From the IMG/VR virus record IMGVR_UViG_3300037311_000179: 64,000 nt of DNA; one strand, written 5' to 3'. Within the stretch, counting starts at the first letter, position 1. The number at the start of each line of letters is the position of its first letter. The translations under genes were made by a program, and so were the position numbers. The DNA comes from a virus. A model generated the notes under the pieces. The model was not told the DNA's origin, did not search any database, and worked only from the letters and a program-made list of their open reading frames with translations. Of this stretch, positions 1 to 64,000 are shown piece after piece.

Positions 1-1
1 A

Positions 2-280
2 ATGATCAAGCGTCACGGATTCGAGCCGCCGCACAAAAGCGCATGCGTGTTCTGCCCTTCGAACAAAATGGCAGAGTGGGTCGAGTATCGAAAGCGTCTC
101 CCCGAAGACTTCGAGATCACGATGGAGATGTCCAGACAGGCCGAGATCGAGTCGCCGGATGTTGTAGGGCTCATGCGATGCAACAAGCCGGGGAAGCGAC
201 AGCTTCATCTCCACATCTGGCAGGACGAAGACAAGAGCGACGCTGAAGGCGCTGAAATGCCTTGCGACTGCGCTCTCTGA
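2..280 (+). CDS. C-terminal part of a PAPS-reductase-like protein (truncated by window edge)
   Basis: PPHKSACVFCP motif typical of the C-terminus of phage PAPS-reductase-family proteins; open to window start. Confidence 0.55.
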   Translation: MIKRHGFEPPHKSACVFCPSNKMAEWVEYRKRLPEDFEITMEMSRQAEIESPDVVGLMRCNKPGKRQLHLHIWQDEDKSDAEGAEMPCDCAL

Positions 281-284
281 GGAT

Positions 285-1004
285 CTACCTCGGAAACGTC
301 AGACAGGCTTCGGCCACGACTTCGCGAAGTCGGAGGAGCTCTGCGTTTCTGGCTCGATCCCAGACTTGCCCACGACTGCGTCCGACGGCGGCGTTGGCGG
401 CGGCGGTGGCAGCGGCGTAGGCGGCGTAGGCCGCGTCGGCGGCGGTGGCAGCGGCGTAGGCGGCGAAGGCGGCGGCGTCGGCAGCGTCGGCGGCGGCGGC
501 GGCGTCGGCGGCGAAGGCGGCGGCGTCGGCAGCGTCGGCGGCGGCGGCGAAGGCGGCGTCGGCGGCGGCGCGCACTTCTTCGATCGTCGCGTCGCCAACC
601 ACCCAGCGCTCTGTTGTCTCAATTGCAATCCGCGGACGCGCTTCGTCTTCAGGCGCGAAGCGAAGCGCCTCTCTCGCAATCTGACACGCACACCACACGC
701 CGACGAGGCGATCCCATGTGATAATCTTACGAATTGCCGCTCCTGCCCTCTTCTGCTGCATCGTCCACTGCGCTGCAATCTGTAACGCAAGGTCGATTCC
801 TGTTGCGCCACGCCATTCCCAAAAGTCACGCAACGAATGCGGCGTGCCCGAAATACCGTACTCTTCGAATGCGTCTTCCGCGTTTGCTGGATCGACAATC
901 GCTGCGCAGAGAACTGCCTCCAGCGTGACGGGCTCGCGCTTCGCGTAAGCTCTCACGGAGCGCATTGGAACTGCGGTGTAGATCGGGTGCATCTGCTCGC
1001 GCAT
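285..1004 (-). CDS. Imm5-like domain paralog family protein (Ala-rich)
   Basis: MREQMHPIYT N-terminus, WDRLVGVWCACQ, EDEARPRIAIETTERWVVG (Imm5-like DxRPRxAIEAAxxW), Ala-rich tract, ACLTFPR end shared with other copies. Confidence 0.75.
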   Translation of the reverse strand: MREQMHPIYTAVPMRSVRAYAKREPVTLEAVLCAAIVDPANAEDAFEEYGISGTPHSLRDFWEWRGATGIDLALQIAAQWTMQQKRAGAAIRKIITWDRLVGVWCACQIAREALRFAPEDEARPRIAIETTERWVVGDATIEEVRAAADAAFAAAADAADAAAFAADAAAAADAADAAAFAAYAAATAADAAYAAYAAATAAANAAVGRSRGQVWDRARNAELLRLREVVAEACLTFPR

Positions 1005-1007
1005 CGG

Positions 1008-1742
1008 CTACCTCGGAAACTTCATGCAGGCGTTGGCGATCACTTCGCGGAGACGAGCGAGTTCCTTGATTCTGGCGAGACGCCGCGATCTGCGATATTG
1101 TCGATCTTCAATGTACGCACCTGCATCCGCTATGGCGTACGCTTCAGCGGCAGCGTCGGCGGTGGCGGCGGCGGCGTCGACGGCTGCGGCAAAGACGACG
1201 ACATAGGCGGCGTGGGATGCGTCGGCAGCGGATCGAGCAGCGTAAGCTAAGGCGGGTGGAGTGCCATCGCGAGCAGCCGCGTAGGAGTAGTCAGCGGCGG
1301 CGTCGGCAGCGGCGTAAGAGGCGTCTCGCACTTCCTCGACCGCCACGTCGCCCACCACCCAGCGCTCCGCTGTCTCGATCGCGGCCCGAGGACGATTTTC
1401 ATCTGGAGGTACGTATCGAAGAGCCTCCCTTGAAACCTGACACGCACACCAAGCTCCGACGCGGTGATCCCACGCAATGATCTGCCGAATTGCTATCTCT
1501 GGACCCTGCTGCTGCATCGTCCATTCTGCGACGGTTTGCAGAGCAGCAGATACGCCATTCGCGCCGCTCGTCAGCGCAAAGTCTGACAGGTTATGAGGAG
1601 TGCCTGCGACGCCGTATTCGCGAGCTGCATCGTCCGCTTCATCAGGATCGGTGATTAGCGCGCACAATACCTCTACCAGCGAGCCGACGTTCGAATACGC
1701 GGCCAGCGAGCGCTCTGGAATCAGAGAGTAGACCGTCGACAT
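1008..1742 (-). CDS. Imm5-like domain paralog family protein
   Basis: WDHRVGAWCACQ, DENRPRAAIETAERW, ACMKFPR end. Confidence 0.75.
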   Translation of the reverse strand: MSTVYSLIPERSLAAYSNVGSLVEVLCALITDPDEADDAAREYGVAGTPHNLSDFALTSGANGVSAALQTVAEWTMQQQGPEIAIRQIIAWDHRVGAWCACQVSREALRYVPPDENRPRAAIETAERWVVGDVAVEEVRDASYAAADAAADYSYAAARDGTPPALAYAARSAADASHAAYVVVFAAAVDAAAATADAAAEAYAIADAGAYIEDRQYRRSRRLARIKELARLREVIANACMKFPR

Positions 1743-1751
1743 CCGAACTTC

Positions 1752-2009
1752 TCAGCGGGTCGGAATGTATCCGAGACCGCCTCGAATCCCGCCGGTCGAT
1801 CTGACGATGTCCTGGTAGGCGTTGCGCTCTGCGATCGTGACGGCCGCCTTCTTGGTCGCGTACTGGCTGATCGCCAGAATCCCAAGAACAACCGCGCTAC
1901 CCACCCCGACAGCGGCGACGATCTGCGTCGTTTGCAGCTTTCGTTGCAGTTCTTCCACTGACGCTTGGCCAGATGGCATGTACTCGATACCGTTCTCTTG
2001 GTCGCTCAT
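1752..2009 (-). CDS. small membrane protein
   Basis: 85 aa ORF in operon context; one hydrophobic segment IVAAVGVGSAVVLGILAI. Confidence 0.6.
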   Translation of the reverse strand: MSDQENGIEYMPSGQASVEELQRKLQTTQIVAAVGVGSAVVLGILAISQYATKKAAVTIAERNAYQDIVRSTGGIRGGLGYIPTR

Positions 2010-2018
2010 GAGGCAAGT

Positions 2019-3383
2019 CTAGCGCGACCTGCCTCTCCTTCGACCGCCAGATCGCTTCGAGCCCCTATACGCTCTCCGAGAACGATGCTCTACATGCACT
2101 TCGCTTCGCTCCACAGGATCGAGGCTGTAGCACCACTTCTTGTGGTCCTTGTGAACGTTCTCCTGGCCTTTCGAGTGAATCCATCGAAGACATGCCGCCA
2201 CAGATCCAGGCGTCATCCAGCGAATGCCGCTCTGAATGTCTTCTACTGAGAGCCACTTCCCGGCATTGGATTTCAGATATTCAAGAACGTCTTTTGCCCC
2301 GAAGCGACGGCCCGGATGAGTGATCGATGATCCGGGACGAGCGTACGGAAGCTGCAACTCTTTCGCGGCGTCTCGAATCTCTTGAAGCGTCTCATTTTCG
2401 ATCTGCCTCACACGCTCTTTACTTACTCCAATGACCGCGCCGATCTCTTCGAGCGTCATCGGATTGAAATCTTCCCCGCGGTCAATTCCGTATCGCAACT
2501 GCAATAGTTGGACTGATCGTGGAGGCAGCTCGCAGTACCGGATCAAGTCTTGAACGACGTATCTGACATCTTCTAGGTTCTCGGCGTCATCGATCTCATT
2601 GGCGTTTTCAGGCAGTCTGAACGAATCATGTGCGTCGGAATATCCGCGATCATCGGAATCGGCTCCGCGAAATGGAGCATCGAGATACATGACCCGAGCC
2701 GTCGGAGGCGTTACCGCGCTGATCACGTCGTTGACGTTCTCTCGGAGAGATTCCGCGACATCGGTGATCGAAATCGACCCGTTCTTCTTGGAAGAAACCG
2801 CTTCGATTTTCTTGCGAAGCGCTCGATCTCGGTCGTGCTTGTGTACTGGAATGCGAATGTCAGAAGCGTGATTGCAGACGTACCGCTTCATGAATGCGCG
2901 AATCCACCACACGGCATACGTAGAGAATACGTGCCCGCGACCGACGTCGAAGCGCTCCGCCGCCCGCTTGATGCCGAAGAATCCTTCCTGCTCGATCTCT
3001 GTACAGTCGATCGCTGGGGCCGACCGCGCGTACATCGAGGCCAGGTTCTTCACGATGCCGGTGTTCAGGACGACGAGCTCTCCGAGCGTGTGTCGTAGCA
3101 TGTGGTCGCAAACACGAATGTCGCGACCAGCCGCCGCCGACAGCTTGGACGCCGACTTGGCTGCCAGGACGACGATCTCTCTGTTCTCGTCCATCGACCT
3201 GAGCTCTTCGAGCGACATCGGATCAGATCGCTTGTAGGCGTCGAGAATGTACGTCCCGCCCGCAGCTAAGATCTCGGCGTTCACGAAGGCCGGACCCACC
3301 GCCAAGATCGCACTCCAGCGGTCTCGTTCGAGCTCTTGATACCGAGCGACGAGCTCGATGTTTCTCGAAAAATCCTGCTTCAC
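2019..3383 (-). CDS. sigma-70 (RpoD/RpoH-like) RNA polymerase sigma factor with C-terminal extension
   Basis: Region 2 EQEGFFGIKRAAERFDVGRGHVFSTYAVWWIR, IRIPVH, region 4 MTLEEIGAVIGVSKERVRQIE; extra roughly 90 aa wHTH-like tail. Confidence 0.9.
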   Translation of the reverse strand: MKQDFSRNIELVARYQELERDRWSAILAVGPAFVNAEILAAGGTYILDAYKRSDPMSLEELRSMDENREIVVLAAKSASKLSAAAGRDIRVCDHMLRHTLGELVVLNTGIVKNLASMYARSAPAIDCTEIEQEGFFGIKRAAERFDVGRGHVFSTYAVWWIRAFMKRYVCNHASDIRIPVHKHDRDRALRKKIEAVSSKKNGSISITDVAESLRENVNDVISAVTPPTARVMYLDAPFRGADSDDRGYSDAHDSFRLPENANEIDDAENLEDVRYVVQDLIRYCELPPRSVQLLQLRYGIDRGEDFNPMTLEEIGAVIGVSKERVRQIENETLQEIRDAAKELQLPYARPGSSITHPGRRFGAKDVLEYLKSNAGKWLSVEDIQSGIRWMTPGSVAACLRWIHSKGQENVHKDHKKWCYSLDPVERSEVHVEHRSRRAYRGSKRSGGRRRGRSR

Positions 3384-3437
3384 AGGGGAGTGAATATCCC
3401 CGACTTCACTCCCCTGTCGAGTCTGCCGATCAAGGAT

Positions 3438-4046
3438 TCAGACGATCAGACCTGCCGTACGCAGGTGAGAGACGGTCGCGATTCCGATCTCCGTCGAGTA
3501 AAGTCCCTGGGAAATCGCGAGTTCCGCTGGCCGGTAGAGCTGCTCGGAAAAATCGCCGAGCTCCGGGGTGATGACGTATCCGCCTTCGAGAATCTTCTTC
3601 GCGTCCGTCGCAGGGTCCACCGTCCCAGTGAGCGCGGAGTAGACCTCGTTTCCGGCGCGCAACGCTTCGACCTCCAGACGAATGCGGGCCTCGGGCTCGA
3701 CGACGTAGAGCCACCACATGTGAAGGTGGTGAGGCACATCTGCCTGCGGCGTCGTGCGATGCCACTGAACGCCATGCTGCGCCTCGTGGGCGAGGATCGA
3801 GGCCCGGACGATCGGATCGGACTTCTCTGCAATGAAAAGCCGATCGGCGAAAGCGAAGGACCAGTTCGCGAGCCACTCTTTGCCGCTTGGCATGTTCGGT
3901 CGAAACATGCGGATCGCGTCGATCACAAACGCGATCTTGTCGAGCTCTGGGACGTCGTTGCGATCGACGACGTAGAGCTTGAACGTGTCGCGGATGAAGC
4001 GTTCGTAGTTGGCGTAATCCTGCTCTGTGAATGGACGAGTCAGCAC
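3438..4046 (-). CDS. putative zinc metallopeptidase
   Basis: ILAHEAQHGVQ (HExxH) with downstream LEVEALRA; AGGAGA Shine-Dalgarno before GTG. Confidence 0.55.
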   Translation of the reverse strand: MLTRPFTEQDYANYERFIRDTFKLYVVDRNDVPELDKIAFVIDAIRMFRPNMPSGKEWLANWSFAFADRLFIAEKSDPIVRASILAHEAQHGVQWHRTTPQADVPHHLHMWWLYVVEPEARIRLEVEALRAGNEVYSALTGTVDPATDAKKILEGGYVITPELGDFSEQLYRPAELAISQGLYSTEIGIATVSHLRTAGLIV

Positions 4047-4067
4047 GTTGTTCTCCTGGGGTTCGAG

Positions 4068-5243
4068 TCACTCGCTCGGGATGCCAGGAATCTCCTGAGC
4101 ACCCTGAGACATGGCCTGTTGTTCAGCAGCGATTCGCTGCATGTCTTCGGAAGAAAGACCGAACATCTTGCTGACCAACAATCCCACCATTGGGAGCAAC
4201 GGTTCGATCATCTTGGGATCGAATCCGCCCTTGGTCCCGTCCTTGGAGAACTTCGCGGTCAGCTCCATCTCCATGATCCTTCTTTCGAGAGCGGAAGATC
4301 GAACGCGCTCTTTGTAGAGATCGTCTTTTGCCTTCTGCTCTTCGGAAAGCGCTTCTCGATACTTCCGAGACCATCGATCGGACTCTTCCGTGATCTGATC
4401 GTTGAATCTGCGACGCAGATCGAGGTTTTCGTTCTGAAGTGCCGCGTTGGCAGAACGAAGCCGGTCGTTCTCTGACCTCAGCGATTCGAGATTGGCCTGC
4501 ATTGTCTCCGGCGAACTTCCGCGAGATGCAAGCACGGCGTCGAGCAGCTTAGCCGTCAGATTCGCGCTGTCGGCCTGTGGTCCTGGACGCGGCGGAAAGC
4601 CACCATATCCACCAAAACCAGGAGGTCCCATTCCTGGATGTCCGCCGTATCCACCGAAGCGCGGATCGAAGCGCGGATCGAAGCGCGGATCGAAGCGCGG
4701 ATATCTGTCGCGCTCCTCTCGGTCCCTGGAGAAGCGGCGTCCGAATTGCTCCTCGCGAGGATCTGGACGCTCTTCTTGGAGATCTTCTGCCCAGAGAACA
4801 GGACCGGCAATCGAAACCCTTCTCTCGCCGAGCTGGCGAGAGTTTTCTCCGGTAGCCACCAGTGAGAACTCTCCACCGCCGAACTCTCTCTGAATGAGAG
4901 CCACGTCAGCAGTGGGTGGGATGTCAGCCAAATAGAAAGCCTTGTGCTCGTTGTCCCGCTCATCGAAGATGACGCCGGAGACCTGAATTGCGCGACACTT
5001 GCTGAGCGGGACGTCGACGAAGAGGGTGCAGTTGTCGGCGGAGTCTTCGCCTTGCTGTTGATCGCGACGATTCTTCATTGCAGGAGCTCCTCGATGTGAA
5101 GCGGAAGGTACAGGAGCTTCCGGCTCAGATCCACCAGACGATGACTCCCCCTGATCGTGCGACAATGGTTTCGTAGGAGCATCATCGTTGAAGAGATTCT
5201 CACCGATCGGCTTGAACCCAAATCGTCCAGGCTTGCGTTTCAT
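4068..5243 (-). CDS. hypothetical protein with FDPR repeats, Gly/Pro-rich linker and coiled coil
   Basis: 391 aa ORF; heptad-rich segment NLESLRSENDRLRSANAALQNENLDLRRR. Confidence 0.7.
   Translation of the reverse strand: MKRKPGRFGFKPIGENLFNDDAPTKPLSHDQGESSSGGSEPEAPVPSASHRGAPAMKNRRDQQQGEDSADNCTLFVDVPLSKCRAIQVSGVIFDERDNEHKAFYLADIPPTADVALIQREFGGGEFSLVATGENSRQLGERRVSIAGPVLWAEDLQEERPDPREEQFGRRFSRDREERDRYPRFDPRFDPRFDPRFGGYGGHPGMGPPGFGGYGGFPPRPGPQADSANLTAKLLDAVLASRGSSPETMQANLESLRSENDRLRSANAALQNENLDLRRRFNDQITEESDRWSRKYREALSEEQKAKDDLYKERVRSSALERRIMEMELTAKFSKDGTKGGFDPKMIEPLLPMVGLLVSKMFGLSSEDMQRIAAEQQAMSQGAQEIPGIPSE
4656..4703. repeat. 4 x 12-bp tandem repeat GAAGCGCGGATC (encodes RFDP repeats on - strand)
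   Basis: Read directly; last copy ends ATA. Confidence 0.9.
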
Positions 5244-5282
5244 TTCCCGATATTGACCACGGCTACTGGTCCCTGTAAAGAC

Positions 5283-5318
5283 AGAGCCCCTGGGCGTGGA
5301 CTAGACGCCAGGGGCTCT
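5283..5318. promoter_or_regulatory. GC-rich hairpin in divergent intergenic region
   Basis: AGAGCCCCTGGGCGT...ACGCCAGGGGCTCT inverted repeat (one bulge) between divergently oriented ORFs 5243(-) and 5407(+); function not established. Confidence 0.45.
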
Positions 5319-5406
5319 TACGCCGAGGAAACGAGCGATGATCCTGGACGCTGAAAACGACGCTACAGCGTCATCTGGTTTCCGTCAATTCGGAGAATGA
5401 AACCAG

Positions 5407-7893
5407 ATGGCATCTAACTGGAGGCAGGTCAGCCAGCGTCGGCGATGCAATCACTGCAACGCCGATCACTGGTGTCGATACACTGCCGACGGAGCCGTCG
5501 AGCTGTGCATGCACAACCTCGACGGCCCGAAAGCCCGTCGGCAAGTCAACGCACGCGGAGAGGAGTACGCCCTCTATTTTGCGGGCGAATCAGCGCCAGA
5601 GCTCGGTCGAACCTACGAGAAAGACGATGATGGGTCGGCAGACCCGGATCAGCTTCATGCGGTATACGAAGCATTGCTCGATACGATGCCACTCACCCCG
5701 GAGCATCGAGAGAATCTTCTCGCGCGAGGGCTATCGGAATCGTGGATCGAACGAGCGAAGTACCGGAGCTGTTCGAGCGACTTCGACGGAAAGACGATCG
5801 CGAAGCTGAGACGGCTGTTCAGTACGGACACGCTCAGGAAAATCCCAGGTTTCATCGAAACCAATACGGGTTTCATCTTCAATGCGAAGTCGGGCATCGT
5901 GGTTCCGGCTCGCGACCCCAAGCAACGGATCATCGCGCTCAAGCTCCGTCGTGACGAGGCGACGAGGAGCTCGGATCGATACCGCTGGATCACCTCACGA
6001 ACCGACGACTACCCAGGGCCAAGTCCGGGATCTCCCGCCCACGTCCCCCTGTGGAAGAAAGGTCCGGTCAAGGAAGTCAGGATCACTGAGGGCGAGCTCA
6101 AGGCCGACGTCGCCACGGAGCTGAGCGGCATCCTCACGATTTCGATTCCTGGTGCGACCGCCATTCGCTCCTGCCTAAACGCGCTCGCCGAGCTCGGGCC
6201 CAAGAAGGTTCGTCTCGCGTGGGACGCGGACAAAGCTCGCGTGCCCGAGCCCGTCGAAGAGGGGAAGCCTCGGAAACGGAATTTCGTGGCGATCGGCCTT
6301 CAAAGCGCAGCATTGACGCTGAAGGGCAAGGGCTACGAGATCTCGGTCGAGCACTGGCCCATCGCGCAGGGCAAGGGCATCGACGACATGCTGAGTCAGC
6401 GCCGCGACAGCTCCGTCGTGCAATACGCTGGCGAAAGAGCATGGCGCGTGATCGAGCAAACGCTGATCCGCGTCGGCGAGGACCCGCTGCCGGAGGTCAA
6501 ACAGCTCGCAAACCCTCGGATGGCCGAGGAGCCGGAATTCCAGCCAGACGATCGCGCGGATGAGGTTTTCCCGGACATCCCTCCCGCGTCCGACTGGCTC
6601 GAACAGCTTCCTCGGCGTGAAAATGGTGCGGTCATTTGCCGCGTGTCCTCGGTCGCCGCGATCCTGCGGAACGATCCGCAGTGGGCAGGACGCCTCGCTT
6701 TCGACGAAATGTCCCGGATGCCTCTGCTCGACGGCCGCGAAATCGAAGAGCCCGTAGGCATGGTCAAGATCCAGGAAGCGCTGGAGAATTCCTGGGATTT
6801 CACCATCGACACCTCGAAGATGACGATGGCCACGCTGCTCGTCGCGAACGAGCGATCGTTCCATCCGGTCCGGCGGTACCTGTCGGGCTTGAGGTGGGAC
6901 GGCAAGCCCCGGATCGAGCGCATCGTCAGCCACATTCTGCGGATCAAAGAGCCGCAAACGCTCGACGGCACCTACGTCAGAATGATGCTTCTGTCCGCGG
7001 TTCGACGCATCACCTCGCCCGGAACCAAGGTGGACACCACCTTCGTGCTTCAGGGTCCGCAGGGCGCGAAGAAATCGACGTTCTTTCGAGTGCTCGGAGC
7101 GCCGTGGTTCTCCGACACGCACATGAACATCGACGATCGCGACGGCAAAATGCAGCTCGCGGCCAACTGGATCTACGAGTGGGGCGAGATCGAGAAGATC
7201 ACCACGCTCAAACACGGGTCTCTTGTCAAGTCTTTTCTCTCATCGAGCGAAGACACCGTGCGTCTCCCGTACGCGAAGGCAGTTTCCCGCATCCCCCGCC
7301 ACTCGATCATCGTCGGCACGACGAACGAGGAGCATTTTCTCACGGATTCCACGGGAGATCGTCGGTATTGGGTCGTGAAGGTGTCGCAGCCGATCAACGA
7401 AGAGCTGCTGCGCGAGTGGCGCGACCAGATCTGGGCCGAAGCCGTTCACCTCGCCTCGGCTGGCGAGCGCACCGAGCCCCACTACCTGAGCGCCGAGCAA
7501 GAGCAGTCTCGCGCGACGGCCAACGAGCAGTTCAAGACCACCGACGTCTGGGACGACATCGTTGTCCGCTGGCTCAACCATCAGGACCACATCCTCGGCT
7601 GCTACAGCTTGGACGAGGTTTTCCGGCTGGCGCTCGGCGTCGACCCCAAGGACATCCGCAAGGGGGACGAGATGCGGATGGCAAAAATCCTCAGAAATCT
7701 CGGTTTCATCCACTCGTCGAACAAGGTCACGTTCTGGCGGAACGGCAAGAAGCTCTGGATGAAAGTCTGGTTGACACCGGACACCGGACCGTGGGTGAAT
7801 GAGGGCGATCTGTTGAAGCGACCCATGAAGGTCGACGACAGAAATGCGGAAAATCCGAAAGCGTTGCTGCTGACATCGTCGAACAGGTACTAA
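5407..7893 (+). CDS. primase (Zn-binding + Toprim/DUF3854-like) fused to VapE/VirE-family helicase
   Basis: N-terminal CNHC..WC..C; ITEGELKAD and LAWDAD, GKGIDD Toprim motifs; Walker A LQGPQGAKKSTF, WIYEWGEIE, GTTNEEHFLTDSTGDRRYW (VirE/VapE). Confidence 0.88.
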   Translation: MASNWRQVSQRRRCNHCNADHWCRYTADGAVELCMHNLDGPKARRQVNARGEEYALYFAGESAPELGRTYEKDDDGSADPDQLHAVYEALLDTMPLTPEHRENLLARGLSESWIERAKYRSCSSDFDGKTIAKLRRLFSTDTLRKIPGFIETNTGFIFNAKSGIVVPARDPKQRIIALKLRRDEATRSSDRYRWITSRTDDYPGPSPGSPAHVPLWKKGPVKEVRITEGELKADVATELSGILTISIPGATAIRSCLNALAELGPKKVRLAWDADKARVPEPVEEGKPRKRNFVAIGLQSAALTLKGKGYEISVEHWPIAQGKGIDDMLSQRRDSSVVQYAGERAWRVIEQTLIRVGEDPLPEVKQLANPRMAEEPEFQPDDRADEVFPDIPPASDWLEQLPRRENGAVICRVSSVAAILRNDPQWAGRLAFDEMSRMPLLDGREIEEPVGMVKIQEALENSWDFTIDTSKMTMATLLVANERSFHPVRRYLSGLRWDGKPRIERIVSHILRIKEPQTLDGTYVRMMLLSAVRRITSPGTKVDTTFVLQGPQGAKKSTFFRVLGAPWFSDTHMNIDDRDGKMQLAANWIYEWGEIEKITTLKHGSLVKSFLSSSEDTVRLPYAKAVSRIPRHSIIVGTTNEEHFLTDSTGDRRYWVVKVSQPINEELLREWRDQIWAEAVHLASAGERTEPHYLSAEQEQSRATANEQFKTTDVWDDIVVRWLNHQDHILGCYSLDEVFRLALGVDPKDIRKGDEMRMAKILRNLGFIHSSNKVTFWRNGKKLWMKVWLTPDTGPWVNEGDLLKRPMKVDDRNAENPKALLLTSSNRY

Positions 7894-7959
7894 AAGGTGT
7901 GTCTTTCTACCACATCTGATTACCGCTGTATCCCGACGATCGCACACGCCCTGAGCACT

Positions 7960-8350
7960 CTTGCTACCCGCCCTGGGTCGTTTTGCCAGTGGGTAGTGGA
8001 GGTGGGTAGAGCCAAAAACGCCAATGATTTCAACGGCGTCCAGTTGGTCTCTACCCACCTACCCGCCTCCTCGCACGCCCGCGCGTGATCGGGCGCAGGC
8101 GCGCATGCGCTTGCGGGTACGCCCCTACGCGCGCGCGTGCGCGCGCCCGCGTTTAACTTTGTACAGGTCCTACCTCCCTACTCCAAGACCTTTTATGGAA
8201 TTTAGAGGGTAAGGTGGGTAGGCGGGTAGAGACTATATGGACAGCGAGTAATACAAGCGAGATTCCTCGCTACCCACCTCTGCTACCCACCTTACCCACC
8301 TCGCCCAAAACCGGCCAAATTGGTAGTTATATGCAGGCGGGTAGCGCACC
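7960..8350. other. putative replication origin with iteron-like CTACCCACCT repeats
   Basis: No plausible gene; CTACCC(A/G)CCT at 8051, 8059, 8270, 8283 (partial at 8293) and inverted copies at about 7989-8009 and 8212-8229; CGCGCG-rich spacer; directly downstream of the primase-helicase. Confidence 0.55.
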
Positions 8351-8518
8351 ATCTACCACATCTCGACCATGGCGAGGCTCTAGGAGCCCGTTAAACGGCC
8401 GTAGTGGGGTCGACGATCGGACAGTCGAGGCAGACTCAAAACGTCGACTGCTGAGCCATCAGATCAAAGCTGGTATACCCTCGCGCGAGGGGGAGCTCGG
8501 TGTGCGAGACTAAGACCC

Positions 8519-9337
8519 ATGCTGATCGCGATTGGCGCTCTGACTGCGTGGGAGTCTCTCTGGTGGGCTCGGAGGCGGCTGCGGCGCTCTCAGGCGTTCG
8601 AACAGGCCGCAGCTCGGGCCGCGGAGCTGGATCGCCCGCTGGTCGTCGTGGGCTCCCCGGACGGTGGCGTCACGGCCGGGTACGGCTGCGGAGACATCAC
8701 CGTCGACATCGCTCCAACATCTACGTGTCCTACCTACATTCAGGCTGACATCACACAACGTATTCCAATGGCAGATGACTCCTGCGTTGTGTACGTCTCC
8801 TGCGTGCTCGAATACGTGGAAGATCTGGAAGCGGCCATGCGAGAGATCGACCGCGTCTCCGGCGGCGAGCGGCTCATCGTCCACGTCGAGCCGTGGACCG
8901 TCGCCGCGTACGCCTACCCAGGGGCGAAGCGAACGATTCCGTCGGGCCTGATGGACTCGCAGCGCTTCATGCCGAACGCAGACGCGACGCTCCGGTCCCA
9001 GGGCGGCTTCGCCCCGCTCCGGCTTCAGATCGCGGCGACGCCCGAGGACCGGGCGCTCGGGCTGATGTGGCGCTTCGCCCTGCCAGCGCGGGTGGGCATG
9101 CTCTTCGTCTGGCCGGAGGTCGGTCGCTACGGCTTCTGGATGCGCAGCACGTTCATCCCCCTCGACGTGATCTTCCTCGACGAAGAGCTCCGCGTGATCG
9201 AGATCTTCGCCAACGCCGAGCCGTGCTCGGAGGAGGTGTTCGAAGTGGATGGGGCCAAGTACATGCTCGAAGTCGCTGCGGGCTTGAGCGAGCAGATCGG
9301 CCTCCGCCGTGGGGATCGGCTGGTGGTTGCGCCATGA
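8519..9337 (+). CDS. membrane-anchored methyltransferase-like domain fused to DUF192
   Basis: N-terminal hydrophobic helix; YGCGDITVDI...IPMADDSCVVYVSCVLEYVEDLEAAMREIDRV (SAM-MTase-like); C-terminal ATPEDRALGLMWR..GMLFVW..FWMRSTFIPLDVIFLD..YMLEV (DUF192). Confidence 0.7.
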   Translation: MLIAIGALTAWESLWWARRRLRRSQAFEQAAARAAELDRPLVVVGSPDGGVTAGYGCGDITVDIAPTSTCPTYIQADITQRIPMADDSCVVYVSCVLEYVEDLEAAMREIDRVSGGERLIVHVEPWTVAAYAYPGAKRTIPSGLMDSQRFMPNADATLRSQGGFAPLRLQIAATPEDRALGLMWRFALPARVGMLFVWPEVGRYGFWMRSTFIPLDVIFLDEELRVIEIFANAEPCSEEVFEVDGAKYMLEVAAGLSEQIGLRRGDRLVVAP

Positions 9338-9888
9338 TCGCCTTCGCTGATCGAGAGAATCCAGCTTGGATGCCAGAGGAGATCGAGCGCCTTCGGGTCA
9401 TGTTCGAGAGCGGTGTCCCCGAGCGTGAGTACGAGCGTTTCTTTCCGGGCCGATCGAAGGGAGCGATCAAGGAAGCAGCGCTGCGCTTCGGCTTCGTTCG
9501 CGGGGCAGCGCTCGACGACGCCTACATCTCTCTCGACGAGGCGGAGCGGCGGGCTCGCGCTGCGCGCAAGACGATGCTCAGCATCATCGAGTACGCGAAC
9601 CGATTCGGGGCAGGCGTACGGCGGCGCGGCAGCCCCCCGCGGATCGTCTTTCACCAACAGGATCTCTCCGCGGCGATCGACCTGTGGAACGCAGGCGTGA
9701 CGCTCCGCGAGCTGAGCTTCGAGGTCGGCGTCCCCTACTCCACGCTGCAAAGCCGCCTTCAGAAACTTCCGATCGCCTTCCGCAGCGACGTGAAGCCATC
9801 CCACCGCCGCATGTCGGTCGACCAATGGCTCGACCTGTTCGAGCGCGGCGATCCGGGCTACATGCACAGCGCCTTCGAATCACAGTAG
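9334..9888 (+). CDS. Myb/HTH-like DNA-binding protein
   Basis: ATGA overlap with upstream gene; WMPEEIERLR..FPGRSKGAIKE and TLRELSFEVGVPYSTLQSRL HTH-like segments. Confidence 0.55.
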   Translation: MIAFADRENPAWMPEEIERLRVMFESGVPEREYERFFPGRSKGAIKEAALRFGFVRGAALDDAYISLDEAERRARAARKTMLSIIEYANRFGAGVRRRGSPPRIVFHQQDLSAAIDLWNAGVTLRELSFEVGVPYSTLQSRLQKLPIAFRSDVKPSHRRMSVDQWLDLFERGDPGYMHSAFESQ

Positions 9889-10536
9889 CGAGATCAGCAC
9901 GCTTCGAGCTTCGCTGACCTTCTTGAAGAGCTCCTCGTTGCCGGTCTCTTTGTTGTCGGGGTGATACCGAAACGCAGCCCGCCGGAACGCGGACTCGATC
10001 TCTTCCCGCGTCGCAGGCCATCCGATCTCCAGGAGATCGAGCGCGTTTCGCAGTGCGCTTTGGCTGTCGCGAGCCAGCGTTGGGCGTCCGAAGATCGCGA
10101 AGAATTCGTTGACGAGATTGAACACGGACGAAGCCACGTTCACTGCCTTGCGAACTTGCTCCGGCCCTGAGAGGCCGAGACGAAACAGCATCTCCTCGTT
10201 GCCGTCGTAGCGACCCCCCTCTCGCTGGATGCCGAGCGGCACGTTCGTCAGCCTGTCTCCGATGCCATCCCACGCCGAGCAGTACGACCCGAGCTCGCAG
10301 CGCTGGCAGATGCCCCAGCTCTCTCCCGTGAGCTCGCCGATGTAGACCTCCCCTCCCAGGTGAGACGTGATCAGGATGCGTGAATCGACACGCGAGAATT
10401 TCTCCTCGGAGATGTCTTGCGGATCGGGCAGGGACGGGCCTTTCGACAGGAAAATCCAGTATTTCTCACGGTCAATCAGCTTCACTGCGCCCACCGCTGG
10501 CAAGACGTGGGCCCTTTTCGCTCCGCGCGAAGACAT
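9880..10536 (-). CDS. protein with C-terminal DnaJ (J) domain
   Basis: ALDLLEIGWPATREEIESAFRRAAFRYHPDNKETGNEELFKKVSEA with HPD motif. Confidence 0.8.
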   Translation of the reverse strand: MSSRGAKRAHVLPAVGAVKLIDREKYWIFLSKGPSLPDPQDISEEKFSRVDSRILITSHLGGEVYIGELTGESWGICQRCELGSYCSAWDGIGDRLTNVPLGIQREGGRYDGNEEMLFRLGLSGPEQVRKAVNVASSVFNLVNEFFAIFGRPTLARDSQSALRNALDLLEIGWPATREEIESAFRRAAFRYHPDNKETGNEELFKKVSEARSVLISLL

Positions 10537-10561
10537 GATTTAGTCTATCCTACGGACCGCG

Positions 10562-10807
10562 ATGCCACGCAAGATCGAAGCGATCGTCTATCGTCCTGCG
10601 ACCGAAGAAGAGATCAGCAAAAGCCCGACGGACGGCTTTGTCACCGAGTCAAATGGGCTTATGTGGAAGATCACGAAGAAGAACCTGAAGCAGCCAATGA
10701 TTCAGATCTTCTGGTTCGCCGGACCAGAGCCAGTGACCCTCACAGACTGCATCGATGCGACCGAGCTTGGCAATCGAGTCCTCACGTTCATGTTCACCAA
10801 GCAGTAG
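10562..10807 (+). CDS. hypothetical protein
   Basis: 81 aa ORF fitting between neighbours. Confidence 0.5.
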   Translation: MPRKIEAIVYRPATEEEISKSPTDGFVTESNGLMWKITKKNLKQPMIQIFWFAGPEPVTLTDCIDATELGNRVLTFMFTKQ

Positions 10808-10818
10808 GAGAGAATTCG

Positions 10819-11028
10819 ATGAAGACAGTAGCAATCGTCACGATGAAAGGTTGCCATCCCTGCGGCGTCCTGAAAACGTTTCTTCGGAAGAACGGCATCC
10901 AGTTTCAGGAGTTCGACCACGAAGAGAAGAAAGCTCTCGCTCGGAAAGGGGTTCCCGTTCTGATCGTCAATGGAGTTTCTTGCGTCGGGGGGGACGAACG
11001 AGATTGGCGCAAGCTCCTCGGGATCTGA
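10819..11028 (+). CDS. glutaredoxin/NrdH-like redoxin
   Basis: AGGAG SD; VTMKGCHPCGVLKTFL..GIQFQEFD..GVPVLIVNG (CxxC thioredoxin fold). Confidence 0.8.
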   Translation: MKTVAIVTMKGCHPCGVLKTFLRKNGIQFQEFDHEEKKALARKGVPVLIVNGVSCVGGDERDWRKLLGI

Positions 11029-13188
11029 TCAGACGACGTTCGTGCTGACGATCGGCTCGATCAAGTAGTAGATGGAAGGTCCAGGGAAGATCGCAGGTTT
11101 GTTGTCTCCTGCCTGCGATCCGCTCTGGATTCCGGTGTACAGGGGAAAACTTCGCATCTGGATTCCTGGGCTGTACCTGCTCGCGAAGTTCGGAATGGGC
11201 GCACCGTCCTGGTAGAGCGTCCCGGTTGTCTCGTAGAACGTGATGAACCAGTTTTCGAATCCGTTGATCAGAGCGGGCGTCGTGAATCTTCCTTCGTAGA
11301 CCCCGATTCCGTTGACGGCCACGTCAACCGTGGCGACCGCTACGGCGCTTCCTGTACGCCAGAGAGACACGCGGATCGTGTTGGGGAGTGCAGATCCCCA
11401 GTAGAATCTCCCGCCTTGGCAGTAGACGTTCGCCGCGCCAGACTTGGTGTCCTGTCTCGCGAAGAACAGCATTCCGGTTGTGTTGTTCCCGGCAATTGGA
11501 GCGGGGAGGGCGTCGTACTGAGCCATGGCCTCCGCGAGCCATCCGGGCTGAACGCTGCGTCGCTGAATGGACGTCACGATGTAAGACGTCGGCGGACTGA
11601 AGCTCTGATTCACCGTGAGCTGTACGGAGTCTCCGGGATACAGAATGATGTATTCATCATCCGTGTAAACCGGATTCACAGAGATGTCTGGCTGCTGATA
11701 TCCGATCCGAGATGCTGTTCCGCTGGGCAATCGAATCGCGAACGCCGACTGGTTCGCCGCAGGATTCCCATTGTTGTAGATGATGATCTCCTTCCCCTCG
11801 AACATGTCGGACGGGTCAATGAGAAGGAGCGATGCGAAATTTCGACCTGCGGCATTTGCCGTGTCAGGTTGCAGCGGCGTTCCAGCTTGGTAGTTAGCTG
11901 TCACCCAAATCACATCCGCAGATCCGTCGATCAGCGTTGCAGTTTGGCTCGCGATGCTTCCTCCGACCTCCACGTTGACGGTCAGCGAGATCATCTTGAG
12001 ACAGCGGCCGTCGCCCAGCCCCACGGCATCGACAGTGCCTCCACTGACGGGGTCGCATGGACGGACTGGCGTGGTTCCGTTCGTCAGAGGAAGGCTGAAG
12101 TTTGAGACTTCGATGATCCCAGTAGATCCTGGGTCGGCGTTGAAGATCGTCTCTGGGGTCCCGATGACGTTGGTCCCTGCGTACGCGATCCAGTCGATTC
12201 CAGATGCGCCCGTGATCCTCATGAGGTTCGCGGATACCACCGGGACGTAGACGCTCATCTCCGAGGTCATCATCGTTAGAAGCGATCCGCCGTCGACGAG
12301 GATCAGGTAGGGGTCGTCGTAGGTGATCTGCTGACCGCTCTTGATGACCATCTCGCACGTCAGCGTTCCGATGATGTTGATCTGGTTCGTGAACCTGATC
12401 ACCGTGTCGGCCCTGCTGACGTTCGCGCCGCTCACAATGGGAGCGGAAGTTGACGAAGATCCAGAAAACTCCAGGTAGAAGCTCCCATCTCCGCCGATGT
12501 CGAAGTTGTTGAAGTTCCCGGAGCAATCCAGGAATCGCAGTGCGAATCCATTCTGACCGCTGGCCGTCGGGAGCACCGAGCAGTTTTCGAACTGGCAGTT
12601 TTTGAATACGATCGACGTGTTGTCGGCTGCGGACAGGTCGAACGTGCAGTTCGTGAACTTGATGTCAGAGATGACGATGTTCCCCGTTCCTCCGTATGAG
12701 AAGAAATAGGAAACGAGCTCGACGGCACCAGCACCTCCGCCTCCGCCTTGCAGATGCACGTACGGCGTCAGCGGGATGAGCAGATCGGCCCCGACGTACC
12801 TCGCTGGCATGATCCAGACCATGCGCTGACTGTTCACGCCTGCCGCGCCGAGGGTCGTTCCCGTTCCGAGGGACGCCGCCAGGACGCCTTCCTGGGGCGT
12901 CAAGAAGGTGTTCGTTCCTGGACTGTTGAGCGCGTATCCAGCAGGAGCCACCGTGAACCGCTGATCTGGATCTCCCCCGCCCACCGCCGCCGTCTCCAGC
13001 TCCCATTTGAGCTGGTTGTTCGGAAGCGTGTCGTCAGCGACAACGCAGTAATATTCACCGTTGTCCAGGCGGCATCGAGTACCGAGCGTCGGAGACCCCG
13101 ACTGGTTGAGCGGCGGAAGGTTCGCAAAAACGTCCCGCTGGATGTGAACGACTCGGTTGTAGAAGGTCTTCTTCGGATCGAGGGGCAT
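11029..13188 (-). CDS. putative spike/receptor-binding protein (beta-helix, C-terminal DUF4082-like beta domain)
   Basis: 719 aa, beta-rich; ISDIKFTNCTFD..IVFKNCQFEN..LRFLDCSGN beta-helix repeats; C-terminal GMLF..GGRFY..RVSLWR..GVYEGRFTTP resembles DUF4082. Confidence 0.6.
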   Translation of the reverse strand: MPLDPKKTFYNRVVHIQRDVFANLPPLNQSGSPTLGTRCRLDNGEYYCVVADDTLPNNQLKWELETAAVGGGDPDQRFTVAPAGYALNSPGTNTFLTPQEGVLAASLGTGTTLGAAGVNSQRMVWIMPARYVGADLLIPLTPYVHLQGGGGGAGAVELVSYFFSYGGTGNIVISDIKFTNCTFDLSAADNTSIVFKNCQFENCSVLPTASGQNGFALRFLDCSGNFNNFDIGGDGSFYLEFSGSSSTSAPIVSGANVSRADTVIRFTNQINIIGTLTCEMVIKSGQQITYDDPYLILVDGGSLLTMMTSEMSVYVPVVSANLMRITGASGIDWIAYAGTNVIGTPETIFNADPGSTGIIEVSNFSLPLTNGTTPVRPCDPVSGGTVDAVGLGDGRCLKMISLTVNVEVGGSIASQTATLIDGSADVIWVTANYQAGTPLQPDTANAAGRNFASLLLIDPSDMFEGKEIIIYNNGNPAANQSAFAIRLPSGTASRIGYQQPDISVNPVYTDDEYIILYPGDSVQLTVNQSFSPPTSYIVTSIQRRSVQPGWLAEAMAQYDALPAPIAGNNTTGMLFFARQDTKSGAANVYCQGGRFYWGSALPNTIRVSLWRTGSAVAVATVDVAVNGIGVYEGRFTTPALINGFENWFITFYETTGTLYQDGAPIPNFASRYSPGIQMRSFPLYTGIQSGSQAGDNKPAIFPGPSIYYLIEPIVSTNVV

Positions 13189-13282
13189 GCGCTGAACGTA
13201 TCATGGACAACCTGCCGATCGTGAAAACCGTCTGGTTGTCCCACCGCTCGTCGCGATGCCCGCAATCCGCGATCAGATCGTT

Positions 13283-13531
13283 TCAGCCGAGCCGGAGAGG
13301 CGTGCTGGCCGGACGTGTGAAGTACCACGCCGCCCCGCCCACCGCGAGCACCAGCCCGAACCCCAGGGCGTACTTGAGCACGTCCGTCTGGGTCACGCTT
13401 TTCGCCCTGCTTGCAGCGCCTCCAACGCGAGCGACGGATCGCTCTGCGGTGCTGATGGTTGACTCTCCCTTGGAGAAAAGATCCCCAACGCTGGGGTTTT
13501 GCCTGAGCTTCCGTGACCTCTTTCGCGCCAT
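13283..13531 (-). CDS. small basic membrane protein with RQNP motif
   Basis: MARKRSRKLRQNP..., C-terminal helix YALGFGLVLAVGGAAWYF. Confidence 0.65.
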   Translation of the reverse strand: MARKRSRKLRQNPSVGDLFSKGESTISTAERSVARVGGAASRAKSVTQTDVLKYALGFGLVLAVGGAAWYFTRPASTPLRLG

Positions 13532-13545
13532 GAACGAAGCGTAGT

Positions 13546-14679
13546 TCAGGGATCTTCGACCCCGGCAATGATCATGGCTCGGTACACGATGAAGATGCTC
13601 ATCGCCGTGTCGGAGACCTGGACGATGTTGTCCGGGTTCTCTTCGAGCGACTTGATGGACGCGCTCAGCGCTGCCGCCATGACGTTGATGGCTTGATTCT
13701 TGTCGATGTCGGCGAGCATCGCGTATCCGTTTGCGCCCTTTATGATCGACTCCATCCGCTCGGGGACGACCTGCCCGACTGCGCTCGCGACGCATTCGAC
13801 GACCGTCTTCTTCTCGACCTTGGGCTTCGGTTCGCCGCTCTTTTCGATCTCCCTGGCGAACTCTTCGGTCATGTTCGCGTCGATGTATTTCCCATCGGGG
13901 AGTAGAATCTTCATGTTCCCGGTCTCCGGGTCGTAGACTCTCGTCTTGCCGATCTTCTTTCGGATCGACTCCCGAATCTTGTCGGCGTCGTTTGTAGAAT
14001 CTTCTTTCGACATGCTTCTTGCCTCTGCTTTCAGACAACCAAAAACGTTCTTCGTGTTCGCGCCTCGAATCGCGAACACTCCCATAGAATCCAGCGTCTT
14101 GTAAACGGTCTGTCGGCACACGGGCCGATTTCGACGCAGCACAACCAGTGGACCATTTGTCACTGGGCAGGCGTCAATCCACCTGCTTATAGCCTCGGCA
14201 CACACCCCGCGGATCATGAAAATCGACCCTCGTCTTCCTGGGTCACAGAGATACGAGATGCCGTCGATCTCTTTCCGCGGCGCAAGATCCCGCACCTGCA
14301 ACGTCGCCATCCTGGCCGGGGTGACGCCGGAAGCGAACAAAGCCAAGATCACCGCCTTCATCGTCGGCGGGCGGCTCCTCGACCGAATCATCGCCTCGAT
14401 TTTGGATCGCTGCTCTTCGCCGAGCGTTTCCGTGATCACTCTGGGCGTCCTTCGCAGGACGATGGACCCTCCAACGTCTTTCGGATTGATCCCAAGCTCG
14501 AACGCTTTTGCCCGAAGAGCAGACCGATACTGAGCTCGCGTGCTCTCGGTGACTTCTGAGAGAAATCCCGCCACGCTTTCGTTCGATCGCAGGGACTTCC
14601 TTGGATGCAGAGATCGCCCGTGACACCACTGCGACCATCGCTGCCAGATGGCAGCGTATTTCTTCGCTCGATCGCTCAC
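13546..14679 (-). CDS. degenerate tyrosine-recombinase-fold protein, in frame with an unrelated C-terminal domain
   Basis: WQRWSQWC..VAGFL..STRAQYRSALR (core-binding like), KAVILALFASGVTPARMATLQVRDL (box I without Arg); no HxxR/Tyr; MSKEDST could be a separate start near 14012. Confidence 0.5.
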   Translation of the reverse strand: MSDRAKKYAAIWQRWSQWCHGRSLHPRKSLRSNESVAGFLSEVTESTRAQYRSALRAKAFELGINPKDVGGSIVLRRTPRVITETLGEEQRSKIEAMIRSRSRPPTMKAVILALFASGVTPARMATLQVRDLAPRKEIDGISYLCDPGRRGSIFMIRGVCAEAISRWIDACPVTNGPLVVLRRNRPVCRQTVYKTLDSMGVFAIRGANTKNVFGCLKAEARSMSKEDSTNDADKIRESIRKKIGKTRVYDPETGNMKILLPDGKYIDANMTEEFAREIEKSGEPKPKVEKKTVVECVASAVGQVVPERMESIIKGANGYAMLADIDKNQAINVMAAALSASIKSLEENPDNIVQVSDTAMSIFIVYRAMIIAGVEDP

Positions 14680-14742
14680 GCCTGATAGGTACCATGATAT
14701 TTCGAAGATTCAACGACTGAGGGGTGGTCCCAGATACCCCAT

Positions 14743-15195
14743 CTAGACGATGAACCTGTCGATCTCGTAGTACCTTGGTTCCTTCTGCGTATCAGGATCG
14801 AAGAACCGTAGCTCCTCGGCCTGCCATACGAAAAGTTTCCCCATCGCGAAAAGAACCTCATCTACGACATCGCCGCGTGGGTGGTACTTCATCGCGTACT
14901 TCGAATACTCCTTGAATGCGTGCGCCGCTGCATTCGAATACCACTCTTGGCACAGCAGTAGTTCGCGATACGGAGTGAGGATCTGCGTGATGATCGATTC
15001 GTGTACAGGACGTCCCAACCACTCGACCATTTCATGTGGCAAAAGACCTTGCGTTTCGTTTTTGAAAGCAAAAGAAATACCGAAGTCAAATGAGAAGAAA
15101 GACGGTCGAATTGCCTCCATCCTACAACGTAGACAAATCTTCCCGTGCGGATTCATGTGCGGGAATGCCATCTCTGTGAATTCCCCAGGCGTCAT
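14743..15195 (-). CDS. hypothetical protein
   Basis: ATGA overlap with upstream gene; CxxC near N-terminus. Confidence 0.55.
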   Translation of the reverse strand: MTPGEFTEMAFPHMNPHGKICLRCRMEAIRPSFFSFDFGISFAFKNETQGLLPHEMVEWLGRPVHESIITQILTPYRELLLCQEWYSNAAAHAFKEYSKYAMKYHPRGDVVDEVLFAMGKLFVWQAEELRFFDPDTQKEPRYYEIDRFIV

Positions 15196-15749
15196 GCTGG
15201 TCCCTGATCCCTCCACACGCCCATGGGAGACCGTTCGATGAACACTCGGATCTCGTATGGGATCGGCTCTCCGCACAGAATGCAGCAGTTGTAGAGGCGC
15301 ATTTTGTCCCCATCCCGGTACGCGAGACGTCGTTTCTTCGATACCCCAGCGTCGCGTTTTTTCTGGATGGAGCTCTTGTAGAACTCCACGTACTTACGAG
15401 CCTCTTCGATCTCGAATTGCGTGGACCAGTCCACGGCCTTGACCGTTTCTTTGGTGTACCGTTCGAGGTTCAGTCGGCAGATGGGGCGGGGACGCGAGAA
15501 CCCTTGCAGCCATTTCTGCACGGTGTTCATGTTCAGCCCAAGCCCCTCGGCGAGCGTCTTGATCGTGATGTTCTCCCGGTACATCCAGAGCTTCAGGTTG
15601 AGGATCGCGTCGACGAGACGGTCCGCGGCCCGCGCCGCCTCTCGCTTGTCCCGCGAGTGCAGCAGCCTGAAATTCGACTTTCTGACGTTCTCGACGATCT
15701 TCGCGCGAGAAATGTGCTTGCCGTTGGACGGATCAGACTTGGAGTGCAT
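15192..15749 (-). CDS. XRE-like helix-turn-helix protein
   Basis: MYRENITIKTLAEGLGLNMNTVQKWLQGFSRP. Confidence 0.65.
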   Translation of the reverse strand: MHSKSDPSNGKHISRAKIVENVRKSNFRLLHSRDKREAARAADRLVDAILNLKLWMYRENITIKTLAEGLGLNMNTVQKWLQGFSRPRPICRLNLERYTKETVKAVDWSTQFEIEEARKYVEFYKSSIQKKRDAGVSKKRRLAYRDGDKMRLYNCCILCGEPIPYEIRVFIERSPMGVWRDQGPA

Positions 15750-15781
15750 GCTGTTCAGTAGTATGCACAGCGGAGGCGAGC

Positions 15782-16756
15782 ATGTCCCTCGTAACCCCTG
15801 AGTATCAGTACCGATGCGAGGTTTGCGGGCATCGTCCTCGCCGCTGGAGTACGACCTGTATGGTGTGCAAGAAGAAGCACACCTACCGGGTCCAGGGGCT
15901 TCAGGTCAAGCCGCTCGGATCTCGCATCTCCATCATCGGAGAGACCGAGATCCCGCCGGAAGATCGCATCGACTCTCAGGTTCCGGTGTGGCAGAAGCTC
16001 ACCGATGGCGGCCACACATTCGGAACGGTCATCCTTCTGGCGGCTGGAGAAGGCACGGGGAAGTCCACGCTTTTGCTCGAAGTGGCCATCAAGTCGGTCG
16101 TGCCGAAGTCGCTGTACGTCACCGGCGAAGAGCAAGACATCCGAGTTGCTTCTCGTGCGAAGCGGCTTGGATTGTGGGATTTCAATCGAGAGACGAAGCG
16201 CTGCCGCGTTCTGCACACGGACGTCACGGAAGAGATCCTCGAAGCGGCAGATCGTGAGAACGCCAAGCTGATCATCGTCGATTCTGCGCAGGCTTTCACG
16301 AGCCGGTACTCCGCCAGAGGGAAGGCTGGTTCCGTTTCGGAAGTGAAACGCCTCGCCCTCAAGATCGTGGAGCACGCGCGCAAGTCCAATGCGGCTTGGG
16401 TGATCATCGGGCAGCTCACGCAGGACGGAAAAGTCGCTGGCCCTCGGAAGATGCCTCACTGGGTAGACGGCGTGGGTCTGATGAAGAAAAACGAAAAGAC
16501 CGGCCTCCGCAAAATCGGATTCACTAAGTGGCGCGATGGCCAGACGCACGTCTGGTACAACATGGTGATGACCTCGAAGGGCATTTTCGAGGTCGACGAT
16601 CCGCGTGTACAGACCGCCGTCAAAGAGGGTGAGAAGACGGCCGTGCAGCAGGCGATTGAGTTTGCCGAGAAGCAGAAGAAGAACACCAGCAAGAGCCGCA
16701 AGGATCAGCCCTTGACGATGCTCAAACTCCCGTCGGATACAGCAACTTCGGGGTGA
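15782..16756 (+). CDS. radA: RadA/Sms-like recombination ATPase (no Lon-like C-terminal domain)
   Basis: C4 zinc finger YRCEVCG..WSTTCMVC, Walker A AAGEGTGKSTLLLE, LYVTGEE, IIVDSAQ, AGSVSEVK, IIGQLTQDGKVAGPRKMPHWVD. Confidence 0.85.
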   Translation: MSLVTPEYQYRCEVCGHRPRRWSTTCMVCKKKHTYRVQGLQVKPLGSRISIIGETEIPPEDRIDSQVPVWQKLTDGGHTFGTVILLAAGEGTGKSTLLLEVAIKSVVPKSLYVTGEEQDIRVASRAKRLGLWDFNRETKRCRVLHTDVTEEILEAADRENAKLIIVDSAQAFTSRYSARGKAGSVSEVKRLALKIVEHARKSNAAWVIIGQLTQDGKVAGPRKMPHWVDGVGLMKKNEKTGLRKIGFTKWRDGQTHVWYNMVMTSKGIFEVDDPRVQTAVKEGEKTAVQQAIEFAEKQKKNTSKSRKDQPLTMLKLPSDTATSG

Positions 16757-16844
16757 AACTTGACCGACGGGGGGATGGCTCGTGCAGATTCGTGATACAC
16801 GGATCGTCAGCGGGTTGCTGACACACGCAGTCAAGGAGACTGTC

Positions 16845-17504
16845 ATGGCAACGAAGAAGAAGAGCAAGCCACGCATCGCCATCATCGACACGCCCGATGG
16901 GCAGCGTCGAGTCACGTTTCGCACCGCGCGAGAGCTCGCGCTGCGACTCCCGCCGACCGCCACCCGCGCCATCGTTGGCCGCGAGGTCACGCGCAAGGTC
17001 GTTCGTCCGTCCCCCAGCGAGTACATGGTGGTGACGGACATGCCGAGCCCCGAGCGCCGCAAGGCGGGCGAGGGCGTCTCCGTCGAGGGGTTCTACCGGG
17101 ACTACGACGGCCAGACGCGGAAGATCGAAGGCACGTTCTCGACGCAGCTCATCGGCGCGTCGATCCGCGGAGGTCGCGGCATGCAGGGCTTGGGCAAGTC
17201 GCGACGCTCGAAGTCGCTCAGCCGGTCCCGAGCTCTCGAAATCTTCGGCGGCGCTCCCAGCAAGGCTGGCATTCCAACGATGTACGGAGCGCCGAGCTAC
17301 AAGCGCGAGAGCGTGAAGAAGCTCGCGCCCAAGCGCGCTGGCGCGGCCGGAGCGCTGTCGATGCGCCAGAACCCCGAGTACCTGTCGGACTCGATGGACC
17401 TTCCGATGTCGCGGGTGAACCCGGCGCACAGCATGGGCGCGAGCCGCGGGCGTCGCGGTGGCGGCCGTGGTCGCAAGGGTGGCTTCCCCTTCCGCAAGTT
17501 CTGA
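16845..17504 (+). CDS. highly basic putative core/DNA-binding virion protein
   Basis: AAGGAG SD; K/R-rich; MRQNPE motif; strongly C/G-ending codons. Confidence 0.6.
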   Translation: MATKKKSKPRIAIIDTPDGQRRVTFRTARELALRLPPTATRAIVGREVTRKVVRPSPSEYMVVTDMPSPERRKAGEGVSVEGFYRDYDGQTRKIEGTFSTQLIGASIRGGRGMQGLGKSRRSKSLSRSRALEIFGGAPSKAGIPTMYGAPSYKRESVKKLAPKRAGAAGALSMRQNPEYLSDSMDLPMSRVNPAHSMGASRGRRGGGRGRKGGFPFRKF

Positions 17505-17590
17505 GCAGTCGGCGCTGACTCAGCGCAGCGCCACGCTCCTCTCCCCTTCGACCCTCTCCAGAACCCAACACCATTTTCAGGCAGGTTGCC

Positions 17591-18058
17591 ATGAAGTTCA
17601 TGTACGAGCTCACCAACGGAAAGATCGTCACGCGCAAGGTGCGCGGAAGCGGTCGCGAGGCGGCGATGCGCGCTGCCGCGAAGGCTCCCCAGGGCACGCG
17701 CCTGATCGCGAAGGCTCGCAAGGGCCGCGAGGTCGTCGGGACGAAAGTCACCGACAGCTTCCGTCGCGTCGCGAGCCCCACGAAGGGCATCGTCTGCATC
17801 CTCTCCGAGAAGACGGGCAAGACGACGTGCGTCGATCGCTCCGCGGAGCGCAAGGCGAAGCGCTACGACAGGTTCGTGAAGGAAGGGATCATCCCCACCG
17901 GACAGTACACGCCCGTCAGCAAGCGTCCTGCCGCCCTGGGAGCGCCTCGCGGGAACCCCGAGTACCTCTCTCGCGGGAATCCCGAGTACATGACCATCGA
18001 TCCGCGGGAGAACCCCCCGCGCCGTCGTCGTGGTCGTCGTCCGTCGAGCTGGCGCTGA
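17591..18058 (+). CDS. highly basic putative core/DNA-binding virion protein
   Basis: K/R-rich; RGNPEY, RGNPEY, RENPP motifs; Arg-rich C-terminus. Confidence 0.6.
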   Translation: MKFMYELTNGKIVTRKVRGSGREAAMRAAAKAPQGTRLIAKARKGREVVGTKVTDSFRRVASPTKGIVCILSEKTGKTTCVDRSAERKAKRYDRFVKEGIIPTGQYTPVSKRPAALGAPRGNPEYLSRGNPEYMTIDPRENPPRRRRGRRPSSWR

Positions 18059-18317
18059 TCGCCAGCGATCCTCGCGAACCAGAGCGCCTCCGGGAAGTGA
18101 TTTCCGGGGGCGCTTCGCATTTGTGAGCCATGAAATCTGAGATTCCCCACGAACTGCACGACGACCTCGAAGCTGTCCTTCAGAATGACGCTCAGCGCCC
18201 ATCAGATGACGAGATCTCCGTCAGATGGGACCCTGACGATCACGGCTTCTGTCGGGCCTTCCTCGACCATCAGATCGCAGCAGTCGACTCGCGGTAGTCG
18301 TTGTAGCATCGAGGTCC

Positions 18318-19013
18318 ATGCGCGATGCGATGCACTGGACGTACAAGCTGATTCCGCAGCGATCATTCGATGCGTACGTACGCCGAGGAACGCTCGACGA
18401 GGTCATGTGCGCACTCATCGTTGATCCAGATGAGGCATACGACGCTGCCCAGGAGTACGGCACGAGGAATACTCCGCACTCCCTTTCTGCGTTCTCGGAT
18501 CTCCGGGGGATGAATGGCGTAGAGATGGCCCTTCGTACGGTATCCGAATGGACAATGCAGCAGGAAGATGCGGAGAGAACCGTATGGCAAATCGTCGACT
18601 GGGATCGCCGCGTTGGGGTCTGGTGCGTATGCCAGTTGGCTCGGACTGCACTCAAATACATTCCGCAGGAAGAGAGTCGACCACGACTCGCAATCGAGGC
18701 TGCTGAAAAATGGCTGATCGGAACGGCTGACACGGCAGATGTTCGATCTGCTGCTGCCGCCGCGTCCACCTACGCCGCCGATTTCGCATACTCTCGCGTA
18801 GGATTATTTCCAACTGACGAGACGGATGTTATTACCAGTGCAGCGTACGCCGCAGTGGACGCTGCCACTACTGCTGCCGACTATGCATCGGCCCGATCTC
18901 CTACCTACGCCGCATCCAGCCTCGTCTACACAGCTCGGAGTCACGGCTACGCCACCAGCATCGACTATCTTCGATCGGTGATCCACGACGCATGTCTGAC
19001 GTTTCCGAGGTAG
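18318..19013 (+). CDS. Imm5-like domain paralog family protein
   Basis: GAGG SD; WDRRVGVWCVCQ, EESRPRLAIEAAEKW, ACLTFPR. Confidence 0.75.
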   Translation: MRDAMHWTYKLIPQRSFDAYVRRGTLDEVMCALIVDPDEAYDAAQEYGTRNTPHSLSAFSDLRGMNGVEMALRTVSEWTMQQEDAERTVWQIVDWDRRVGVWCVCQLARTALKYIPQEESRPRLAIEAAEKWLIGTADTADVRSAAAAASTYAADFAYSRVGLFPTDETDVITSAAYAAVDAATTAADYASARSPTYAASSLVYTARSHGYATSIDYLRSVIHDACLTFPR

Positions 19014-19016
19014 CCG

Positions 19017-19736
19017 ATGCGCGAGAAGATGCACTCGATCTACACCGCAGTGCCAGCGCGATCTGTGCGCGCTTACGCGAGACGCGGAGCTGCCACTCTG
19101 GAACAGGTTCTCTGCGCAGCGATTGTCGATCCAGCAAACGCAGAAGACGCATTCGAAGAGTACGGGGTAGAAGGTACTCCGCATTCGCTGCAAGACTTCT
19201 TGGATTGTCGAGGCCAGATCGGCGTCGACATCGCGTTGCAGGTGGCAGCGCAGTGGACGATGCGGCAGAAAGAATCGCCAACCGCAATCTGGCATATCGT
19301 CGAATGGGATCACCGCGTCGGCGTTTGGTGTGCGTGTCAGGTTGCGAGAGAGGCACTTCGCTTTGTACCCAAAGACGAAGAGCGTCCGCGCATTGCGATC
19401 GAGATAGCAGAGCGTTGGGTAGCAGGCGACGCGACGATTGAGGAAGTGTGCGCTGCCGCCGTCGGCGCCTACGCAGCCTCTCGCGTAGCCTCTCGCGCTG
19501 CCGTCGACGCCGCCGCCGCCGCCGACGCCACCGCTGCTGCGGCCTACACCGTCACCGCCGCCGCCGACGCCGCCGCCTACGCCGCCTACGCCGCTCGCAC
19601 CACTCGCGCTGCTGCCTCCGCCGCAGCCTCCGTCATCGGACGTAGCCGTGGGCAAGTCTGGGAGCGAGCCAGAGACGCAGAGCTCGTCCGTCTCCGAGAA
19701 GTGATCGCTAACGCCTGCATGACGTTCCCGAGGTAG
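19017..19736 (+). CDS. Imm5-like domain paralog family protein (Ala-rich)
   Basis: DEERPRIAIEIAERW, ACMTFPR. Confidence 0.75.
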   Translation: MREKMHSIYTAVPARSVRAYARRGAATLEQVLCAAIVDPANAEDAFEEYGVEGTPHSLQDFLDCRGQIGVDIALQVAAQWTMRQKESPTAIWHIVEWDHRVGVWCACQVAREALRFVPKDEERPRIAIEIAERWVAGDATIEEVCAAAVGAYAASRVASRAAVDAAAAADATAAAAYTVTAAADAAAYAAYAARTTRAAASAAASVIGRSRGQVWERARDAELVRLREVIANACMTFPR

Positions 19737-19739
19737 CCA

Positions 19740-20426
19740 ATGCGCGAGCCGATGCACCCGATCTACACCGCAGTGCCACTGCGCTCTGTGAGAGCTTACG
19801 CGAAGCGCGAGCCCGTCACGCTGGAGGCAGTTCTGTGCGCTGCGATCGTCGATCCAGAAAACGCAGAGGACGCATTCGAAGAGTACGGTGCTTCGGGCAC
19901 GCCGCATTCGTTGCGAGACTTCTTGGATTGGCGAGGGGATCTCGGCGTCGACATTGCTTTGCAGGTGGCGGCTCAATGGACGATACAGCAGAAAGAAGCG
20001 CGAACCGTGATCGAGCAGATCATTGCGTGGGATCACCGCGTCGGTGTTTGGTGTGCGTGTCAGGTTGCGAGAGAGGCACTTCGCTTTGTACCCGAAGACG
20101 AAGAGCGTCCGCGTATTGCGATTGAGGCCACCGAGCGGTGGGTGATTGGCGACGCAACAATCGACGAGGTGCGCTCCGCCACCGCCGCCGCCGAAACCGC
20201 TTACGTCGCCGCCTACACTGACTACGTCAACGCCGCCGACGACGCTTCCGCCGATGCCGCCTCCGCATATGCCGCCGCCGCCTTCGCCGCCGCCGCCGCC
20301 GCCTACACTGCTGCCGACGCCGACGCCGGACGCAACTATGAGCAAATCTGGGAGCGAGCCAGAAACGAAGAGCTCGTCCGTCTCCGCGAAATCGTCGCCA
20401 ACGCCTGCATGACGTTTCCGAGGTAG
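19740..20426 (+). CDS. Imm5-like domain paralog family protein (Ala-rich)
   Basis: DEERPRIAIEATERW, ACMTFPR. Confidence 0.75.
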   Translation: MREPMHPIYTAVPLRSVRAYAKREPVTLEAVLCAAIVDPENAEDAFEEYGASGTPHSLRDFLDWRGDLGVDIALQVAAQWTIQQKEARTVIEQIIAWDHRVGVWCACQVAREALRFVPEDEERPRIAIEATERWVIGDATIDEVRSATAAAETAYVAAYTDYVNAADDASADAASAYAAAAFAAAAAAYTAADADAGRNYEQIWERARNEELVRLREIVANACMTFPR

Positions 20427-20429
20427 CCA

Positions 20430-21119
20430 ATGCGTGAACCGATGCACCCGATCTACACAATGATTCCTCAGCGATCCTTCGACGCTTACGTCAAGAGAGG
20501 AGACATTGTGGAAGTGATGTGCGCGCTGATCGTCGATCCGAACCAAGCCTACGCCATGGCGCGGGAATACGGAGTGAGAGACACGCCTCACTCACTATCG
20601 GATTTCGAGAAAGCCGGAGGATCTGACGCAGTGGAGACGGCTCTTCTGGCTGCATCCATCTGGACCATGCAGCAAGGAAGCGCCGATACGGCGATATCTG
20701 ACATCGTCTATTGGGATCGTCGCGTCGCCGTGTGGTGCGCCTGTCAGGTTGCTAGGACGGTCCTTCGTTTCATTCCGGCCGGAGAAGACAAGTCGCTCCG
20801 GGCAATCATCACCACAGAAGCCTGGGTCGACGGACGAGCTGACATCTCGCAGGTAAGAACTTCTGCGATGCAGCTTCGAAAGACTTACATACCATCTGCC
20901 ACTTCGTATTCCAATGCGAATGCGTCCGCACACTACGCGGCAGAAAGCGCAATTTCGGACTCTGCCGCATTCAACGCCGTGAGGATGGCAGCTCAGGCCA
21001 TCGCGTACTGTCACCCTGACTACGGAACTCCAGGATTCGATTCTGGAGTCACGACGAGGGAAGAGCTCGTTCGGCTTCGGGAAGTGATTGCAGATGCGTG
21101 CCTTACATTCCCCAGGTAG
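20430..21119 (+). CDS. Imm5-like domain paralog family protein
   Basis: WDRRVAVWCACQ, ACLTFPR. Confidence 0.72.
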   Translation: MREPMHPIYTMIPQRSFDAYVKRGDIVEVMCALIVDPNQAYAMAREYGVRDTPHSLSDFEKAGGSDAVETALLAASIWTMQQGSADTAISDIVYWDRRVAVWCACQVARTVLRFIPAGEDKSLRAIITTEAWVDGRADISQVRTSAMQLRKTYIPSATSYSNANASAHYAAESAISDSAAFNAVRMAAQAIAYCHPDYGTPGFDSGVTTREELVRLREVIADACLTFPR

Positions 21120-21122
21120 CCC

Positions 21123-21821
21123 ATGAAGAAGTCTTCCAAGCGACCGTACACGCTCATTCACCCCAAGTCTTTCAAAGCGTACGTGCGCAGAGGAATACTC
21201 AGAGAAGTCCTGTGCGCGTTGATCGTTCAGCCCGAAGAGGCCGAAGACATGGCGGAGTGGTACGGCTTTTCGGCGACGCCTCACGCGATGAAAGACTTCG
21301 AGCTTGCGGGAGGATCAAAGGCAGTCAGTGCGGCTCTCCAGACCATTGCGGAGTGGACCATGCGACAATCCGGGGCCGATGTCGCGATCGTGCAAATTAC
21401 GCAGTGGAACCGTCGACTCGGCGTTTGGTGCGCTTGCCAGACGGCGAAGACGCTTCTCGGAGAGATGTCTTCTGACGTCGAGCCATTCAAAGAACTCATC
21501 AGCCTCATTGAAGGCTGGGTTGCGGGTCGCGTCGGCAGACTCGATCTTCAAGCGGCTGCTTCTCGATTCAACCAATCATCATACAATTACGAATCGACTT
21601 TTGATCTCTATGCTATGGATGCTGTCGTAAATGCTGCTTTTGCTGGTTCATATCGAGACGAAGAGTACGCAGATGCGTCGACAAAGCAGTCCGTCGCAGC
21701 AGCGGCCATGGCACCGCTCGATCGGCTCGACGGTAGCGTCAAATGGAACAGAGAGTTCGCCGAACGACTCGCGTACCTGCGAAGTTTCATCGCGAACGCC
21801 TGTCTCACATTTCCGGGATAG
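21123..21821 (+). CDS. Imm5-like domain paralog family protein
   Basis: WNRRLGVWCACQ, ACLTFPG. Confidence 0.7.
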   Translation: MKKSSKRPYTLIHPKSFKAYVRRGILREVLCALIVQPEEAEDMAEWYGFSATPHAMKDFELAGGSKAVSAALQTIAEWTMRQSGADVAIVQITQWNRRLGVWCACQTAKTLLGEMSSDVEPFKELISLIEGWVAGRVGRLDLQAAASRFNQSSYNYESTFDLYAMDAVVNAAFAGSYRDEEYADASTKQSVAAAAMAPLDRLDGSVKWNREFAERLAYLRSFIANACLTFPG

Positions 21822-21861
21822 GTCTTCTGCGAAAAGAGGCAGTCGGATCTACCATTGAGCC

Positions 21862-22665
21862 ATGGCAGACGTCACGGTGACGCGCACGGGCGGTTTGACG
21901 ATCGCATCGTTCGAGCCGAACCAGCTTGGGATCGTGATTTCACCGCGCGAGGGCAGAACTGTCTTCCCGATGTCTGCGGCGGATGTCATCGCGGCGGACT
22001 CTACGGTTGTCGCAGCGCTCGACGGCCCGATGTTCGAGACGTGCGACGATCTGCCGTATGCGAGGTCCCAGTGCGCTGATCTTGACTACGTCCATCAAGA
22101 CGCTCGCGCTGGCGTTCGATATGCCTCCGACCCGGACAAGGCCACGCGAGGCATCACGATCTCGGCGATGCCCAATGGATCTTCGATTGCGGAGATCGGC
22201 GGAGACATTCCTCCAGGAGCCATCGCCTCGGTCCAGATGTATCCGACATTGGTGTACGACGGATTCGCGCAATCCGTGTCCACGTCCGGCTCAAACGCGA
22301 ACACGCTCTGGAGAGCAGCCTTCGCGCAAATGAGGGACGGCAGGCTGGCGTTTATCGTCGGCCGTGATTCGCTTCTTGGATTCGCGCGATCTCTCGCCGC
22401 AGCAGGCGTCTACGCGGCGGGATACACCGATGGTGGTGGGAGCGCTCTGCTTCTCGCCGACGGCAATCGATTTGGCAGCACCGAGAACCGCAGGGTCGCT
22501 TCCTGGATCGTTGCTCGCAGAAAGTCTTCGGTGCAGCCCTCTTTGGTAGCGCCGATTCTCGTGGGCGTGGCAGTGGTTGCTACGGTCGGAGTTTTTTCGT
22601 ATAAACCAAGCCGCGAACGCATTTTCAAATCGTTCCGCGAAATGCGGAAAAGACTCGGAGCGTAG
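21862..22665 (+). CDS. phosphodiester glycosidase (NAGPA-like) with C-terminal membrane anchor
   Basis: ALDGPMF, SVQMYPTLV, LWRAAFAQMRDGRLAFIV, AGYTDGGGSALL, RRVASWI; C-terminal hydrophobic helix. Confidence 0.7.
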   Translation: MADVTVTRTGGLTIASFEPNQLGIVISPREGRTVFPMSAADVIAADSTVVAALDGPMFETCDDLPYARSQCADLDYVHQDARAGVRYASDPDKATRGITISAMPNGSSIAEIGGDIPPGAIASVQMYPTLVYDGFAQSVSTSGSNANTLWRAAFAQMRDGRLAFIVGRDSLLGFARSLAAAGVYAAGYTDGGGSALLLADGNRFGSTENRRVASWIVARRKSSVQPSLVAPILVGVAVVATVGVFSYKPSRERIFKSFREMRKRLGA

Positions 22666-22668
22666 CTC

Positions 22669-23130
22669 GTGGACTTGAGCCTCATCTCTCTCAAAGACAT
22701 CGACGATCGAGTCGTCGATCTGAAGTCGTACAGCGACAAACCGGCGCTGCTCATCATCGAGAGCCTCGCGTCGATCGCTCAGAACACGCTGTTCAAGAGC
22801 GTTCTTCAAGAGCAGGCGAAGAGGGTCAAAGATCTGGACAAGAAGATGCGGCTCATCGCAGTCGCGGATCTGTCTGGGACCACCGGAGCCATGCTCCACG
22901 TCGCGCATGCGGCGATCTCGCAGGCTCAGTCTCGCGAGCCGCTCATCAGGATCTTGGTCGATCGCGAAGGACTCGTGAACTCCCACCTCCGCAGCGCGCC
23001 GGACAAGTCGAACGTCATCGTTCTCGACGTCGGCCTTCGTCCTGTGCTTGGATTCTCGGGCACTCTTTCGCGCGAGAAGACGGACGCGGTTCTCCGCAAG
23101 CTGTCGGCCCTCATCGGTGTCGACGTCTGA
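22669..23130 (+). CDS. thioredoxin-fold (YtfJ-like) protein lacking CxxC
   Basis: LKDIDDRVVDLKSYSDKPALLI..ILVDREG..SNVIVLD pattern; GTG start. Confidence 0.45.
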   Translation: MDLSLISLKDIDDRVVDLKSYSDKPALLIIESLASIAQNTLFKSVLQEQAKRVKDLDKKMRLIAVADLSGTTGAMLHVAHAAISQAQSREPLIRILVDREGLVNSHLRSAPDKSNVIVLDVGLRPVLGFSGTLSREKTDAVLRKLSALIGVDV

Positions 23131-23201
23131 GAAAACCTGTTTTCCGTCTACTTTTACTATGACGGGCAGCAGCGCCTAGCCTCGCGATCAGAGGTGATTC
23201 A

Positions 23202-23669
23202 ATGGCAGATCTCAGTTCAAAGCCGAGCGTCCCGTTTCAGCAGAACCAGCTCGGCAACGGCGTGCTCAACACGGTCTTCCCACCCACGGCTCAGGGTCGC
23301 GAGGCTGGGCAGCAGCTCTATCTCTGGGACAAGGATCGTCTGCTCGTCCTCGTCAACGAGTCCGGGACGGTGCAGTGGAAGGAACTCTTCCTCACGAACC
23401 CCGCAGGAACGGCGTTCGCGGCGAACCAGCCGACCGGAACGGACACGATCACAAACGGAACGAACACGAAGGTCGTCAACAACACTCGCTGCACCGGCAG
23501 CTCGGTCGTGCTGATCACGGCCATCACGCCGGGCCTGCGAGCGGCGGCTCCTGTGCAGTTCACGGTCGTGCCCGGCAACGGATCGTTCACGGTGAACGTG
23601 AACAACTTCGCTGGAGCGCTCGTGAACGTGACGGCCGACGTGAACTTCATCTACGCGATCATCGGCTGA
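23202..23669 (+). CDS. putative structural beta-rich protein
   Basis: GAGG SD; Thr/Asn/Val-rich; C-terminal SSVVLIT..FTVNV..VNFIYAIIG; biased codon usage. Confidence 0.6.
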   Translation: MADLSSKPSVPFQQNQLGNGVLNTVFPPTAQGREAGQQLYLWDKDRLLVLVNESGTVQWKELFLTNPAGTAFAANQPTGTDTITNGTNTKVVNNTRCTGSSVVLITAITPGLRAAAPVQFTVVPGNGSFTVNVNNFAGALVNVTADVNFIYAIIG

Positions 23670-23706
23670 TCCCAGATCGTCGAGGGGGAGGCGTTGGGTT
23701 CTCGGG

Positions 23707-25221
23707 CATGCCTGACCGGCTAACGGGTTCGACCCGGGTTTGAGTGCGGGAAGACGTTGGGAGCTCCGGCGCAGAAGGGAGATGACAAACGGGGGCGGCG
23801 CCCTGAACAGTTGTGGTCTCTGAACTCCAACAACCACCAGAGGCCGCCCCACATGAATGGTTCTACGTTGAAGTCGATCGTCTCTGCAACGCTCCATCCA
23901 ACGCTGATCGACAAGATCGCCGCCAAGCACTCGCTCGTGCTGCGTTCTGGCGGCCTGGTGTGTGCGTGCGATCTCGTCCTCAGCCTCTGCGTTGCGAGCT
24001 GCATCGGGCCCGATCGATCGATCGCTGAGGCGCGCAGACAGTGGGAGTTGATCGCAGGGCGCACCATCGCTCGAAGCTCCTTCGACGCCCACTTCGACAA
24101 AGACGCACTCGGCGATTCCATCTGGGATTTGCTGCGGTCTACGATGCGAACGTCCAACCGTGCGCTTCGACGTCAGTGGCCCCGCGCGCTGCGAGACTTG
24201 TTCGACGTCATGATCGACGATGGCTCGCGTGCAAGGTTGCGACGTAAGGCCAAAGAGGAGTTTCCTGCGACCGACGAAGACACGGCAGGCGTTAAGCTCA
24301 TGGCGCGCATGGCGTTGGGCGAGTGCAAGCTCAACGAGGCGTCGGTCGGCGCGGCGCGAACGCATGACCACGCGCTGCGAACGACCACAAAGTTCAGAGC
24401 GAAGGTGCTCTACCTGAGAGACCTCGGCTTCTACGATCACGCAGAATTCGCAGCGATTTGTGCGGCCGGAGCATTCTTCGTGAGTCGTTGGAAGGAGGGG
24501 GTCACTGCGATCGTTCGGGGCCACGCATCGGGTCTGCTGTTGCCCGAGAGCCTCGCGCAAGAACAGGCGCTCGAGCGCAGCGATGTGCTGGGTCGCACGA
24601 GCGACGTGGACGCCGAGTTGAAGTTGGAGAACGGCGCGCGGTTGCCCGTGCGACTTGTGCGCGTGCGCTTCGTGCTCGTCGACAAGCGTGGCAAGGAGAC
24701 GGGCGAACAGGAGCGCTGGTACGTCACCAACCTGCCGCGCAAGCACTGGGACGTCGACGCGATATCGACTGCATATCGGCTGCGCTGGCTGGTGGAACGC
24801 GCGTTCCGCCGGATGAAGCACGTCGCACGAATCGATCACCTTCAGACGTCGCGAAAGACAGCGGTCATGGCGCTGCTGGGCGCAGCGCTGTTGGTGTCTG
24901 CGCTCGCGGAGCGCGTGCACCGCGAACTGGCTCGCGAGGAAGGGATCACGAAGGTCAGCCTCGAACGCTGTCAGCTCATACTCGCCTCGGCGCTGCCTCG
25001 AATCGTCCAGCTGCTGATCGAGGAACACACAGGGCGCGTTCTGGACTTCGATGCGATCGCCCGAGTCGTCACACATGAATCAAGGCACCCAAATCCAAGA
25101 CAGCCGCACCTTGTTTCGGAGGTCTTCTCAGCGCTCTCGGAGGCTGCGTAGTGCCGTGCGAGAACCGTGCGGGTCTTGCGCTGGAAATCATGCGGCCATT
25201 CTCACTAGCCGGTCAGGCATG
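23707..25221 (+). mobile_element. IS4-family (IS231-like) insertion sequence, 1515 bp
   Basis: Perfect 16-bp TIR CATGCCTGACCGGCTA (23707-23722) / TAGCCGGTCAGGCATG (25206-25221); 10-bp direct repeat GGTTCTCGGG at 23697-23706 and 25222-25231. Confidence 0.93.
23853..25151 (+). CDS. IS4-family DDE transposase
   Basis: MIDDGS, YLRDLGFY, YRLRWLVERAFRRMK (Y-2-R-3-E-6-K signature); longer in-frame start possible at 23757. Confidence 0.9.
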   Translation: MNGSTLKSIVSATLHPTLIDKIAAKHSLVLRSGGLVCACDLVLSLCVASCIGPDRSIAEARRQWELIAGRTIARSSFDAHFDKDALGDSIWDLLRSTMRTSNRALRRQWPRALRDLFDVMIDDGSRARLRRKAKEEFPATDEDTAGVKLMARMALGECKLNEASVGAARTHDHALRTTTKFRAKVLYLRDLGFYDHAEFAAICAAGAFFVSRWKEGVTAIVRGHASGLLLPESLAQEQALERSDVLGRTSDVDAELKLENGARLPVRLVRVRFVLVDKRGKETGEQERWYVTNLPRKHWDVDAISTAYRLRWLVERAFRRMKHVARIDHLQTSRKTAVMALLGAALLVSALAERVHRELAREEGITKVSLERCQLILASALPRIVQLLIEEHTGRVLDFDAIARVVTHESRHPNPRQPHLVSEVFSALSEAA

Positions 25222-25244
25222 GGTTCTCGGGCTAGCATTGGGGC

Positions 25245-26150
25245 ATGCCAGTTCCGTCGAATCCGCCAAACTATATGAGCCCCGAGCCGGACAGCGCTTG
25301 GTGGCTCTTCTACGAGCGAGGCGTCGACTCTCCGAACGACGCGCTTGTTCTCGCGACGACAGGGTTCTTCTTCAATCGCGCTCTCCAGGGATTGCTGAGC
25401 GGATACAACTTTTCCATTCGGAAAGCGTATCGAGCTGGCGGTCCTTTGGGTGGCGTCTCCGTTGGCTGGGGAGGCGCTCGTGGCGCAAACACAGACTTCG
25501 GCAACGTGGCCATCGAGGGGAAGTGGGGTCCAACCACGAATGCTGCGCTCTGGCGTTTCATCGCAGAGCAGTCCGGCAGCGTGATCAGCCAAGTCCCGGT
25601 AGCCGACGACTTCGATCCGATCACGATCAGCTATCTCGATGCGATCGAGCAGTCTGCGAAAGATCAGCGCCTCAACGAGAAAACGATCGAAGCGGCTCAA
25701 TGGGTGATCACGTATCAGGGCGGATACGACTGGCGGCGCCAGATGGCCCCGCAGTCGACTGTCGGTGTTCCCTCGCAAATCGCAGCTCGATCTGTCTTTC
25801 CGCAGTGGAACGAGTCTCCACCGCGGCCGACGAGACCGATCGCGGCCTTGGAGCTTCGTGTGTGGCCTGTGTCGGAGAACCCTCCACCGTTCACGAGCAC
25901 CGACGATCGTCTTCCGGTTCGATCCGGGGGTGGGGCATCGTCTTCAGTGCTGCCATGGGTCGCAGGAATTGGCACCGTGGCTCTGCTCGGCGGTGCGATC
26001 TGGTATTTCAGCTCTCGCTCCGGCGTCGAGGCAGAGTCGTCTCCGTCTCCGAGGGACTTGCTGAGAGGAGGCGATGAGCCCGAGTCGTTCGAGCCTCCTG
26101 CGCCCCCTCGCCGACCGCCTCAGACGCCCGCCAAGAGGAGGACTCGATGA
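25245..26150 (+). CDS. membrane-anchored protein with peptidoglycan-binding-like motif
   Basis: IEGKWGPTTNAAL motif; helix VLPWVAGIGTVALLGGAIWYF; Pro-rich tail. Confidence 0.6.
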   Translation: MPVPSNPPNYMSPEPDSAWWLFYERGVDSPNDALVLATTGFFFNRALQGLLSGYNFSIRKAYRAGGPLGGVSVGWGGARGANTDFGNVAIEGKWGPTTNAALWRFIAEQSGSVISQVPVADDFDPITISYLDAIEQSAKDQRLNEKTIEAAQWVITYQGGYDWRRQMAPQSTVGVPSQIAARSVFPQWNESPPRPTRPIAALELRVWPVSENPPPFTSTDDRLPVRSGGGASSSVLPWVAGIGTVALLGGAIWYFSSRSGVEAESSPSPRDLLRGGDEPESFEPPAPPRRPPQTPAKRRTR

Positions 26151-26887
26151 AATACTACATGGTGTCGGTCCAGCGCTGCGAAGGCCCTCTGGCGCGATCT
26201 GATCCGCGACAGGTCTTGATCGATAAGTTCCGTCGCTCGACGGAAGGCGGCGACTACGGATCGTTCGTCGGCCCTGCACCCCGCGTGACTCGTGCTGCTG
26301 GCGGCACGTGCGCTTCGGTTTCTTTGGAGACCACGATGACCGCGGCATGGCTCTTCGCGGTGCCGTCGCTCGAATTTCCCCCTCGCGGCTACTACGACAC
26401 GATTCTTTTGGATCTGATGCGTGGCATTCACAGGCAGTTTCAGATGCTTGGCGAGCCGGAGTCATGGAGCGCGCTGGAGATCATCGGAGCCGTGCTTTTC
26501 CCGGTTCCGACGGCGGCGTACATGATCGGAGAGCGTGCTGCGGACGGAACGCTGAATCCGCCGTATTTCAACCTCACGATCAACGAATACTCCCCGGACG
26601 TCAACGGCTCGATCGAATGGTGGCAGAGCGGAGAAGCTGCGAGAACGGCCACTGGGGATCGCTGGGTCGCGGATTCCCCGCGCGAAAATCCGATCGGGCC
26701 GAACAGCTTGATCGACCAGTCAGGGGGTCCGCTCGGGACGTACGTGAAGATCGCCGCAGGGGTGACGATCGCGGTGAGCCTCGCCTACATCGTCAGCAAG
26801 CTGACTTCGAGTCCGTCGGAACCACCTCCGCAGAGCTACATTCCGACCCGAGCGGAAGACCCGAATCGCAGACGTCGGAGATACTGA
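26147..26887 (+). CDS. membrane-anchored hypothetical protein
   Basis: ATGA overlap; RENP; C-terminal helix IAAGVTIAVSLAYIV. Confidence 0.6.
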   Translation: MKYYMVSVQRCEGPLARSDPRQVLIDKFRRSTEGGDYGSFVGPAPRVTRAAGGTCASVSLETTMTAAWLFAVPSLEFPPRGYYDTILLDLMRGIHRQFQMLGEPESWSALEIIGAVLFPVPTAAYMIGERAADGTLNPPYFNLTINEYSPDVNGSIEWWQSGEAARTATGDRWVADSPRENPIGPNSLIDQSGGPLGTYVKIAAGVTIAVSLAYIVSKLTSSPSEPPPQSYIPTRAEDPNRRRRRY

Positions 26888-26920
26888 TCTCCATGCTATC
26901 CTCCGATCTCGGAGGCCAGC

Positions 26921-27460
26921 ATGTCGCAGGTTTTTCAAGAGATCAAGCCCGCTCTGTACGAGATCATCGGGCTCGTGTTCACGTTCGCTCTGCTTTTCGT
27001 CACCCGCTACGTCAATGATCTGCTGAAGCAGAACATTGGCAAGAAGGCGTACGAAGAGCTTTCGGAGATCGTCGCTACGTGCGTCAGGGCCGCGCAGCAA
27101 ACGCTCGTCCTTCCAGCGAAGAATCCCGATGACAAGCGGATCGACTGGTCGGAGGCCACGGCAGACACCGTGCGTCGCCATGTGATCGCGAGCGTGAAGT
27201 CTGTCGGAAAGCGAGCGATCCAGGCGCTCGTGAAGTCTGGCATGTCAGAAGACGCGATCGACGTTCTGATTACTCAGCTCGTCGAGAGTCACGTACTCAC
27301 GGAGAAGGGCAGCAATGCCGCGCTTGCTTCGACTGCCCAGCAAGTCTTTTCGATGCTGTCCAATCTCTCGAAGAAAGGCAGCCCGCCCGGCGAACCGCCG
27401 CCTCCTGCATCCAGCGGAGACCCGGCGATTCCGCCTCCTTCCACCGAAAGGCCACACTGA
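26921..27460 (+). CDS. putative LL-H-family holin
   Basis: Single N-terminal helix, then IVATCVRAAQQ..IDVLITQLVESHV resembling LL-H holins; GGAGG SD. Confidence 0.55.
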   Translation: MSQVFQEIKPALYEIIGLVFTFALLFVTRYVNDLLKQNIGKKAYEELSEIVATCVRAAQQTLVLPAKNPDDKRIDWSEATADTVRRHVIASVKSVGKRAIQALVKSGMSEDAIDVLITQLVESHVLTEKGSNAALASTAQQVFSMLSNLSKKGSPPGEPPPPASSGDPAIPPPSTERPH

Positions 27461-27463
27461 CCC

Positions 27464-27715
27464 ATGCGCGTTCTCGTTTTCATCATTGCGCTCTGCCTGA
27501 CCGGGTGCCCCCGGTGGCGCGGAGATCCCGACGGCTGCACGTCCGGTGAGACGCGATGCAGTCCCACGGGCGTCCCCCAGGTGTGTTCTCCCGCTCGCTA
27601 CTGGACCAACGGGGATCGTCCGTGCGGGGAGCTCGGAGCGGTGTGCTGCGCGACGCAAATTCGGGGAGCGTCGATGCACGGCTGCATTCGAGGATCAGTC
27701 TGCCCTTCTCAGTAG
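27464..27715 (+). CDS. small Cys-rich lipoprotein
   Basis: Lipobox LTGC after hydrophobic signal; CTSGETRC..QVC..CGELGAVCC. Confidence 0.6.
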   Translation: MRVLVFIIALCLTGCPRWRGDPDGCTSGETRCSPTGVPQVCSPARYWTNGDRPCGELGAVCCATQIRGASMHGCIRGSVCPSQ

Positions 27716-27741
27716 ACTGATCGGCGGTATTCTACCGCCCA

Positions 27742-28431
27742 ATGAAGGACTATAGCTGCTCTGATTTCTCGCTCGTCCCAGAGCGATGCTGGAGAGCGAT
27801 CGTCAAGGACGGCCTTCTGGGAGAGATCCTATGGGCCCTTGCGACCGATCCGAACGAGGCGGATGAGATTTATGCGTGGCGCGACGAGATGCCCACGATG
27901 AGTCATTTTCGAGATCAGTGCGGCAACCGAGGCGTAGACGCTGCTCTTCAGACCATTTCAGAATGGAACATGTTGACTCTCCATGTTCCGTCGTCTGTTG
28001 CTGCTATCGCAAGATTCGATCATCGCCTTGGAGTGTGGTGTTGCCTGCAAGCGTCTCGTCATCTTGCTTCGTTCTTTCCCGCATCTCCTTTCGACGAGCC
28101 GCTGAGCATTGTCGACGCATGGATTCGAGGTCGCGCGAGCCCAGGATCAGTGCATGAACTTTCTAACCAGATGGCTACTCCGCTCAATGATGAGTACATC
28201 ATGGAGACAGGCTACACGACGACAAAGACCGCGATTTTTCACTTGCTCTGCTCTGTCACGCGCAGTCCCAAGTACCACCTTGAATCCATGATAGTTCAAG
28301 GAGGAAAGGCTTTTGGCTTCATTCAGAACGGCGAGCCATATAACTACATCACGCACAACGTCTCGTTTTCAAATATGATGATCTCTTTTCGCGAAAAGAT
28401 CTCAGAAGCCTGCATGACGTTTCCTAGGTGA
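27742..28431 (+). CDS. Imm5-like paralog family protein (divergent)
   Basis: LATDPNEADE, GVDAALQTISEW, FDHRLGVWCCLQ, ACMTFPR. Confidence 0.7.
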   Translation: MKDYSCSDFSLVPERCWRAIVKDGLLGEILWALATDPNEADEIYAWRDEMPTMSHFRDQCGNRGVDAALQTISEWNMLTLHVPSSVAAIARFDHRLGVWCCLQASRHLASFFPASPFDEPLSIVDAWIRGRASPGSVHELSNQMATPLNDEYIMETGYTTTKTAIFHLLCSVTRSPKYHLESMIVQGGKAFGFIQNGEPYNYITHNVSFSNMMISFREKISEACMTFPR

Positions 28432-28435
28432 TCGC

Positions 28436-29209
28436 ATGTCCGAGAAAATGCACCCAATCTACACCGCGATTCAAGATCGCTCTGTGCTCGCATATGCGGG
28501 GCTACGGCCTTGTGGGCTGGAGGAGGTTCTTTGTGCAGCTATTGTTGATCCCTCGAATGCAGAAGACGCAGAAGATGAGCTCGGCGTTACTCGGATGCCG
28601 CACTCGCTCTGTGATTTTCTAGAACGACTAGGCGCAAAAGGCGTTGATGTCGCTCTGGAAGTAACATCTCAATGGACAATGAATCGAGATCAGCCGTGGC
28701 AGGCGATTCGTCAGATCGTCGCCTGGGATCGAATGCTAGGCGTGTGGTGCGTCTGCCAAGCTGCTCGCGAAACTCTCAAATTCATCCCAGAAAATGAAGA
28801 TCGTCCGCGCGTTGCTATTGAGAGCGCCGAACTGTGGGTGACTGGCAAAGCGACTATGTCCCAATTGAGAAAGGCATCTGAAGACGCCAGCCGATCATCC
28901 GTTACATTCCCCGCCGCCTCAGCTTCCGCCTACGCTGCCGATGCTGCCTCCTACGCTGCCGATGCTGCCGTAGCTACGAATGTCATTGATGCCGTGAATT
29001 CTGCATCCAGCGCTCTCCAATCGGTTTGCTATGCCCTCGTACCCAATCCTCCGCGTCGCATCTTCAACAGAGGTATTTCGGCGATTGTATACGGCAGGAA
29101 AAGCGACCCCGACAGCAGACCCAGCGATGAGGAAGAGGCTGCCGTAAAGTCAGCGCTACTCTGTATTTCGAAAGCGATCGCCAATGCCTGCATGACGTTT
29201 CCGAGGTGA
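28436..29209 (+). CDS. Imm5-like domain paralog family protein
   Basis: MSEKMHPIYT, NEDRPRVAIESAELW, ACMTFPR. Confidence 0.75.
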   Translation: MSEKMHPIYTAIQDRSVLAYAGLRPCGLEEVLCAAIVDPSNAEDAEDELGVTRMPHSLCDFLERLGAKGVDVALEVTSQWTMNRDQPWQAIRQIVAWDRMLGVWCVCQAARETLKFIPENEDRPRVAIESAELWVTGKATMSQLRKASEDASRSSVTFPAASASAYAADAASYAADAAVATNVIDAVNSASSALQSVCYALVPNPPRRIFNRGISAIVYGRKSDPDSRPSDEEEAAVKSALLCISKAIANACMTFPR

Positions 29210-29213
29210 TCCA

Positions 29214-29834
29214 ATGTTTGAGAAAATGCACGACACATTCACCTTCGTGCCGGAGCGATCGTATCGCGCTTTTAGGCGATACGATCGTTTGTCAGAGCTT
29301 TTGAGAGCACTCACGATCGATCCAGACGAAGCCGGAGACATCGGCGCACTGTCACCTTCTCGCAAACGCCGATACAGGTATTCGTGGACGATGTTCAGAG
29401 AGCGAGGAGCCGCCTCGCTGGATGCCGCCATCCACACGACTTCTCAATGGATTGCCACCCAATCTGAAGCATCCACTGCGATAGTACAGGTCACGTCATG
29501 GTATCACCGAGCAGGCGTATGGATCGCGTACTGTTTGGCCAAGAGGCATCTAGATCATGGCGAGAAGGATGAGTACTTCGACGGCCTCAAAATCTCGATG
29601 GATATCGTAAGTCGCTGGATTGAAAAGAAGAGCCTTCCATCTCCAATTGAGAGATATCAATCCCAGGCAAGAGGAACCGTATCCGGCTTGATTTCCAGAG
29701 ATCTCATGTTGACCGTCTTAGATCCATATACGACAGGCGCTTTCGCCCGAAGAGCATTCGATATCCCATACCCTCAGCCATACAACAATACGATACTTTG
29801 GATGTCTGAGACCTTCTTGGCCTATCCTCGATAG
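29214..29834 (+). CDS. paralog family protein (divergent)
   Basis: ALTIDPDEAGD, AAIHTTSQW, WYHRAGVWIAY, LAYPR end. Confidence 0.65.
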   Translation: MFEKMHDTFTFVPERSYRAFRRYDRLSELLRALTIDPDEAGDIGALSPSRKRRYRYSWTMFRERGAASLDAAIHTTSQWIATQSEASTAIVQVTSWYHRAGVWIAYCLAKRHLDHGEKDEYFDGLKISMDIVSRWIEKKSLPSPIERYQSQARGTVSGLISRDLMLTVLDPYTTGAFARRAFDIPYPQPYNNTILWMSETFLAYPR

Positions 29835-29837
29835 GCC

Positions 29838-30530
29838 ATGCACCAGAGGTCATTCCATATCGATTCGCTCGCAAATTTGATGCAGGATTACTACGCCTCT
29901 GTGTACGGAGGCAGATCGCGCGGCGCTACGTGGAAGGACTTCGAGGATATCGGGCCGGAAGCGCTCGAAGCCGCATACCAGACCGTGAGTCAATGGGTGG
30001 AATTTCGCGCGGGGAACCGCGAGTCATCTGCGGCAAAGCTCGTCTACGACGATGCTTACGACAGCGCGCAGATGAGCACGATCTACCAGCTTGCGGAATG
30101 GGACCCGCGTCTAGCAGTCTGGTGCGTCTTTCAAGTAGCAGACAACAACCGGCTCCTTGTCAGAACTCATCCGTTGGTGAAACACTTGCTGAACTTGGTC
30201 CATGCGTGGTGCGAATCAGATCCGCGCTCCGTGCAATGGAATCAGGATCATCCTCACGGCGCCCATTTCCGACATCTGATCTCTCAGGCATCCCGCGTGA
30301 ATCCAAGCGTTGATTCCGAGAATCACGCGATCTCCGCTGTTGGATTCCTGTCCACCGCTGCGTTTGTAATTTCCAACCCCACGCCCGGAGAAGACGTAGG
30401 GTACTTCCTCCAGCATGCGCTGATTCGCTCCGCTCGGCTACGTGTTGAAGTCCAGGGATGGACGTACCGGAAGAGCATCTACAACATCATGAGGATCGTA
30501 CGAGACGCCTGCCTCATTGCTCCGCTCTGA
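29838..30530 (+). CDS. paralog family protein (divergent)
   Basis: GPEALEAAYQTVSQW, WDPRLAVWCVFQ, RDACLIAPL end. Confidence 0.6.
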   Translation: MHQRSFHIDSLANLMQDYYASVYGGRSRGATWKDFEDIGPEALEAAYQTVSQWVEFRAGNRESSAAKLVYDDAYDSAQMSTIYQLAEWDPRLAVWCVFQVADNNRLLVRTHPLVKHLLNLVHAWCESDPRSVQWNQDHPHGAHFRHLISQASRVNPSVDSENHAISAVGFLSTAAFVISNPTPGEDVGYFLQHALIRSARLRVEVQGWTYRKSIYNIMRIVRDACLIAPL

Positions 30531-30547
30531 GATGAGCAGGCTACGCT

Positions 30548-31306
30548 TTGCCGGTGGACGCCGCCAATCTGCCATTTCGTGTGCCTGATTCTTGGACTCC
30601 CGCGCAGCGGATCGAGTACCTCGAAGGGTTGGTGCAGCTCGGGATCGACGACGGTCAGGTGTGCCGCACCGCCGCGCTGATCGCTGAAGCCTTCGCCGAC
30701 AGGACCGGCAAAGACCGCGAGATCCGTATCGCCGACGCGATCCTTCGGTACGTGCAGACGCAGGTCCCGTACGTGGCCGACCCGAACGACGAGGAGTGGT
30801 ACCAGGGCCCGGTCTACACCCTGGCCTACGGAGGAGATTGCGAGGACCTTTCCGTGCTGGTCGCCGCGCTCTCCCGCTGTGCTGGTCTCCAAGCGGATGT
30901 ACACTGGATTGACCAGCCAAATGCGCGCCTGAACCACGTCGTTTCACGAATCGAGATCGACGGTGTAGAATTGTTCGCAGACGCATCGATCACAACCGCG
31001 TTTCTCGGAGAACATCCCCACGACGCGGTCAACCGCTCTCAGCAGTTCGACCGACTCGGACTGTCACCAAGCAGGAGTTCCACCATGACGTTCCCAATGC
31101 CGACCGACACGCGCACCCGCTCCGCAGGACAGGGAGATCCCCCGCCGCGAGCGACTCCCCCGGCCCGCCCCGAACACGGGTACGACCCGAGCTCGGCCGA
31201 CTACGCGCGCGAGATGCGCCTCAAGAGCCTGAACGCCATGCGCGTCGCGGGGATCACGTTCGCGGTCGGCGTCCTCGCGGGCGCTACCTACCGCGCGTTG
31301 CGCTGA
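30548..31306 (+). CDS. transglutaminase-like (Cys-His-Asp) protein with C-terminal anchor
   Basis: ILRYVQTQVPYVADP, GGDCEDLSVLVAAL, NHVVSRIEIDG..ADAS; TTG start uncertain. Confidence 0.75.
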   Translation: MPVDAANLPFRVPDSWTPAQRIEYLEGLVQLGIDDGQVCRTAALIAEAFADRTGKDREIRIADAILRYVQTQVPYVADPNDEEWYQGPVYTLAYGGDCEDLSVLVAALSRCAGLQADVHWIDQPNARLNHVVSRIEIDGVELFADASITTAFLGEHPHDAVNRSQQFDRLGLSPSRSSTMTFPMPTDTRTRSAGQGDPPPRATPPARPEHGYDPSSADYAREMRLKSLNAMRVAGITFAVGVLAGATYRALR

Positions 31307-31389
31307 TCTTCGCTGGCTCGATCGTTTGAAAACAGCTCGGACTGAGATCCGAGCGATCCTTCAACCCTCCACGTTCAAAGGCAATCCCA

Positions 31390-31590
31390 ATGGCACAGTA
31401 CCTTCCCGCGAACAAGTCCTCCGGCCTGCTCTTCCCGTCGTCGAGCGACCCCTACCAGCCGAGCGCAGGCATCAAGTACGCGCCCGGCGAAGTGCTCAGC
31501 CTGACGGCCGTCGGCGGCATCGCCTTCTCGGCGGGGTTCAACGTCGGCTCGCTCGTCGTCGATCTCGTCCAGCGCGCTCGGGGCAAGTGA
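31390..31590 (+). CDS. small hypothetical (possibly structural) protein
   Basis: 66 aa, biased codon usage, hydrophobic C-terminal half. Confidence 0.5.
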   Translation: MAQYLPANKSSGLLFPSSSDPYQPSAGIKYAPGEVLSLTAVGGIAFSAGFNVGSLVVDLVQRARGK

Positions 31591-31640
31591 GCGTTTCCCC
31601 TGGGTGGGGGTCGGGCATCGCGCACTAAGCTCTCGGGAGC

Positions 31641-33662
31641 ATGAAGAACCGGAGCGCACGATCCCGCACGCAGTCTTCGCCGAGCTCCCCGAGCGGTCAG
31701 TCGAAGTCGAACTACAGGGGGACTTCGACGCCAAATGCTGACCTCGTCGACCTGTTGCAAGGACGCGAGGCAGACGCTCTTGTCCAGTCAACGAGCGTTC
31801 GAATCAAGCTCGGCTCGATGACGAACGATCAGTTCGTGACCGGCATTTTGCCCGCGAGCAATCGCGTTGCGCTCGCCGCGACCTCTCCGCTCGATCTCCG
31901 AGAGTTCGACGCGATCGAAGCGCAGATTCGGGCCTCCGGTCTCCGAGGCGGACTGATCGGCATTCCATTCGGGGGATCGTCCCCATTCGGCCCGCGCCTT
32001 TCTGCCCAGAGCGGGGAGATCTTCCTGCGGTACGAGCGCTGCGAGATTCCTGCGATCAGAGCCAACGGCTCGTCCATGTGGCAGCCAGAGATCGTGAACG
32101 TTCAATGGCGAGCGACGACCCGTCGAGGAACCACTGGCTCTGGCACGGTCGCTCACTTCGCAGATCTCGAAGTGGCCCGAAACTGGGCTCAGTACGCGAA
32201 AGCCCTCGCGAACGACGAATACAAACTCGCGATTCTGAACTACATCAGTCCGAATGCCGGACAGGCCGGACTCGAATACTTCATCGCGCAGCACGAGTAC
32301 GTGTACGATTGCTTCCACGCCATCGCGCAGTTCTTCAATTCCCTGAACATTCCCTGGTACACGCACCCGGCATCCCGCGACCTGTATCGACGATGGCTCG
32401 CAGGTCGCTTCGCAGGTGGCGATTCGGTTTTGTTCAATCCGAGAACGGACTACAACGAGCAGCACTGGTACTCGAAGGCGTTTCTCACCGACGAGCGCGA
32501 CCCACTTCGCATCCGTCCCCTTCTGACGTCGCCCACGCCGGATGAGCGATACGGGATCATCCCGCGCGAAATTCGAGAAAAGTGGAACAGATTCGGCTCG
32601 AAGCCTGGGGAAAATGACCAGTTCCCAATCGAGTTCCGACAGCGTGCTGGCATCGCTCTGAAGAAGCTCGATGGTCGGTGGCTATTGCCAGACAACGATG
32701 CTCCAGTGGATTACCAAGACAACGTCTTGAACGAAGCCTTCGTGATCCCGTTCTCTCTCGACTTCAACGCGATCATCGCGACAGGTCGGGCTGAACCGGC
32801 GACGCTGCCACGCGATCGAATGCTGGATTTCATTGCTCGCCTCGACGGCGGCGATGTGATCGATGAGGATCGCTGGGGCAACACTGCCTCCGTTTCGCAT
32901 CGCATCGGACGAGTCTCCGACTGGCGCACCTACGCATGGGACGATCGCATCAGCTTCGGATTCCCTCCTTGGCAAGCGGCGGCACCTCTCGAAATGTACC
33001 TCCGCTGGGCTCGCGAATGGGCAGACATCATCGCGGCGGCCGATCCTGCGCAGGTTCTTTCCGATTCTCGCGTGAACGTGATCCGAACGAATTTCCAATG
33101 GACCGAGTCGCTCGGTCCAGAGGGGTTCAATCGAGCGGCTTCAACGGCGGACACGCGGGCCGAGCGCGAGGGTAAAGGCTCAGACGTTCTGTCGGCCGTC
33201 TCAGCCCTCACCGGCGTGACGAGCTCTGCGATTCCCGTTGTCGGATCGATCATCGGAGGCGTGGTCTCGGGCGGCCTGAACCTCATCAACCAGTTCGTGA
33301 GGACGGGCCCGCCACGCTCGACGTCGCGCGACGACCTCGGGCGATGGAAGCCGAAGTTCGAACGCGCGTACCTGGGCGGAGATCCGCTTTCGACCGTTCC
33401 GGCAGAAGGTGTGCCTCTCCATCGAGTCGCGACGCTGCCTGGATTCTGCCGGACGAAGATCCCAGTGCCGCCTTCGGATCTGCCGCCAGAGCAAGAGCCT
33501 CCGAACCGAGACGGGCCTCCTGATCGCCGCGAGCCGGATGCAGAAGACGGCGAATCGCCGAGCGCTATTCGCACGGTGGCGGTCGTCGCACTGGGTCTCG
33601 CTGCGATTGGAGGAGGGTACGCGCTCTATCTTCAATCGAAGAAAGGTCGAGGCAAACCGTGA
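31641..33662 (+). CDS. large membrane-anchored hypothetical protein
   Basis: 673 aa; C-terminal helix VAVVALGLAAIGGGYALYL followed by basic tail. Confidence 0.7.
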   Translation: MKNRSARSRTQSSPSSPSGQSKSNYRGTSTPNADLVDLLQGREADALVQSTSVRIKLGSMTNDQFVTGILPASNRVALAATSPLDLREFDAIEAQIRASGLRGGLIGIPFGGSSPFGPRLSAQSGEIFLRYERCEIPAIRANGSSMWQPEIVNVQWRATTRRGTTGSGTVAHFADLEVARNWAQYAKALANDEYKLAILNYISPNAGQAGLEYFIAQHEYVYDCFHAIAQFFNSLNIPWYTHPASRDLYRRWLAGRFAGGDSVLFNPRTDYNEQHWYSKAFLTDERDPLRIRPLLTSPTPDERYGIIPREIREKWNRFGSKPGENDQFPIEFRQRAGIALKKLDGRWLLPDNDAPVDYQDNVLNEAFVIPFSLDFNAIIATGRAEPATLPRDRMLDFIARLDGGDVIDEDRWGNTASVSHRIGRVSDWRTYAWDDRISFGFPPWQAAAPLEMYLRWAREWADIIAAADPAQVLSDSRVNVIRTNFQWTESLGPEGFNRAASTADTRAEREGKGSDVLSAVSALTGVTSSAIPVVGSIIGGVVSGGLNLINQFVRTGPPRSTSRDDLGRWKPKFERAYLGGDPLSTVPAEGVPLHRVATLPGFCRTKIPVPPSDLPPEQEPPNRDGPPDRREPDAEDGESPSAIRTVAVVALGLAAIGGGYALYLQSKKGRGKP

Positions 33663-34621
33663 CCTACATTGAGCGTCGATGCCAAGGCGGTTGTTTCAAC
33701 CCCTCGTGCAATTCCATCAACTGCTCAGGTGACTGCACCACAACCAAGCCAGCAGGAGCTTCAAGAATGTCTCAGCGAGGCAAGCGCAACCCACGTATCC
33801 AGAACCAGTCACCGACGTTCGCGTACTCGGTTGCTTCACTCAAAGTCGAAGACGACGACGTGCAGTCGGAGATCGACTCGATTCCTGGCATGAGCAACCG
33901 AGGGCTTTCGCCTCCGGTGGTTCCTGCGGGTCAATCGAGCCCGACAGGGGTGATGACCCAGTCCGAGATCGTCGGGCTCGCGGTCCGTCGCGGACTCACG
34001 TTCCCAGAGGTGATCTGGGTCGTCCTGTCCGCTCGTTCGATTCCGAACGCGACGGTCGAGCAGGTGTCTTCGATCATCGAGGCGATCGGAGGGAACACGA
34101 GCGAGGTGGTCCAGATCCAGCAGTGGCTCGATCGGTATCCTCCGTTCGCAACGCTCGGAGACGCCATCGCTCGCTTCGACACGGATGCGAACAGCGGCAC
34201 TCGCGGAGGGATGAAAACCCTCAACTTCGCCTACGTTCCCGTCGCGGACACCTCGGTGCCGTATCGGCCATCGGGACAGGGCGCGCCGGGGGCCGGACCA
34301 TCCCCCACCGAGGTGATCGGGATCGCGATCAATCGCGGCGCGGACGCCGCGAACAACCTGATCCGCGAGGCGAACGCGACGCGCCGCGCCGAGATCGAAG
34401 CGGAAGCTCGTGTGGCGCTCGCGGAGATCGCGCAGCGCAACGGTGGTCAGCTCCCGAACTCGGGGCAGGACGCGCAGACCGCGGCCATCCTCCAAGCTCT
34501 CATGGCGACCCTCGCGAGCAGCAACCGTCCAGCGCCGGACAGGACAGCGCTGTACGTGGGCGGCGCTGTCGCTGTCGCAGCCATCGCCGGAGTCACCATC
34601 TACTTCGCTACCAGAAAGTGA
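33659..34621 (+). CDS. membrane-anchored hypothetical protein
   Basis: Cys-rich N-terminus, KRNP, C-terminal helix ALYVGGAVAVAAIAGVTIYF. Confidence 0.65.
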   Translation: MTYIERRCQGGCFNPSCNSINCSGDCTTTKPAGASRMSQRGKRNPRIQNQSPTFAYSVASLKVEDDDVQSEIDSIPGMSNRGLSPPVVPAGQSSPTGVMTQSEIVGLAVRRGLTFPEVIWVVLSARSIPNATVEQVSSIIEAIGGNTSEVVQIQQWLDRYPPFATLGDAIARFDTDANSGTRGGMKTLNFAYVPVADTSVPYRPSGQGAPGAGPSPTEVIGIAINRGADAANNLIREANATRRAEIEAEARVALAEIAQRNGGQLPNSGQDAQTAAILQALMATLASSNRPAPDRTALYVGGAVAVAAIAGVTIYFATRK

Positions 34622-34630
34622 TCGCCTGCG

Positions 34631-35686
34631 ATGTATCCAAATCGTTCTGACATGACCTCCCCGACCTGGGGAGACTTCTGGATGATCGTGATCGGACCGG
34701 ACGGCAAAGCCGGTCTCGTCGAGCACGTTGGGTTCGCGACGCTCGTGCAAGTCCAGCTCATGCTGGAAAACGGCACGCTCGCATCCGACGTCGTCCCCGG
34801 ATACGGAGCTCTCGGATCGGCTCGCACGCGAGCTGATGGCGTTTGGGGCGCGCTGACCCTTCGGCAGCTCTATGCGTACGTCAACGAGAACGCCGCTGCG
34901 ATCGGGCTGTCTGCGGATTTCAAGCAGATCGCCCTGTCGGTGATCCTTGGCGATCTCCGAGCACGTCGCGTCTCCGAGATGCTCGTGTACATCGCATTCG
35001 TCCTCTGCTACTTCCGACGTCGAGCAGTTCGCCGTCGAACGGATGCAGGGGTGCAGCGCGAGATCACCGAGCCGCTGATCCCTGTGATCCCGACGGGGAT
35101 CTCTGGCGGCATGGTCTCCTCGGGAGAGAACCCGCGATTCGTGTCGTTCTTGCAGCGTCTTCCGTTCCCCGCGGGCGACGCGCAGATCGTCTCGGTTCTG
35201 CCTCGATACGTCGAGCTCAACAACAGCTTCCCGATCCCGCCCGCGTACATTCAGCGCGAGGCCGAAGAGATCGGCTACAAGGTTCCTGGCACGAACCGAA
35301 ATGCCCCGCCCGGACCGTATACGCTCCGCCAGGGCGAGAACTCTCCGATCTTGCTCCCTGGGTCGTCGAGCAGCCCTCGAACGACTCCTCCGCTGGGACA
35401 GATCGTCGACGGACGCACGCAGCCGCCCCAGCCTCAGCCGCCGGAGCCGGAGCCCGCACGGCCGCCGGAGCCCACGGAGCCAGTGCCCCAGCCGAACCGA
35501 GACTTGGATCGGCCAGCCAATCCCGGATTCCTGGCGACCAGCGCTGCGACGCTCGGACGCAACCTGCCGCTCATCGGCGGCGCGATCTTGGCACTCGGTG
35601 CCCTCGCGTACGTGGGCACGCTGCTCAGCAAAGACGTGAACAAGCCGCCGCAGCGGCCGATGGTTCCGCCGCCGCGCCGTCGCTGA
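34631..35686 (+). CDS. membrane-anchored protein with peptidoglycan-binding-like motif
   Basis: RADGVWGALTLRQL; Pro-rich linker; helix LPLIGGAILALGALAYV. Confidence 0.6.
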   Translation: MYPNRSDMTSPTWGDFWMIVIGPDGKAGLVEHVGFATLVQVQLMLENGTLASDVVPGYGALGSARTRADGVWGALTLRQLYAYVNENAAAIGLSADFKQIALSVILGDLRARRVSEMLVYIAFVLCYFRRRAVRRRTDAGVQREITEPLIPVIPTGISGGMVSSGENPRFVSFLQRLPFPAGDAQIVSVLPRYVELNNSFPIPPAYIQREAEEIGYKVPGTNRNAPPGPYTLRQGENSPILLPGSSSSPRTTPPLGQIVDGRTQPPQPQPPEPEPARPPEPTEPVPQPNRDLDRPANPGFLATSAATLGRNLPLIGGAILALGALAYVGTLLSKDVNKPPQRPMVPPPRRR

Positions 35687-35744
35687 TGTCGTCTTGGAGG
35701 GGGAGGGCCATTCTATGCTCTGTGGCAACCACAGGAGATGCTGA

Positions 35745-36125
35745 ATGGCCGCTGACTGCTGCGACAACTGCAAAGAAGGAAAAGTGTGCTGCTCTGTCGA
35801 GGAGCATTCGCACTCGACGCCTGCCCGCCAGCGCGGAGGCAACCCGCGCACTCGGCGAACGCGATTCGTCTCGAACCCAACCGTCGACGTCGGCCCGCTT
35901 GCGGATGCTCTTCGATCCGAGCAGATCGCCGCGTCGGCTCGTGTCGACAGCTCGATGGCGGTTCGAGAGAACCCAAGCGGGCAGGGCACCGAAACAGTCC
36001 AGGACGGCCAGCAGGGGCTCACGCGAGCGCAGCAGCAGCGGAAGATGCTCCTGCAAGCGGCTGGCGTCGTCGCGATCGGCGGCGGCCTCGTCCTCGGCTA
36101 CATGGCGTGGAAGCGCATGCGCTGA
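35745..36125 (+). CDS. small membrane-anchored protein
   Basis: GGAG SD; Cys cluster; GGNP, SNP, RENP motifs; C-terminal helix. Confidence 0.65.
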   Translation: MAADCCDNCKEGKVCCSVEEHSHSTPARQRGGNPRTRRTRFVSNPTVDVGPLADALRSEQIAASARVDSSMAVRENPSGQGTETVQDGQQGLTRAQQQRKMLLQAAGVVAIGGGLVLGYMAWKRMR

Positions 36126-36177
36126 AGGCGTCTGAGCTTTCTCACATCCGTCACCACATCGATCTTCGGAGTCATCC

Positions 36178-36831
36178 ATGGCGATCAATCAGAGTCTTCC
36201 TCCCAGCTTCGCAGTCGCAGACGCAACGCGAAATTGGTTTCTCGTCGACGGCACCCCTCTCGCCTATTCCCCGCGCGAAATCATCTCGACGGCGCAGGCG
36301 GTCGTCGACGTCGGGATCGATGGCAATTGGGGTACCGGCACATCGGACGCCCTGATCGCCGAGGCCCGTCGTCGATCGTTTCCATCCAAGTACATCGCGG
36401 CTATCGAGAAGGCGAAAGCCGATCGTCGATTGAACCTCGACGCTTGGAGAGCGGCCATCGCAATCGCCTACACGGTCGCGCCGGATTCGATCTCCTTCGG
36501 AACGCAGACTGGGACGGTCCAACTGCCGCCGTACGGCACGAGAGCACCCGGCAATCTCGTGCAGGGCGCGGAAGGGGACAGCCGTACTCCTCCGCGTCGC
36601 GACAGCGACCTCGCCCGTCCGCCAGCGCCCCGGCCTCCCACAACGAGCATCGTCGCGCTCGGCCTGACCCGAAACCAGCTCATCGTCGCGGGCGTTGCGA
36701 CGCTGGCCGTCTCTGGCGTCGTCGGATACATGCTCTGGAAGGACAGCCAGAGCCCTTCGAGACCGCAGTTCCCCGCGGGCCGTCGCCTTCCCACGAACGT
36801 TCCTCCGCCGCGAGTTGCGCGTCGTCGCTGA
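36178..36831 (+). CDS. membrane-anchored protein with peptidoglycan-binding-like motif
   Basis: VDVGIDGNWGTGTSDAL; helix LIVAGVATLAVSGVVGYML. Confidence 0.62.
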   Translation: MAINQSLPPSFAVADATRNWFLVDGTPLAYSPREIISTAQAVVDVGIDGNWGTGTSDALIAEARRRSFPSKYIAAIEKAKADRRLNLDAWRAAIAIAYTVAPDSISFGTQTGTVQLPPYGTRAPGNLVQGAEGDSRTPPRRDSDLARPPAPRPPTTSIVALGLTRNQLIVAGVATLAVSGVVGYMLWKDSQSPSRPQFPAGRRLPTNVPPPRVARRR

Positions 36832-36834
36832 GCC

Positions 36835-37500
36835 ATGCAGGTCGCGCCCCTCGATCTCGCCGTTGCTCGTCAGGCAGCTCAAAGGCTGGCCGATGGCAGA
36901 GCCGTGACTGCCGACGAGTACAACGCGATCATCGCGAACCTCGCAGCGCGTTCTGATGCGCTGCTCGGTCCGTACTCGAACAAACACGTCATCGTCGTCC
37001 TCCCGAACAACACCGTCGGATACGCGAGGATCGTCGGAGCTCGGAATCCGAACCTCGACGATCTGCTGCTTCGAGACGAAGATCAGCGTCGCATTTCTGC
37101 TGAGGCGGCTCTCTTCATTTTCGACGTTGCCAGCGCTCTCCGATATTCCGTGAGAACCACGACGGCTCCTACCGGAGTGATCTCTCGCGACGGAGCGGCG
37201 ATCTACGGACCATTCGCAGACAAGACCATCGCGAATCGGTCCGTCGGCGTTTTGACCGATCCGGCAGAGGCGAGGGCTGCTCTGAATATCCTGTCGAGCT
37301 CTGACTCGGAGCTCTTCGCGCGTCGAAGGGAATACATCGATCGCGCGTACGGCCGCTCTTCCGTGACGAAGACTCTTCGACTCGGAGCGGCGATGGGCGG
37401 TGCCTTCGCGATCACAATGACGATCGCATACGTCGTCGCACGGAGAAAGATCGATGCGAGGAAAGCGCAAGAATCCGTCGGGATCTCCCGAGTGGCCTGA
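36835..37500 (+). CDS. membrane-anchored hypothetical protein
   Basis: C-terminal helix LGAAMGGAFAITMTIAYVV. Confidence 0.6.
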   Translation: MQVAPLDLAVARQAAQRLADGRAVTADEYNAIIANLAARSDALLGPYSNKHVIVVLPNNTVGYARIVGARNPNLDDLLLRDEDQRRISAEAALFIFDVASALRYSVRTTTAPTGVISRDGAAIYGPFADKTIANRSVGVLTDPAEARAALNILSSSDSELFARRREYIDRAYGRSSVTKTLRLGAAMGGAFAITMTIAYVVARRKIDARKAQESVGISRVA

Positions 37501-38362
37501 CTACACGTTCGGTCGCGACGTGACGGGACATCCGGGCGGAGAGAGGCCGATCCAGAAGGGCTGGACCTCCGATCCGAGCGACGATCGCATTCTCGAAGAG
37601 GCCCGTCGTCGGTACACGGATCTGCACGGCATCGAGCCGGAGAACGTGTACGAGCAAGTGCTGCCGCCACAGCCGAAGATGCTCGTCGACCTGGGCCCTG
37701 TCACGCGCGTTTGCTACACGAAGCGGATCGTCTCTGATCTGAAGGAGCATCGGCACCTTCCGAGAGAGAAGCGGCCGATCATCCATCCTGAGTATTGCCA
37801 CACGTACGGCGAAGGATGGCCGGAAGGCCGTCATGCCGAGCTGTCTGATCGAGCGTCCGCGACGGAACGAGGGGACCTGTACATCGTGCCTCGCGGCAAT
37901 GTTGTCGTGACGGCCAGAGGAATCGAGGACAAGCCCGTGAAACCGAACAGAGCCGTTCGCGTCAATCCAGATCACTCGCGCCGCAATCCAATCGTCGAGA
38001 TGACGGCGCTCACGCCCGTGAAGGTTCGGGCACCGAGCGCGTTCTCGGTGTTCGTTTCGACGGTGCTCGCAGGAATGATTGGGGCACCGCTGCCGATCAT
38101 TCTCAGGTCGATGCTGCTGCGCGGATCTCCCCTTTCGCCGATGGAGCGGGCGGTCTTCACCGCTTCGGTCAGCGTGCTCAGCGGGCTGATCCTCGGACTG
38201 CGGAATCCGCGTGTAGGAGGCGGGATGGCCGTTGCTGGCTTGACCGTAGGGGGGATGGACGCACTCGAATCGTTGGAAGTGAGTCGACTGCACTCAGAGC
38301 TTCCATCCGCCGCGGAGAGCACGTCCGCTCCCGCGGCGAATGAGCCTCCTCGAAGCACCTGA
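37454..38362 (+). CDS. membrane protein with RKNP/RRNP motifs
   Basis: MRGKRKNPSG start, RRNPIVE, three hydrophobic segments near C-terminus. Confidence 0.6.
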   Translation: MRGKRKNPSGSPEWPDYTFGRDVTGHPGGERPIQKGWTSDPSDDRILEEARRRYTDLHGIEPENVYEQVLPPQPKMLVDLGPVTRVCYTKRIVSDLKEHRHLPREKRPIIHPEYCHTYGEGWPEGRHAELSDRASATERGDLYIVPRGNVVVTARGIEDKPVKPNRAVRVNPDHSRRNPIVEMTALTPVKVRAPSAFSVFVSTVLAGMIGAPLPIILRSMLLRGSPLSPMERAVFTASVSVLSGLILGLRNPRVGGGMAVAGLTVGGMDALESLEVSRLHSELPSAAESTSAPAANEPPRST

Positions 38363-38430
38363 GTGGGTTGCGTTTTAGAAAAGCATCTTCGCCGACTACG
38401 GTCGGGACGTTCCCCACGGAGAATTGAACA

Positions 38431-39537
38431 ATGAGCGACAACATCACGCAGCGTTCCATGCAGATCGACGAAGTGACCGCAGGCTGCATCCCCGGAGGAA
38501 TCCGGGATGCGGTCTCCAAAGTCGCTCGGCAGATCGTCAACCCCGACTCGGCAGCGGCGGTGTGCGATCCGCTCTTCCGCAAGAGCTTGTACGCGGAGCT
38601 CATCGAGCGCACGTCGGTGATCTGGCTCGCGTTCGTTTCGTCGACCCCGGCGGCGGCGGGCGGAGATCTGGTCCTCACGCCGAACGTCGTGAACGGCCAG
38701 CTCATCACACCCGAGTTCTTCAAGAACGGCATCGCGTACCCCAAGGGCGCGGCCGACCCCCTCGCGACGAGCGTCGCGCCCACGCTGGGCACGCTGCTTC
38801 CGGGCGAGGGCTCGCCCTGGGCGCTCACGTTCGCGGACACGGACGGCCTCACGCAGAGCACGCCGCCGAGCAACAGCTACGACTTCGACGCGGACCTCGT
38901 CGCCGAAGAGAACCAAGACTTCGCGGCGTTCGGCATGAGCATCGAGCCCGCGGGCGTGTACACGGCCGAAGCGGGCGTGGGCGCGGGCACCGTCCGTCGC
39001 CGCTTGGACCCCTTCTTCGACCTCAGCGACAGCCCCTACGCTGCGCGTCTGTACCGCGCCGTGTACGAGAACATCGCGCTGCGCATGCAGTTCGTCGAGG
39101 GCGGCGACACGCGCAACTACCGCATGGGAGCTCCGATCGGCTGGCCGTCGTACACGGGCTTCTTCGGCCAGGGCGGCATCGTCAACAACGGCCAGATGCA
39201 GTCCTTCATGTTCAAGGACTGGGCGTTCGGCATGCAGATGTGCAAGCGCCCGCGCCTCACGGGCAACTCGCGCGTCCGCATCTTCGCCGACCTCCCGGCG
39301 CAGGTCAACGTGCCGAACAACGCGGCGGTTCCGGTCCCCGCGAACCTCTCGGACATCGGGCAGACCGTGACCCTGCGCGGGTACACGTTCGTCGGCCTCC
39401 GCATCCGCCTCTTCGGCTCGTCGATGTGCATCAGCTCGGCCACGGGCCAGAGCACCGAGGTCGCGCAGAACGACGTGCAGGCGATGATCGATCGGGCCGT
39501 CGCTCAAGCGCTTCGAGCGGCGGGCGTTTCTCGCTGA
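38431..39537 (+). CDS. candidate major capsid protein (jelly-roll type)
   Basis: 368 aa; strongest C/G third-position bias seen in the window; beta-rich; LTFADTD...DFAAFGMSIE pattern reminiscent of vertical jelly-roll capsid proteins; followed by terminator-like hairpin. Not confirmed by a database search. Confidence 0.5.
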   Translation: MSDNITQRSMQIDEVTAGCIPGGIRDAVSKVARQIVNPDSAAAVCDPLFRKSLYAELIERTSVIWLAFVSSTPAAAGGDLVLTPNVVNGQLITPEFFKNGIAYPKGAADPLATSVAPTLGTLLPGEGSPWALTFADTDGLTQSTPPSNSYDFDADLVAEENQDFAAFGMSIEPAGVYTAEAGVGAGTVRRRLDPFFDLSDSPYAARLYRAVYENIALRMQFVEGGDTRNYRMGAPIGWPSYTGFFGQGGIVNNGQMQSFMFKDWAFGMQMCKRPRLTGNSRVRIFADLPAQVNVPNNAAVPVPANLSDIGQTVTLRGYTFVGLRIRLFGSSMCISSATGQSTEVAQNDVQAMIDRAVAQALRAAGVSR

Positions 39538-39580
39538 TCGCGCCGGTTCAGTGATTTCCCGGATACGCGGGAGACGGTAG

Positions 39581-39615
39581 AGAGCCTCGGAGCCTTCCGG
39601 TTCCGGGGCTCTTTG
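39581..39615 (+). terminator. putative intrinsic terminator
   Basis: AGAGCCTCGGA..TCCGGGGCTCT stem followed by short TTT, downstream of candidate capsid gene. Confidence 0.45.
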
Positions 39616-39630
39616 CGTTATGGTCTTCGC

Positions 39631-40257
39631 ATGTCCCTGTTTCTGCCGTCCGAATTCGTCATCGACCTCACGCAGCTTTCTTCGAACGGGAAAGGCTACC
39701 AATGCTGGGGCGACACGGACTACGGCAGCAAACTCAGCAGCCCCGCAGGCCCTCCGCAGTATGCCTTCCCGGATACTCGGCAGCGCTCGATCCCAATCGC
39801 GGACCCAAATCGACCGAACGAGAGCTATCCGTACAACATCCCGCCGTTTGCGGCATACAGATTTCCTCGCCCGGTAGATCGTTTCGCGATCTACCTGATG
39901 TCCCAGAAGGCCGAGGACCAATCGCCAGATCCGACTCCCCCTGGTATCCGATTCATGATTCGTGCTGGCGCTGGCAACTTTCAGAGCCGCATCTGGCAGG
40001 GAGATTTCTTGCAGCCTGTCTATCAGAATCCCCCAGGAGGATCTGGTTTGGACAACCAAGAGCGCGGACTGATCGTCGAGATCTGCGGTCCTGCGGCGAC
40101 GCAGTGGGAAGTCTTCGCGCTTTCGATCATCGGATCTGGTGGCCGAGCCGCTGGGCAGCAGATGATCGAACTGTATGTCGTTGCGATGGTCGCAAGCAAT
40201 TGCGGATACCACTACCAGCCCGGACCCGGAACGACACAAACGTTCCCAGCACCGTAA
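39631..40257 (+). CDS. putative minor capsid/penton-like beta protein
   Basis: Beta-rich ORF after candidate MCP; start uncertain (39613 TTG or 39631 ATG). Confidence 0.45.
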   Translation: MSLFLPSEFVIDLTQLSSNGKGYQCWGDTDYGSKLSSPAGPPQYAFPDTRQRSIPIADPNRPNESYPYNIPPFAAYRFPRPVDRFAIYLMSQKAEDQSPDPTPPGIRFMIRAGAGNFQSRIWQGDFLQPVYQNPPGGSGLDNQERGLIVEICGPAATQWEVFALSIIGSGGRAAGQQMIELYVVAMVASNCGYHYQPGPGTTQTFPAP

Positions 40258-40282
40258 CCGAAACGACCCGGAGACATCTGAC

Positions 40283-40711
40283 ATGAGCATGGAGACTGGT
40301 CGCTATCCGTCAGCCAGGAGCGATGCTTCTGTGGCATTGAATCGATTCTGGTGGGGTCTCGTGAATTGGGACCCAGATGTCTTCGAGCTTTTCAGTTCGA
40401 TTGTCTGGATCATCTGGGGGATCTGGACGATGGTCGTGCCGAGCGTATCAGACCATTCGAGATATGCAGTCCTATATGCCTACACAGGCACGGCAAAGAT
40501 GGGGCTGTTCCTCACGCTGATCGGAGCGGCTCGTACCGTTGCGATTTTCAAACAGTCTTTCCCTGTCCGTCGTTTTCTCTGCTTCGTTGCCGCGATGGCA
40601 TGGGGCATGATCGCGCTGACGCTGATCGCGTCGGACTTGAGCATCTCCTCGATCTCACACGCTTTCTTTGCTCTCTTGACCGGATGGACCTATCTTCGAT
40701 TGAGAGAGTGA
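40283..40711 (+). CDS. multi-pass membrane protein
   Basis: GGAG SD; about four hydrophobic helices. Confidence 0.65.
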   Translation: MSMETGRYPSARSDASVALNRFWWGLVNWDPDVFELFSSIVWIIWGIWTMVVPSVSDHSRYAVLYAYTGTAKMGLFLTLIGAARTVAIFKQSFPVRRFLCFVAAMAWGMIALTLIASDLSISSISHAFFALLTGWTYLRLRE

Positions 40712-40715
40712 ATCA

Positions 40716-41183
40716 ATGGCCGATCCTGTAGCTTGGTTGAGCGCCATGGGGGCGGGTGCCGTTCTGCTCAAGATTTCAGAAGCGGTTCTAAAGCGCTGGC
40801 TGGAGAAGCCCGATCGACTCTCCGTAGAGGGAGAGAAGATTCGATCTGAGCTCCGCACCGAGATCGATCGCAAGGAGAAGCAGATCTCCGCGTTGCAGGC
40901 TCAGGTCTCTCAGGTCACGACCGAAAAGACAGACCTGCTCAGGAAGATCGGCGAGCTGACGGTCAAAGCCATCGGATACGAGTCGGAGCTGGCTACAGCC
41001 AGAGCCAAATCGACCCGTGACGACGAGCTCATCGCCGCGCGAAATTCGAGGATCTCTGAGCTCGAAACAGCACTGCGGGCCGTGACACGAGAGCGCGACC
41101 GTCTCATCCGGCGCGTCGTCGAGGACGAATCCGTCAGCTCGATCTCGACCGACACGATGCCCGCCGTGAAGCCGCCGAAGTGA
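40716..41183 (+). CDS. N-terminally anchored coiled-coil protein
   Basis: Hydrophobic N-terminus then long heptad-rich helix. Confidence 0.65.
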   Translation: MADPVAWLSAMGAGAVLLKISEAVLKRWLEKPDRLSVEGEKIRSELRTEIDRKEKQISALQAQVSQVTTEKTDLLRKIGELTVKAIGYESELATARAKSTRDDELIAARNSRISELETALRAVTRERDRLIRRVVEDESVSSISTDTMPAVKPPK

Positions 41184-41201
41184 TCGAGCTACGATTGCTG
41201 C

Positions 41202-41390
41202 ATGCGTGACTACGTCCACCCCTCGGGCGTCGCGATGCCGCGAGTGCTCGAAAACCCCACGCTCCAACAAGCGCGAAACGAAGCGTTCGACTCGGTCTGG
41301 GTCGCTTCGTTCCTGGCTGCTGGAGTGGCGATTGGCTTCGGCCGATACGCCTACTGCGTGTACAAGCGCAACGAGAGGTCGAAGCCATGA
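41202..41390 (+). CDS. small membrane protein
   Basis: LENP motif, single helix. Confidence 0.5.
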   Translation: MRDYVHPSGVAMPRVLENPTLQQARNEAFDSVWVASFLAAGVAIGFGRYAYCVYKRNERSKP

Positions 41391-41593
41391 ACGACGACAA
41401 CGAGGTCCAGACCACCCGTACGGCTGATCTGACGGACGCCCAGCGGCAGGAGATCGCCCAGATCCAGCGGAGGACCCTCTGGATCAAGAGGGGCATTGCT
41501 GCGGCCGGTGCGATCTCCACGGGCTACAGCGTCGGCACGATCTTGGCCAAGTTCTTCTTCGAGGGTTCGAGCCCGATCTGCCCGAAGGACTGA
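41387..41593 (+). CDS. small membrane protein
   Basis: ATGA overlap, single helix. Confidence 0.5.
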   Translation: MNDDNEVQTTRTADLTDAQRQEIAQIQRRTLWIKRGIAAAGAISTGYSVGTILAKFFFEGSSPICPKD

Positions 41594-41596
41594 TCG

Positions 41597-42265
41597 ATGT
41601 CGATCTACACCCTCATCCCGCAAAAGTCGCTCGACGCATTCATTCACACGGGATCTCTCAGCGAGGTTCTGTCTGCTCTGATCATCGACCCGGATGAGGC
41701 GGAAGATTACGTTCGAGAGCACGGCAATGATGCTCCGCATTCCATGCGCGACTTCATGAACCTCGGACGAAAAGCTCTCACGAGCGCCCTTCAGACGACT
41801 GCCGAATGGACGCTTCGCTATGGAGATCCAGAGCGAGCGATTCGAGGGATCGTCAGATGGGACCGACGTCTTGGAATCTGGTGCTGCTGCGCAGCCGTCG
41901 GCCCTCTGCTTTCCCTCATGCCAGCCTCGGAAGAGAGGCCACGCGCAGCGGTGGAAGCTGCTCTCGGATGGGCAGCCCGCAAAGTCAATTCCCGCAAAGC
42001 AGCGGCGGCATCTCAGCGGAGCGAAAATGCTGCCGAGGAGCTCGCAGAGCGTGGGATGATTCTTGAGTCGACCATTGCGCAGGCAGCTTCGCTTCCGATG
42101 TGGTCTGTCGGATTTGACGACGCCTACACCGGAAGAGCAGATCCTCAATACGCCGAGAACTTCATCAACGATTTGCTCTTCGCTCATCGTTTTCTTCGGA
42201 CCGAAAACGCTCCGGCATTGATCTGCAATCAGATCGCAGATGCGTGCTTGCGTTTTCCGAGGTAG
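41597..42265 (+). CDS. Imm5-like domain paralog family protein
   Basis: WDRRLGIWCCCA, SEERPRAAVEAALGW, ACLRFPR. Confidence 0.75.
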   Translation: MSIYTLIPQKSLDAFIHTGSLSEVLSALIIDPDEAEDYVREHGNDAPHSMRDFMNLGRKALTSALQTTAEWTLRYGDPERAIRGIVRWDRRLGIWCCCAAVGPLLSLMPASEERPRAAVEAALGWAARKVNSRKAAAASQRSENAAEELAERGMILESTIAQAASLPMWSVGFDDAYTGRADPQYAENFINDLLFAHRFLRTENAPALICNQIADACLRFPR

Positions 42266-42268
42266 CCA

Positions 42269-43012
42269 ATGCGTGAGCCGATGCACCCGATCTACACCAC
42301 AGTACCAGCGCGTTCCGTGGTGGCATACGCGAAGAGCGTACCTGCTAAGCTGGAGGAAGTTCTCTGTGCAGCGATCGTCGATCCAGCAAACGCAGAGGAC
42401 GCATTCGAAGAGTACGGCGTCTCGGGCACACCGCACTCGCTGCAAGACTTTTGGGATTGGCGTGGGGCAATCGGTGTCGATCTCGCGCTGGGGATCGCAG
42501 CCCGATGGGCGCTGAGTCAGAAGAATGCAGAGATCGCCTCTTCTTATATCGTTAAATGGAACCATCGTCTTGGCGTTTGGTGTGCCTCTCAAGTTTCTCG
42601 CCGATCTCTCGGTCTATCTCGTGGCATGGGTGATGAGCCACGAATTGCGATCGAGACAGCGGAGATGTGGGTCATTGGAAAGGCAACCGAAGAGCAGGCA
42701 ATAGAAGCCTCTCAAGAAGCATTCATAGACGCCGAATCTTATGGCTCTGTCGCTACGACTCCATGGGCTGATCGGTCAGTGATCGATGAGGCGTATGCAG
42801 CATCGCATATCTGCCACGCCTCCGGTTTCTGTGCGGCTGCTACTCGCACGCCATACCTTGCAAATGTTTCAATAACAATGACTGCGAGAGCCATGTCTTA
42901 TGCCTCGGATCAGAAATACGTACGACAAGATGTGGAGAGAAGAATACTGGTCCGTCTCCGCGAGGACGTTGCCAATGCCTGCATGACGTTTCCGAGGTAT
43001 TATTCTCGCTAG
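42269..43012 (+). CDS. Imm5-like domain paralog family protein
   Basis: MREPMHPIYT, DEPRIAIETAEMW, ACMTFPR followed by a YYSR extension. Confidence 0.75.
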   Translation: MREPMHPIYTTVPARSVVAYAKSVPAKLEEVLCAAIVDPANAEDAFEEYGVSGTPHSLQDFWDWRGAIGVDLALGIAARWALSQKNAEIASSYIVKWNHRLGVWCASQVSRRSLGLSRGMGDEPRIAIETAEMWVIGKATEEQAIEASQEAFIDAESYGSVATTPWADRSVIDEAYAASHICHASGFCAAATRTPYLANVSITMTARAMSYASDQKYVRQDVERRILVRLREDVANACMTFPRYYSR

Positions 43013-43064
43013 AACTGACCTTCAGTGGAACATCGCGGGGATGCGAGCGCTACCATTGCTTTAA

Positions 43065-43694
43065 ATGGCAAGACGCAATCCACAGGGCCAGTCCATCTCT
43101 GACATCATGGACGCATTCAGCGTTCAGTTCACCGGCGAAAGAAAGCCGTACCCATTCTCCGAATTCTCCGCCTCGGGCTCGATGCTCGCGCAAGGGCTCA
43201 ACCTCGCTTCGCAGTGGATGAACGAGCAGAACGATGGCCAGAAAGCCATCGCTCAGCTCACCAAGTACGACGAGAACCTTGGCGCGCTGGCTGCGCTCGC
43301 GTGCCTCAACGCAGCGATGATCAATCTCACGAAGGGAAAGCGTGAGGCGGCGCATCTCGTCGACGTTGGATCGGCGATTCTTCGGGCCCGGATCTATGGG
43401 CGTCGGGTTCCCGACGAGCTCTATCCGGCGCTCACTGAAGCTCTGAGCTTCTTCCAGGAGGCGATGAACCTGGAGGTCTATTCGCCAGACCATCTGTGGT
43501 TGCGAGCCGCGGACTCCTTCTACTCCATGTTCATCTCGAACAATGGAGTCGCGGAGGCCAAGAAGGTCGTCGATTTTTGCGCGAAGCTCTACGCGACCGC
43601 CAACGCTTCGACCCAGTCGGATTACGACGCGATCTACACGTCCGCGATCGTCAATCTGTCGACGGTCATGTCCGAGGCTATCGCTTCGATTTGA
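43065..43694 (+). CDS. remote member of the paralog family
   Basis: GLNLASQWMNEQNDGQKAIAQLTKYDENLGALAAL aligns by eye with ALQTVAEWTMQQQGPEIAIRQIIAWDHRVGAW; MARRNP start. Confidence 0.55.
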   Translation: MARRNPQGQSISDIMDAFSVQFTGERKPYPFSEFSASGSMLAQGLNLASQWMNEQNDGQKAIAQLTKYDENLGALAALACLNAAMINLTKGKREAAHLVDVGSAILRARIYGRRVPDELYPALTEALSFFQEAMNLEVYSPDHLWLRAADSFYSMFISNNGVAEAKKVVDFCAKLYATANASTQSDYDAIYTSAIVNLSTVMSEAIASI

Positions 43695-43899
43695 GGTCGA
43701 TTCCGGCCTCTTTGAGAGAAGCGAGAATCGGCTCCATCTCACGAACCATTCTCGCGAGGATTGGGACTGGATCTACGATCCTTCCGCATCGTCTGCACGC
43801 GACCTCGCCCTTCGACTCGTCCACAGCGACTTCAGGATGCGGACAACGCTTGCGTATTGGCCGCCTCCTCCTGAAGTCGACTCGGATCACAATGCCCAT
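43678..43899 (-). CDS. small zinc-ribbon protein
   Basis: VAVDESKGEVACRRCGRIVDP; start uncertain. Confidence 0.5.
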   Translation of the reverse strand: MGIVIRVDFRRRRPIRKRCPHPEVAVDESKGEVACRRCGRIVDPVPILARMVREMEPILASLKEAGIDLKSKR

Positions 43900-43934
43900 G
43901 CGACGCAGTATGGCAGACCCAGGGGGAGCATGTC

Positions 43935-44432
43935 TCACGGACCGTAGTCGTCTCGCCAAACGAGCAGGCCGACGGCCTCAGCGCAGGTGATCGTGTGCTC
44001 GGTGCCCTTCGTCTCGGAGCCGCGATGAACCTGCGCGTAGATCCTCCCCTGCGTAGCGATAGCGGCCATCGAAGTCATCTGTCGATTTCGCGCGAGGTAT
44101 CGATTGCGGATGTCGAGGCGCTTGATGCCGTCAGGGGACAGCCAGCGAGCTCTAGAGGAGTCCGGCAGGATGATCTCGCCGGAGTAGCCGAGAAAGCCCC
44201 AGACGGGCACCAGATGGGTCTCTGCGTGCTCTGCCGCCCATCGGTCAGTTCCCTCCTTGGCGTCCCCGACAAAGATCGTCGCCTCGTGCTGCTTCGCCCA
44301 CAGCACGGCGCTCTCGGCCCGCTTGCGAGCCGCCGCCTCGAACGACGATCTTTCCAGCGCTCGCGAGCCAGACATCACGAGGACGCAGCGTGGAATCGAA
44401 AGCAGAATCGGCTTCTCTGTCTCTTCTCTCAT
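43935..44432 (-). CDS. SLOG-superfamily (DprA/YAcAr-like) protein
   Basis: VLVMSGSR, IFVGDAKEGTDRWA, YLARNRQM, GSETKGTEHTI. Confidence 0.6.
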   Translation of the reverse strand: MREETEKPILLSIPRCVLVMSGSRALERSSFEAAARKRAESAVLWAKQHEATIFVGDAKEGTDRWAAEHAETHLVPVWGFLGYSGEIILPDSSRARWLSPDGIKRLDIRNRYLARNRQMTSMAAIATQGRIYAQVHRGSETKGTEHTITCAEAVGLLVWRDDYGP

Positions 44433-44521
44433 GAGTCCTCCTCAACGCGGCCATCCCGCAACGAACACGAAAATAAGCACGAGCACAACGAGGAAGACCT
44501 CTGCCGCCTCGACTTGAACCT

Positions 44522-44968
44522 TCAGTCCCATGGCTCGCAGATTCGTACCATGGACTCGACGGTGAGCTTGAAGCAGAGGTCGCGGAAATGCGCTGCCCGA
44601 TCGGGCCCGATCTCACCTTCGCTGATCAGCCCATGGATGATCGCCATCATGGCCTGGATGCGACGAACCGCCATCATGATCTGCGCGTCTCCGGGCAGCT
44701 CGTGATGATCTCCGACTATCACGAACGCTGGCTCGAATCGCGCGCCGAGATCCAAAGGGAGCGCCGGAAGGAAGTGATCTCGGATGACTTCCTTCGTGTA
44801 AGAAACGATCTTCTCTGCGTTTCGCTCGTCGAACTCCTCGTTGGCATCGAGACGACCGATGCGGGCGAGCATGCCATCGAGAAATGGCTGATCCTTTTCT
44901 CGGCTCTCGGCAGGCCATCGCTTGATCTGCTCGGAGGCTGCAAACAGAATCATCGTGCGAAATTTCAT
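44522..44968 (-). CDS. hypothetical protein
   Basis: ATGA overlap with upstream gene. Confidence 0.55.
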   Translation of the reverse strand: MKFRTMILFAASEQIKRWPAESREKDQPFLDGMLARIGRLDANEEFDERNAEKIVSYTKEVIRDHFLPALPLDLGARFEPAFVIVGDHHELPGDAQIMMAVRRIQAMMAIIHGLISEGEIGPDRAAHFRDLCFKLTVESMVRICEPWD

Positions 44969-45303
44969 GGCGTTTTCAGCTTTCTGAATTCGAACATCTC
45001 CGTCAGGTCTGGCTCCTTGTCGGCGATCATCCTGGCGTATCGAGACGTGTAGTCGTTGTTGAGCGCGTAGTCCTCTTCGCTGTTCGCGTTGAGGTAGAAG
45101 TGCCATCGAGCAACCTCGTACAGCATCTTCATTCCGATCTTGTCTCGCCCGCGGGCTTTCGCCTTCCGCGCGAGACTGACGAGCAGCTCGTACACATGCG
45201 GGTTGTTGGCGTGGAAGTTCTCGAACCGCTCCTCGATCGACTGTCCGGGCTTGGAAGAATCGACGACAGGCGCGGCTGAGCTGAATTCGTCATCGACGCT
45301 CAT
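44965..45303 (-). CDS. conserved phage hypothetical protein
   Basis: FENFHANNPHVYELL..IGMKMLYEVARW..YALNNDYTSRYAR, a pattern common in phage proteins. Confidence 0.65.
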   Translation of the reverse strand: MSVDDEFSSAAPVVDSSKPGQSIEERFENFHANNPHVYELLVSLARKAKARGRDKIGMKMLYEVARWHFYLNANSEEDYALNNDYTSRYARMIADKEPDLTEMFEFRKLKTP

Positions 45304-45710
45304 CGACGGGCCTCGCAGCGTCCTTCGACGCACCGATGCGTCGAGGCGCAATAGCGGTCGTCCAGACAGAAGCCCCCGCAGAGGCCCGAGCTCTGGCAGT
45401 AGTAGCCGTTGCAGTAGCCCTCGGGCATTCGGTCGCATCGAGGGACGCAGGCCGATCTCGCTCGATCGCAGACCCACCCAGATCGGCACGTCTCGTCCGT
45501 GCATCTCGCGACGCAAAGAACCGCCTGCGGCCCGAGCCATTGTGTGACGATGGAGACCTCCTCCGAAGAGCAGCGGTCCCCCACGCACAGGCCGCCAGGG
45601 AGGTACGTGGCACACGTCCTGTCCGCCGGACAGTCCGAGCGCTGGCTGCACGCGCCCGGCTCGATGGCGCAGCTCGCGAGCAGCATCATCAGGAAGATCG
45701 CGATCCGCAT
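45300..45710 (-). CDS. Cys-rich lipoprotein (EGF-like repeats)
   Basis: Lipobox LASC after hydrophobic signal; repeated C..DC...C...C modules. Confidence 0.65.
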   Translation of the reverse strand: MRIAIFLMMLLASCAIEPGACSQRSDCPADRTCATYLPGGLCVGDRCSSEEVSIVTQWLGPQAVLCVARCTDETCRSGWVCDRARSACVPRCDRMPEGYCNGYYCQSSGLCGGFCLDDRYCASTHRCVEGRCEARR

Positions 45711-46546
45711 CAGTTGAGCACTCCGCACTGAATTCGATACGAAAAGATCTCTGATGTCTTTCCCGCAGCGACGTACTGGACGGGATCTGCGAGTTCCAGA
45801 TCCATGCCGATCGCGACGGCCATCAGCCTGTCGATGTCTTCGGAGAGAATGAGAACCGACTGATTGTCGACCTGCTGACGGAGCTTGTCGATGTCTTCGT
45901 GAAACCCCTCGCACCTTGATGGCCCGACGAGCTCTTCCACCGATACGTTCGGGCAAGGCGGCATGATCGTGATCTGGTCGATACATCCGCACTTGTGGTG
46001 CGAGACATTGATGATTGCAGTCATGTTCTCGGGGCTGAATCCGATGACGTGCTGCTGGGCGTACTCGAACAGCAGCTCGCACACAGCCGCGTGGGCGTAG
46101 AGACGGAGATCTTCGTCGATCTCGTACACCCGCACTGCCAGATGAGTGTCGGTCCAGGATACGAGCCGAAGCTCCGGTTGTTCGACGTCGTTACGGCACA
46201 TAGCCGCCATCTTCTCGATGGTCTCTTCGCCGTAGTCTCGGATGGGCTCCAAGTCAGGAGCCTCCATGATGCGGCGAAGCTGCGCACCATCCCCGCCCAA
46301 CATCGCGTGGATGTTTTCGATCCCTTCGATGACGAAGAGATCCTTCGTCAGAGTCTTTCCGCCGTCGGGTGGATGCGAGAACAGATTGGCTGTCGCTCTC
46401 GCCATCTGCACGCGGTTTTGCAGATGCGTCAGGAAGTCAGCGTCCGATTCTGGATTCCGGCGCATGAGCATTCCTGCCTTCCGCAGATTCTCCTCGTACG
46501 CATCGAGGATGTTCGCGTGAACCTTGATCGGCCCCAGGCGGCTCAT
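45710..46546 (-). CDS. hypothetical protein
   Basis: MSRLGPIK start with ATGA overlap; MRRNPE. Confidence 0.6.
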   Translation of the reverse strand: MSRLGPIKVHANILDAYEENLRKAGMLMRRNPESDADFLTHLQNRVQMARATANLFSHPPDGGKTLTKDLFVIEGIENIHAMLGGDGAQLRRIMEAPDLEPIRDYGEETIEKMAAMCRNDVEQPELRLVSWTDTHLAVRVYEIDEDLRLYAHAAVCELLFEYAQQHVIGFSPENMTAIINVSHHKCGCIDQITIMPPCPNVSVEELVGPSRCEGFHEDIDKLRQQVDNQSVLILSEDIDRLMAVAIGMDLELADPVQYVAAGKTSEIFSYRIQCGVLN

Positions 46547-46839
46547 GGCTGACCGTCGCCCTCTCCGCCGTTCTTCGGCGCGATCTTCAGCCCTGGGATC
46601 GGACCAAGGTCGATGCCGATCTTCTCGCACCCGGCGATCATCAGGATGATCGCGACCGCACTGGGATCGGAGGGGTTCTTGGCGTCGATGCGGCTCGCGA
46701 GGTCCCGGAACTCCTCGGGCATGCTCTTCATGCCGCTCTCGATGATCTTGCCCGCGACGGCACGGATGACCGCGCTTGCTGCGGGACTGACTGAGATACG
46801 TTCGCGCTCTGACATCTTCATTTCACTTTCCGCGAGCAT
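46543..46839 (-). CDS. hypothetical protein
   Basis: Operon context; start uncertain. Confidence 0.5.
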   Translation of the reverse strand: MLAESEMKMSERERISVSPAASAVIRAVAGKIIESGMKSMPEEFRDLASRIDAKNPSDPSAVAIILMIAGCEKIGIDLGPIPGLKIAPKNGGEGDGQP

Positions 46840-47074
46840 TCTTGCCCGACTCCGAGATGCGGTACTCGTACGAACACACCTTCCCGCGAGCGTCAAAGAT
46901 CTCCTGACGTTCGACGAGCCCAAACGAAAGAAGCCTCCACGCATTGCGGCTGCGCTCCCCCATCACCTTCGGTGGGTGCCACGCTCCGGGAGATGCGTCA
47001 TCGGCCTTCCCGAGCAGCTCCAAGGCGTCGCGCTGCGGCCTCGTCAGTGTTCTAGCTGGATTGCCTTCGCTCAT
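46823..47074 (-). CDS. small winged-helix-like protein
   Basis: LTRPQRDALELL..WRLLSFGLVER..YRISESG. Confidence 0.5.
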   Translation of the reverse strand: MSEGNPARTLTRPQRDALELLGKADDASPGAWHPPKVMGERSRNAWRLLSFGLVERQEIFDARGKVCSYEYRISESGKNARGK

Positions 47075-47157
47075 GATCGAGGCGACTCTGCCATCGATCT
47101 AATCGAGGCGGAAGAGCCTCTGATCGTCCCACTCGCTATCGCTCCCCCGCGCGAATC

Positions 47158-47301
47158 CTAAAATTGGATCTCCTCAGCCTCCTCTTCCCGGAACCATCTG
47201 GCGATCTTCAACGCTCCACGCATGGCGAGGAAACCGCAGGCGTGAGCCATAGAGCCTGCGATGAAGAGAGCGGACAGGATGAGCAGTACGACAGCTTTCA
47301 T
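47158..47301 (-). CDS. small membrane protein
   Basis: MKAVVLLILSALFIAG; GGAGG upstream of next gene; first ORF after the array. Confidence 0.45.
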   Translation of the reverse strand: MKAVVLLILSALFIAGSMAHACGFLAMRGALKIARWFREEEAEEIQF

Positions 47302-47327
47302 GCCGGAGAAATAGCACAGACTGATTG

Positions 47328-50012
47328 CCTTGGTGTGCATCGGGCCGACTCGGCAAGCGCCGCGACGCCTTGCCTTACAGACGGCTCATCGTCGCCTGTA
47401 TAAGAGCCCACCAGCAGATTCGAACTGCTGTGTTCCCGATATGGGCTAAGTTCCTTGGATTGAATAGCAGCGCGACGCTGGACCAAGGGTTGCATTGCGC
47501 CGAGTTATCCGAAATCAAACGTTCGAGCGACACCTTGGATTGCAACGCGAGGCTAGGCATTGGGAGGCACGAGCACGCCGCGGTTGGATGATTCTGAACG
47601 ATGCCTTGGATTAGTATGGATGACCGCACACAGGCGAGCGCTGCCGGGCGCAGCCGCCAATGCAGAGATCAATTCCTTGGATTGCAACGCGAGGCGAGGC
47701 GCTGGATCGCGGAGCGCCGACTCGCGCCGTGTGGTATCGAAATTTTCCTTGGATTGCATTGCACAGGACCGCAATGACCTGCGACACACTGCCACGCCTA
47801 ACGTCGATCGGCACCGGAGTGCAGACTCAGACCACCCGAACCTCACCAGAGATCCGGCTTTATCCTTGGAGCTCATTGCTCAGCCCTAGATTTCCCAGGA
47901 GGGGACTGCGGAGCATGGATATGTAGATGCTACTCAAATTCTCTTCTCGTATCAACCTTGGATTTCCATGTACTGCTCCAGAGCGCATCGGTTCGACCCG
48001 AATCGGATCGCACGGATTCATTTGATATCGAATAGCCTTGGATTGCTGCGGCGCAGGACGGTGCGGGCCGCCGCGACACGCAAGAAGTGAGTGATGTGTC
48101 TACTGGATCGCCGTTGTGCCAGCGAACGGCATTGCAAGAGATTGCCTTGGGATAGGACGCGACGCATCGCCCCGTAAACCGCGACGCTGCCGGATAAAGA
48201 CGATGATCCTGACAATTCCAGAATGAAGGTCCCTTGGATTGCGTTGACTCGGGAAGAATCGCGCTGCGAAGGACAGCAGAGGCAAGCGTTGAAAGTCTGA
48301 AATTGCGTCGATAGTACCGAGAGCGATTCCTTGGATTGGATGGGGTCGACACGGAGAGACTCGGGCAGCTAAGACCAGCCACGACTCGCGATGTACGCAT
48401 TCGAACAATATACGATTGGACGCTATTGCGTCTGTAACAGCCGCCTTGGATTACACAACAACGCCGTAGCAGGGACAGCGACGGATCGGAATGCGGATGA
48501 TGTCTCGACGCTCTTGTGTCTGGAGTAATTGCCTTGGATTGCAACGCGCAGCAAGAGGAGGAGCTGCCACGGATGACGTCGCTGCGGACCAGTCGTTCGT
48601 AGAATTTACCTTGGAATAGGTAGCTGGTGACTTGCAACGGGATACGATGCAGCGGCTCGCGACACTTTGAATTGCCATATCGGATGAGACGGCTGCATGC
48701 CTCGTGATTCTAAAACCTTGCTTTGCTCAGACGCGCAATGCTTCGGAAAGCCATAGGGAGGCGGGCGAAGCAACGCGCAGTATCATCGAATTCAAGCCTT
48801 GCCGTGCTGAGGGAAGGGTCAGATCGCGCAGACTCGCCCCGCGCCAGACCGTTTTCGGAAATAGTCATCCTTGCAATGCGAAACAAAAGAGCGGCTGGCA
48901 TCGCCTCGGACAGCATCGGCCCGTGAGTAGTCTACAACAATCCCGTGGAGTGCAGAAGGCTGCCTGAGTTTGCGCCGCCCCGCACCGACAGCGGCGTGAA
49001 TTCCATGTGATCCTTGGATTGATTCGCATTGGGCGGCTGCGGCGCAGGGGGCACAGGATAGGGCGGCACAGCAGCTCCCGGCAGCGATCGAAAACAATGC
49101 CTTGAAATGCAATGGGCTGCCTGAGCGCAGCGATGCGCTGCGACGCAATACGTCTGGAAGTCTCGACACGCATGATCCTTGGACTGCTACGCACTGGCTG
49201 GCACCGCGTCGCCTTACCGTGCAACAGGGTGCCACGATCTGCGCGTCTAAACGTCATGCAATTATCCTTGGAATACCGCGCAGCGGCTAGCCTCGACAGG
49301 CCGAGGGTGGCCTCGCGATGCCCATTCATTGATCACGCTACTCCGCGTACGCAGCGCAACAAGGATGACGAGACTCAGGCTTCGCAGTGCCGGTGGGGAA
49401 GATGAGATTTCAGAGATCTAAGGCGCTCGCAGAACGAACGCTCGATGCGTCGAAATGCCTTGATTAGCTATGGGGCGGGCGACTACGCCGCGCAGATGTC
49501 GGTGCCGTAATTCTTTATTCGAAGACTTGATTTGCCGTAGAGGAGATTGCCACGCGAAGCGGTGGTAGGCACTGTGATTCTGTTTTCTAGAATCCTTGGC
49601 TCGCCGCGCACAAGGCTGCCTCGCCGGAGCTGGGATGGCCGTGTGGTGCTAGCTCTCGGAGCCTCTCCTTACAGAAACTCATGATTTATCGCAACACCTT
49701 GGATTGCCATGCAACAGTATGCTTGGCCGGAGTGGGGAGGACCTAGTGTTTCCTGTTCTAAACCATTGCCTTGCAGCACCACAGCACGCATAGCCTGAGC
49801 GCGCGTTACGCCGCCCCACGATACATGGCTGCGATCTACATCCGTTTTATTCGTTTATCCTTGGATTGAATTGGATCGCCGCGCCAAGCGTGACCCGGCG
49901 CTGGGGGAGGCAGGTGATCGCTGCTTGATATCTCGACCCGTTATCACAGAAACCTTGGAGCGCATTGCGCGGACGTGGCGTACGCAGGCTCGCGATGCGC
50001 AGGATTGAGCAG
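47328..50012 (-). ncRNA. non-CRISPR guide-RNA-like array: about 30 units of Y(G/C)Y-NN pentamer runs ending in CAATCCAAGG (VIPR-like)
   Basis: CCTTGG (+) found at 47328, 47453, 47533, 47604, 47675, 47747, 47864, 47956, 48036, 48145, 48232, 48329, 48444, 48532, 48609, 49012, 49177, 49266, 49594, 49697, 49859, 49953, with variants near 48716, 48797, 48869, 48943, 49100, 49458, 49525, 49769; spacing mostly 69-117 nt; purine at every 5th base in phase with the anchor for about 10-15 periods; no credible ORF. The repeat is seen directly; RNA function is inferred. Confidence 0.8.
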
Positions 50013-50023
50013 AATTTGATCCG

Positions 50024-50782
50024 TCAGCCTTCGGACGACGGCTGATCCGTCTTCGCTCCCTTCTCGCGCGAGGGACGGGTTCTCTTCGGCGTCCCTTCGG
50101 CCTTGGCGCTCTCGCCGTCCTTGGTGTCGATCTGGCTGCGATGAAGCGTCCAGTTGTCGACGCGGAAGCGTCCGTAGGGACCCTTCTTCTGGGGCCGAAA
50201 GTCTCCGAGCCCGATCTCGTTGCCCGCGCGATCGACGATCTCGCGGACGGTCCGCTCCTGGTACTCTCGCAGGTTCGCTTCGATCACGAAGCGAAGCGCC
50301 CACCGATCGAACTGCGGGCGGCAGATACCGACGGCTTGGCCGCCGTTGGGGTTGGTGCCCTTCATGAGCGACATGACCCATGAAGCCTCTTGCGTGTTGT
50401 CCGCGGGATCGATCACCCGCGTGTACTCGCCGGAGAGGGTCATGATCGCCGCGAGCTTGCTGGAGTCCGCCGTCGAGACCTGCTTCTTGCCGTCGAGACG
50501 AACCGAACGACCAGCTTCGGCGAACGCGGAGAACAGGTTGCGCATCGGGATGCTGATGCGGCCGTCGGCGTCGCGGTAGATCTTCTCTTGGCACTGCTGG
50601 TCTGGATCGAGCTTCGGCGCGTTCTTGGACGGCTTCTCGCCGGTGACGAGCGTCATGAGGGCTTCCTGGCTCATGCGGTTCATGAGCAGAGGCGAGATGC
50701 CGACGAGATAGACCTCGATGAACGTCGTGCCGTTGCGTCCGCGAGTGGTGCCGAGGTTTTCTGGTGCGTTTCCGTCCATCAT
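50024..50782 (-). CDS. stand-alone Cas7/RAMP-like protein (Vipr-like)
   Basis: IEVYLVGISPLLMN (RAMP beta-1), DADGRISIPMRNLFSAFAEAG (RAMP IPgSslKG-like), RPQFDRWALRF, Gly-rich loop AGNEIGLGDFRPQKKGPYGRF; AAGGA SD before ATG 50782. Confidence 0.8.
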   Translation of the reverse strand: MMDGNAPENLGTTRGRNGTTFIEVYLVGISPLLMNRMSQEALMTLVTGEKPSKNAPKLDPDQQCQEKIYRDADGRISIPMRNLFSAFAEAGRSVRLDGKKQVSTADSSKLAAIMTLSGEYTRVIDPADNTQEASWVMSLMKGTNPNGGQAVGICRPQFDRWALRFVIEANLREYQERTVREIVDRAGNEIGLGDFRPQKKGPYGRFRVDNWTLHRSQIDTKDGESAKAEGTPKRTRPSREKGAKTDQPSSEG

Positions 50783-50868
50783 GGGTTCCTTGGGGTGGTT
50801 GGTTGAAACAATCGAACAACCCAACCATGCACCATCGAAGGCGAGTATGGAACCCTCCGAAATCGATA

Positions 50869-51717
50869 TCAGTAGGGCCTGTAATTCGAGATGTAGTCCG
50901 TGCAGATCTTCTCGAAAAACGAATTCGTATCCGCGATGGATGGAAGCACCCCCATGATTGGTAGCGCTGCCTTCGATTCGTCTTTTCTCATCCGTCGCAT
51001 GAAGCTGTCGTAGACACCCTGATGAAGTTGATCCGCCGCCTTTCTGAACGTTTCGAACGCAACATCATCGCTGGCGTCCAGCTTCCAGAAGATCCCCCTC
51101 ATGAACCACGCGAGCGCCAACGATCCAGGAAACGGTTGATACTGAATCTCCGCCATTTCAGCCAATATCGCATTGGCGGCGCTCTCGAACTGCCTGATGT
51201 TTCTGAAGTCGATCTCGTCCTCCTCGTACAACTCAAGCAGTTGAAGCGACTCCTGGATGAACGATACGATGATCTGCGACTGATCCTCCTCGAAGGTCAG
51301 CGGGTGGTAAATCTCGCGGTGCTCATCGTAGGACTTGAGCAGCATGGCCCTGACGCACCCTACTCCGAGCAGGTCGTTGTAGGAGATCAGACTGGCGACG
51401 AACGTTCCCAGATTCAGTTTGCGGAAATGATCGAAGATCGTCTGCCTTGCCGCGTCCGCGCCAGCCTCGCCGTGGTCCCTGTAGATGCTGCTCAGTCGCA
51501 CATCGAGATCCAGAATACGCGGCTTTCCCAGCGTGAACTGGCTCTCCAATTCCAGCAAATCGTCAACTGCCTCCGGCTCGACGAACTGAGCAGCTAGCAG
51601 CACCCAGATCTGAGAAAGGCATCCGATCTCCAGCCCCTTCTGAACGTTCGGATGGCCCTCGATCTTCTCGTAGATGCTGGCATTCACCAGCGGGTATTCT
51701 GGCAATGGTTGATTCAT
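50869..51717 (-). CDS. hypothetical protein, probable remote member of the paralog family
   Basis: VLLAAQFVEPEAVDDL / HGEAGADAARQTI / LISYNDLLGVGC align by eye with VLCAAIVDPANAEDA / RGATGIDLALQI / IITWDRLVGVWC. Confidence 0.55.
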   Translation of the reverse strand: MNQPLPEYPLVNASIYEKIEGHPNVQKGLEIGCLSQIWVLLAAQFVEPEAVDDLLELESQFTLGKPRILDLDVRLSSIYRDHGEAGADAARQTIFDHFRKLNLGTFVASLISYNDLLGVGCVRAMLLKSYDEHREIYHPLTFEEDQSQIIVSFIQESLQLLELYEEDEIDFRNIRQFESAANAILAEMAEIQYQPFPGSLALAWFMRGIFWKLDASDDVAFETFRKAADQLHQGVYDSFMRRMRKDESKAALPIMGVLPSIADTNSFFEKICTDYISNYRPY

Positions 51718-51742
51718 CCCCCCGTCTGTACCACGGCCTGAA

Positions 51743-54700
51743 CTACTGCGAGGGGATCTTGACCTCGCAGACCTCTCCGTCGCAGTACCGATCTTCGCGC
51801 CCCTCGTCGTGAGTAGGACCTCGCAGTGCGCCGAAGTCCATCGGACGCAGGCTGGATGTCGCCGCGTAGTACTCGGCCTCGGAGATTGGCGTGTACGGAG
51901 CCTGAATGTACCCCGCGTCGCTCATGGGCAGGAAGCTGCACGTCTTCCATCGATCGGAGAACATCGCGAGCACCCGGCGAACCTCAGCCGTCTCCTCGGG
52001 GCGGAACGACAGCGTGACCGAGACCATGTTGTCGCTCCAATACGTTTGGAGCATCGTCAGTACTTCGGCCTTTTCCCAGATCGAGACCTCGCTATCCGTT
52101 CGGGTCTTGCTTTCGATCTTGACCGGGAAGTACGCGACCGAAGTACTCGGAGCGTAGAAGTCCTGCTCGATTCGATACCCCGCGGCCCGAAGCACTTCGA
52201 GCAGAGGGTTGCCGTGGTCGATGCGCACGAGCCGGTAGTAGAATTTCGCGGTCGGCCACTTCATGCCGCCCTCGACATTCCACAGGAGCGGCGATGTCCC
52301 TCCCGGCTTCACCGAGGTCAACCTCACGGAGCGTCCAACGCCCATCCAAGAGCTGTACTCTTCGTCGAGCTCGCGAAGGAATCGATACCCCTCGTCGAGC
52401 CAGCGCCGGGTCTCCTGCGCCCCCAGTCGGTCGTACAGATCCGCGATGCCCGCAGTGGAGATCCCGAGCCGGTGGTTGCGAGCCATCACCGCGTTGGCCT
52501 TGGGATCGTGGGTGGGAATGCACGAAATCGTCTTGCCGAGGACGTAGGCGTACTTGAGCGAGCGCTTCCAGTCTTCGAGCGAATCGTGCCTCGACGGGAA
52601 TGTCTCCGGCACGTTGCAGAGCTCGTGATGTTCGAGACCGATCTCGCCGCAGTTGTGGACGACGATGCCGTTTCCGACGAACGAAGACGTCGATGGTTCA
52701 GTGAGATCGTATACGTCCTCGACGCCGCACTCGTAGAGCGACTCCAGTTCCGATGTGAACGGCTCCGTCTTCACCGCGCGAGATTTCTTTGAGAGCAATT
52801 GCGCCAAGAACCGATCCATGTTCTTCGACAAAAAACCGATCTCCTCTGCGAAACGATCGAGACTACCGCCCCGAATCGAAAGATCGCAGCATGTGATGTC
52901 TCCGTTTTGCTCTGCGGAATACGCCGGAGCCGTAGAGAATGTCCGCTTGGTGCTGGAGAAGATCCTGAAATTCAGCAGGATTTGCTGAATCTTTCGGGCG
53001 GTATCAACGGTGAGAAACGCAAACGAAAGCGTCGGACCTTCCGTGTAGTCGAGATAGACTCGACCACCTGCGGTGAACATGGCTTCGAGGAATCCTCTCT
53101 GAAAGTCGCGCGTGCCTCGCCAGAGCAATTCTTCATTTCTGACGAAGCTGAGGTCTCGGAGATGAGGGTGTCTCAGAAATTGGCAGTCCGCTTCATCCTC
53201 TTTCGTGCGAGCGCTCAAATCGCCGGACGCACGCCAGAAGCGCGTGAGCACTGTCGATCTGTGCTCCGCTGACCTCCCCCGGAAGCGAAGCTCCTGCGTT
53301 TCGCCGTCATCCCCGCCGGTGCCAGCCATCCATCCTGCCACCACGCCGGAATCGTAATCGCCGAGATCTCCGAATGCTCCTTCGGTCGATGCGATATGGA
53401 TCAAATCCCACTCTTGGAGCTTGCACGCTTCGACCCATCCACGAGACGTCATCACGCGATGATCCGCAGTGAGGCGCAGCGCGTATCCGTCGGTCGTGGT
53501 CAAGCGATAGACCATCTTCGATCCAGTGAGGAAAGCTCCCGACTCGGTTGTCGATCCCTTCGGCCTGCCGGTCCGCAAGTCCAGGACAAGATCGCGCTGC
53601 ACACCGACCAAAGAGTCGATCCTCTCCATGCCCCGAGACGTCATCACGCGGGTATCGCCAGTGACGCACGGGTTCACCAGGATCACCCGCTCGTTTCCGG
53701 GCATCGGAGGATCTGCGAGTCGGCCGCGCTTCTGGATGCGATCCATCCAAACGTTTCCGGGCTCGCCGTTCCGATCGCGTGCCTCTGCGATCCGGCTGAA
53801 GTCTGTGCCCTCTTCAGAGAGGACCGCGTTGTTTGAGGCCCAGCGATGCGTCGAGAGCGGGTGAGCCCACTCCAGGGCCGAGAGACGTTGCCATTCCTCG
53901 TCCGCAGCGTACGCAGCGTCGATCTCGGCGTTGATCTCGTTCAGACGCCTCTGTTTCTCGGCGACCGCTTCCGGCGAGAATTCGGTGGCGTGAACCAGTT
54001 CGTAAGCGAGATCGGTCTTCTCGTTGTACTTCTCTTCGTTTGCAGCCGCAGCCAACCTCCACTCGTTCCTGACGTGGATTTCGCGCATCACCCTGCGCCG
54101 CCGGAGGTCTCGCAGCTCGGTGTCGTCCTTGAGCGCGATGAAATCGTCGTCATTGATCTCGCCGATGATGATCTCGGAGGACCGGCGATTGCCCCCGGCC
54201 ACGACGCAGACTCCGATCATGTTCGCGATGTCAGCGATCATCGAGCTCGTGATCACCTTGCCGACGTGAGGCGAGAGCAGCGCTTCTACTTCGCGCAGCA
54301 GCCGCCGCAGAGGCTCTGGACCTCCCGACCTGCCACCGAACGACATGAGCGGCGCTCCGGCCGGTCTGATGAGCGACAGATCGTATCTGCGGGGCACTTC
54401 AGCACCATGGCCGTACCCACGCAGCAGCACGCCCAGCGCCTCCACCCATCCCTCGCGCGAATCCTTGACGACGAAAACCTCTTCCGTCACTCGCGGCTGC
54501 TGGATCGTCAGCGTCCCCTCCCCGCGCACATCGGTGCCGACACCTGCGCCGCACATCAGCAGGTCCATCATCCAGCAGAACGGCTCGGCGAAGTCGTCTG
54601 CGATGAATTTCGTGGAAACGGCTGCGCAGTTGAAAAGTGGTGCCGATCCCTTCTCTTCGAGCGCCTTGGTCCCGAGGAACCAAAGCATTCGCCCCGAGCC

Positions 54701-55057
54701 GGTGAATTTCCCCTGCCAGTACCGCGTGAAGAACTCCTCCGCGTGCCGGTGCGCGATGCTCTCTTCCCAGTGCTGCCCGAGGAGCTTGAGCTGCTGTCGC
54801 TGGCGCGAGTAGATCTCCTCGGTGTTCCGCTGGCAGACCTCCCACCACTCTTCACTGCCCTCCGTCGGCAGCCCGAACTTTTCGCGCTGCCACTTCTGCT
54901 CTTCGGTCAGATCTCGCGCGTAGGTGCGCTTGAAAACTGGGTACCCGACCGGACCCCACTCCGGCTGCTTTCCCGCGAACTGCCGAAGAAACGTCTCGCG
55001 CAATCGGAAACGAAACTTCGGGAACAGTGGGGCCACGTAGTCAATTCGCTCGTCCAT
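51743..55057 (-). CDS. nrdJ: class II (B12-dependent) ribonucleotide reductase with intein
   Basis: VFKRTYAR, GSGRMLW, LFNCA, LMCGAGVG, VVAGGNRRSSEI, WASNN, NP|CGEI after intein removal, TSVKPGGT, WSDNMVSVT. Confidence 0.92.
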   Translation of the reverse strand: MDERIDYVAPLFPKFRFRLRETFLRQFAGKQPEWGPVGYPVFKRTYARDLTEEQKWQREKFGLPTEGSEEWWEVCQRNTEEIYSRQRQQLKLLGQHWEESIAHRHAEEFFTRYWQGKFTGSGRMLWFLGTKALEEKGSAPLFNCAAVSTKFIADDFAEPFCWMMDLLMCGAGVGTDVRGEGTLTIQQPRVTEEVFVVKDSREGWVEALGVLLRGYGHGAEVPRRYDLSLIRPAGAPLMSFGGRSGGPEPLRRLLREVEALLSPHVGKVITSSMIADIANMIGVCVVAGGNRRSSEIIIGEINDDDFIALKDDTELRDLRRRRVMREIHVRNEWRLAAAANEEKYNEKTDLAYELVHATEFSPEAVAEKQRRLNEINAEIDAAYAADEEWQRLSALEWAHPLSTHRWASNNAVLSEEGTDFSRIAEARDRNGEPGNVWMDRIQKRGRLADPPMPGNERVILVNPCVTGDTRVMTSRGMERIDSLVGVQRDLVLDLRTGRPKGSTTESGAFLTGSKMVYRLTTTDGYALRLTADHRVMTSRGWVEACKLQEWDLIHIASTEGAFGDLGDYDSGVVAGWMAGTGGDDGETQELRFRGRSAEHRSTVLTRFWRASGDLSARTKEDEADCQFLRHPHLRDLSFVRNEELLWRGTRDFQRGFLEAMFTAGGRVYLDYTEGPTLSFAFLTVDTARKIQQILLNFRIFSSTKRTFSTAPAYSAEQNGDITCCDLSIRGGSLDRFAEEIGFLSKNMDRFLAQLLSKKSRAVKTEPFTSELESLYECGVEDVYDLTEPSTSSFVGNGIVVHNCGEIGLEHHELCNVPETFPSRHDSLEDWKRSLKYAYVLGKTISCIPTHDPKANAVMARNHRLGISTAGIADLYDRLGAQETRRWLDEGYRFLRELDEEYSSWMGVGRSVRLTSVKPGGTSPLLWNVEGGMKWPTAKFYYRLVRIDHGNPLLEVLRAAGYRIEQDFYAPSTSVAYFPVKIESKTRTDSEVSIWEKAEVLTMLQTYWSDNMVSVTLSFRPEETAEVRRVLAMFSDRWKTCSFLPMSDAGYIQAPYTPISEAEYYAATSSLRPMDFGALRGPTHDEGREDRYCDGEVCEVKIPSQ
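52652..53668 (-). mobile_element. intein (339 aa) with LAGLIDADG-like homing endonuclease remnant
   Basis: Begins CVTGDTRV, block B LRLTADHRV, ends VYDLT..SFVGNGIVVHN before extein Cys; internal GVVAGWMAGTGG and GFLEAMFTAGG blocks. Confidence 0.92.
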
Positions 55058-55067
55058 GTCGTCTCCT

Positions 55068-55886
55068 CTATTTCAGATAGATCACGGGCAATCCGATTGC
55101 CAGCTTCTGATTTTCGTCGAGATTGTTCTCCAGGCCACACTTGTTGCAGTTCATATCAAGCGTGGCCCGCGTCAGTTCTTCGTCCGTCGAGTAGATCGTC
55201 CCGATCTTCCAGCACTCGTTCGACTCCCCCGCGTGGATCGAGCCGTCCCACGAGATCGAGGGCGAGCACATACTCCACATCTTGCCTGTTTTGAAGGCCA
55301 TTGTGGCGGAGTACGTGCGCATGAAGCGGATGGCCGACGCCACGCTGCCCTGGCTGCGGACGAGCGATCGGAAGTTGAACGACGTCGGATGCTTGAGCGT
55401 CCTCAGAGATCCGTCATCCGTCGCTTTCTTCTGCTTTCGCTCCGTCAGCCTTCCGAGCGGCAGAAGAGCGGTCAGAGACTCCACGTAGGAGACCCGTGGA
55501 TCGTCGATTCGCACGGGCCGAAGCGCCTCTGGGCAGAATCTCGGATCGTGCGTCACCTGCACGAAAACCTGAGAGCCTTTCGCGAGAATGGCGTTTCGAA
55601 CCTTCGGGTTGGAGAGCCATTGCCCATTGGTGATGATGAGCGGAATGAGCTCCATCCCCCTGACGACCTCTACCAAGTCCACGAAATTCGGGTGCTCGGA
55701 GCACTCTCCGCCGCTGATGAGAACGACCTTGGGTGCCCCCAGAGCCCACGCGGGAACTTCCATTTTGTGCGTCCACTCGATCGCGTCGACGAATGTGTCC
55801 GCGCTCATGTGCTCGCCTTGGACCGTGGAATTCTCCATGCAGTGCGAGCACCCCGCGGAACAGTAGTTGGTGATTTTGATGAGCAT
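55068..55886 (-). CDS. radical SAM protein
   Basis: ITNYCSAGCSHCME (CxxxCxxC), LISGGECSEHP, IITNG; SPASM/twitch-like CSPSISWDGSIHAG..NCNKC. Confidence 0.85.
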   Translation of the reverse strand: MLIKITNYCSAGCSHCMENSTVQGEHMSADTFVDAIEWTHKMEVPAWALGAPKVVLISGGECSEHPNFVDLVEVVRGMELIPLIITNGQWLSNPKVRNAILAKGSQVFVQVTHDPRFCPEALRPVRIDDPRVSYVESLTALLPLGRLTERKQKKATDDGSLRTLKHPTSFNFRSLVRSQGSVASAIRFMRTYSATMAFKTGKMWSMCSPSISWDGSIHAGESNECWKIGTIYSTDEELTRATLDMNCNKCGLENNLDENQKLAIGLPVIYLK

Positions 55887-55971
55887 CGTAGCGTCTCCTG
55901 AGCCGGAGACACTGCCACAACTCGACGCTCTATCCGAGCTCAGAGTGAGGCTATCGATCGCATACTCCCCG

Positions 55972-57051
55972 CTAGATGCGATCAGGAATCTGCGCGTTTT
56001 TCTGGATTTGCCTTCCGAACGCTGATCCGTAGATCGATCCGAGCCGGTACGATTTCAGCCAATGCGCGTCGAGCAGATCGGTGAGCCGGGAAACGCCTTG
56101 CTGCGCATCCATTACCCAAACGTCATCAGGATTGTCATTGAACTGATCGAGCAATGCAGTCGAGTGACTGGTAAGAACGACTGTCAAATCCATCGCTGCG
56201 GCTCTCTCTCGAATGACCTGCACGAGCTGTTCGATGGCACGCGGATGCAAACCGTTGTCCGGCTGGTCGAACATCAATGTCGATCCGGCGGTGCATTCAG
56301 CTACCCCAGACAGCGTCAGGAGTGCGCGGAGTTCGCCGGACGACATGATTTCCAGCGGACGCAGCAAGTTCTTGTCTGCGCTCGGGAACATGACGTTCAT
56401 GCAGGATCTCACCCACACGAATCTCTCGTCGTCGTGCTCTCTCCATTGTCTGAATGCTGCGGAAGCATGCTTTGCCATGCGCTGTCCAGGTACGGACGGT
56501 TCCGGTATTACGCTGTTTCGAAACGATTCGATTTGGAATGCCGAGAAGACGGACAGCTTCCTAAGCTGCCTGAGAAACGATTCGACCGGAATTCCCCAAG
56601 GCACCACGCTTCGATGCACCTCGTTGAGCCGAGGATACCCTTCTGTGTTCGCCAGCGGAGAATGGCGCGAGTGCTTAGCCAAGTCGATATTCTCTCCGCC
56701 GCATGTGAGCTCTTCAGACGCCCGAATAGGAGACCCGCTAGCATCATCGAAGATCGATAGCGACCATGTGAGGCAACCGTTCGAAATTGTGATTCTCGCC
56801 GGGCCGTTCGAAGCCTGGATATTGATCACGGTATGTGGCGATCCAGTCGCCTTGATACCATTTGCGAGAGTTCCATCGAGCGCGATGCGCATGAGCATGA
56901 ACGCCGATAGAATCGTCGACTTTCCGCTTCCGTTCGGCCCTACCAGAGCGCAAACGCCCTGTGGCTTCCACTTCGCGTACTTCACCCCGCGGAAGTTCTC
57001 GATGGTGATCTCTAGAGGTCCCGTGAGACCGTCTTTTACTTGCTCGTCCAT
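55972..57051 (-). CDS. AAA_21/ABC-type ATPase
   Basis: ITIENFRG, LVGPNGSGKST, MSSGELR signature, LMFDQPDNGLHP, VLTSHS. Confidence 0.85.
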   Translation of the reverse strand: MDEQVKDGLTGPLEITIENFRGVKYAKWKPQGVCALVGPNGSGKSTILSAFMLMRIALDGTLANGIKATGSPHTVINIQASNGPARITISNGCLTWSLSIFDDASGSPIRASEELTCGGENIDLAKHSRHSPLANTEGYPRLNEVHRSVVPWGIPVESFLRQLRKLSVFSAFQIESFRNSVIPEPSVPGQRMAKHASAAFRQWREHDDERFVWVRSCMNVMFPSADKNLLRPLEIMSSGELRALLTLSGVAECTAGSTLMFDQPDNGLHPRAIEQLVQVIRERAAAMDLTVVLTSHSTALLDQFNDNPDDVWVMDAQQGVSRLTDLLDAHWLKSYRLGSIYGSAFGRQIQKNAQIPDRI

Positions 57052-57063
57052 CGGCTATCCCTA

Positions 57064-57627
57064 TTACTTCCCAGGGTCCGATTTTCGAGCGGCGGCGACG
57101 CTTTTCGACCAGCTTTTCCCGAACACGGAACGCAGCTTTTCGATCTGCTTCCGCGCGAGATCCGACAGGCTGACCTGAAACACCTCGGCGAAGAAGACGA
57201 TGCTGAAAAGCACGTCGGACAGTTCTTCCGTGATCGCTTCCTCCTTGATCCCCTTGCCGTAGTCGAGCCATCGCTTCATCAGATCTGCGATCTCTCCAAC
57301 TTCTCCGGTGAGAAGTCGTTGGGCATACTCGGCTTGCTCTCGCATCAAGAAAGAATCGTGCATCCAGTCTGGCAGGTGCTCGAACGTCGCCGCATGCCCC
57401 AGCGAATCCGCCTGTTCTTTCTGCGGAGCGTGCAGTTTCGTGAACGAGATGATCTCGCGATGTACTGAATCGAGCGTAGGCGGAGCGTCTGGAACGCTCT
57501 CGCAGATCTTGTCGATGTTCGCCGCGATCTGTTCTGGATCTTCCTTCGCGATGGCTGTGAACAGCGGCTTTGAGTCGCTGTTTTCGAATCGCAGCGAGAC
57601 GGTCGTCATGCCCTTGGAGTCCGACAT
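57064..57627 (-). CDS. MazG-like nucleotide pyrophosphohydrolase
   Basis: LTGEVGEIADLMKR..ITEELSDVLFSIVFFA..SLSDLARKQIEKL. Confidence 0.8.
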   Translation of the reverse strand: MSDSKGMTTVSLRFENSDSKPLFTAIAKEDPEQIAANIDKICESVPDAPPTLDSVHREIISFTKLHAPQKEQADSLGHAATFEHLPDWMHDSFLMREQAEYAQRLLTGEVGEIADLMKRWLDYGKGIKEEAITEELSDVLFSIVFFAEVFQVSLSDLARKQIEKLRSVFGKSWSKSVAAARKSDPGK

Positions 57628-57719
57628 GAATGATCGGCCTTGAAGCTCGATCACAATGCCATGACCGAGATTGCCGATACGACCGTGGGGCGTGCTCGTC
57701 GATGGTGTCCAGTGAATCT

Positions 57720-58040
57720 TCACTTCGATTGCTCCTGCATCAGCTTGATATCCACGTATGCCGTTCCGCCGCAGTATCCAGAAATCAGAGCAGACACGAG
57801 CGCTCGGATGTAATGTCCTTGATGCAAGTCGTGCGCTGCGAATGTTACCAGGACGATGCAGCCGATTAGGCTTGCGATCATATGCAGCACCAAACTCACT
57901 GTGAGCTGCACGTCGTGCGAGCTTCGCTTCGCATGGCCGTCGGATTGCCATTTCGTGATTTCGCTATTGGCTTTCGCGAGGTCTTTCTTGGTCTGACGAA
58001 GCTCCTCCTCCAGCGTCTCTTCGCGCGATCGGTAACTCAA
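57720..58040 (-). CDS. coiled-coil plus two-helix membrane protein
   Basis: ATGA overlap; hydrophobic C-terminal half. Confidence 0.55.
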   Translation of the reverse strand: MSYRSREETLEEELRQTKKDLAKANSEITKWQSDGHAKRSSHDVQLTVSLVLHMIASLIGCIVLVTFAAHDLHQGHYIRALVSALISGYCGGTAYVDIKLMQEQSK

Positions 58041-58711
58041 GGATTGCCTCTTGCCGAAGTGATCCCACGGAAGATCGCCCCCAGCATGTCGCGCGCCGCG
58101 TCGTTGGCGATTTTGTCGATCTTTCCGATGAGCTTGGCGTACGGACTTTTGCTATCCGAGTTCTCGGCTCGAAGCCTGCTGACTGACTCTGGACTGCACT
58201 GCTGCGACACCTTGGCGATTGCTTCCTCTTCGCTCGTCGCGAAAACGAAGAAGTCATCTTCGGGATTGCCCCATCCCGTTCGCCCCTCTCCGTTTTTCAT
58301 GATGTACACACACCACGCACGACGCTGCTGTGGCATCTGGAGAGGCTCTTTGGCGTCGCGCCGTCGCTGGATGCCCTCGATCCATTTGACGATCACTGCG
58401 CCGCACTGGACGAGCTCTTCGAGGAGCTCTTGGCTGTCCGGGCCGTGGCGGGATGCTGCCTCGCTGGCCTCCGCGAGCTCTTCGATCGCGGTCATGAGCA
58501 TCGACTCCCTCCCCGCCTCCCGCTCCTGCTTCTCGTAGAGCTTCACGATCATGGACATCGGCAACAGCCATCCGGCGATGTTGCGCTCAGCGATGCTCGG
58601 GATGCGCTCGACGTCAGCACCCCATTTGCTGTCTTGCTGAGCCCGCTCCCGGATGATCTCGCCGATGGCCATCGCCAAGATGTTGCAGTTCTTCCATTCC
58701 TTGTCTTCCAT
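58037..58711 (-). CDS. MazG-like (all-alpha NTP pyrophosphatase) protein
   Basis: IIRERAQQDSKWG..AIEELAEA..EELVQCGAVIVKWIE. Confidence 0.6.
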   Translation of the reverse strand: MEDKEWKNCNILAMAIGEIIRERAQQDSKWGADVERIPSIAERNIAGWLLPMSMIVKLYEKQEREAGRESMLMTAIEELAEASEAASRHGPDSQELLEELVQCGAVIVKWIEGIQRRRDAKEPLQMPQQRRAWCVYIMKNGEGRTGWGNPEDDFFVFATSEEEAIAKVSQQCSPESVSRLRAENSDSKSPYAKLIGKIDKIANDAARDMLGAIFRGITSARGNP

Positions 58712-58758
58712 GACACCTCTCCGCGTTCTTTCTCATTCAACAGACTAGACGACAACGA

Positions 58759-59703
58759 CTACTTCTTCTTGCCCTTCTTTCTGCGAGCTCGCATCTCTTC
58801 GATCTCTATCTTGGCTGCTTTTCTCTCGGCGGCCTCGCGGGCGACCTCTTCGTTCATCGCATCGACGTCGATGAGCTCGTCGAGCCTGCTGCGAATGATC
58901 TGCTGAAGAACATTCGGAGGGAGTGCGTCGACCTCCCAGCTCTCGTCGCCGTGCGTTTCCGCGTACTTCTCAAAACGAGAATCGGTGCGCTTGGCAGGAT
59001 TGGGCGGTGGATCGAATTGCTCGATCTGCTGTTTCGTCAGAGCCAGCTTTTCGACGATAATCTTCGGGCAGCGCTTGGACGATGGGTCGTGTGGACTTTG
59101 GCAAAAGAGGTTGAGACGCTCGTCGATGTCCCGGACCATGTCTTCTCCGCTCGGGTCGTGATCTCCGAGGTACAAGACATACGGCTCTTTCATCGCGGAT
59201 TCTGAATGCGTACAGCCTCGAACGATTCGGTTCGTCGCGTCGTACATCGCGCTCGACGAGGAGTATCCCTTGTTCACGGAAAGCGTGATTTGGTACTGAC
59301 GCGCGATTGGTTCCAGCACGCCTGCAAGCGCCTGTTTCTCGACCCACAGCTCGACAAGATTGGTTTGTGAGCACCAGCGGTTCTTGCGGTATTGGTTCAC
59401 CGAGGCGTCGATGATGCTGTCGACGTTCGGCCAGAAGTAGGGCAGCAGAGGAACACGGCCGCGATCCTCGATCGCATCCCAGTCCACCAATCCCGCGAGA
59501 CGAGCATCCGAGATGATCGAGGCGAGACGCTTGTAGTTCTTGTCCGTGTTCTCGAACAAGTTCTGCGAGATGAACTGGTAGTAAAGCTGTCGAAGCGTCA
59601 TCTTGAGACCTTGTCGCGTGAACTCGGCGATGATCTCGTTGGCCTGCCTGATGATCGTTGCGGACGCAGCCTGAAATCTCTTCTCGACGAACTTCTCTTT
59701 CAT
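58759..59703 (-). CDS. TopoVI-A/Spo11-like Toprim protein
   Basis: MTLRQLYYQ, ARLAGLVDWDAIEDRGR, ELWVEKQAL, NKGYSS, YLGDHDPSGEDM, WEVDAL. Confidence 0.75.
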   Translation of the reverse strand: MKEKFVEKRFQAASATIIRQANEIIAEFTRQGLKMTLRQLYYQFISQNLFENTDKNYKRLASIISDARLAGLVDWDAIEDRGRVPLLPYFWPNVDSIIDASVNQYRKNRWCSQTNLVELWVEKQALAGVLEPIARQYQITLSVNKGYSSSSAMYDATNRIVRGCTHSESAMKEPYVLYLGDHDPSGEDMVRDIDERLNLFCQSPHDPSSKRCPKIIVEKLALTKQQIEQFDPPPNPAKRTDSRFEKYAETHGDESWEVDALPPNVLQQIIRSRLDELIDVDAMNEEVAREAAERKAAKIEIEEMRARRKKGKKK

Positions 59704-59786
59704 GATCTCTCCAACGCGCTAGCAGTGTTTCGGGTGAGCATATCGCGCCGGAGGCGATCGATCACTCCAGCAGGCGTCACCCTCCG

Positions 59787-60173
59787 TCACATGCCTTCGG
59801 AATGCTTGATTCTCCAGCGCACGTCGAAGAGGAGCGCGGGATGCTGATTCGTCTCGGACAGCACCTTCTCGATCTGACGAAGCAGCAACAAATCTTCGTC
59901 GGCGAGCTTCGGGAGACTCTTGGCTTGGCCAATGTGATCCCAGCTCAGATCGGCTTTCCTGACCGCGATGGCAGCGATTCGATGAGATCTGCCGTCATCG
60001 CAATACACAGTCAGGCCGGTGACGCTTCCCTTGGATTTGCAGACCGGATCGAGGTGTGACGGCTCCATCCTTTTCTTGAAAGAGTCCATCGCTTCCTGAA
60101 GACTGTTGAACGGCTCCAAGACATCGGGTCCGATTTTGTAGGAAGCGGAGATGTACCACAGCTCGTCTCTCAT
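59787..60173 (-). CDS. hypothetical protein
   Basis: ATGA overlap with upstream gene. Confidence 0.5.
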   Translation of the reverse strand: MRDELWYISASYKIGPDVLEPFNSLQEAMDSFKKRMEPSHLDPVCKSKGSVTGLTVYCDDGRSHRIAAIAVRKADLSWDHIGQAKSLPKLADEDLLLLRQIEKVLSETNQHPALLFDVRWRIKHSEGM

Positions 60174-61780
60174 CGCGCCACCAGCCCTGGTTCGAGCTCC
60201 ATGCGCCGATACCAAAGATCGCGGAACAGGTCCATGAATCTGCGCTTCGCTTTCGGCGGACTCCAGTGTTCGAGCGGAGTCTCAAGCTCTGTCAGTTCTT
60301 CCATGTCGCTGATGACGATCGGATACTTCAGGAGCGCTTTCGATTCGCGCGCCAGCATCATTGCATCAACGGTCATCACCATCGGATGCTCCTGCTGAGG
60401 GAGAGCAAACCGTTCTCGCACGATCTTGTGAAAGTGCGCTTCGATCAGAGCGTACCCATCCATCCCAGGCATCTTCTTCAATGGGCTTGGCAGATCGACG
60501 CATCCGGCCTCAGCGGCATCGTGCAGCAGGACTTCGAGAGCGATGATGACTTTCTCTCTGTTGCTCAGCATCGGCTTGCCGAGCATGATCATACGCGCGA
60601 GTTTTGTGGCATGGCAGCAGTGCTCTGCCACGGAGTAGAAGCGCGAGCAGTGCCCTCCGAATCGGCACTGGTTCGAGAGCGAATGCGCGATGTCCTCGAT
60701 GATGATGTCTTCGGGCACTGAGCGAGTGGGGTACAAACGTCTGCCCGACGACGTCTGAACATAGGGGCTGTACGAGTCGATGTATGGCGGATCGCTTTTG
60801 ATCGACGGATAATGGTCGAACAGGACATCATCGGCAGCATCGTCGCTCTCCGAAGATCGCCCAACGGCACTCGTCGACAGTGCTTTGTCCACCGCCAGCG
60901 CCTCCCTTTCTGTCGCCAGCGCTGCCTTAACCGCTATTGCGACCGCCGCTTCCATTTCTGTCGCGGTCAGCGCTGTTTCCTTCGTTGCTGCCGCCGTCGC
61001 GCCGCTTTTCAGTGCTTGCGCGTAGCCGCCAATCGACTGCGGATCGCCGAAGGCCCCGCGCTCGTCTTCGAGCGCTGCGAGACGCTCAGACTCTTCGAAG
61101 CTGTAATCGAAGCGAGGGTGGCTGACGCCTGATTCCTCCGCCGCGCCCCGCGACAGTCTGGGTGGCGCTTGCGGGCTCGCGGGCGTCACGGGCGCGGCCT
61201 CGGAGGGAGGATCGACCGAGACACCCCTGGCGGTGATCTGATCGACGGTCGGGAACTTCTTCGCGAGCCTGCGAGCCACGATGGCGTCGAGGTCCATGGG
61301 TCCTCCAGGCCAAGTGCTCGCGACGCGGGCCGCGCAGATCATCAGATCCGCGATTGCTGCTTCAGCCGCGTCGTTCGACTCGATCATGTCCTTCTTGTCG
61401 TATCGATCTCGGTTCGTGTGATCGAAGTCATCGCTCGCGCCGCTGAGCTTGCCCAGCGCTTTTGCGATGTGCTTCATCGCGTGATCTGCGTCCCGCTGCG
61501 GATCGGCGCGAGCCATGAATGCGTCGCCATACGCAGAGAAGCCCCAGCGGTTCTCGACCTCGACCTGTACCGCCAGCAGAGTGAGGGAGCTCTGGAAGTT
61601 CACGTTCCCGATGCCGTGAGGCGGGTCGACATCAAACAGGCACGTTTCGCAGAGGAGCTTTCCGTCGCGCCATGACCAACTGTGGTCTTCCGCAACGTCA
61701 GAAAACTTTCTCGCGGTCGCGTCGCGGAACGAGATGATCTTGAAACATCGCTCGCACTGTCGAGTGCCGTATTCTTTCAC
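60170..61780 (-). CDS. multidomain protein: Zn ribbon + MazG-like helix bundle + HD-family (YfbR-like) 5'-deoxynucleotidase
   Basis: CERC..CETC; HAMKHIAKALGKL..IADLMICAA; IEDIAHSLSNQCRFGGH..YSVAEHC..LLHDAAEA. Confidence 0.75.
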   Translation of the reverse strand: MKEYGTRQCERCFKIISFRDATARKFSDVAEDHSWSWRDGKLLCETCLFDVDPPHGIGNVNFQSSLTLLAVQVEVENRWGFSAYGDAFMARADPQRDADHAMKHIAKALGKLSGASDDFDHTNRDRYDKKDMIESNDAAEAAIADLMICAARVASTWPGGPMDLDAIVARRLAKKFPTVDQITARGVSVDPPSEAAPVTPASPQAPPRLSRGAAEESGVSHPRFDYSFEESERLAALEDERGAFGDPQSIGGYAQALKSGATAAATKETALTATEMEAAVAIAVKAALATEREALAVDKALSTSAVGRSSESDDAADDVLFDHYPSIKSDPPYIDSYSPYVQTSSGRRLYPTRSVPEDIIIEDIAHSLSNQCRFGGHCSRFYSVAEHCCHATKLARMIMLGKPMLSNREKVIIALEVLLHDAAEAGCVDLPSPLKKMPGMDGYALIEAHFHKIVRERFALPQQEHPMVMTVDAMMLARESKALLKYPIVISDMEELTELETPLEHWSPPKAKRRFMDLFRDLWYRRMELEPGLVAR

Positions 61781-61836
61781 GTATATCCTCCTGGCAACGA
61801 TATCCGATATGTGTCGACATGCCGTCGACGACTTGT

Positions 61837-62112
61837 TCAGAACGGAAAGGCGCGATTGAACATCCTCAGCGCCACCTTGGCCATCTCTCTCACATGAGAG
61901 TCGTACTCCGCGGAGTCCGGGCTGTCAGTCGCGGGCGGTTCCACCCAGCCATCGTTCACCCGCCACGACAGCCATCTCCAGGCTCTTTCGAGCTCGTCGA
62001 ACTGCATGCCCTCCATGCTTCCGGCGGCATGTCCGTGCAGCCTCTCGGCCGTATCGATCACGCCACCGCTATATGGCTGCCCCAAGATCCATCGCTCGTC
62101 TTGATCGCTCAT
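61837..62112 (-). CDS. hypothetical protein (paralog of N-terminus of 62994-63635)
   Basis: RWLSWRVNDGW. Confidence 0.55.
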   Translation of the reverse strand: MSDQDERWILGQPYSGGVIDTAERLHGHAAGSMEGMQFDELERAWRWLSWRVNDGWVEPPATDSPDSAEYDSHVREMAKVALRMFNRAFPF

Positions 62113-62136
62113 GAGACGTAGCGAATCACGCATCCG

Positions 62137-62517
62137 TCAGCCCGGCAATGGCGACTCTTCCGAGCCCGACGCACGCTCGCCTTTCGCGGCGGGCTCGTCG
62201 AATGCGAAAGCCTGTCGATCTTCTCCGCCGATCGACACTGGGTTCAGACGGAACAGGCCAAGCCCGGTGTAATTGCAGGGGCCTTGCTTGACCTTCTTGC
62301 CGTCGAACGCGGGGCTGCGACTTGGCAGGTACCTGCCGATGCAACTGATCGCCACGGCCCCTGGAGGAGCCCCGGCGGCTTTGTAGTCGGCAGTGCTCGC
62401 CACATATCCGCATACCGGACACACGAATCTCCAGGCCATCGGATCGTCGCCGAACCTCCGCTTGGCCTCTGCGTACCACGCCTCGATGTTCTCGAACTGA
62501 TGCTTGGTCATCGTCAT
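62137..62517 (-). CDS. VVA0879-like phage protein
   Basis: WYAEAKRRFG..WRFVCPVCG..SCIGR..CNYTGLGLFRLNP. Confidence 0.65.
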   Translation of the reverse strand: MTMTKHQFENIEAWYAEAKRRFGDDPMAWRFVCPVCGYVASTADYKAAGAPPGAVAISCIGRYLPSRSPAFDGKKVKQGPCNYTGLGLFRLNPVSIGGEDRQAFAFDEPAAKGERASGSEESPLPG

Positions 62518-62577
62518 CTCCAGGTGTTGCTACGAATGATTCACGAAAAGTTGAAATTGAGAGATCGATCTTTGATC

Positions 62578-62997
62578 TTATGTTGCCTGCGCCCCGTAGG
62601 CTGCGCTGTCAGTGGCCGCTCTCAGAGCATCGAGGATAACCCGCTGGCGCTTCATAGCTCGGGCCCGACGGCGTTCGGCGTCGCGATCTCGCTTTTCACG
62701 CTCGCGCCTTTGCTGCTCGGGGGTTCCACACGCACGGACGATCGCGGCTTCCGAGAGCCCGGCGAGGCGTGCCGCTTCGGCGGTGACGCGATAGAGGTTG
62801 TAGGGGAGCCAGCTTGTAGGAGGAGACACTGTCGCGAGACCGCGACCCACGAGCGAGGACCAGACGCGGTCATCCTCCGAGCCTGGACTGGCCGCGAAGT
62901 GGTTGCGATGTCCCGCGAGGGCCCGGCGGCCGTAGCCGTCCCAGCAGCCTACTGCGTGGCGTACCAGATCGCGCTCTCGATCGAGCAGAAACGTCAT
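62578..62997 (-). CDS. conserved phage hypothetical protein
   Basis: LVRHAVG..HRNHFAASPGSED..WSSLVGRGLA..YRVT. Confidence 0.6.
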   Translation of the reverse strand: MTFLLDRERDLVRHAVGCWDGYGRRALAGHRNHFAASPGSEDDRVWSSLVGRGLATVSPPTSWLPYNLYRVTAEAARLAGLSEAAIVRACGTPEQQRREREKRDRDAERRRARAMKRQRVILDALRAATDSAAYGAQAT

Positions 62998-63635
62998 TGG
63001 ACCTCCTGAAACGCCTGCTTGACGTCGGACCTCGGCACGTCCTCGTGCAAGCAGATCCATCGCTGCTCGGCGTTCATTGCGTCGATAGCCTGATCGATCC
63101 GCTTCTGACATTCGGCCAGCACATCCGCGAACATCTCCACGAATCGACTCGCATGGGTTGCAGACGTGTCCAAGGTTGCGCGACCGTAAACGAAGTCCTC
63201 GATGTCGATCGTCTTCGAGATCGTGGCCCGCACCGCCTTGTAGACGATGACTTGACTCGCGTTTCTTCCGCGCGAAACCGCGTGATGAGCCATCTCCAGT
63301 AGGGAGGGGACATACCGCACGCCGCCCTCTTCGTAGGCCATCACCCCAGGCTCCGTGATTGCGTAGCGAAGCGGACGTTCTCGCTTCCGCTGGCTCGCAG
63401 CGTCGATTGCGGCGAACGCCAGCTCTCTGACAGCCTTTTCGTAGTCGTTCTGATCTCTGTTCTCCCAGCCCTCCCCAACCCGCCAACTGAGCCATCGAAT
63501 CATGCGCGCTTCTTCGTCATGATCGATCTCAATTCCGGTGCCGGTGACGCTCCCGTAGAGCCGCGTGGAAGTTTCGAAAACTGATGCGCTCCATCGGTTT
63601 CCAACGACATACTGTCCGTCGTGATTGTCACTCAT
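62994..63635 (-). CDS. hypothetical protein
   Basis: RWLSWRVGEGW; ATGA overlap with downstream gene. Confidence 0.6.
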   Translation of the reverse strand: MSDNHDGQYVVGNRWSASVFETSTRLYGSVTGTGIEIDHDEEARMIRWLSWRVGEGWENRDQNDYEKAVRELAFAAIDAASQRKRERPLRYAITEPGVMAYEEGGVRYVPSLLEMAHHAVSRGRNASQVIVYKAVRATISKTIDIEDFVYGRATLDTSATHASRFVEMFADVLAECQKRIDQAIDAMNAEQRWICLHEDVPRSDVKQAFQEVQ

Positions 63636-63701
63636 GACCCGATTAGATCGCTCGCAGAGGCGAGACGCAATGCCATGCGCGTGACGAGGACGTCACGCTC
63701 G

Positions 63702-64000
63702 CTATGACGTTCCAGATGCCCCGTGCTTGGACTTGCTCCGAAGCTCGGCAAACCGAGCCTTGACGGCTGCGACCAAAGATTCTCGCTCGTACGTACCCAT
63801 GTCCTTCATCGCGATGCTGAATCGCGGATAGCCGATCACTTCGCGGACCGCAGCTTCCATCTGAGACTCGATCTCGGAAGCGTCGTCCGCGACTTCCGGC
63901 TGAGGGACACTGCACACGCCGGTCTCTGGATCGCAGACGGCCCCAACGGGAATCGGATCAGAGATGCTGTTCAGCCACTCCAGGAAACCTGGAGTGACAA
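63702..64000 (-). CDS. hypothetical protein (truncated by window edge)
   Basis: Frame open to window end: ..GAVCDPETGVCSVP.. Confidence 0.5.
   Translation of the reverse strand, partial: VTPGFLEWLNSISDPIPVGAVCDPETGVCSVPQPEVADDASEIESQMEAAVREVIGYPRFSIAMKDMGTYERESLVAAVKARFAELRSKSKHGASGTS

What the first reader, a model, noticed from the sequence alone, without database searches (positions are those of the whole stretch)
47328..50782. Stand-alone Cas7/RAMP-like gene plus a 2.7-kb pentamer-periodic RNA array: candidate programmable RNA-guided system
Seen: a roughly 252-aa ORF with RAMP hallmarks (VGISPLLMN beta-1, GRISIP..L..A..EAG, C-terminal GxGLGDFRPxxxGxYGRF Gly-rich loop). Its stop codon (50024) is followed about 11 nt later, on the same strand, by about 30 non-coding units. 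No cas1/2/3/5/6, no nuclease and no canonical CRISPR repeat is recognisable in the window. Established: Cas7-family RAMPs polymerise along guide RNA with a fixed nucleotide step per subunit. Inference: a 5-nt period fits one subunit per pentamer, so the protein and array likely form a minimal RNA-guided DNA-binding complex, for example silencing rival phages or host genes. From memory, which I cannot verify here, a recently reported phage VIPR system (Vipr protein + GGY/NN vrRNAs) has this architecture, so this may be a divergent member rather than wholly new.
Basis: partly seen in the sequence, partly recalled or inferred. Interest (0 to 1): 0.95.

Follow-up and report, generated by a model that had tools for sequence, protein, structure and literature searches.

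The report
Phage VIPR system with 28 guides
An uncultivated freshwater/wastewater phage carries a VIPR system, the CRISPR-related RNA-guided DNA-silencing system first described in 2026 preprints: one Cas7-like Vipr protein followed by an unusually long array of 28 five-base-periodic guide RNA units, so it is a new example of a known kind rather than a new system.

Summary

- **Protein.** ORF 50024-50782 (minus strand, 252 aa) is a Vipr protein. A profile of its family matches the solved SUSP1 Vipr over its full length (E 2.7e-18). Its five best distinct AlphaFold-DB fold matches are the five seed proteins named in the VIPR discovery paper. PDB fold matches are Csm3/Cas7.
- **Array.** Eleven bases after the stop codon, on the same strand, 28 units (47328-50012) each carry about 11 pentamers. 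The pattern is C/T-N-N-(not A)-G/C, and each unit closes with GCAATCCAAGG.
- **Linkage.** 64 of 84 homologous loci have a period-5 tract abutting the gene.
- **What differs from SUSP1.**
  - The constant triplet is relaxed.
  - The array is the longest of about 90 loci inspected.
  - There is no structured tail; linkers are short and AT-rich.
  - Sister phages instead punctuate nearly every unit with a tRNA-like minihelix; this window keeps one.
  - Strains in other metagenomes differ by whole-unit deletions and swaps.
- **Code.** One guide shared with a sister phage is identical at pentamer positions 2-3 over 7 pentamers and not elsewhere. This supports the published NN code.
- **Not shown.** No target was found, and expression was not demonstrated.

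This scan has noted VIPR loci before on other DNA (61 notes, at least 54 genomes).

The parts
50024..50782 (-). vipr gene (252 aa; a lone RAMP/Cas7-like protein). The last ~40 residues are a basic, low-confidence tail that the closest homologues lack.
   Evidence: phrog_4652; profile against SUSP1 Vipr, PDB 36pp, E 2.7e-18; AF2 model, pLDDT 84; Csm3/Cas7 fold; the five VIPR seed proteins as top AFDB hits. D193, R195 and R154 (numbering of P0001, the 251-aa form from the second Met) are invariant in the family. They align with SUSP1 D177, R179 and R138.
47328..50012 (-). vrRNA array: 28 units, each with about 10-13 pentamers (C/T)-N-N-(not A)-(G/C), then the constant 3' handle GCAATCCAAGG, then an AT-rich linker
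47675..47746 (-). Example of a compact unit (72 nt): a 17-nt AT-rich linker, 9 variable pentamers, then the handle GCAATCCAAGG at 47685-47675
48444..48531 (-). Unit W48448. Its guide shares positions 2-3 of 7 consecutive pentamers with a guide of sister phage L082 (tract ending at the CAAGG at 9040)
47405..47447 (-). The only tRNA-like minihelix in the array, lying between the last two units. It has a 7-bp outer stem, a 10-nt linker, and a 6-bp stem with the T-loop UUCGAAU.
   Evidence: model R2, 25.3 bits, E 3.6e-5, filters off
47158..47340 (-). Small hydrophobic ORF (60 aa, or 47 aa from the second ATG) directly after the array. An ORF of similar size sits at the same place in L082.
46823..47074 (-). 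83-aa winged-helix protein downstream of the array; candidate accessory (vap-like) DNA-binding protein
   Evidence: Atlas structure matches PadR / HTH_20 / Cdc6 winged helix, TM 0.65-0.75. (55% identical homologue at the same position downstream of the L082 array).
50869..51717 (-). 282-aa helical ORF between the ribonucleotide reductase gene and vipr. No family match. Not conserved next to vipr in sister phages, so probably not part of the system.

Best explanation
This is a phage-borne VIPR (Viral Interference Programmable Repeat) system.

Proposed mechanism:
1. The array is most likely transcribed with or just after vipr as a long precursor on the minus strand.
2. The precursor is cut in the AT-rich linkers into about 28 guide RNAs of roughly 60-75 nt.
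3. Vipr protomers bind one per pentamer. They hold the constant bases (pentamer positions 4, 5 and 1, a relaxed form of GGY) and present positions 2-3 (NN).
4. The filament then reads double-stranded DNA through the published gapped code: two paired bases, one skipped.
5. It blocks transcription of the bound gene, presumably in rival phages, satellites or prophages of the same host.

Shown here: family membership, fold, conserved RNA-contact residues, array anatomy, gene-array linkage across relatives, and selective conservation of positions 2-3 in a guide shared between phages.

Inferred by homology only: transcription, processing, RNA binding, the 1-nt skip, DNA silencing and the identity of the targets.
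For: Protein:
- The profile of 52 homologues matches SUSP1 Vipr (PDB 36pp) over its full length at E 2.7e-18.
- AFDB Foldseek ranks 1, 2, 4, 5 and 6 are X1U2U4, A0A0F9A1L0, A0A661D0E2, A0A1F4YLN4 and A0A2D6XG06. These are the five seeds listed in the VIPR paper's methods.
- PDB fold hits are Csm3 and type VII Cas7.
- D193 and R154 align with SUSP1 D177 and R138, whose alanine mutants abolish silencing. They are invariant in the family, as is R195, which aligns with R179.

Array:
- 28 units sit on the gene's strand with a strict 5-nt register.
- 10-13 repeats per unit falls within the published 9-16.
- YNNNG-type repeats are listed as a known alternative consensus.

Linkage:
- 64 of 84 homologous loci have a period-5 tract within 450 nt of the gene. 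The threshold was the 99th percentile of 1299 control windows.
- Sister phages share the synteny MazG - RNR - vipr - array and the CAAGG handle.

Code:
- W48448 and the L082 guide ending at 9040 are identical at positions 2-3 in 7 consecutive pentamers (14/14). They match at only 11/21 of positions 1, 4 and 5.
- The next-best cross-lineage run is 4. The same test on positions 3-4 or 2+4 never exceeds 4.

Context:
- The window is phage-like: primase-helicase, class II RNR with an intein, MazG, dNMP phosphatase and a sigma factor.
- Strains in two other metagenomes keep the locus but differ by whole units.
Against: - No RNA evidence. No run on record as RNA holds the array. Run X7, labelled 'RNA?', has two 151-nt contigs that lie on the array without a listed difference. 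That is only a hint, and the tool says the run is probably DNA.
- No target was found. No rule beat shuffled controls on about 0.9 Mb of related viral DNA. Exact NN+1-skip patterns gave 0 hits at 20 specified bases in three collections. At 16-18 specified bases the counts were at chance level and the flanks did not extend.
- The constant triplet is relaxed: G1 is lost, and SUSP1 H17 and W178 are N and F here. The pairing rule could therefore differ.
- There is no conserved structured 3' tail.
- No accessory gene is established.
- No per-unit sigma-70 promoters or terminators appear above chance.
Confidence: 0.9

Rival explanations
1. A decaying VIPR locus. The protein is intact, but most units have lost the structured element that sister phages keep in nearly every unit. 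On this view few or no units still give working guides.
For: Only 1 of 28 units has the tRNA-like minihelix. Sister arrays have it in nearly every unit. Some units have register shifts or long degenerate inserts.
Against: 24 of 29 CAAGG sites keep a near-perfect pentamer register, scoring 17 or more of 20. The handle is invariant. The whole array is retained at about 90-97% identity in two other metagenomes, with changes by whole units rather than random decay. Tail-less and otherwise varied array architectures are reported for VIPR.
Confidence: 0.06
2. A Vipr-RNA filament with a different read-out from the published one. It might read three or four bases per pentamer, use another skip length, or act on RNA rather than DNA.
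For: Positions 4 and 5 are only partly constrained. Two G-contacting residues of SUSP1 Vipr are replaced, H17 by N and W178 by F. No target was found under the published rule.
Against: In the guide shared between two phages only positions 2-3 are selectively conserved. N at the H17 position is nearly invariant across the family. Sampled family members at about 35-40% identity use canonical GGY-NN repeats. No other rule found targets either.
Confidence: 0.1
3. Not an RNA array at all: either a chance or compositional periodicity, or a repetitive protein-coding region.
For: ORFs of up to 235 aa can be drawn through the region.
Against: Period-3 power is depressed and period-5 power raised only in this region. 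The register resets at every handle. The same architecture follows vipr homologues in many unrelated contigs.
Confidence: 0.01

Closest known systems
VIPR systems, in particular the type II system of Escherichia phage SUSP1 (Vipr + vap1 + vrRNAs). Sources: bioRxiv 10.64898/2026.04.26.720920, 10.64898/2026.04.26.720927 and 10.64898/2026.10.15.759431; PDB 36pp.
   Same: - A lone RAMP protein homologous to SUSP1 Vipr, with the key RNA-contact residues conserved.
- Phage-encoded, with no cas genes or CRISPR repeats.
- Guide units of 10-13 pentamers with a pyrimidine plus two hypervariable bases, on the gene's strand, in an array next to the gene.
   Different: - The constant part is relaxed from GGY to (not A)-(G/C)-(C/T).
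- There are 28 units in one array, against 4 in SUSP1.
- There is no pseudoknotted 3' tail, only an 11-nt constant handle and AT-rich linkers.
- No vap1 homologue was identified; a small winged-helix gene lies downstream.
- The Vipr has a ~40-aa basic C-terminal extension.
VIPR variants listed in the discovery paper: alternative repeats (NNNGG, YNNNG, NNNNG), and staggered or hammerhead-ribozyme-interspersed arrays
   Same: A YNNNG-like consensus, and guide units punctuated by something other than a type II tail.
   Different: - No hammerhead or other Rfam family occurs in the array.
- In sister phages the punctuation is a tRNA-like acceptor/T-arm minihelix.
- The main texts of two of the three VIPR papers contain no occurrence of 'tRNA'. 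The third paper, the figures and the supplements were not checked.
Class 1 CRISPR Cas7 backbone filaments (Csm3 of type III-A, Cas7 of type VII)
   Same: The RRM/G-loop/thumb fold, and one subunit per fixed step along a guide RNA with periodic base flipping.
   Different: No CRISPR repeats, no Cas5/6/10/11 or adaptation genes, a 5-nt rather than 6-nt step, and phage-encoded.
tRNA-like processing signals: plant mitochondrial t-elements and engineered tRNA-gRNA arrays
   Same: In sister phages a tRNA top-half mimic separates successive small RNAs. This suggests release by RNase P and RNase Z.
   Different: It applies to one unit only in this window, and processing was not tested.

Membership tests
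VIPR system | Vipr protein: a minimal RAMP (RRM core, G-loop, thumb) in the Vipr clade | tested here: met
   The family profile matches SUSP1 Vipr (PDB 36pp) at E 2.7e-18 over residues 1-190 of 202. The five published seed proteins are the top AFDB fold hits, with X1U2U4 at E 4e-14 and TM 0.84 by hit. Csm3/Cas7 are the top PDB fold hits.
VIPR system | Conserved residues that hold the constant bases (SUSP1 D177, R179, R138; also H17 and W178) | tested here: inconclusive
   D193, R195 and R154 align with these and are invariant in 52 homologues. H17 is replaced by N34 and W178 by F. The assignment rests on sequence alignment only.
VIPR system | vrRNA made of tandem pentamers with conserved GGY, or a related consensus, alternating with variable NN | tested here: met
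   28 units of about 11 pentamers. Position 1 is always a pyrimidine in the counted set, which excluded the few non-pyrimidine pentamers. Position 5 is G/C in 88%, position 4 is not A in 90%, and positions 2-3 are variable. This is the relaxed YNNNG-type consensus that the paper lists.
VIPR system | An invariable, structured 3' tail after the repeat tract (a pseudoknot in the SUSP1 clade) | tested here: not met
   Only an 11-nt constant handle, GCAATCCAAGG, is present. Positions +1 to +45 after it carry almost no information and the linkers do not fold. The paper treats tails and array architecture as variable between types, so this does not exclude membership.
VIPR system | Non-CRISPR, minimal locus in a virus or provirus | tested here: met
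   The gene content is phage-like. No Cas or PADLOC hit was found for Vipr or its neighbours apart from an unrelated ABC ATPase. No CRISPR repeat family reaches threshold.
VIPR system | An accessory vap gene beside vipr | tested here: inconclusive
   The upstream 282-aa ORF has no family match and is absent from three of four sister loci. An 83-aa winged-helix ORF downstream of the array is conserved in L082. No sequence of vap1-6 was available for comparison.
VIPR system | vrRNAs are expressed, co-purify with Vipr, and direct dsDNA binding by the 1-nt skip rule | not testable with these tools
   There is only indirect support: positions 2-3 are selectively conserved in a guide shared between two phages. 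No RNA run was found and no natural target was found.
CRISPR-Cas class 1 (type III/VII-like) | A CRISPR repeat-spacer array plus Cas5/Cas6/large-subunit or adaptation genes | tested here: not met
   There are no direct repeats of CRISPR type, no Rfam CRISPR-DR above threshold, and no cas genes among the neighbours scanned.

The most novel reading that the evidence does not exclude
In this Vipr clade the mature guides are tail-less: a pentamer tract ending in GCAATCCAAGG. They would be released from a long precursor by host RNA-processing enzymes rather than by a Vipr-specific tail. In sister phages the cuts would fall at tRNA-like acceptor/T-arm minihelices (RNase P / RNase Z). In this phage they would fall at AU-rich linkers that replaced all but one minihelix. 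That would be an array architecture not mentioned in the main texts of the two VIPR papers I term-searched. Together with the whole-unit gain, loss and swap seen between strains, it would make this 28-guide array a natural multiplexed, cassette-like guide arsenal.
Probability: 0.3. Interest if true: 0.55.

Novelty: new member of a known kind. Interest (0 to 1): 0.35.

Why it matters
VIPR was described only in 2026, so each well-characterised natural locus helps define its range.

- This locus shows that a relaxed repeat, in which only a C/T and a G/C are kept, can still carry a large arsenal of 28 guides.
- A guide shared between two phages indicates that positions 2-3 are the bases under selection even in this relaxed form.
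- Arrays in this clade change between strains by whole units.
- Sister phages separate their guides with tRNA-like minihelices. If these are cut by host tRNA enzymes, nature already uses the design of engineered tRNA-guide arrays, which would be useful for multiplexing VIPR tools.

None of this changes the basic picture: the system itself is already known.

Tried and rejected
**Target searches (all negative)**
- I tested nine pairing rules: NN, NNN or NNNN read, with 0-3 skipped bases. All 28 window guides were run against the rest of the window plus about 0.9 Mb of related viral loci. None exceeded shuffled guides, and there was no self-target.
- The same test with five rules and 41 guides of sister arrays was also negative.
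- Exact NN+1-skip patterns:
  - W48448 with 20 specified bases gave 0 hits in viral, metagenome and genome collections.
  - W48448 with 16 specified bases gave 15 hits, which are 6 independent loci. Nearly all were low-GC phages, several had stop codons in frame, and the flanks did not extend.
  - W47679 gave one 18/18 hit, in a 65% GC viral contig (L107).
  - W48536 gave one 18/18 hit, in a 45% GC contig (L108).
  - Both single hits are at the expected chance count of about 0.4-1. The skipped base falls on codon position 1, the flanks do not match, and no other guide converges on those contigs.
  - W47751 gave 0 hits.

**Other tests that led nowhere**
- A codon-likeness test of pentamer positions 2-4 gave the same signal for positions 1-3. 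It reflects general dinucleotide bias and was dropped.
- Decoding guides into degenerate peptides gave no recognisable motif.
- Per-unit sigma-70 promoters and terminators were at chance level.
- Rfam gave no hammerhead, tRNA or CRISPR-DR match, and ARAGORN found no tRNA.
- Megablast of 20 kb against deposited phages gave no match.
- No whole genome is held for this window.
- The VIPR type (I-VII) could not be assigned, because the figures and tables that define the types are not held.
Full report
**What is there**

On the minus strand, an ORF runs from 50782 to 50024 (252 aa). Its stop codon is at 50026-50024. Eleven bases later, at 50012, a non-coding region of 2.7 kb begins on the same strand.

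That region holds 29 CAAGG sites. One lies inside another unit, which leaves 28 units of 71-192 nt, median 89 nt. When each unit is read backwards from CAAGG in steps of five, about ten pentamers fall into one register:
- Position 1 is C (83%) or T (17%).
- Position 5 is G (59%) or C (29%).
- Position 4 is rarely A (10%).
- Positions 2 and 3 are close to uniform.
- The last two pentamers are nearly constant (CAATC CAAGG, usually preceded by G).

After CAAGG there is no conserved sequence, only a linker that is 59% A+T and mostly unstructured. Its median length by the tract-calling rule is 24 nt, and it is 15-22 nt in the compact 71-80-nt units.

The periodicity is not chance. Period-5 power is 1.30 in the array against 0.71 +/- 0.42 elsewhere, and it is raised only in the 47-50 kb bins. 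Period-3 power is depressed there. The pyrimidine/strong-base score upstream of CAAGG is 17.8 of 20 in the array, against 10.8 +/- 2.0 (maximum 15) at the 106 other CAAGG sites of the window. There are therefore no orphan units elsewhere.

**The protein**

Pfam finds nothing, and PHROGs assigns the ORF to phrog_4652, of unknown function. The large protein collection holds 98 homologues, none named.

A profile of 52 of them matches one solved protein over its full length: PDB 36pp, 'SUSP1 Vipr protein', at E 2.7e-18. The single sequence reaches only E 0.062, at the G-loop.

An AlphaFold2 model (pLDDT 84) finds Csm3 and type VII Cas7 subunits in the PDB at E about 4e-6. In AlphaFold-DB clusters its ranks 1, 2, 4, 5 and 6 are X1U2U4, A0A0F9A1L0, A0A661D0E2, A0A1F4YLN4 and A0A2D6XG06. 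These are the five accessions the VIPR discovery paper names as its founding hits.

The residues that hold the constant guanines and pyrimidine in SUSP1 Vipr are D177, R179 and R138. Alanine mutants of D177 and R138 lose silencing. These align with D193, R195 and R154, which are invariant in the family. H17 and W178 are replaced by N and F.

**Is it known?**

Yes. Three 2026 preprints describe VIPR:
- A phage-encoded minimal RAMP with guide RNAs of 9-16 YNNGG pentamers.
- One protomer per pentamer.
- The NN bases pair with dsDNA while one target base is skipped.
- The result is transcriptional silencing of rival phages and satellites.
- There are seven types, alternative repeats (NNNGG, YNNNG, NNNNG) and several array architectures.

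This scan has itself noted VIPR loci 61 times in at least 54 genomes.

**Linkage of gene and array**

Among 84 loci that encode homologues, 64 have a period-5 tract within 450 nt of the gene that exceeds the 99th percentile of 1299 distant control windows. Most of these loci are viral contigs.

The sampled relatives at about 35-40% identity mostly use canonical GGC/GGT-NN repeats.

The closest relatives (53-63% identity; loci L081-L083 and L101-L104) share several features with the window:
- The synteny MazG - class II ribonucleotide reductase - vipr - array (L081-L083 and L101; L102-L104 are too short to show it).
- The relaxed C-NNN-S pentamer.
- The CAAGG ending.

The window's 2.7-kb array is the longest I saw in about 90 loci. 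The next longest are 1.8 kb in L101 and 1.5 kb in L082.

**Which bases are read**

One window guide (the unit ending at 48448) and one guide of L082 (ending at 9040) are identical at pentamer positions 2-3 over seven consecutive pentamers (14 of 14). At positions 1, 4 and 5 they match at only 11 of 21.

Among 2192 cross-lineage guide pairs the next-longest such run is four. The same test on positions 3-4 or 2+4 never exceeds four.

This is what selection on a shared target predicts if only positions 2-3 specify it. It supports the published NN code for this relaxed repeat. It is a single case.

**Targets**

I did not find any.
- Nine pairing rules on the rest of the window plus about 0.9 Mb of related viral DNA gave nothing above shuffled guides. 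There was no self-targeting. Sister-array guides gave the same result.
- Exact NN+1-skip patterns gave no hit at 20 specified bases in the viral, metagenome and genome collections.
- At 16-18 specified bases the counts were at chance level. The flanks did not extend, the skipped base was off the wobble position, and no second guide converged on the same contig.
- Exact-match scans are a blunt tool for this. The published work used a threshold of at least 80% NN match.

**Array architecture in the clade**

In the sister arrays, nearly every unit has a tRNA-like minihelix between CAAGG and the next tract:
- A 4-8-bp outer stem.
- An 8-12-nt linker, which in L101/L103 and the window contains GGAA.
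- A 4-6-bp inner stem.
- A 7-nt T-loop (TTCGAGT in L101/L103; TGCAANT in L082/L083).

Both stems vary by compensatory changes. Covariance models find 19 copies in L101/L103 with R2, and 16 copies in the arrays of L082, L083 and L104 with R1. R2 finds none in the 80 more distant loci.

With filters off, the window has exactly one copy, at 47408-47444 (E 3.6e-5). The window's lineage has therefore replaced this punctuation by short AT-rich linkers.

A reading that fits both cases is that the mature guide in this clade is the tract plus the handle, and that the element between units is only a cutting signal. The signal would be RNase P/Z at minihelices and an AU-preferring RNase at linkers. This is inference.

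The main texts of two of the three VIPR papers contain no occurrence of 'tRNA'. I did not search the third paper for the term, and could not see the figures or supplements.

**Strain variation**

Contigs from two other metagenomes carry the locus.
- The activated-sludge strain (about 97% identical) lacks exactly 165 nt. That equals two units (77 + 88 nt), and the deletion is bounded by an 11-nt handle repeat.
- The freshwater strain (about 90-93% identical) shows unit-sized deletions (88 and 93 nt) and replacements (77 by 82, 94 by 93, 315 by 321 nt).

Arrays therefore turn over by whole units, most simply by recombination between handles.

**Neighbours**

All neighbouring genes are on the minus strand.
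- Upstream lie a class II ribonucleotide reductase with an intein and a 282-aa helical ORF. The ORF has no family match and is missing from three of four sister loci.
- Downstream of the array lie a small hydrophobic ORF and an 83-aa winged-helix protein. Its homologue (55% identical) sits at the same place in L082. It is a candidate accessory DNA-binding protein, but this is unproven.
- No Cas protein or nuclease was seen among the neighbours scanned.

**Expression**

No run on record as RNA holds the array. One wastewater run labelled as cDNA has two 151-nt contigs that lie on the array with no listed difference. The tool judges that run to be probably DNA. There are no per-unit sigma-70 promoters or terminators above chance. 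That fits a long precursor, but the phage has its own sigma factor.

**Verdict**

This is a genuine VIPR system and a new member of a known kind. Its useful particulars are a relaxed repeat, 28 guides, no structured tail, and unit-wise turnover. The tRNA-like punctuation in its sister phages is a side observation that may be a new array architecture.

Noticed in passing
L101:6900-8540, L103:1046-1550, L082:8709-10066, L083:8734-9519, L104:3324-3360 (sister phage arrays): Nearly every vrRNA unit is followed by a tRNA-like acceptor/T-arm minihelix: a 4-8-bp outer stem, an 8-12-nt linker (with GGAA in L101/L103), a 4-6-bp stem and a 7-nt T-loop. Both stems show compensatory changes. It is absent from 80 more distant Vipr loci, and 'tRNA' does not occur in the main texts of the two VIPR papers searched.
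   Followed up: partly
window 46500-51800 compared with runs X2 and X3: Strains of this phage in an activated-sludge and a freshwater metagenome differ from the window by whole-unit deletions and replacements (165 = 77 + 88 nt; 88; 93; 77 replaced by 82; 315 replaced by 321 nt). The flanking genes stay 90-97% identical.
   Followed up: partly
window 55972-57051 (-) and the adjacent 272-aa gene (about 55070-55890, -; equal to L085:894-1712): An ABC-type ATPase matches the defence-system models HEC-01A, AriA and AbiL (E down to 5e-27). Next to it is a radical-SAM protein with a weak prokaryotic-viperin match (E 1e-6). This may be a phage-borne defence or counter-defence pair.
   Followed up: no
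window 51743-55057 (-): A class II (B12-dependent) ribonucleotide reductase is interrupted by an intein with a LAGLIDADG homing-endonuclease domain. Sister phages have it with the intein (L082, L083) or without it (L081, L101).
   Followed up: no
window 50024-50140 (-), Vipr residues about 213-252: This Vipr has a ~40-aa lysine/arginine-rich, low-confidence C-terminal extension. Its closest homologues (210-222 aa) lack it.
   Followed up: no
L008:5830-6230: In a more distant Vipr locus (42% identity) the GGT-NN tracts are separated by a repeated hairpin element, CTAATCTCCGCGAGCCGAAAGGCTCGCAT. It may be another kind of unit punctuation or tail.
   Followed up: no
window 2019-3383 (-): The phage encodes its own sigma-factor-like protein (phrog_351, E 3e-35). 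Array promoters, if there are any, need not look like sigma-70 sites.
   Followed up: no

Follow-up and report, generated by a model that had tools for sequence, protein, structure and literature searches.

VIPR is a CRISPR-related, RNA-guided DNA-silencing system of viruses that was first described in 2026. Its mechanism has so far been studied in two type II systems that are close relatives, those of Escherichia phage SUSP1 and a Pseudomonas fulva prophage (10.64898/2026.04.26.720920, 10.64898/2026.04.26.720927; PDB 36pp). Published guide RNAs (vrRNAs) comprise 9–16 pentamers, each a GGY triplet with a hypervariable dinucleotide, and they carry a pseudoknot tail in the SUSP1 clade. Further hallmarks of the family are a minimal RAMP protein (Vipr) with an RRM core, G-loop, and thumb, ~100-nt vrRNAs that co-purify with it, an adjoining vap accessory gene, and DNA targets matched by the NN pairs with one base skipped; types I–VII are told apart by Vipr phylogeny, vap type, and array architecture. 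The family description admits "a related consensus" beside GGY, and non-canonical repeats have been reported as YNNNG, NNNGG, and NNNNG (10.64898/2026.04.26.720920) and as GAC/NN, CAC/NN, WGT/NN, and TGH/NN clusters (10.64898/2026.10.21.760802). Hammerhead-ribozyme-interspersed and staggered vrRNA arrays have been reported for types I and V (10.64898/2026.04.26.720920, figs S18-S19).

We analyzed a 64,000-nt stretch of viral DNA (hereafter, the window), for which a reading of the letters alone (the original prediction) had proposed a VIPR-type array with a non-GGY scaffold. This proposal agrees with our results: the array directly follows a Vipr gene in the same orientation, and the triplet has the form b-S-Y (b, not A). 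Judged from its sequence, the array very probably holds the guide RNAs (vrRNAs) of a VIPR system that the virus encodes, because the upstream gene is a Vipr homologue with a Cas7/Csm3-fold model.

Like the SUSP1 and P. fulva systems, the locus has a full-length homologous stand-alone RAMP protein, a viral context, and adjoining pentamer RNAs with three constrained and two hypervariable bases, arrayed downstream of vipr on the same strand; the SUSP1 contact residues R138, D177, and R179 are retained as R154, D193, and R195. It differs in its triplet (b-S-Y vs GGY) and, compared with SUSP1, in the number of guides (~31 in the 2.7-kb array vs four), in a 12-nt in-register closure instead of the ~40-nt pseudoknot tail, in having no recognised vap1-like gene, and in the protein itself, where H17 is replaced by N34 and W178 by F194 and a charged C-terminal extension of 40 aa is present. 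The non-canonical arrays, as described in the text of the two VIPR papers, share with the window a 5-nt period, a divergent triplet, an adjoining Vipr-fold gene, and ~10 repeats per RNA, whereas in the window motif two positions are degenerate (B, followed by G or C) and C dominates the third. The B-S-Y form does not occur among the examples named in those texts, although non-canonical triplets as such are already known. The array triplet departs from the canonical GGY consensus, and it is compatible with VIPR membership because the family description admits a related consensus.

The locus also resembles the crRNA–Cas7 filaments of class 1 CRISPR systems in its RAMP fold, in having one protomer per fixed RNA step, and in guides arrayed beside the protein gene; each VIPR step spans 5 nt and pairs 2 of them, as against 5 of 6 nt in those filaments, and the window has a viral context and no long direct repeats or adaptation genes. 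The combination of direct repeats (~23–50 nt), unique spacers, and adaptation genes that defines CRISPR-Cas was not found, and neither was the ~18-nt period beside a Nop-domain Tas protein that defines TIGR-Tas, the period being 5 nt and the neighbour a RAMP protein.

Vipr homologue and array layout

The vipr gene (50024..50779, minus strand; ATG at 50779, stop at 50024) encodes a stand-alone RAMP/Cas7-like protein of 251 aa and lies directly upstream of the array. A profile of 50 homologues matched the PDB 36pp entry "SUSP1 Vipr protein" over its full length (E=2.6e-18; 2–195 of 203 profile positions), and the single sequence matched 36pp with E=0.062, the alignment falling on the G-loop (GLGDFRP in the window vs GVGDWRP in SUSP1). 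The AF2 model (pLDDT 84) had its best Foldseek matches to Csm3/Cas7 (E ~1e-6), and the protein also matched phrog_4652. By these profile and model comparisons, the gene is a Vipr homologue; the comparison with published Vipr proteins was made against SUSP1 (type II). The H17 equivalent is N in all 81 family members and the W178 equivalent is F in 80 of the 81; covariation of these residues with relaxation of the scaffold was considered and rejected, as N and F prevail whatever the scaffold.

The array occupies 47328..50023 on the minus strand (2.7 kb), its first base directly following the vipr stop codon, and consists of 29 CAAGG-ended units plus two degenerate ones. The 29 CAAGG anchors run from 47328 to 49953, and 23 of them read CCAAGG. 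Units are 71–192 nt long, except for the last (40 nt), and contain ~11 pentamers that keep strictly to a 5-nt register. A position-weight scan covering both strands of the window returned units in this region only, adding two degenerate unit ends at 49525 and 48943; several of the units, at 49100, 48609, and 47368, are degenerate or phase-shifted. Unit 24 (47675..47746, minus strand) is an example, with an 8-nt AT-rich linker, 11 variable pentamers, and the closure TGC-AA-TCC-AA-GG, and its sequence is almost the same in strains L161 and L162. A small ORF of 47 aa with a hydrophobic N-terminus (47158..47301, minus strand) lies directly downstream and marks the 3' limit of the array.

Searches of the array region for CRISPR-type direct repeats (20–50 nt), tandem repeats, an 18-nt period, and tRNA genes found none, the conserved element being 9–12 nt, and promoters and terminators showed no excess over shuffles. 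Spurious ORFs of 100–235 aa overlap the region.

Pentamer grammar and its variation

Per-column information was computed on 29 units right-justified at the CAAGG anchor. Each pentamer consists of a weak position (not A), S (G or C), Y (mostly C), and two information-free positions. At phase 0, from -10 to -50, Y was present in 25–28 of the 29 units (~75% C); the original prediction had called this third-position pyrimidine near-invariant. Phase 1 was G or C, with A in only 0–1 of 29 units, and phase 2 was weak (C.31, G.34, T.26, A.09); the first triplet position had been read as a pyrimidine, which must be corrected to "not A", since G is as common there as C or T. Information at the triplet positions was 0.6–1.3 (Y), 0.4–1.0, and 0.1–0.45 bit, compared with 0.0–0.16 bit at the NN positions 3' of Y. 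Thus, the entropy check proposed earlier revealed unequal phases, with three constrained and two free positions, and the hypervariable pair sits 3' of Y, as in published vrRNAs. Set against canonical GGY, G1 is G in ~34%, G2 is G in ~50% and C in ~40%, and Y is kept in ~91%. The units quoted in the original prediction, including that ending at 47675, read as it had given them: the 48232 unit has 12 in-phase C, the 47747 unit has 15 in-phase pyrimidines, and the 49012, 49859, and 49953 units have 11–12.

C autocorrelation in the array peaked at lags 5, 10, and 15 (0.16, 0.13, and 0.14), whereas it was -0.014 +/- 0.017 (maximum 0.025) outside the array in the same window and at most 0.06 in 500 shuffles; the lag-5 value lies ~9 sd above the remainder of the window. 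The 5-nt peak that had been anticipated is therefore present. The closure had been given as TGC-AA-TCC-AA-GG, and this stands over -11 to -1, the only well conserved part (G22, C20, A24, A18, T22, and C22 of 29, then CAAGG). It forms a 12-nt element in register with the repeats, its last two NN pairs fixed as AA. A structured 3' tail or pseudoknot after the repeats was not found, the sequence 3' of CAAGG carried <0.6 bit, and the window linkers showed no folding excess (mean z = -0.13) and no conserved structure.

Across 80 related loci, arrays share the vipr strand, with one GGYNN run on the other strand in each of four, and scaffolds among the relatives grade from GGY through nGY to nSY. The sister viruses L166, L167, and L168 have Vipr proteins of 56–60% identity and the same RNR-vipr-array synteny, and the b-S-Y grammar and the closure TGCAATCCAAGG recur in them. 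The b-S-Y triplet is, by this sequence comparison, a property of the clade that is shared beyond the window's array.

The sister arrays also contain tRNA-like minihelices, with an acceptor-like stem and a T-arm, between guides; an 11-nt bulge replaces the D and anticodon arms. The sole intact minihelix in the window's array (47400..47448, minus strand) lies in the linker of unit 28, has an acceptor-like stem and T-arm with the loop GTTCGAATC, and matched a covariance model built on the L168 array with 44.5 bits (E=1.5e-10). It recurs in L162 and, without any change, in L161 and L164. The best Rfam match in L168 was mascRNA-menRNA (27.2 bits, E=0.0076), which is below the Rfam gathering score, and the window array had no match to ribozymes or known RNAs in Rfam, even at E up to 1. 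The linker motif TTCGA was considered as a relic of lost T-loops and rejected, as its density was 3.0 per kb in the array vs 2.7 per kb in the window.

Comparison of the window with its strains revealed an array divergence of 13–21% vs a vipr dS of 0.02, with vipr intact and almost invariant (dN 0.013); the 3' flank, including the ORF at 47158..47301, differed from L162 by 1.8%, against the 13–21% in the array. The strain L164, from an independent sample, has an array identical to that of the window. Substitutions at Y sites were C<->T in 29 of 35 cases and those at S sites were C<->G in 11 of 30, compared with 8 of 172 at NN and linker sites. Indels involved whole units or multiples of 5 nt, and the closure was substituted at half the rate of the remaining array. 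Scaffold positions changed as often as NN and linker positions. The expected gain and loss of units among related viruses was observed: units 9 and 10 (49008..49172, minus strand; 77 and 88 nt) are missing from the activated-sludge strain, where 165 nt are missing at a joint whose two sides share 11 letters, and the L161 alignment confirmed the absence. Natural variation in the array thus respects the pentamer grammar.

Target searches, alternative readings, and proposed guide release

Seven guides (of ~27) were searched by a 1-nt-skip rule with exact NNx seeds of 16–22 specified bases. IMG/VR was searched with 16–18 specified bases (units 47675, 48329, 49177, 47747, 48716, and 48532; two of the searches included the fixed AA-AA pairs) and JGI metagenomes with guides 47675 (22 bases) and 48532 (20 bases). 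The IMG/VR matches (1, 7, 21, 3, 44, 2, and 5) were at chance numbers, as were the 0 and 1 independent JGI metagenome matches, and none extended into the remaining NN pairs beyond chance. Mismatch-tolerant scans of the window, 1.9 Mb of loci, and the sister genomes gave no excess over shuffled guides, and no self-targets or targets in strain or sister genomes were found. The idea that the NN pairs form a gapped address had predicted an excess of gapped matches over controls; none was seen, in an underpowered search that took 7 of ~27 guides and required exact seeds.

Two individual matches were considered and rejected. The best IMG/VR match (guide 48716, 10 contiguous NN pairs in an integrase of the AT-rich virus L151) was dismissed on three grounds: its skipped base coincides with codon position 1, its GC content does not resemble that of the window virus, and p is ~0.2 after multiple tests. 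A 20/20 match of guide 48532 in a UspA-like gene (L159/L160, GC 0.61) has ~1 expected by chance, lacks the AA-AA extension, and has no second guide on the contig. Guides read as degenerate peptides gave no recognisable motif. Among the six frames compared, codon positions 1-2 of sense strands suited the NN pairs best, a weak preference of +13.9 bits.

These null results, together with the relaxed triplet and degenerate units, could also indicate an array that is decaying or disused and has lost constraint. This fits the fact that G2 is only ~50% G, that some units are phase-shifted or degenerate, that scaffold positions vary between strains as often as NN and linker positions, and that all but one of the tRNA-like spacers have been lost relative to the sister arrays. 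We consider decay improbable, given that substitutions preserve base class (C<->T at Y, C<->G at S), indels keep the 5-nt register or delete whole units, grammar and closure persist in viruses with only 56–60% identical Vipr, the gene itself is intact and almost invariant, and an independent sample (L164) has the identical array.

If instead the RNAs work with Vipr under another address rule, such as skipping another number of bases, letting the weak first triplet base pair too, or addressing RNA, the 1-nt-skip search would miss the targets. The lack of targets, a scaffold that differs at two of three positions, and the replacement of the G1-contacting H17 by N throughout the family are in line with this. 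It appears quite unlikely all the same: in the window, the best-match fraction relative to shuffles was slightly higher for skip 1 than for skips 0, 2, and 3 (0.739 vs 0.728 +/- 0.006; a weak effect), conservation extends to the thumb and G-loop residues on which the published geometry depends, and the searches took few guides and required exact seeds. A further alternative is that the region is no guide array at all but protein-binding DNA repeats (iterons, or sites for packaging or partition), protein-coding sequence, or an array of CRISPR or TIGR type. It has the overlapping ORFs and the recurrent short motif CCAAGG in its favour but is barely credible, since coding sequence would not show a period of 5, the strain indels (5 nt or whole units) would break any frame, repeats of CRISPR or TIGR type, tandem calls, and nearby cas1/cas2 are absent, and the pentamer signal depends on the strand and follows the orientation of vipr in 80 loci.

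Under the preferred reading as a VIPR guide array, and by analogy with SUSP1, the array would be transcribed with or just behind vipr from the minus strand. One Vipr protomer would bind each pentamer, sequestering the b-S-Y triplet and presenting the two variable bases, and the ~9–11 NN pairs of a unit would jointly read a dsDNA target as NNxNNx..., with one base skipped, and silence it. The in-phase closure may stand in for the pseudoknot tail as a 3' cap or assembly start. Units would presumably be released by host RNases, in the sister lineages at the minihelices through RNase P/Z-type processing and in the window mostly at unstructured AT-rich linkers.

The sister arrays resemble the published hammerhead-interspersed and staggered arrays in having many vrRNAs per transcript with a dedicated device between them that would release the units; the sister device differs in being a tRNA-like minihelix without an Rfam ribozyme match, of which the window keeps only one. 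As in mascRNA/MALAT1 (Rfam RF01684), an acceptor-stem and T-arm mimic flanks a functional RNA, so that host RNase P/Z could cut it out; unlike mascRNA, the sister elements come from bacterial viruses, carry the 11-nt bulge described above, and score below the Rfam gathering threshold. The tRNA-like punctuation suggests a third way of vrRNA release. Engineered polycistronic tRNA-gRNA arrays are tRNA-punctuated transcripts; minihelix processing, if true, would be their natural counterpart and of practical interest for multiplexed guide expression.

A more far-reaching interpretation is possible but doubtful. In it, a VIPR lineage of large freshwater/wastewater viruses would have re-engineered its guide, such that the triplet needs S-Y alone and the two fixed AA pairs with GG replace the pseudoknot as a cap or seed, so that each target would have to offer AAxAA, much like a PAM. 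Dozens of guides per transcript would be released by host tRNA-processing enzymes at minihelices, all but one of which the window virus would since have lost, and the array would be a diversification hot spot, changing 7–10 times faster than vipr synonymous sites by unit shuffling and scaffold-keeping substitutions.

The locus leaves the general picture of VIPR unchanged. The term "variant code" holds for the scaffold, which is a variant; "code" overstates the case. Non-canonical VIPR triplets were already published. Together with its relatives, the locus indicates that relaxation of the triplet can go as far as S-Y without change in the published RNA-contact residues of the protein, so that the way in which Vipr recognises RNA can be tested directly. 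Its ~31 guides are one of the largest repertoires seen beside a single vipr gene, and the strain series captures guides being naturally gained, lost, and rewritten.

Viral and genomic context

Vipr relatives numbered 222 in IMG/VR vs only 2 in 185,579 species genomes, a mostly viral location. The GTDB relatives are only two MAG contigs (Planctomycetaceae and Terriglobales) with 37–42% identity, too little to assign a host. Among the sequencing runs that contain this virus, none is recorded as RNA; the single run marked "RNA?" has just two contigs of 150 nt and is flagged as probable DNA. The window genes include a class II RNR, MazG, and a phage topoisomerase PHROG, and no cas1 or cas2 was found among the neighbouring ORFs. 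DUF669 and RusA/ResIII helicase genes flank vipr in ~20 relatives; no neighbour family was common to the window and the 80 related loci, and no recognisable vap accessory gene was found beside vipr, the flanking genes having no Pfam or PHROG match.

One point against the preferred reading is that C occurs at the second triplet position about as often as G, although the SUSP1 residues that hold G2 are kept (R154) or conservatively changed (F for W). Upstream of vipr lies a 282-aa gene (50869..51717, minus strand) without a Pfam or PHROG match, which is not recognisable as a vap gene and falls outside the neighbour families conserved across the 80 Vipr loci. It is present in the strains and in some sister loci, and it evolves fast (dS 0.16 and dN 0.065 vs L162).

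Pentamer array and Vipr protein

The array starts one base past the vipr stop codon at 50024 and runs on the minus strand to 47328, with units ending in CAAGG, mostly as AATCCAAGG. It contains 29 exact CAAGG anchors; a position-weight scan covering both strands of the full window added two degenerate unit ends (49525 and 48943) and revealed no units outside the array. Units were 71–192 nt long, with a last unit of 40 nt. Per-column information, measured on units right-justified at the anchor, revealed a strict 5-nt register over approximately 11 repeats per unit, with a pyrimidine at −5, −10, and so on to −50 from the unit end in 25–28 of 29 units (approximately 75% C), preceded by G or C and almost never by A. 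The two bases 3' of the pyrimidine (NN) carried essentially zero information. C autocorrelation showed maxima of 0.16, 0.13, and 0.14 at lags of 5, 10, and 15, compared with −0.014 ± 0.017 in the rest of the window. The counts of in-phase bases that the original prediction gave for single units were all correct on re-reading, and both the 5-nt periodicity and the unequal information among phases that it anticipated were recovered; its triplet stood in register and later positions but not in the first base, which is weakly constrained as "not A" rather than as a pyrimidine (A 9%; C, G, and T approximately one-third each).

The vipr gene (50024–50779, minus strand, 251 aa) directly precedes the co-oriented array. 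Its product had no Pfam match, and in a single-sequence search its best PDB match was the SUSP1 Vipr protein (36pp), with an E-value of 0.062 and the alignment on the G-loop. A profile of 50 of 98 metagenomic homologues matched 36pp over its full length (E = 2.6e-18), and an AlphaFold model (pLDDT 84) matched Csm3/Cas7 subunits at E ~1e-6. Of the SUSP1 residues that hold the triplet, R138, D177, and R179 are conserved as R154, D193, and R195 in the window Vipr, and W178 is replaced by F194 and H17 by N34.

As outlined in 10.64898/2026.04.26.720920, the recently described VIPR systems combine a minimal RAMP protein, Vipr, with guide RNAs (vrRNAs) of 9–16 GGY-NN pentamers and a 3' tail, and double-stranded DNA is recognised through the NN pairs, one base being skipped per pair; structures are published in 10.64898/2026.04.26.720927. 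Through Vipr homology and pentamer RNA architecture, the locus has both defining features, and the array at 47328–50023 is therefore very probably the vrRNA array of a VIPR system. Unlike VIPR as published, the window has a b-S-Y triplet (not A; G or C; pyrimidine), a large array of approximately 31 guides, units without a structured tail, a closure in register (AA-AA-GG), and no recognisable vap gene.

In a Vipr alignment of 81 loci, the equivalent of SUSP1 M72 in the triplet pyrimidine pocket was N in loci with C-using arrays (mean 0.76 C) and M in those with T-using arrays (mean 0.29 C), and the adjoining E71 position split similarly; this split with C or T use is confounded by phylogeny.

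Scaffold and unit ends in relatives

Relatives of the window Vipr occurred in 222 IMG/VR loci. The 80 loci fetched had pentamer runs on the vipr strand, with triplets grading from strict GGY through nGY (published as "YNNNG") to the G-or-C form of the window. The closest distinct relatives, sister viruses L166, L167, and L168 (Vipr 56–60% identical), share the gene order MazG, radical-SAM-like gene, class II RNR, vipr, and array. In their arrays, Y was C in 73–82% and the preceding base was G in 53–79% and C in 14–29%, with a weak first position, and their units share the window's closure, TGCAATCCAAGG. From these comparisons, the relaxed b-S-Y scaffold is apparently a clade trait, not decay. 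Non-canonical VIPR triplets in print include YNNNG, NNNGG, and NNNNG (10.64898/2026.04.26.720920) and GAC, CAC, WGT, and TGH (10.64898/2026.10.21.760802); the variant scaffold originally proposed thus holds as a non-GGY triplet common to the sister viruses, but as another variation on a known theme. The published G1/G2 contact positions did not vary with the scaffold within the window Vipr's family.

In two IMG/VR loci with Vipr 42% identical and a b-S-T triplet, L001 (2340–2460) and L002 (460–580), a conserved stretch of approximately 110 nt without an Rfam match lies just upstream of the first vrRNA. In both, the last pentamers extend into the ribosome-binding site of vipr (…ACTGAGG, with ATG 8 nt further).

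In the window units, no conserved tail follows CAAGG; the linkers are AT-rich, unconserved, and unstructured, and the array matched no ribozyme or other Rfam family. The closure keeps the repeat register and resembles two last pentamers with "NN" fixed as AA, followed by the unit's only invariant GG. This register, together with the engagement of DNA from the 3' end in the SUSP1 system, would suit a role as a cap or assembly start. Two seeds including AA-AA were run and found no target.

In the sister arrays, a conserved element follows every unit (L168, 6790–8440; L166, 6693–8070; L167, 6723–7428), forming tRNA-like minihelices with an acceptor-like stem, a T-arm, and compensatory changes in both helices. 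In the L168 element, two 6-bp stems stack, one acceptor-like and the other bearing a GTTCGAGTC T-loop, with compensatory change in 11 of 12 pairs; its best Rfam match, below threshold, was the tRNA-like mascRNA. In the variant of L166 and L167, the loop is TGCAAnT; 91% of cells were paired, and covariation was 0.66, compared with 0.23 in shuffles. Searched with a covariance model built from the L168 element, the window contained exactly one copy (47400–47448, 44.5 bits), and approximately 70 other Vipr loci contained none. In appearance, these minihelices punctuate the guide array in the manner of tRNAs, and in the sister lineages they would be cut by RNase P/Z; release in the window would depend mainly on host RNases cutting at exposed linkers. 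tRNA goes unmentioned in the main text of the VIPR papers, and such natural punctuation would be among the most interesting additional features of these arrays.

Guide addresses and target search

Guides were converted to NNx patterns following the published 1-nt-skip rule. Seven guides with 16–22 specified bases were scanned by exact match against IMG/VR and JGI metagenomes; match numbers were at chance, and none extended into the left-out NN pairs. When mismatches were allowed, guide matches in the window, in the 1.9 Mb of fetched loci, and in the genomes of the strains and sister viruses equalled those of shuffled-guide controls, and the predicted excess of gapped matches appeared in neither search. 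Self-targets were absent, as in published systems. The match of guide 48716 (named by its end coordinate) to the virus L151 looked better but was set aside on examination. Guide 48532 matched a UspA-like gene at 20 of 20 specified bases in two near-identical metagenome contigs (L159, 6446–6474; L160, 5632–5660) whose GC of 0.61 resembles that of the virus, with the skipped base at codon position 1; this match was also rejected, approximately one being expected by chance.

In composition, the NN pairs resemble codon positions 1–2 of sense strands (+13.9 bits, compared with negative scores for five other frames), and 40% of first bases are G. This is a weak hint that targets may be coding sequences, read so that the wobble position is the one skipped. 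We therefore infer the address function of the NN pairs from family membership.

Strain variation and genomic neighbourhood

The window virus is present in other public samples. The array of L164, a JGI contig, is identical to that of the window, and that of L161, from activated sludge, is 2–3% different and lacks exactly two units (49008–49172, 165 nt), the remaining units being joined through 11 letters that the conserved ends have in common. In L162, from freshwater, vipr is nearly identical (dS 0.02, dN 0.013) and the 3' flank 1.8% different, whereas 13–21% of aligned array sites differ; relative to the window, L162 has lost one unit and portions of three more, has gained three units, and has a different unit in place of another, with the register kept by 5- or 10-nt indels. 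The comparison of related arrays suggested with the original prediction thus revealed both gain and loss of units. Y-site substitutions were C↔T in 29 of 35 cases, C↔G accounted for 11 of 30 substitutions at S sites versus 8 of 172 in NN pairs and linkers, and the closure changed half as fast as the remainder of the array. Such grammar-respecting substitutions and register-keeping indels argue for a working array under pentamer constraint, with turnover apparently much faster than in its neighbours. NN positions changed no faster than linkers, so the strain data alone do not show positive selection on addresses; recombination between this array and divergent ones could also explain the variation. 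Fast guide turnover that seemingly preserves the grammar would also rank among the most interesting extras.

In approximately one-quarter of related loci (L003, L004, L005, and approximately 17 others of the fetched loci L001–L080), vipr lies inside a conserved replication module, ordered AAA_24 ATPase, DUF669, vipr, RusA resolvase, and ResIII/DEAD helicase; this helicase may correspond to a published helicase-type vap. In the window, by contrast, vipr sits behind the RNR. No terminase or portal genes were seen in the annotated part of the window. A 252-aa Vipr variant (P0101) occurs on a 198,335-base JGI contig, and the virus or element may therefore far exceed the 64-kb window.

The class II RNR gene of the window (51743–55057, minus strand, 1104 aa) contains an intein with a LAGLIDADG domain, also found in L164 (1726–5040). 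The RNR of L161 is intein-free (2740–5037, 765 aa), and that of the sister viruses also varies (766–769 versus 1086–1121 aa). Between strains, the 282-aa gene separating RNR and vipr (50869–51717, minus strand) showed dS of 0.16–0.19 and dN of 0.046–0.066, while the adjoining vipr was much slower (dS 0.006–0.02).
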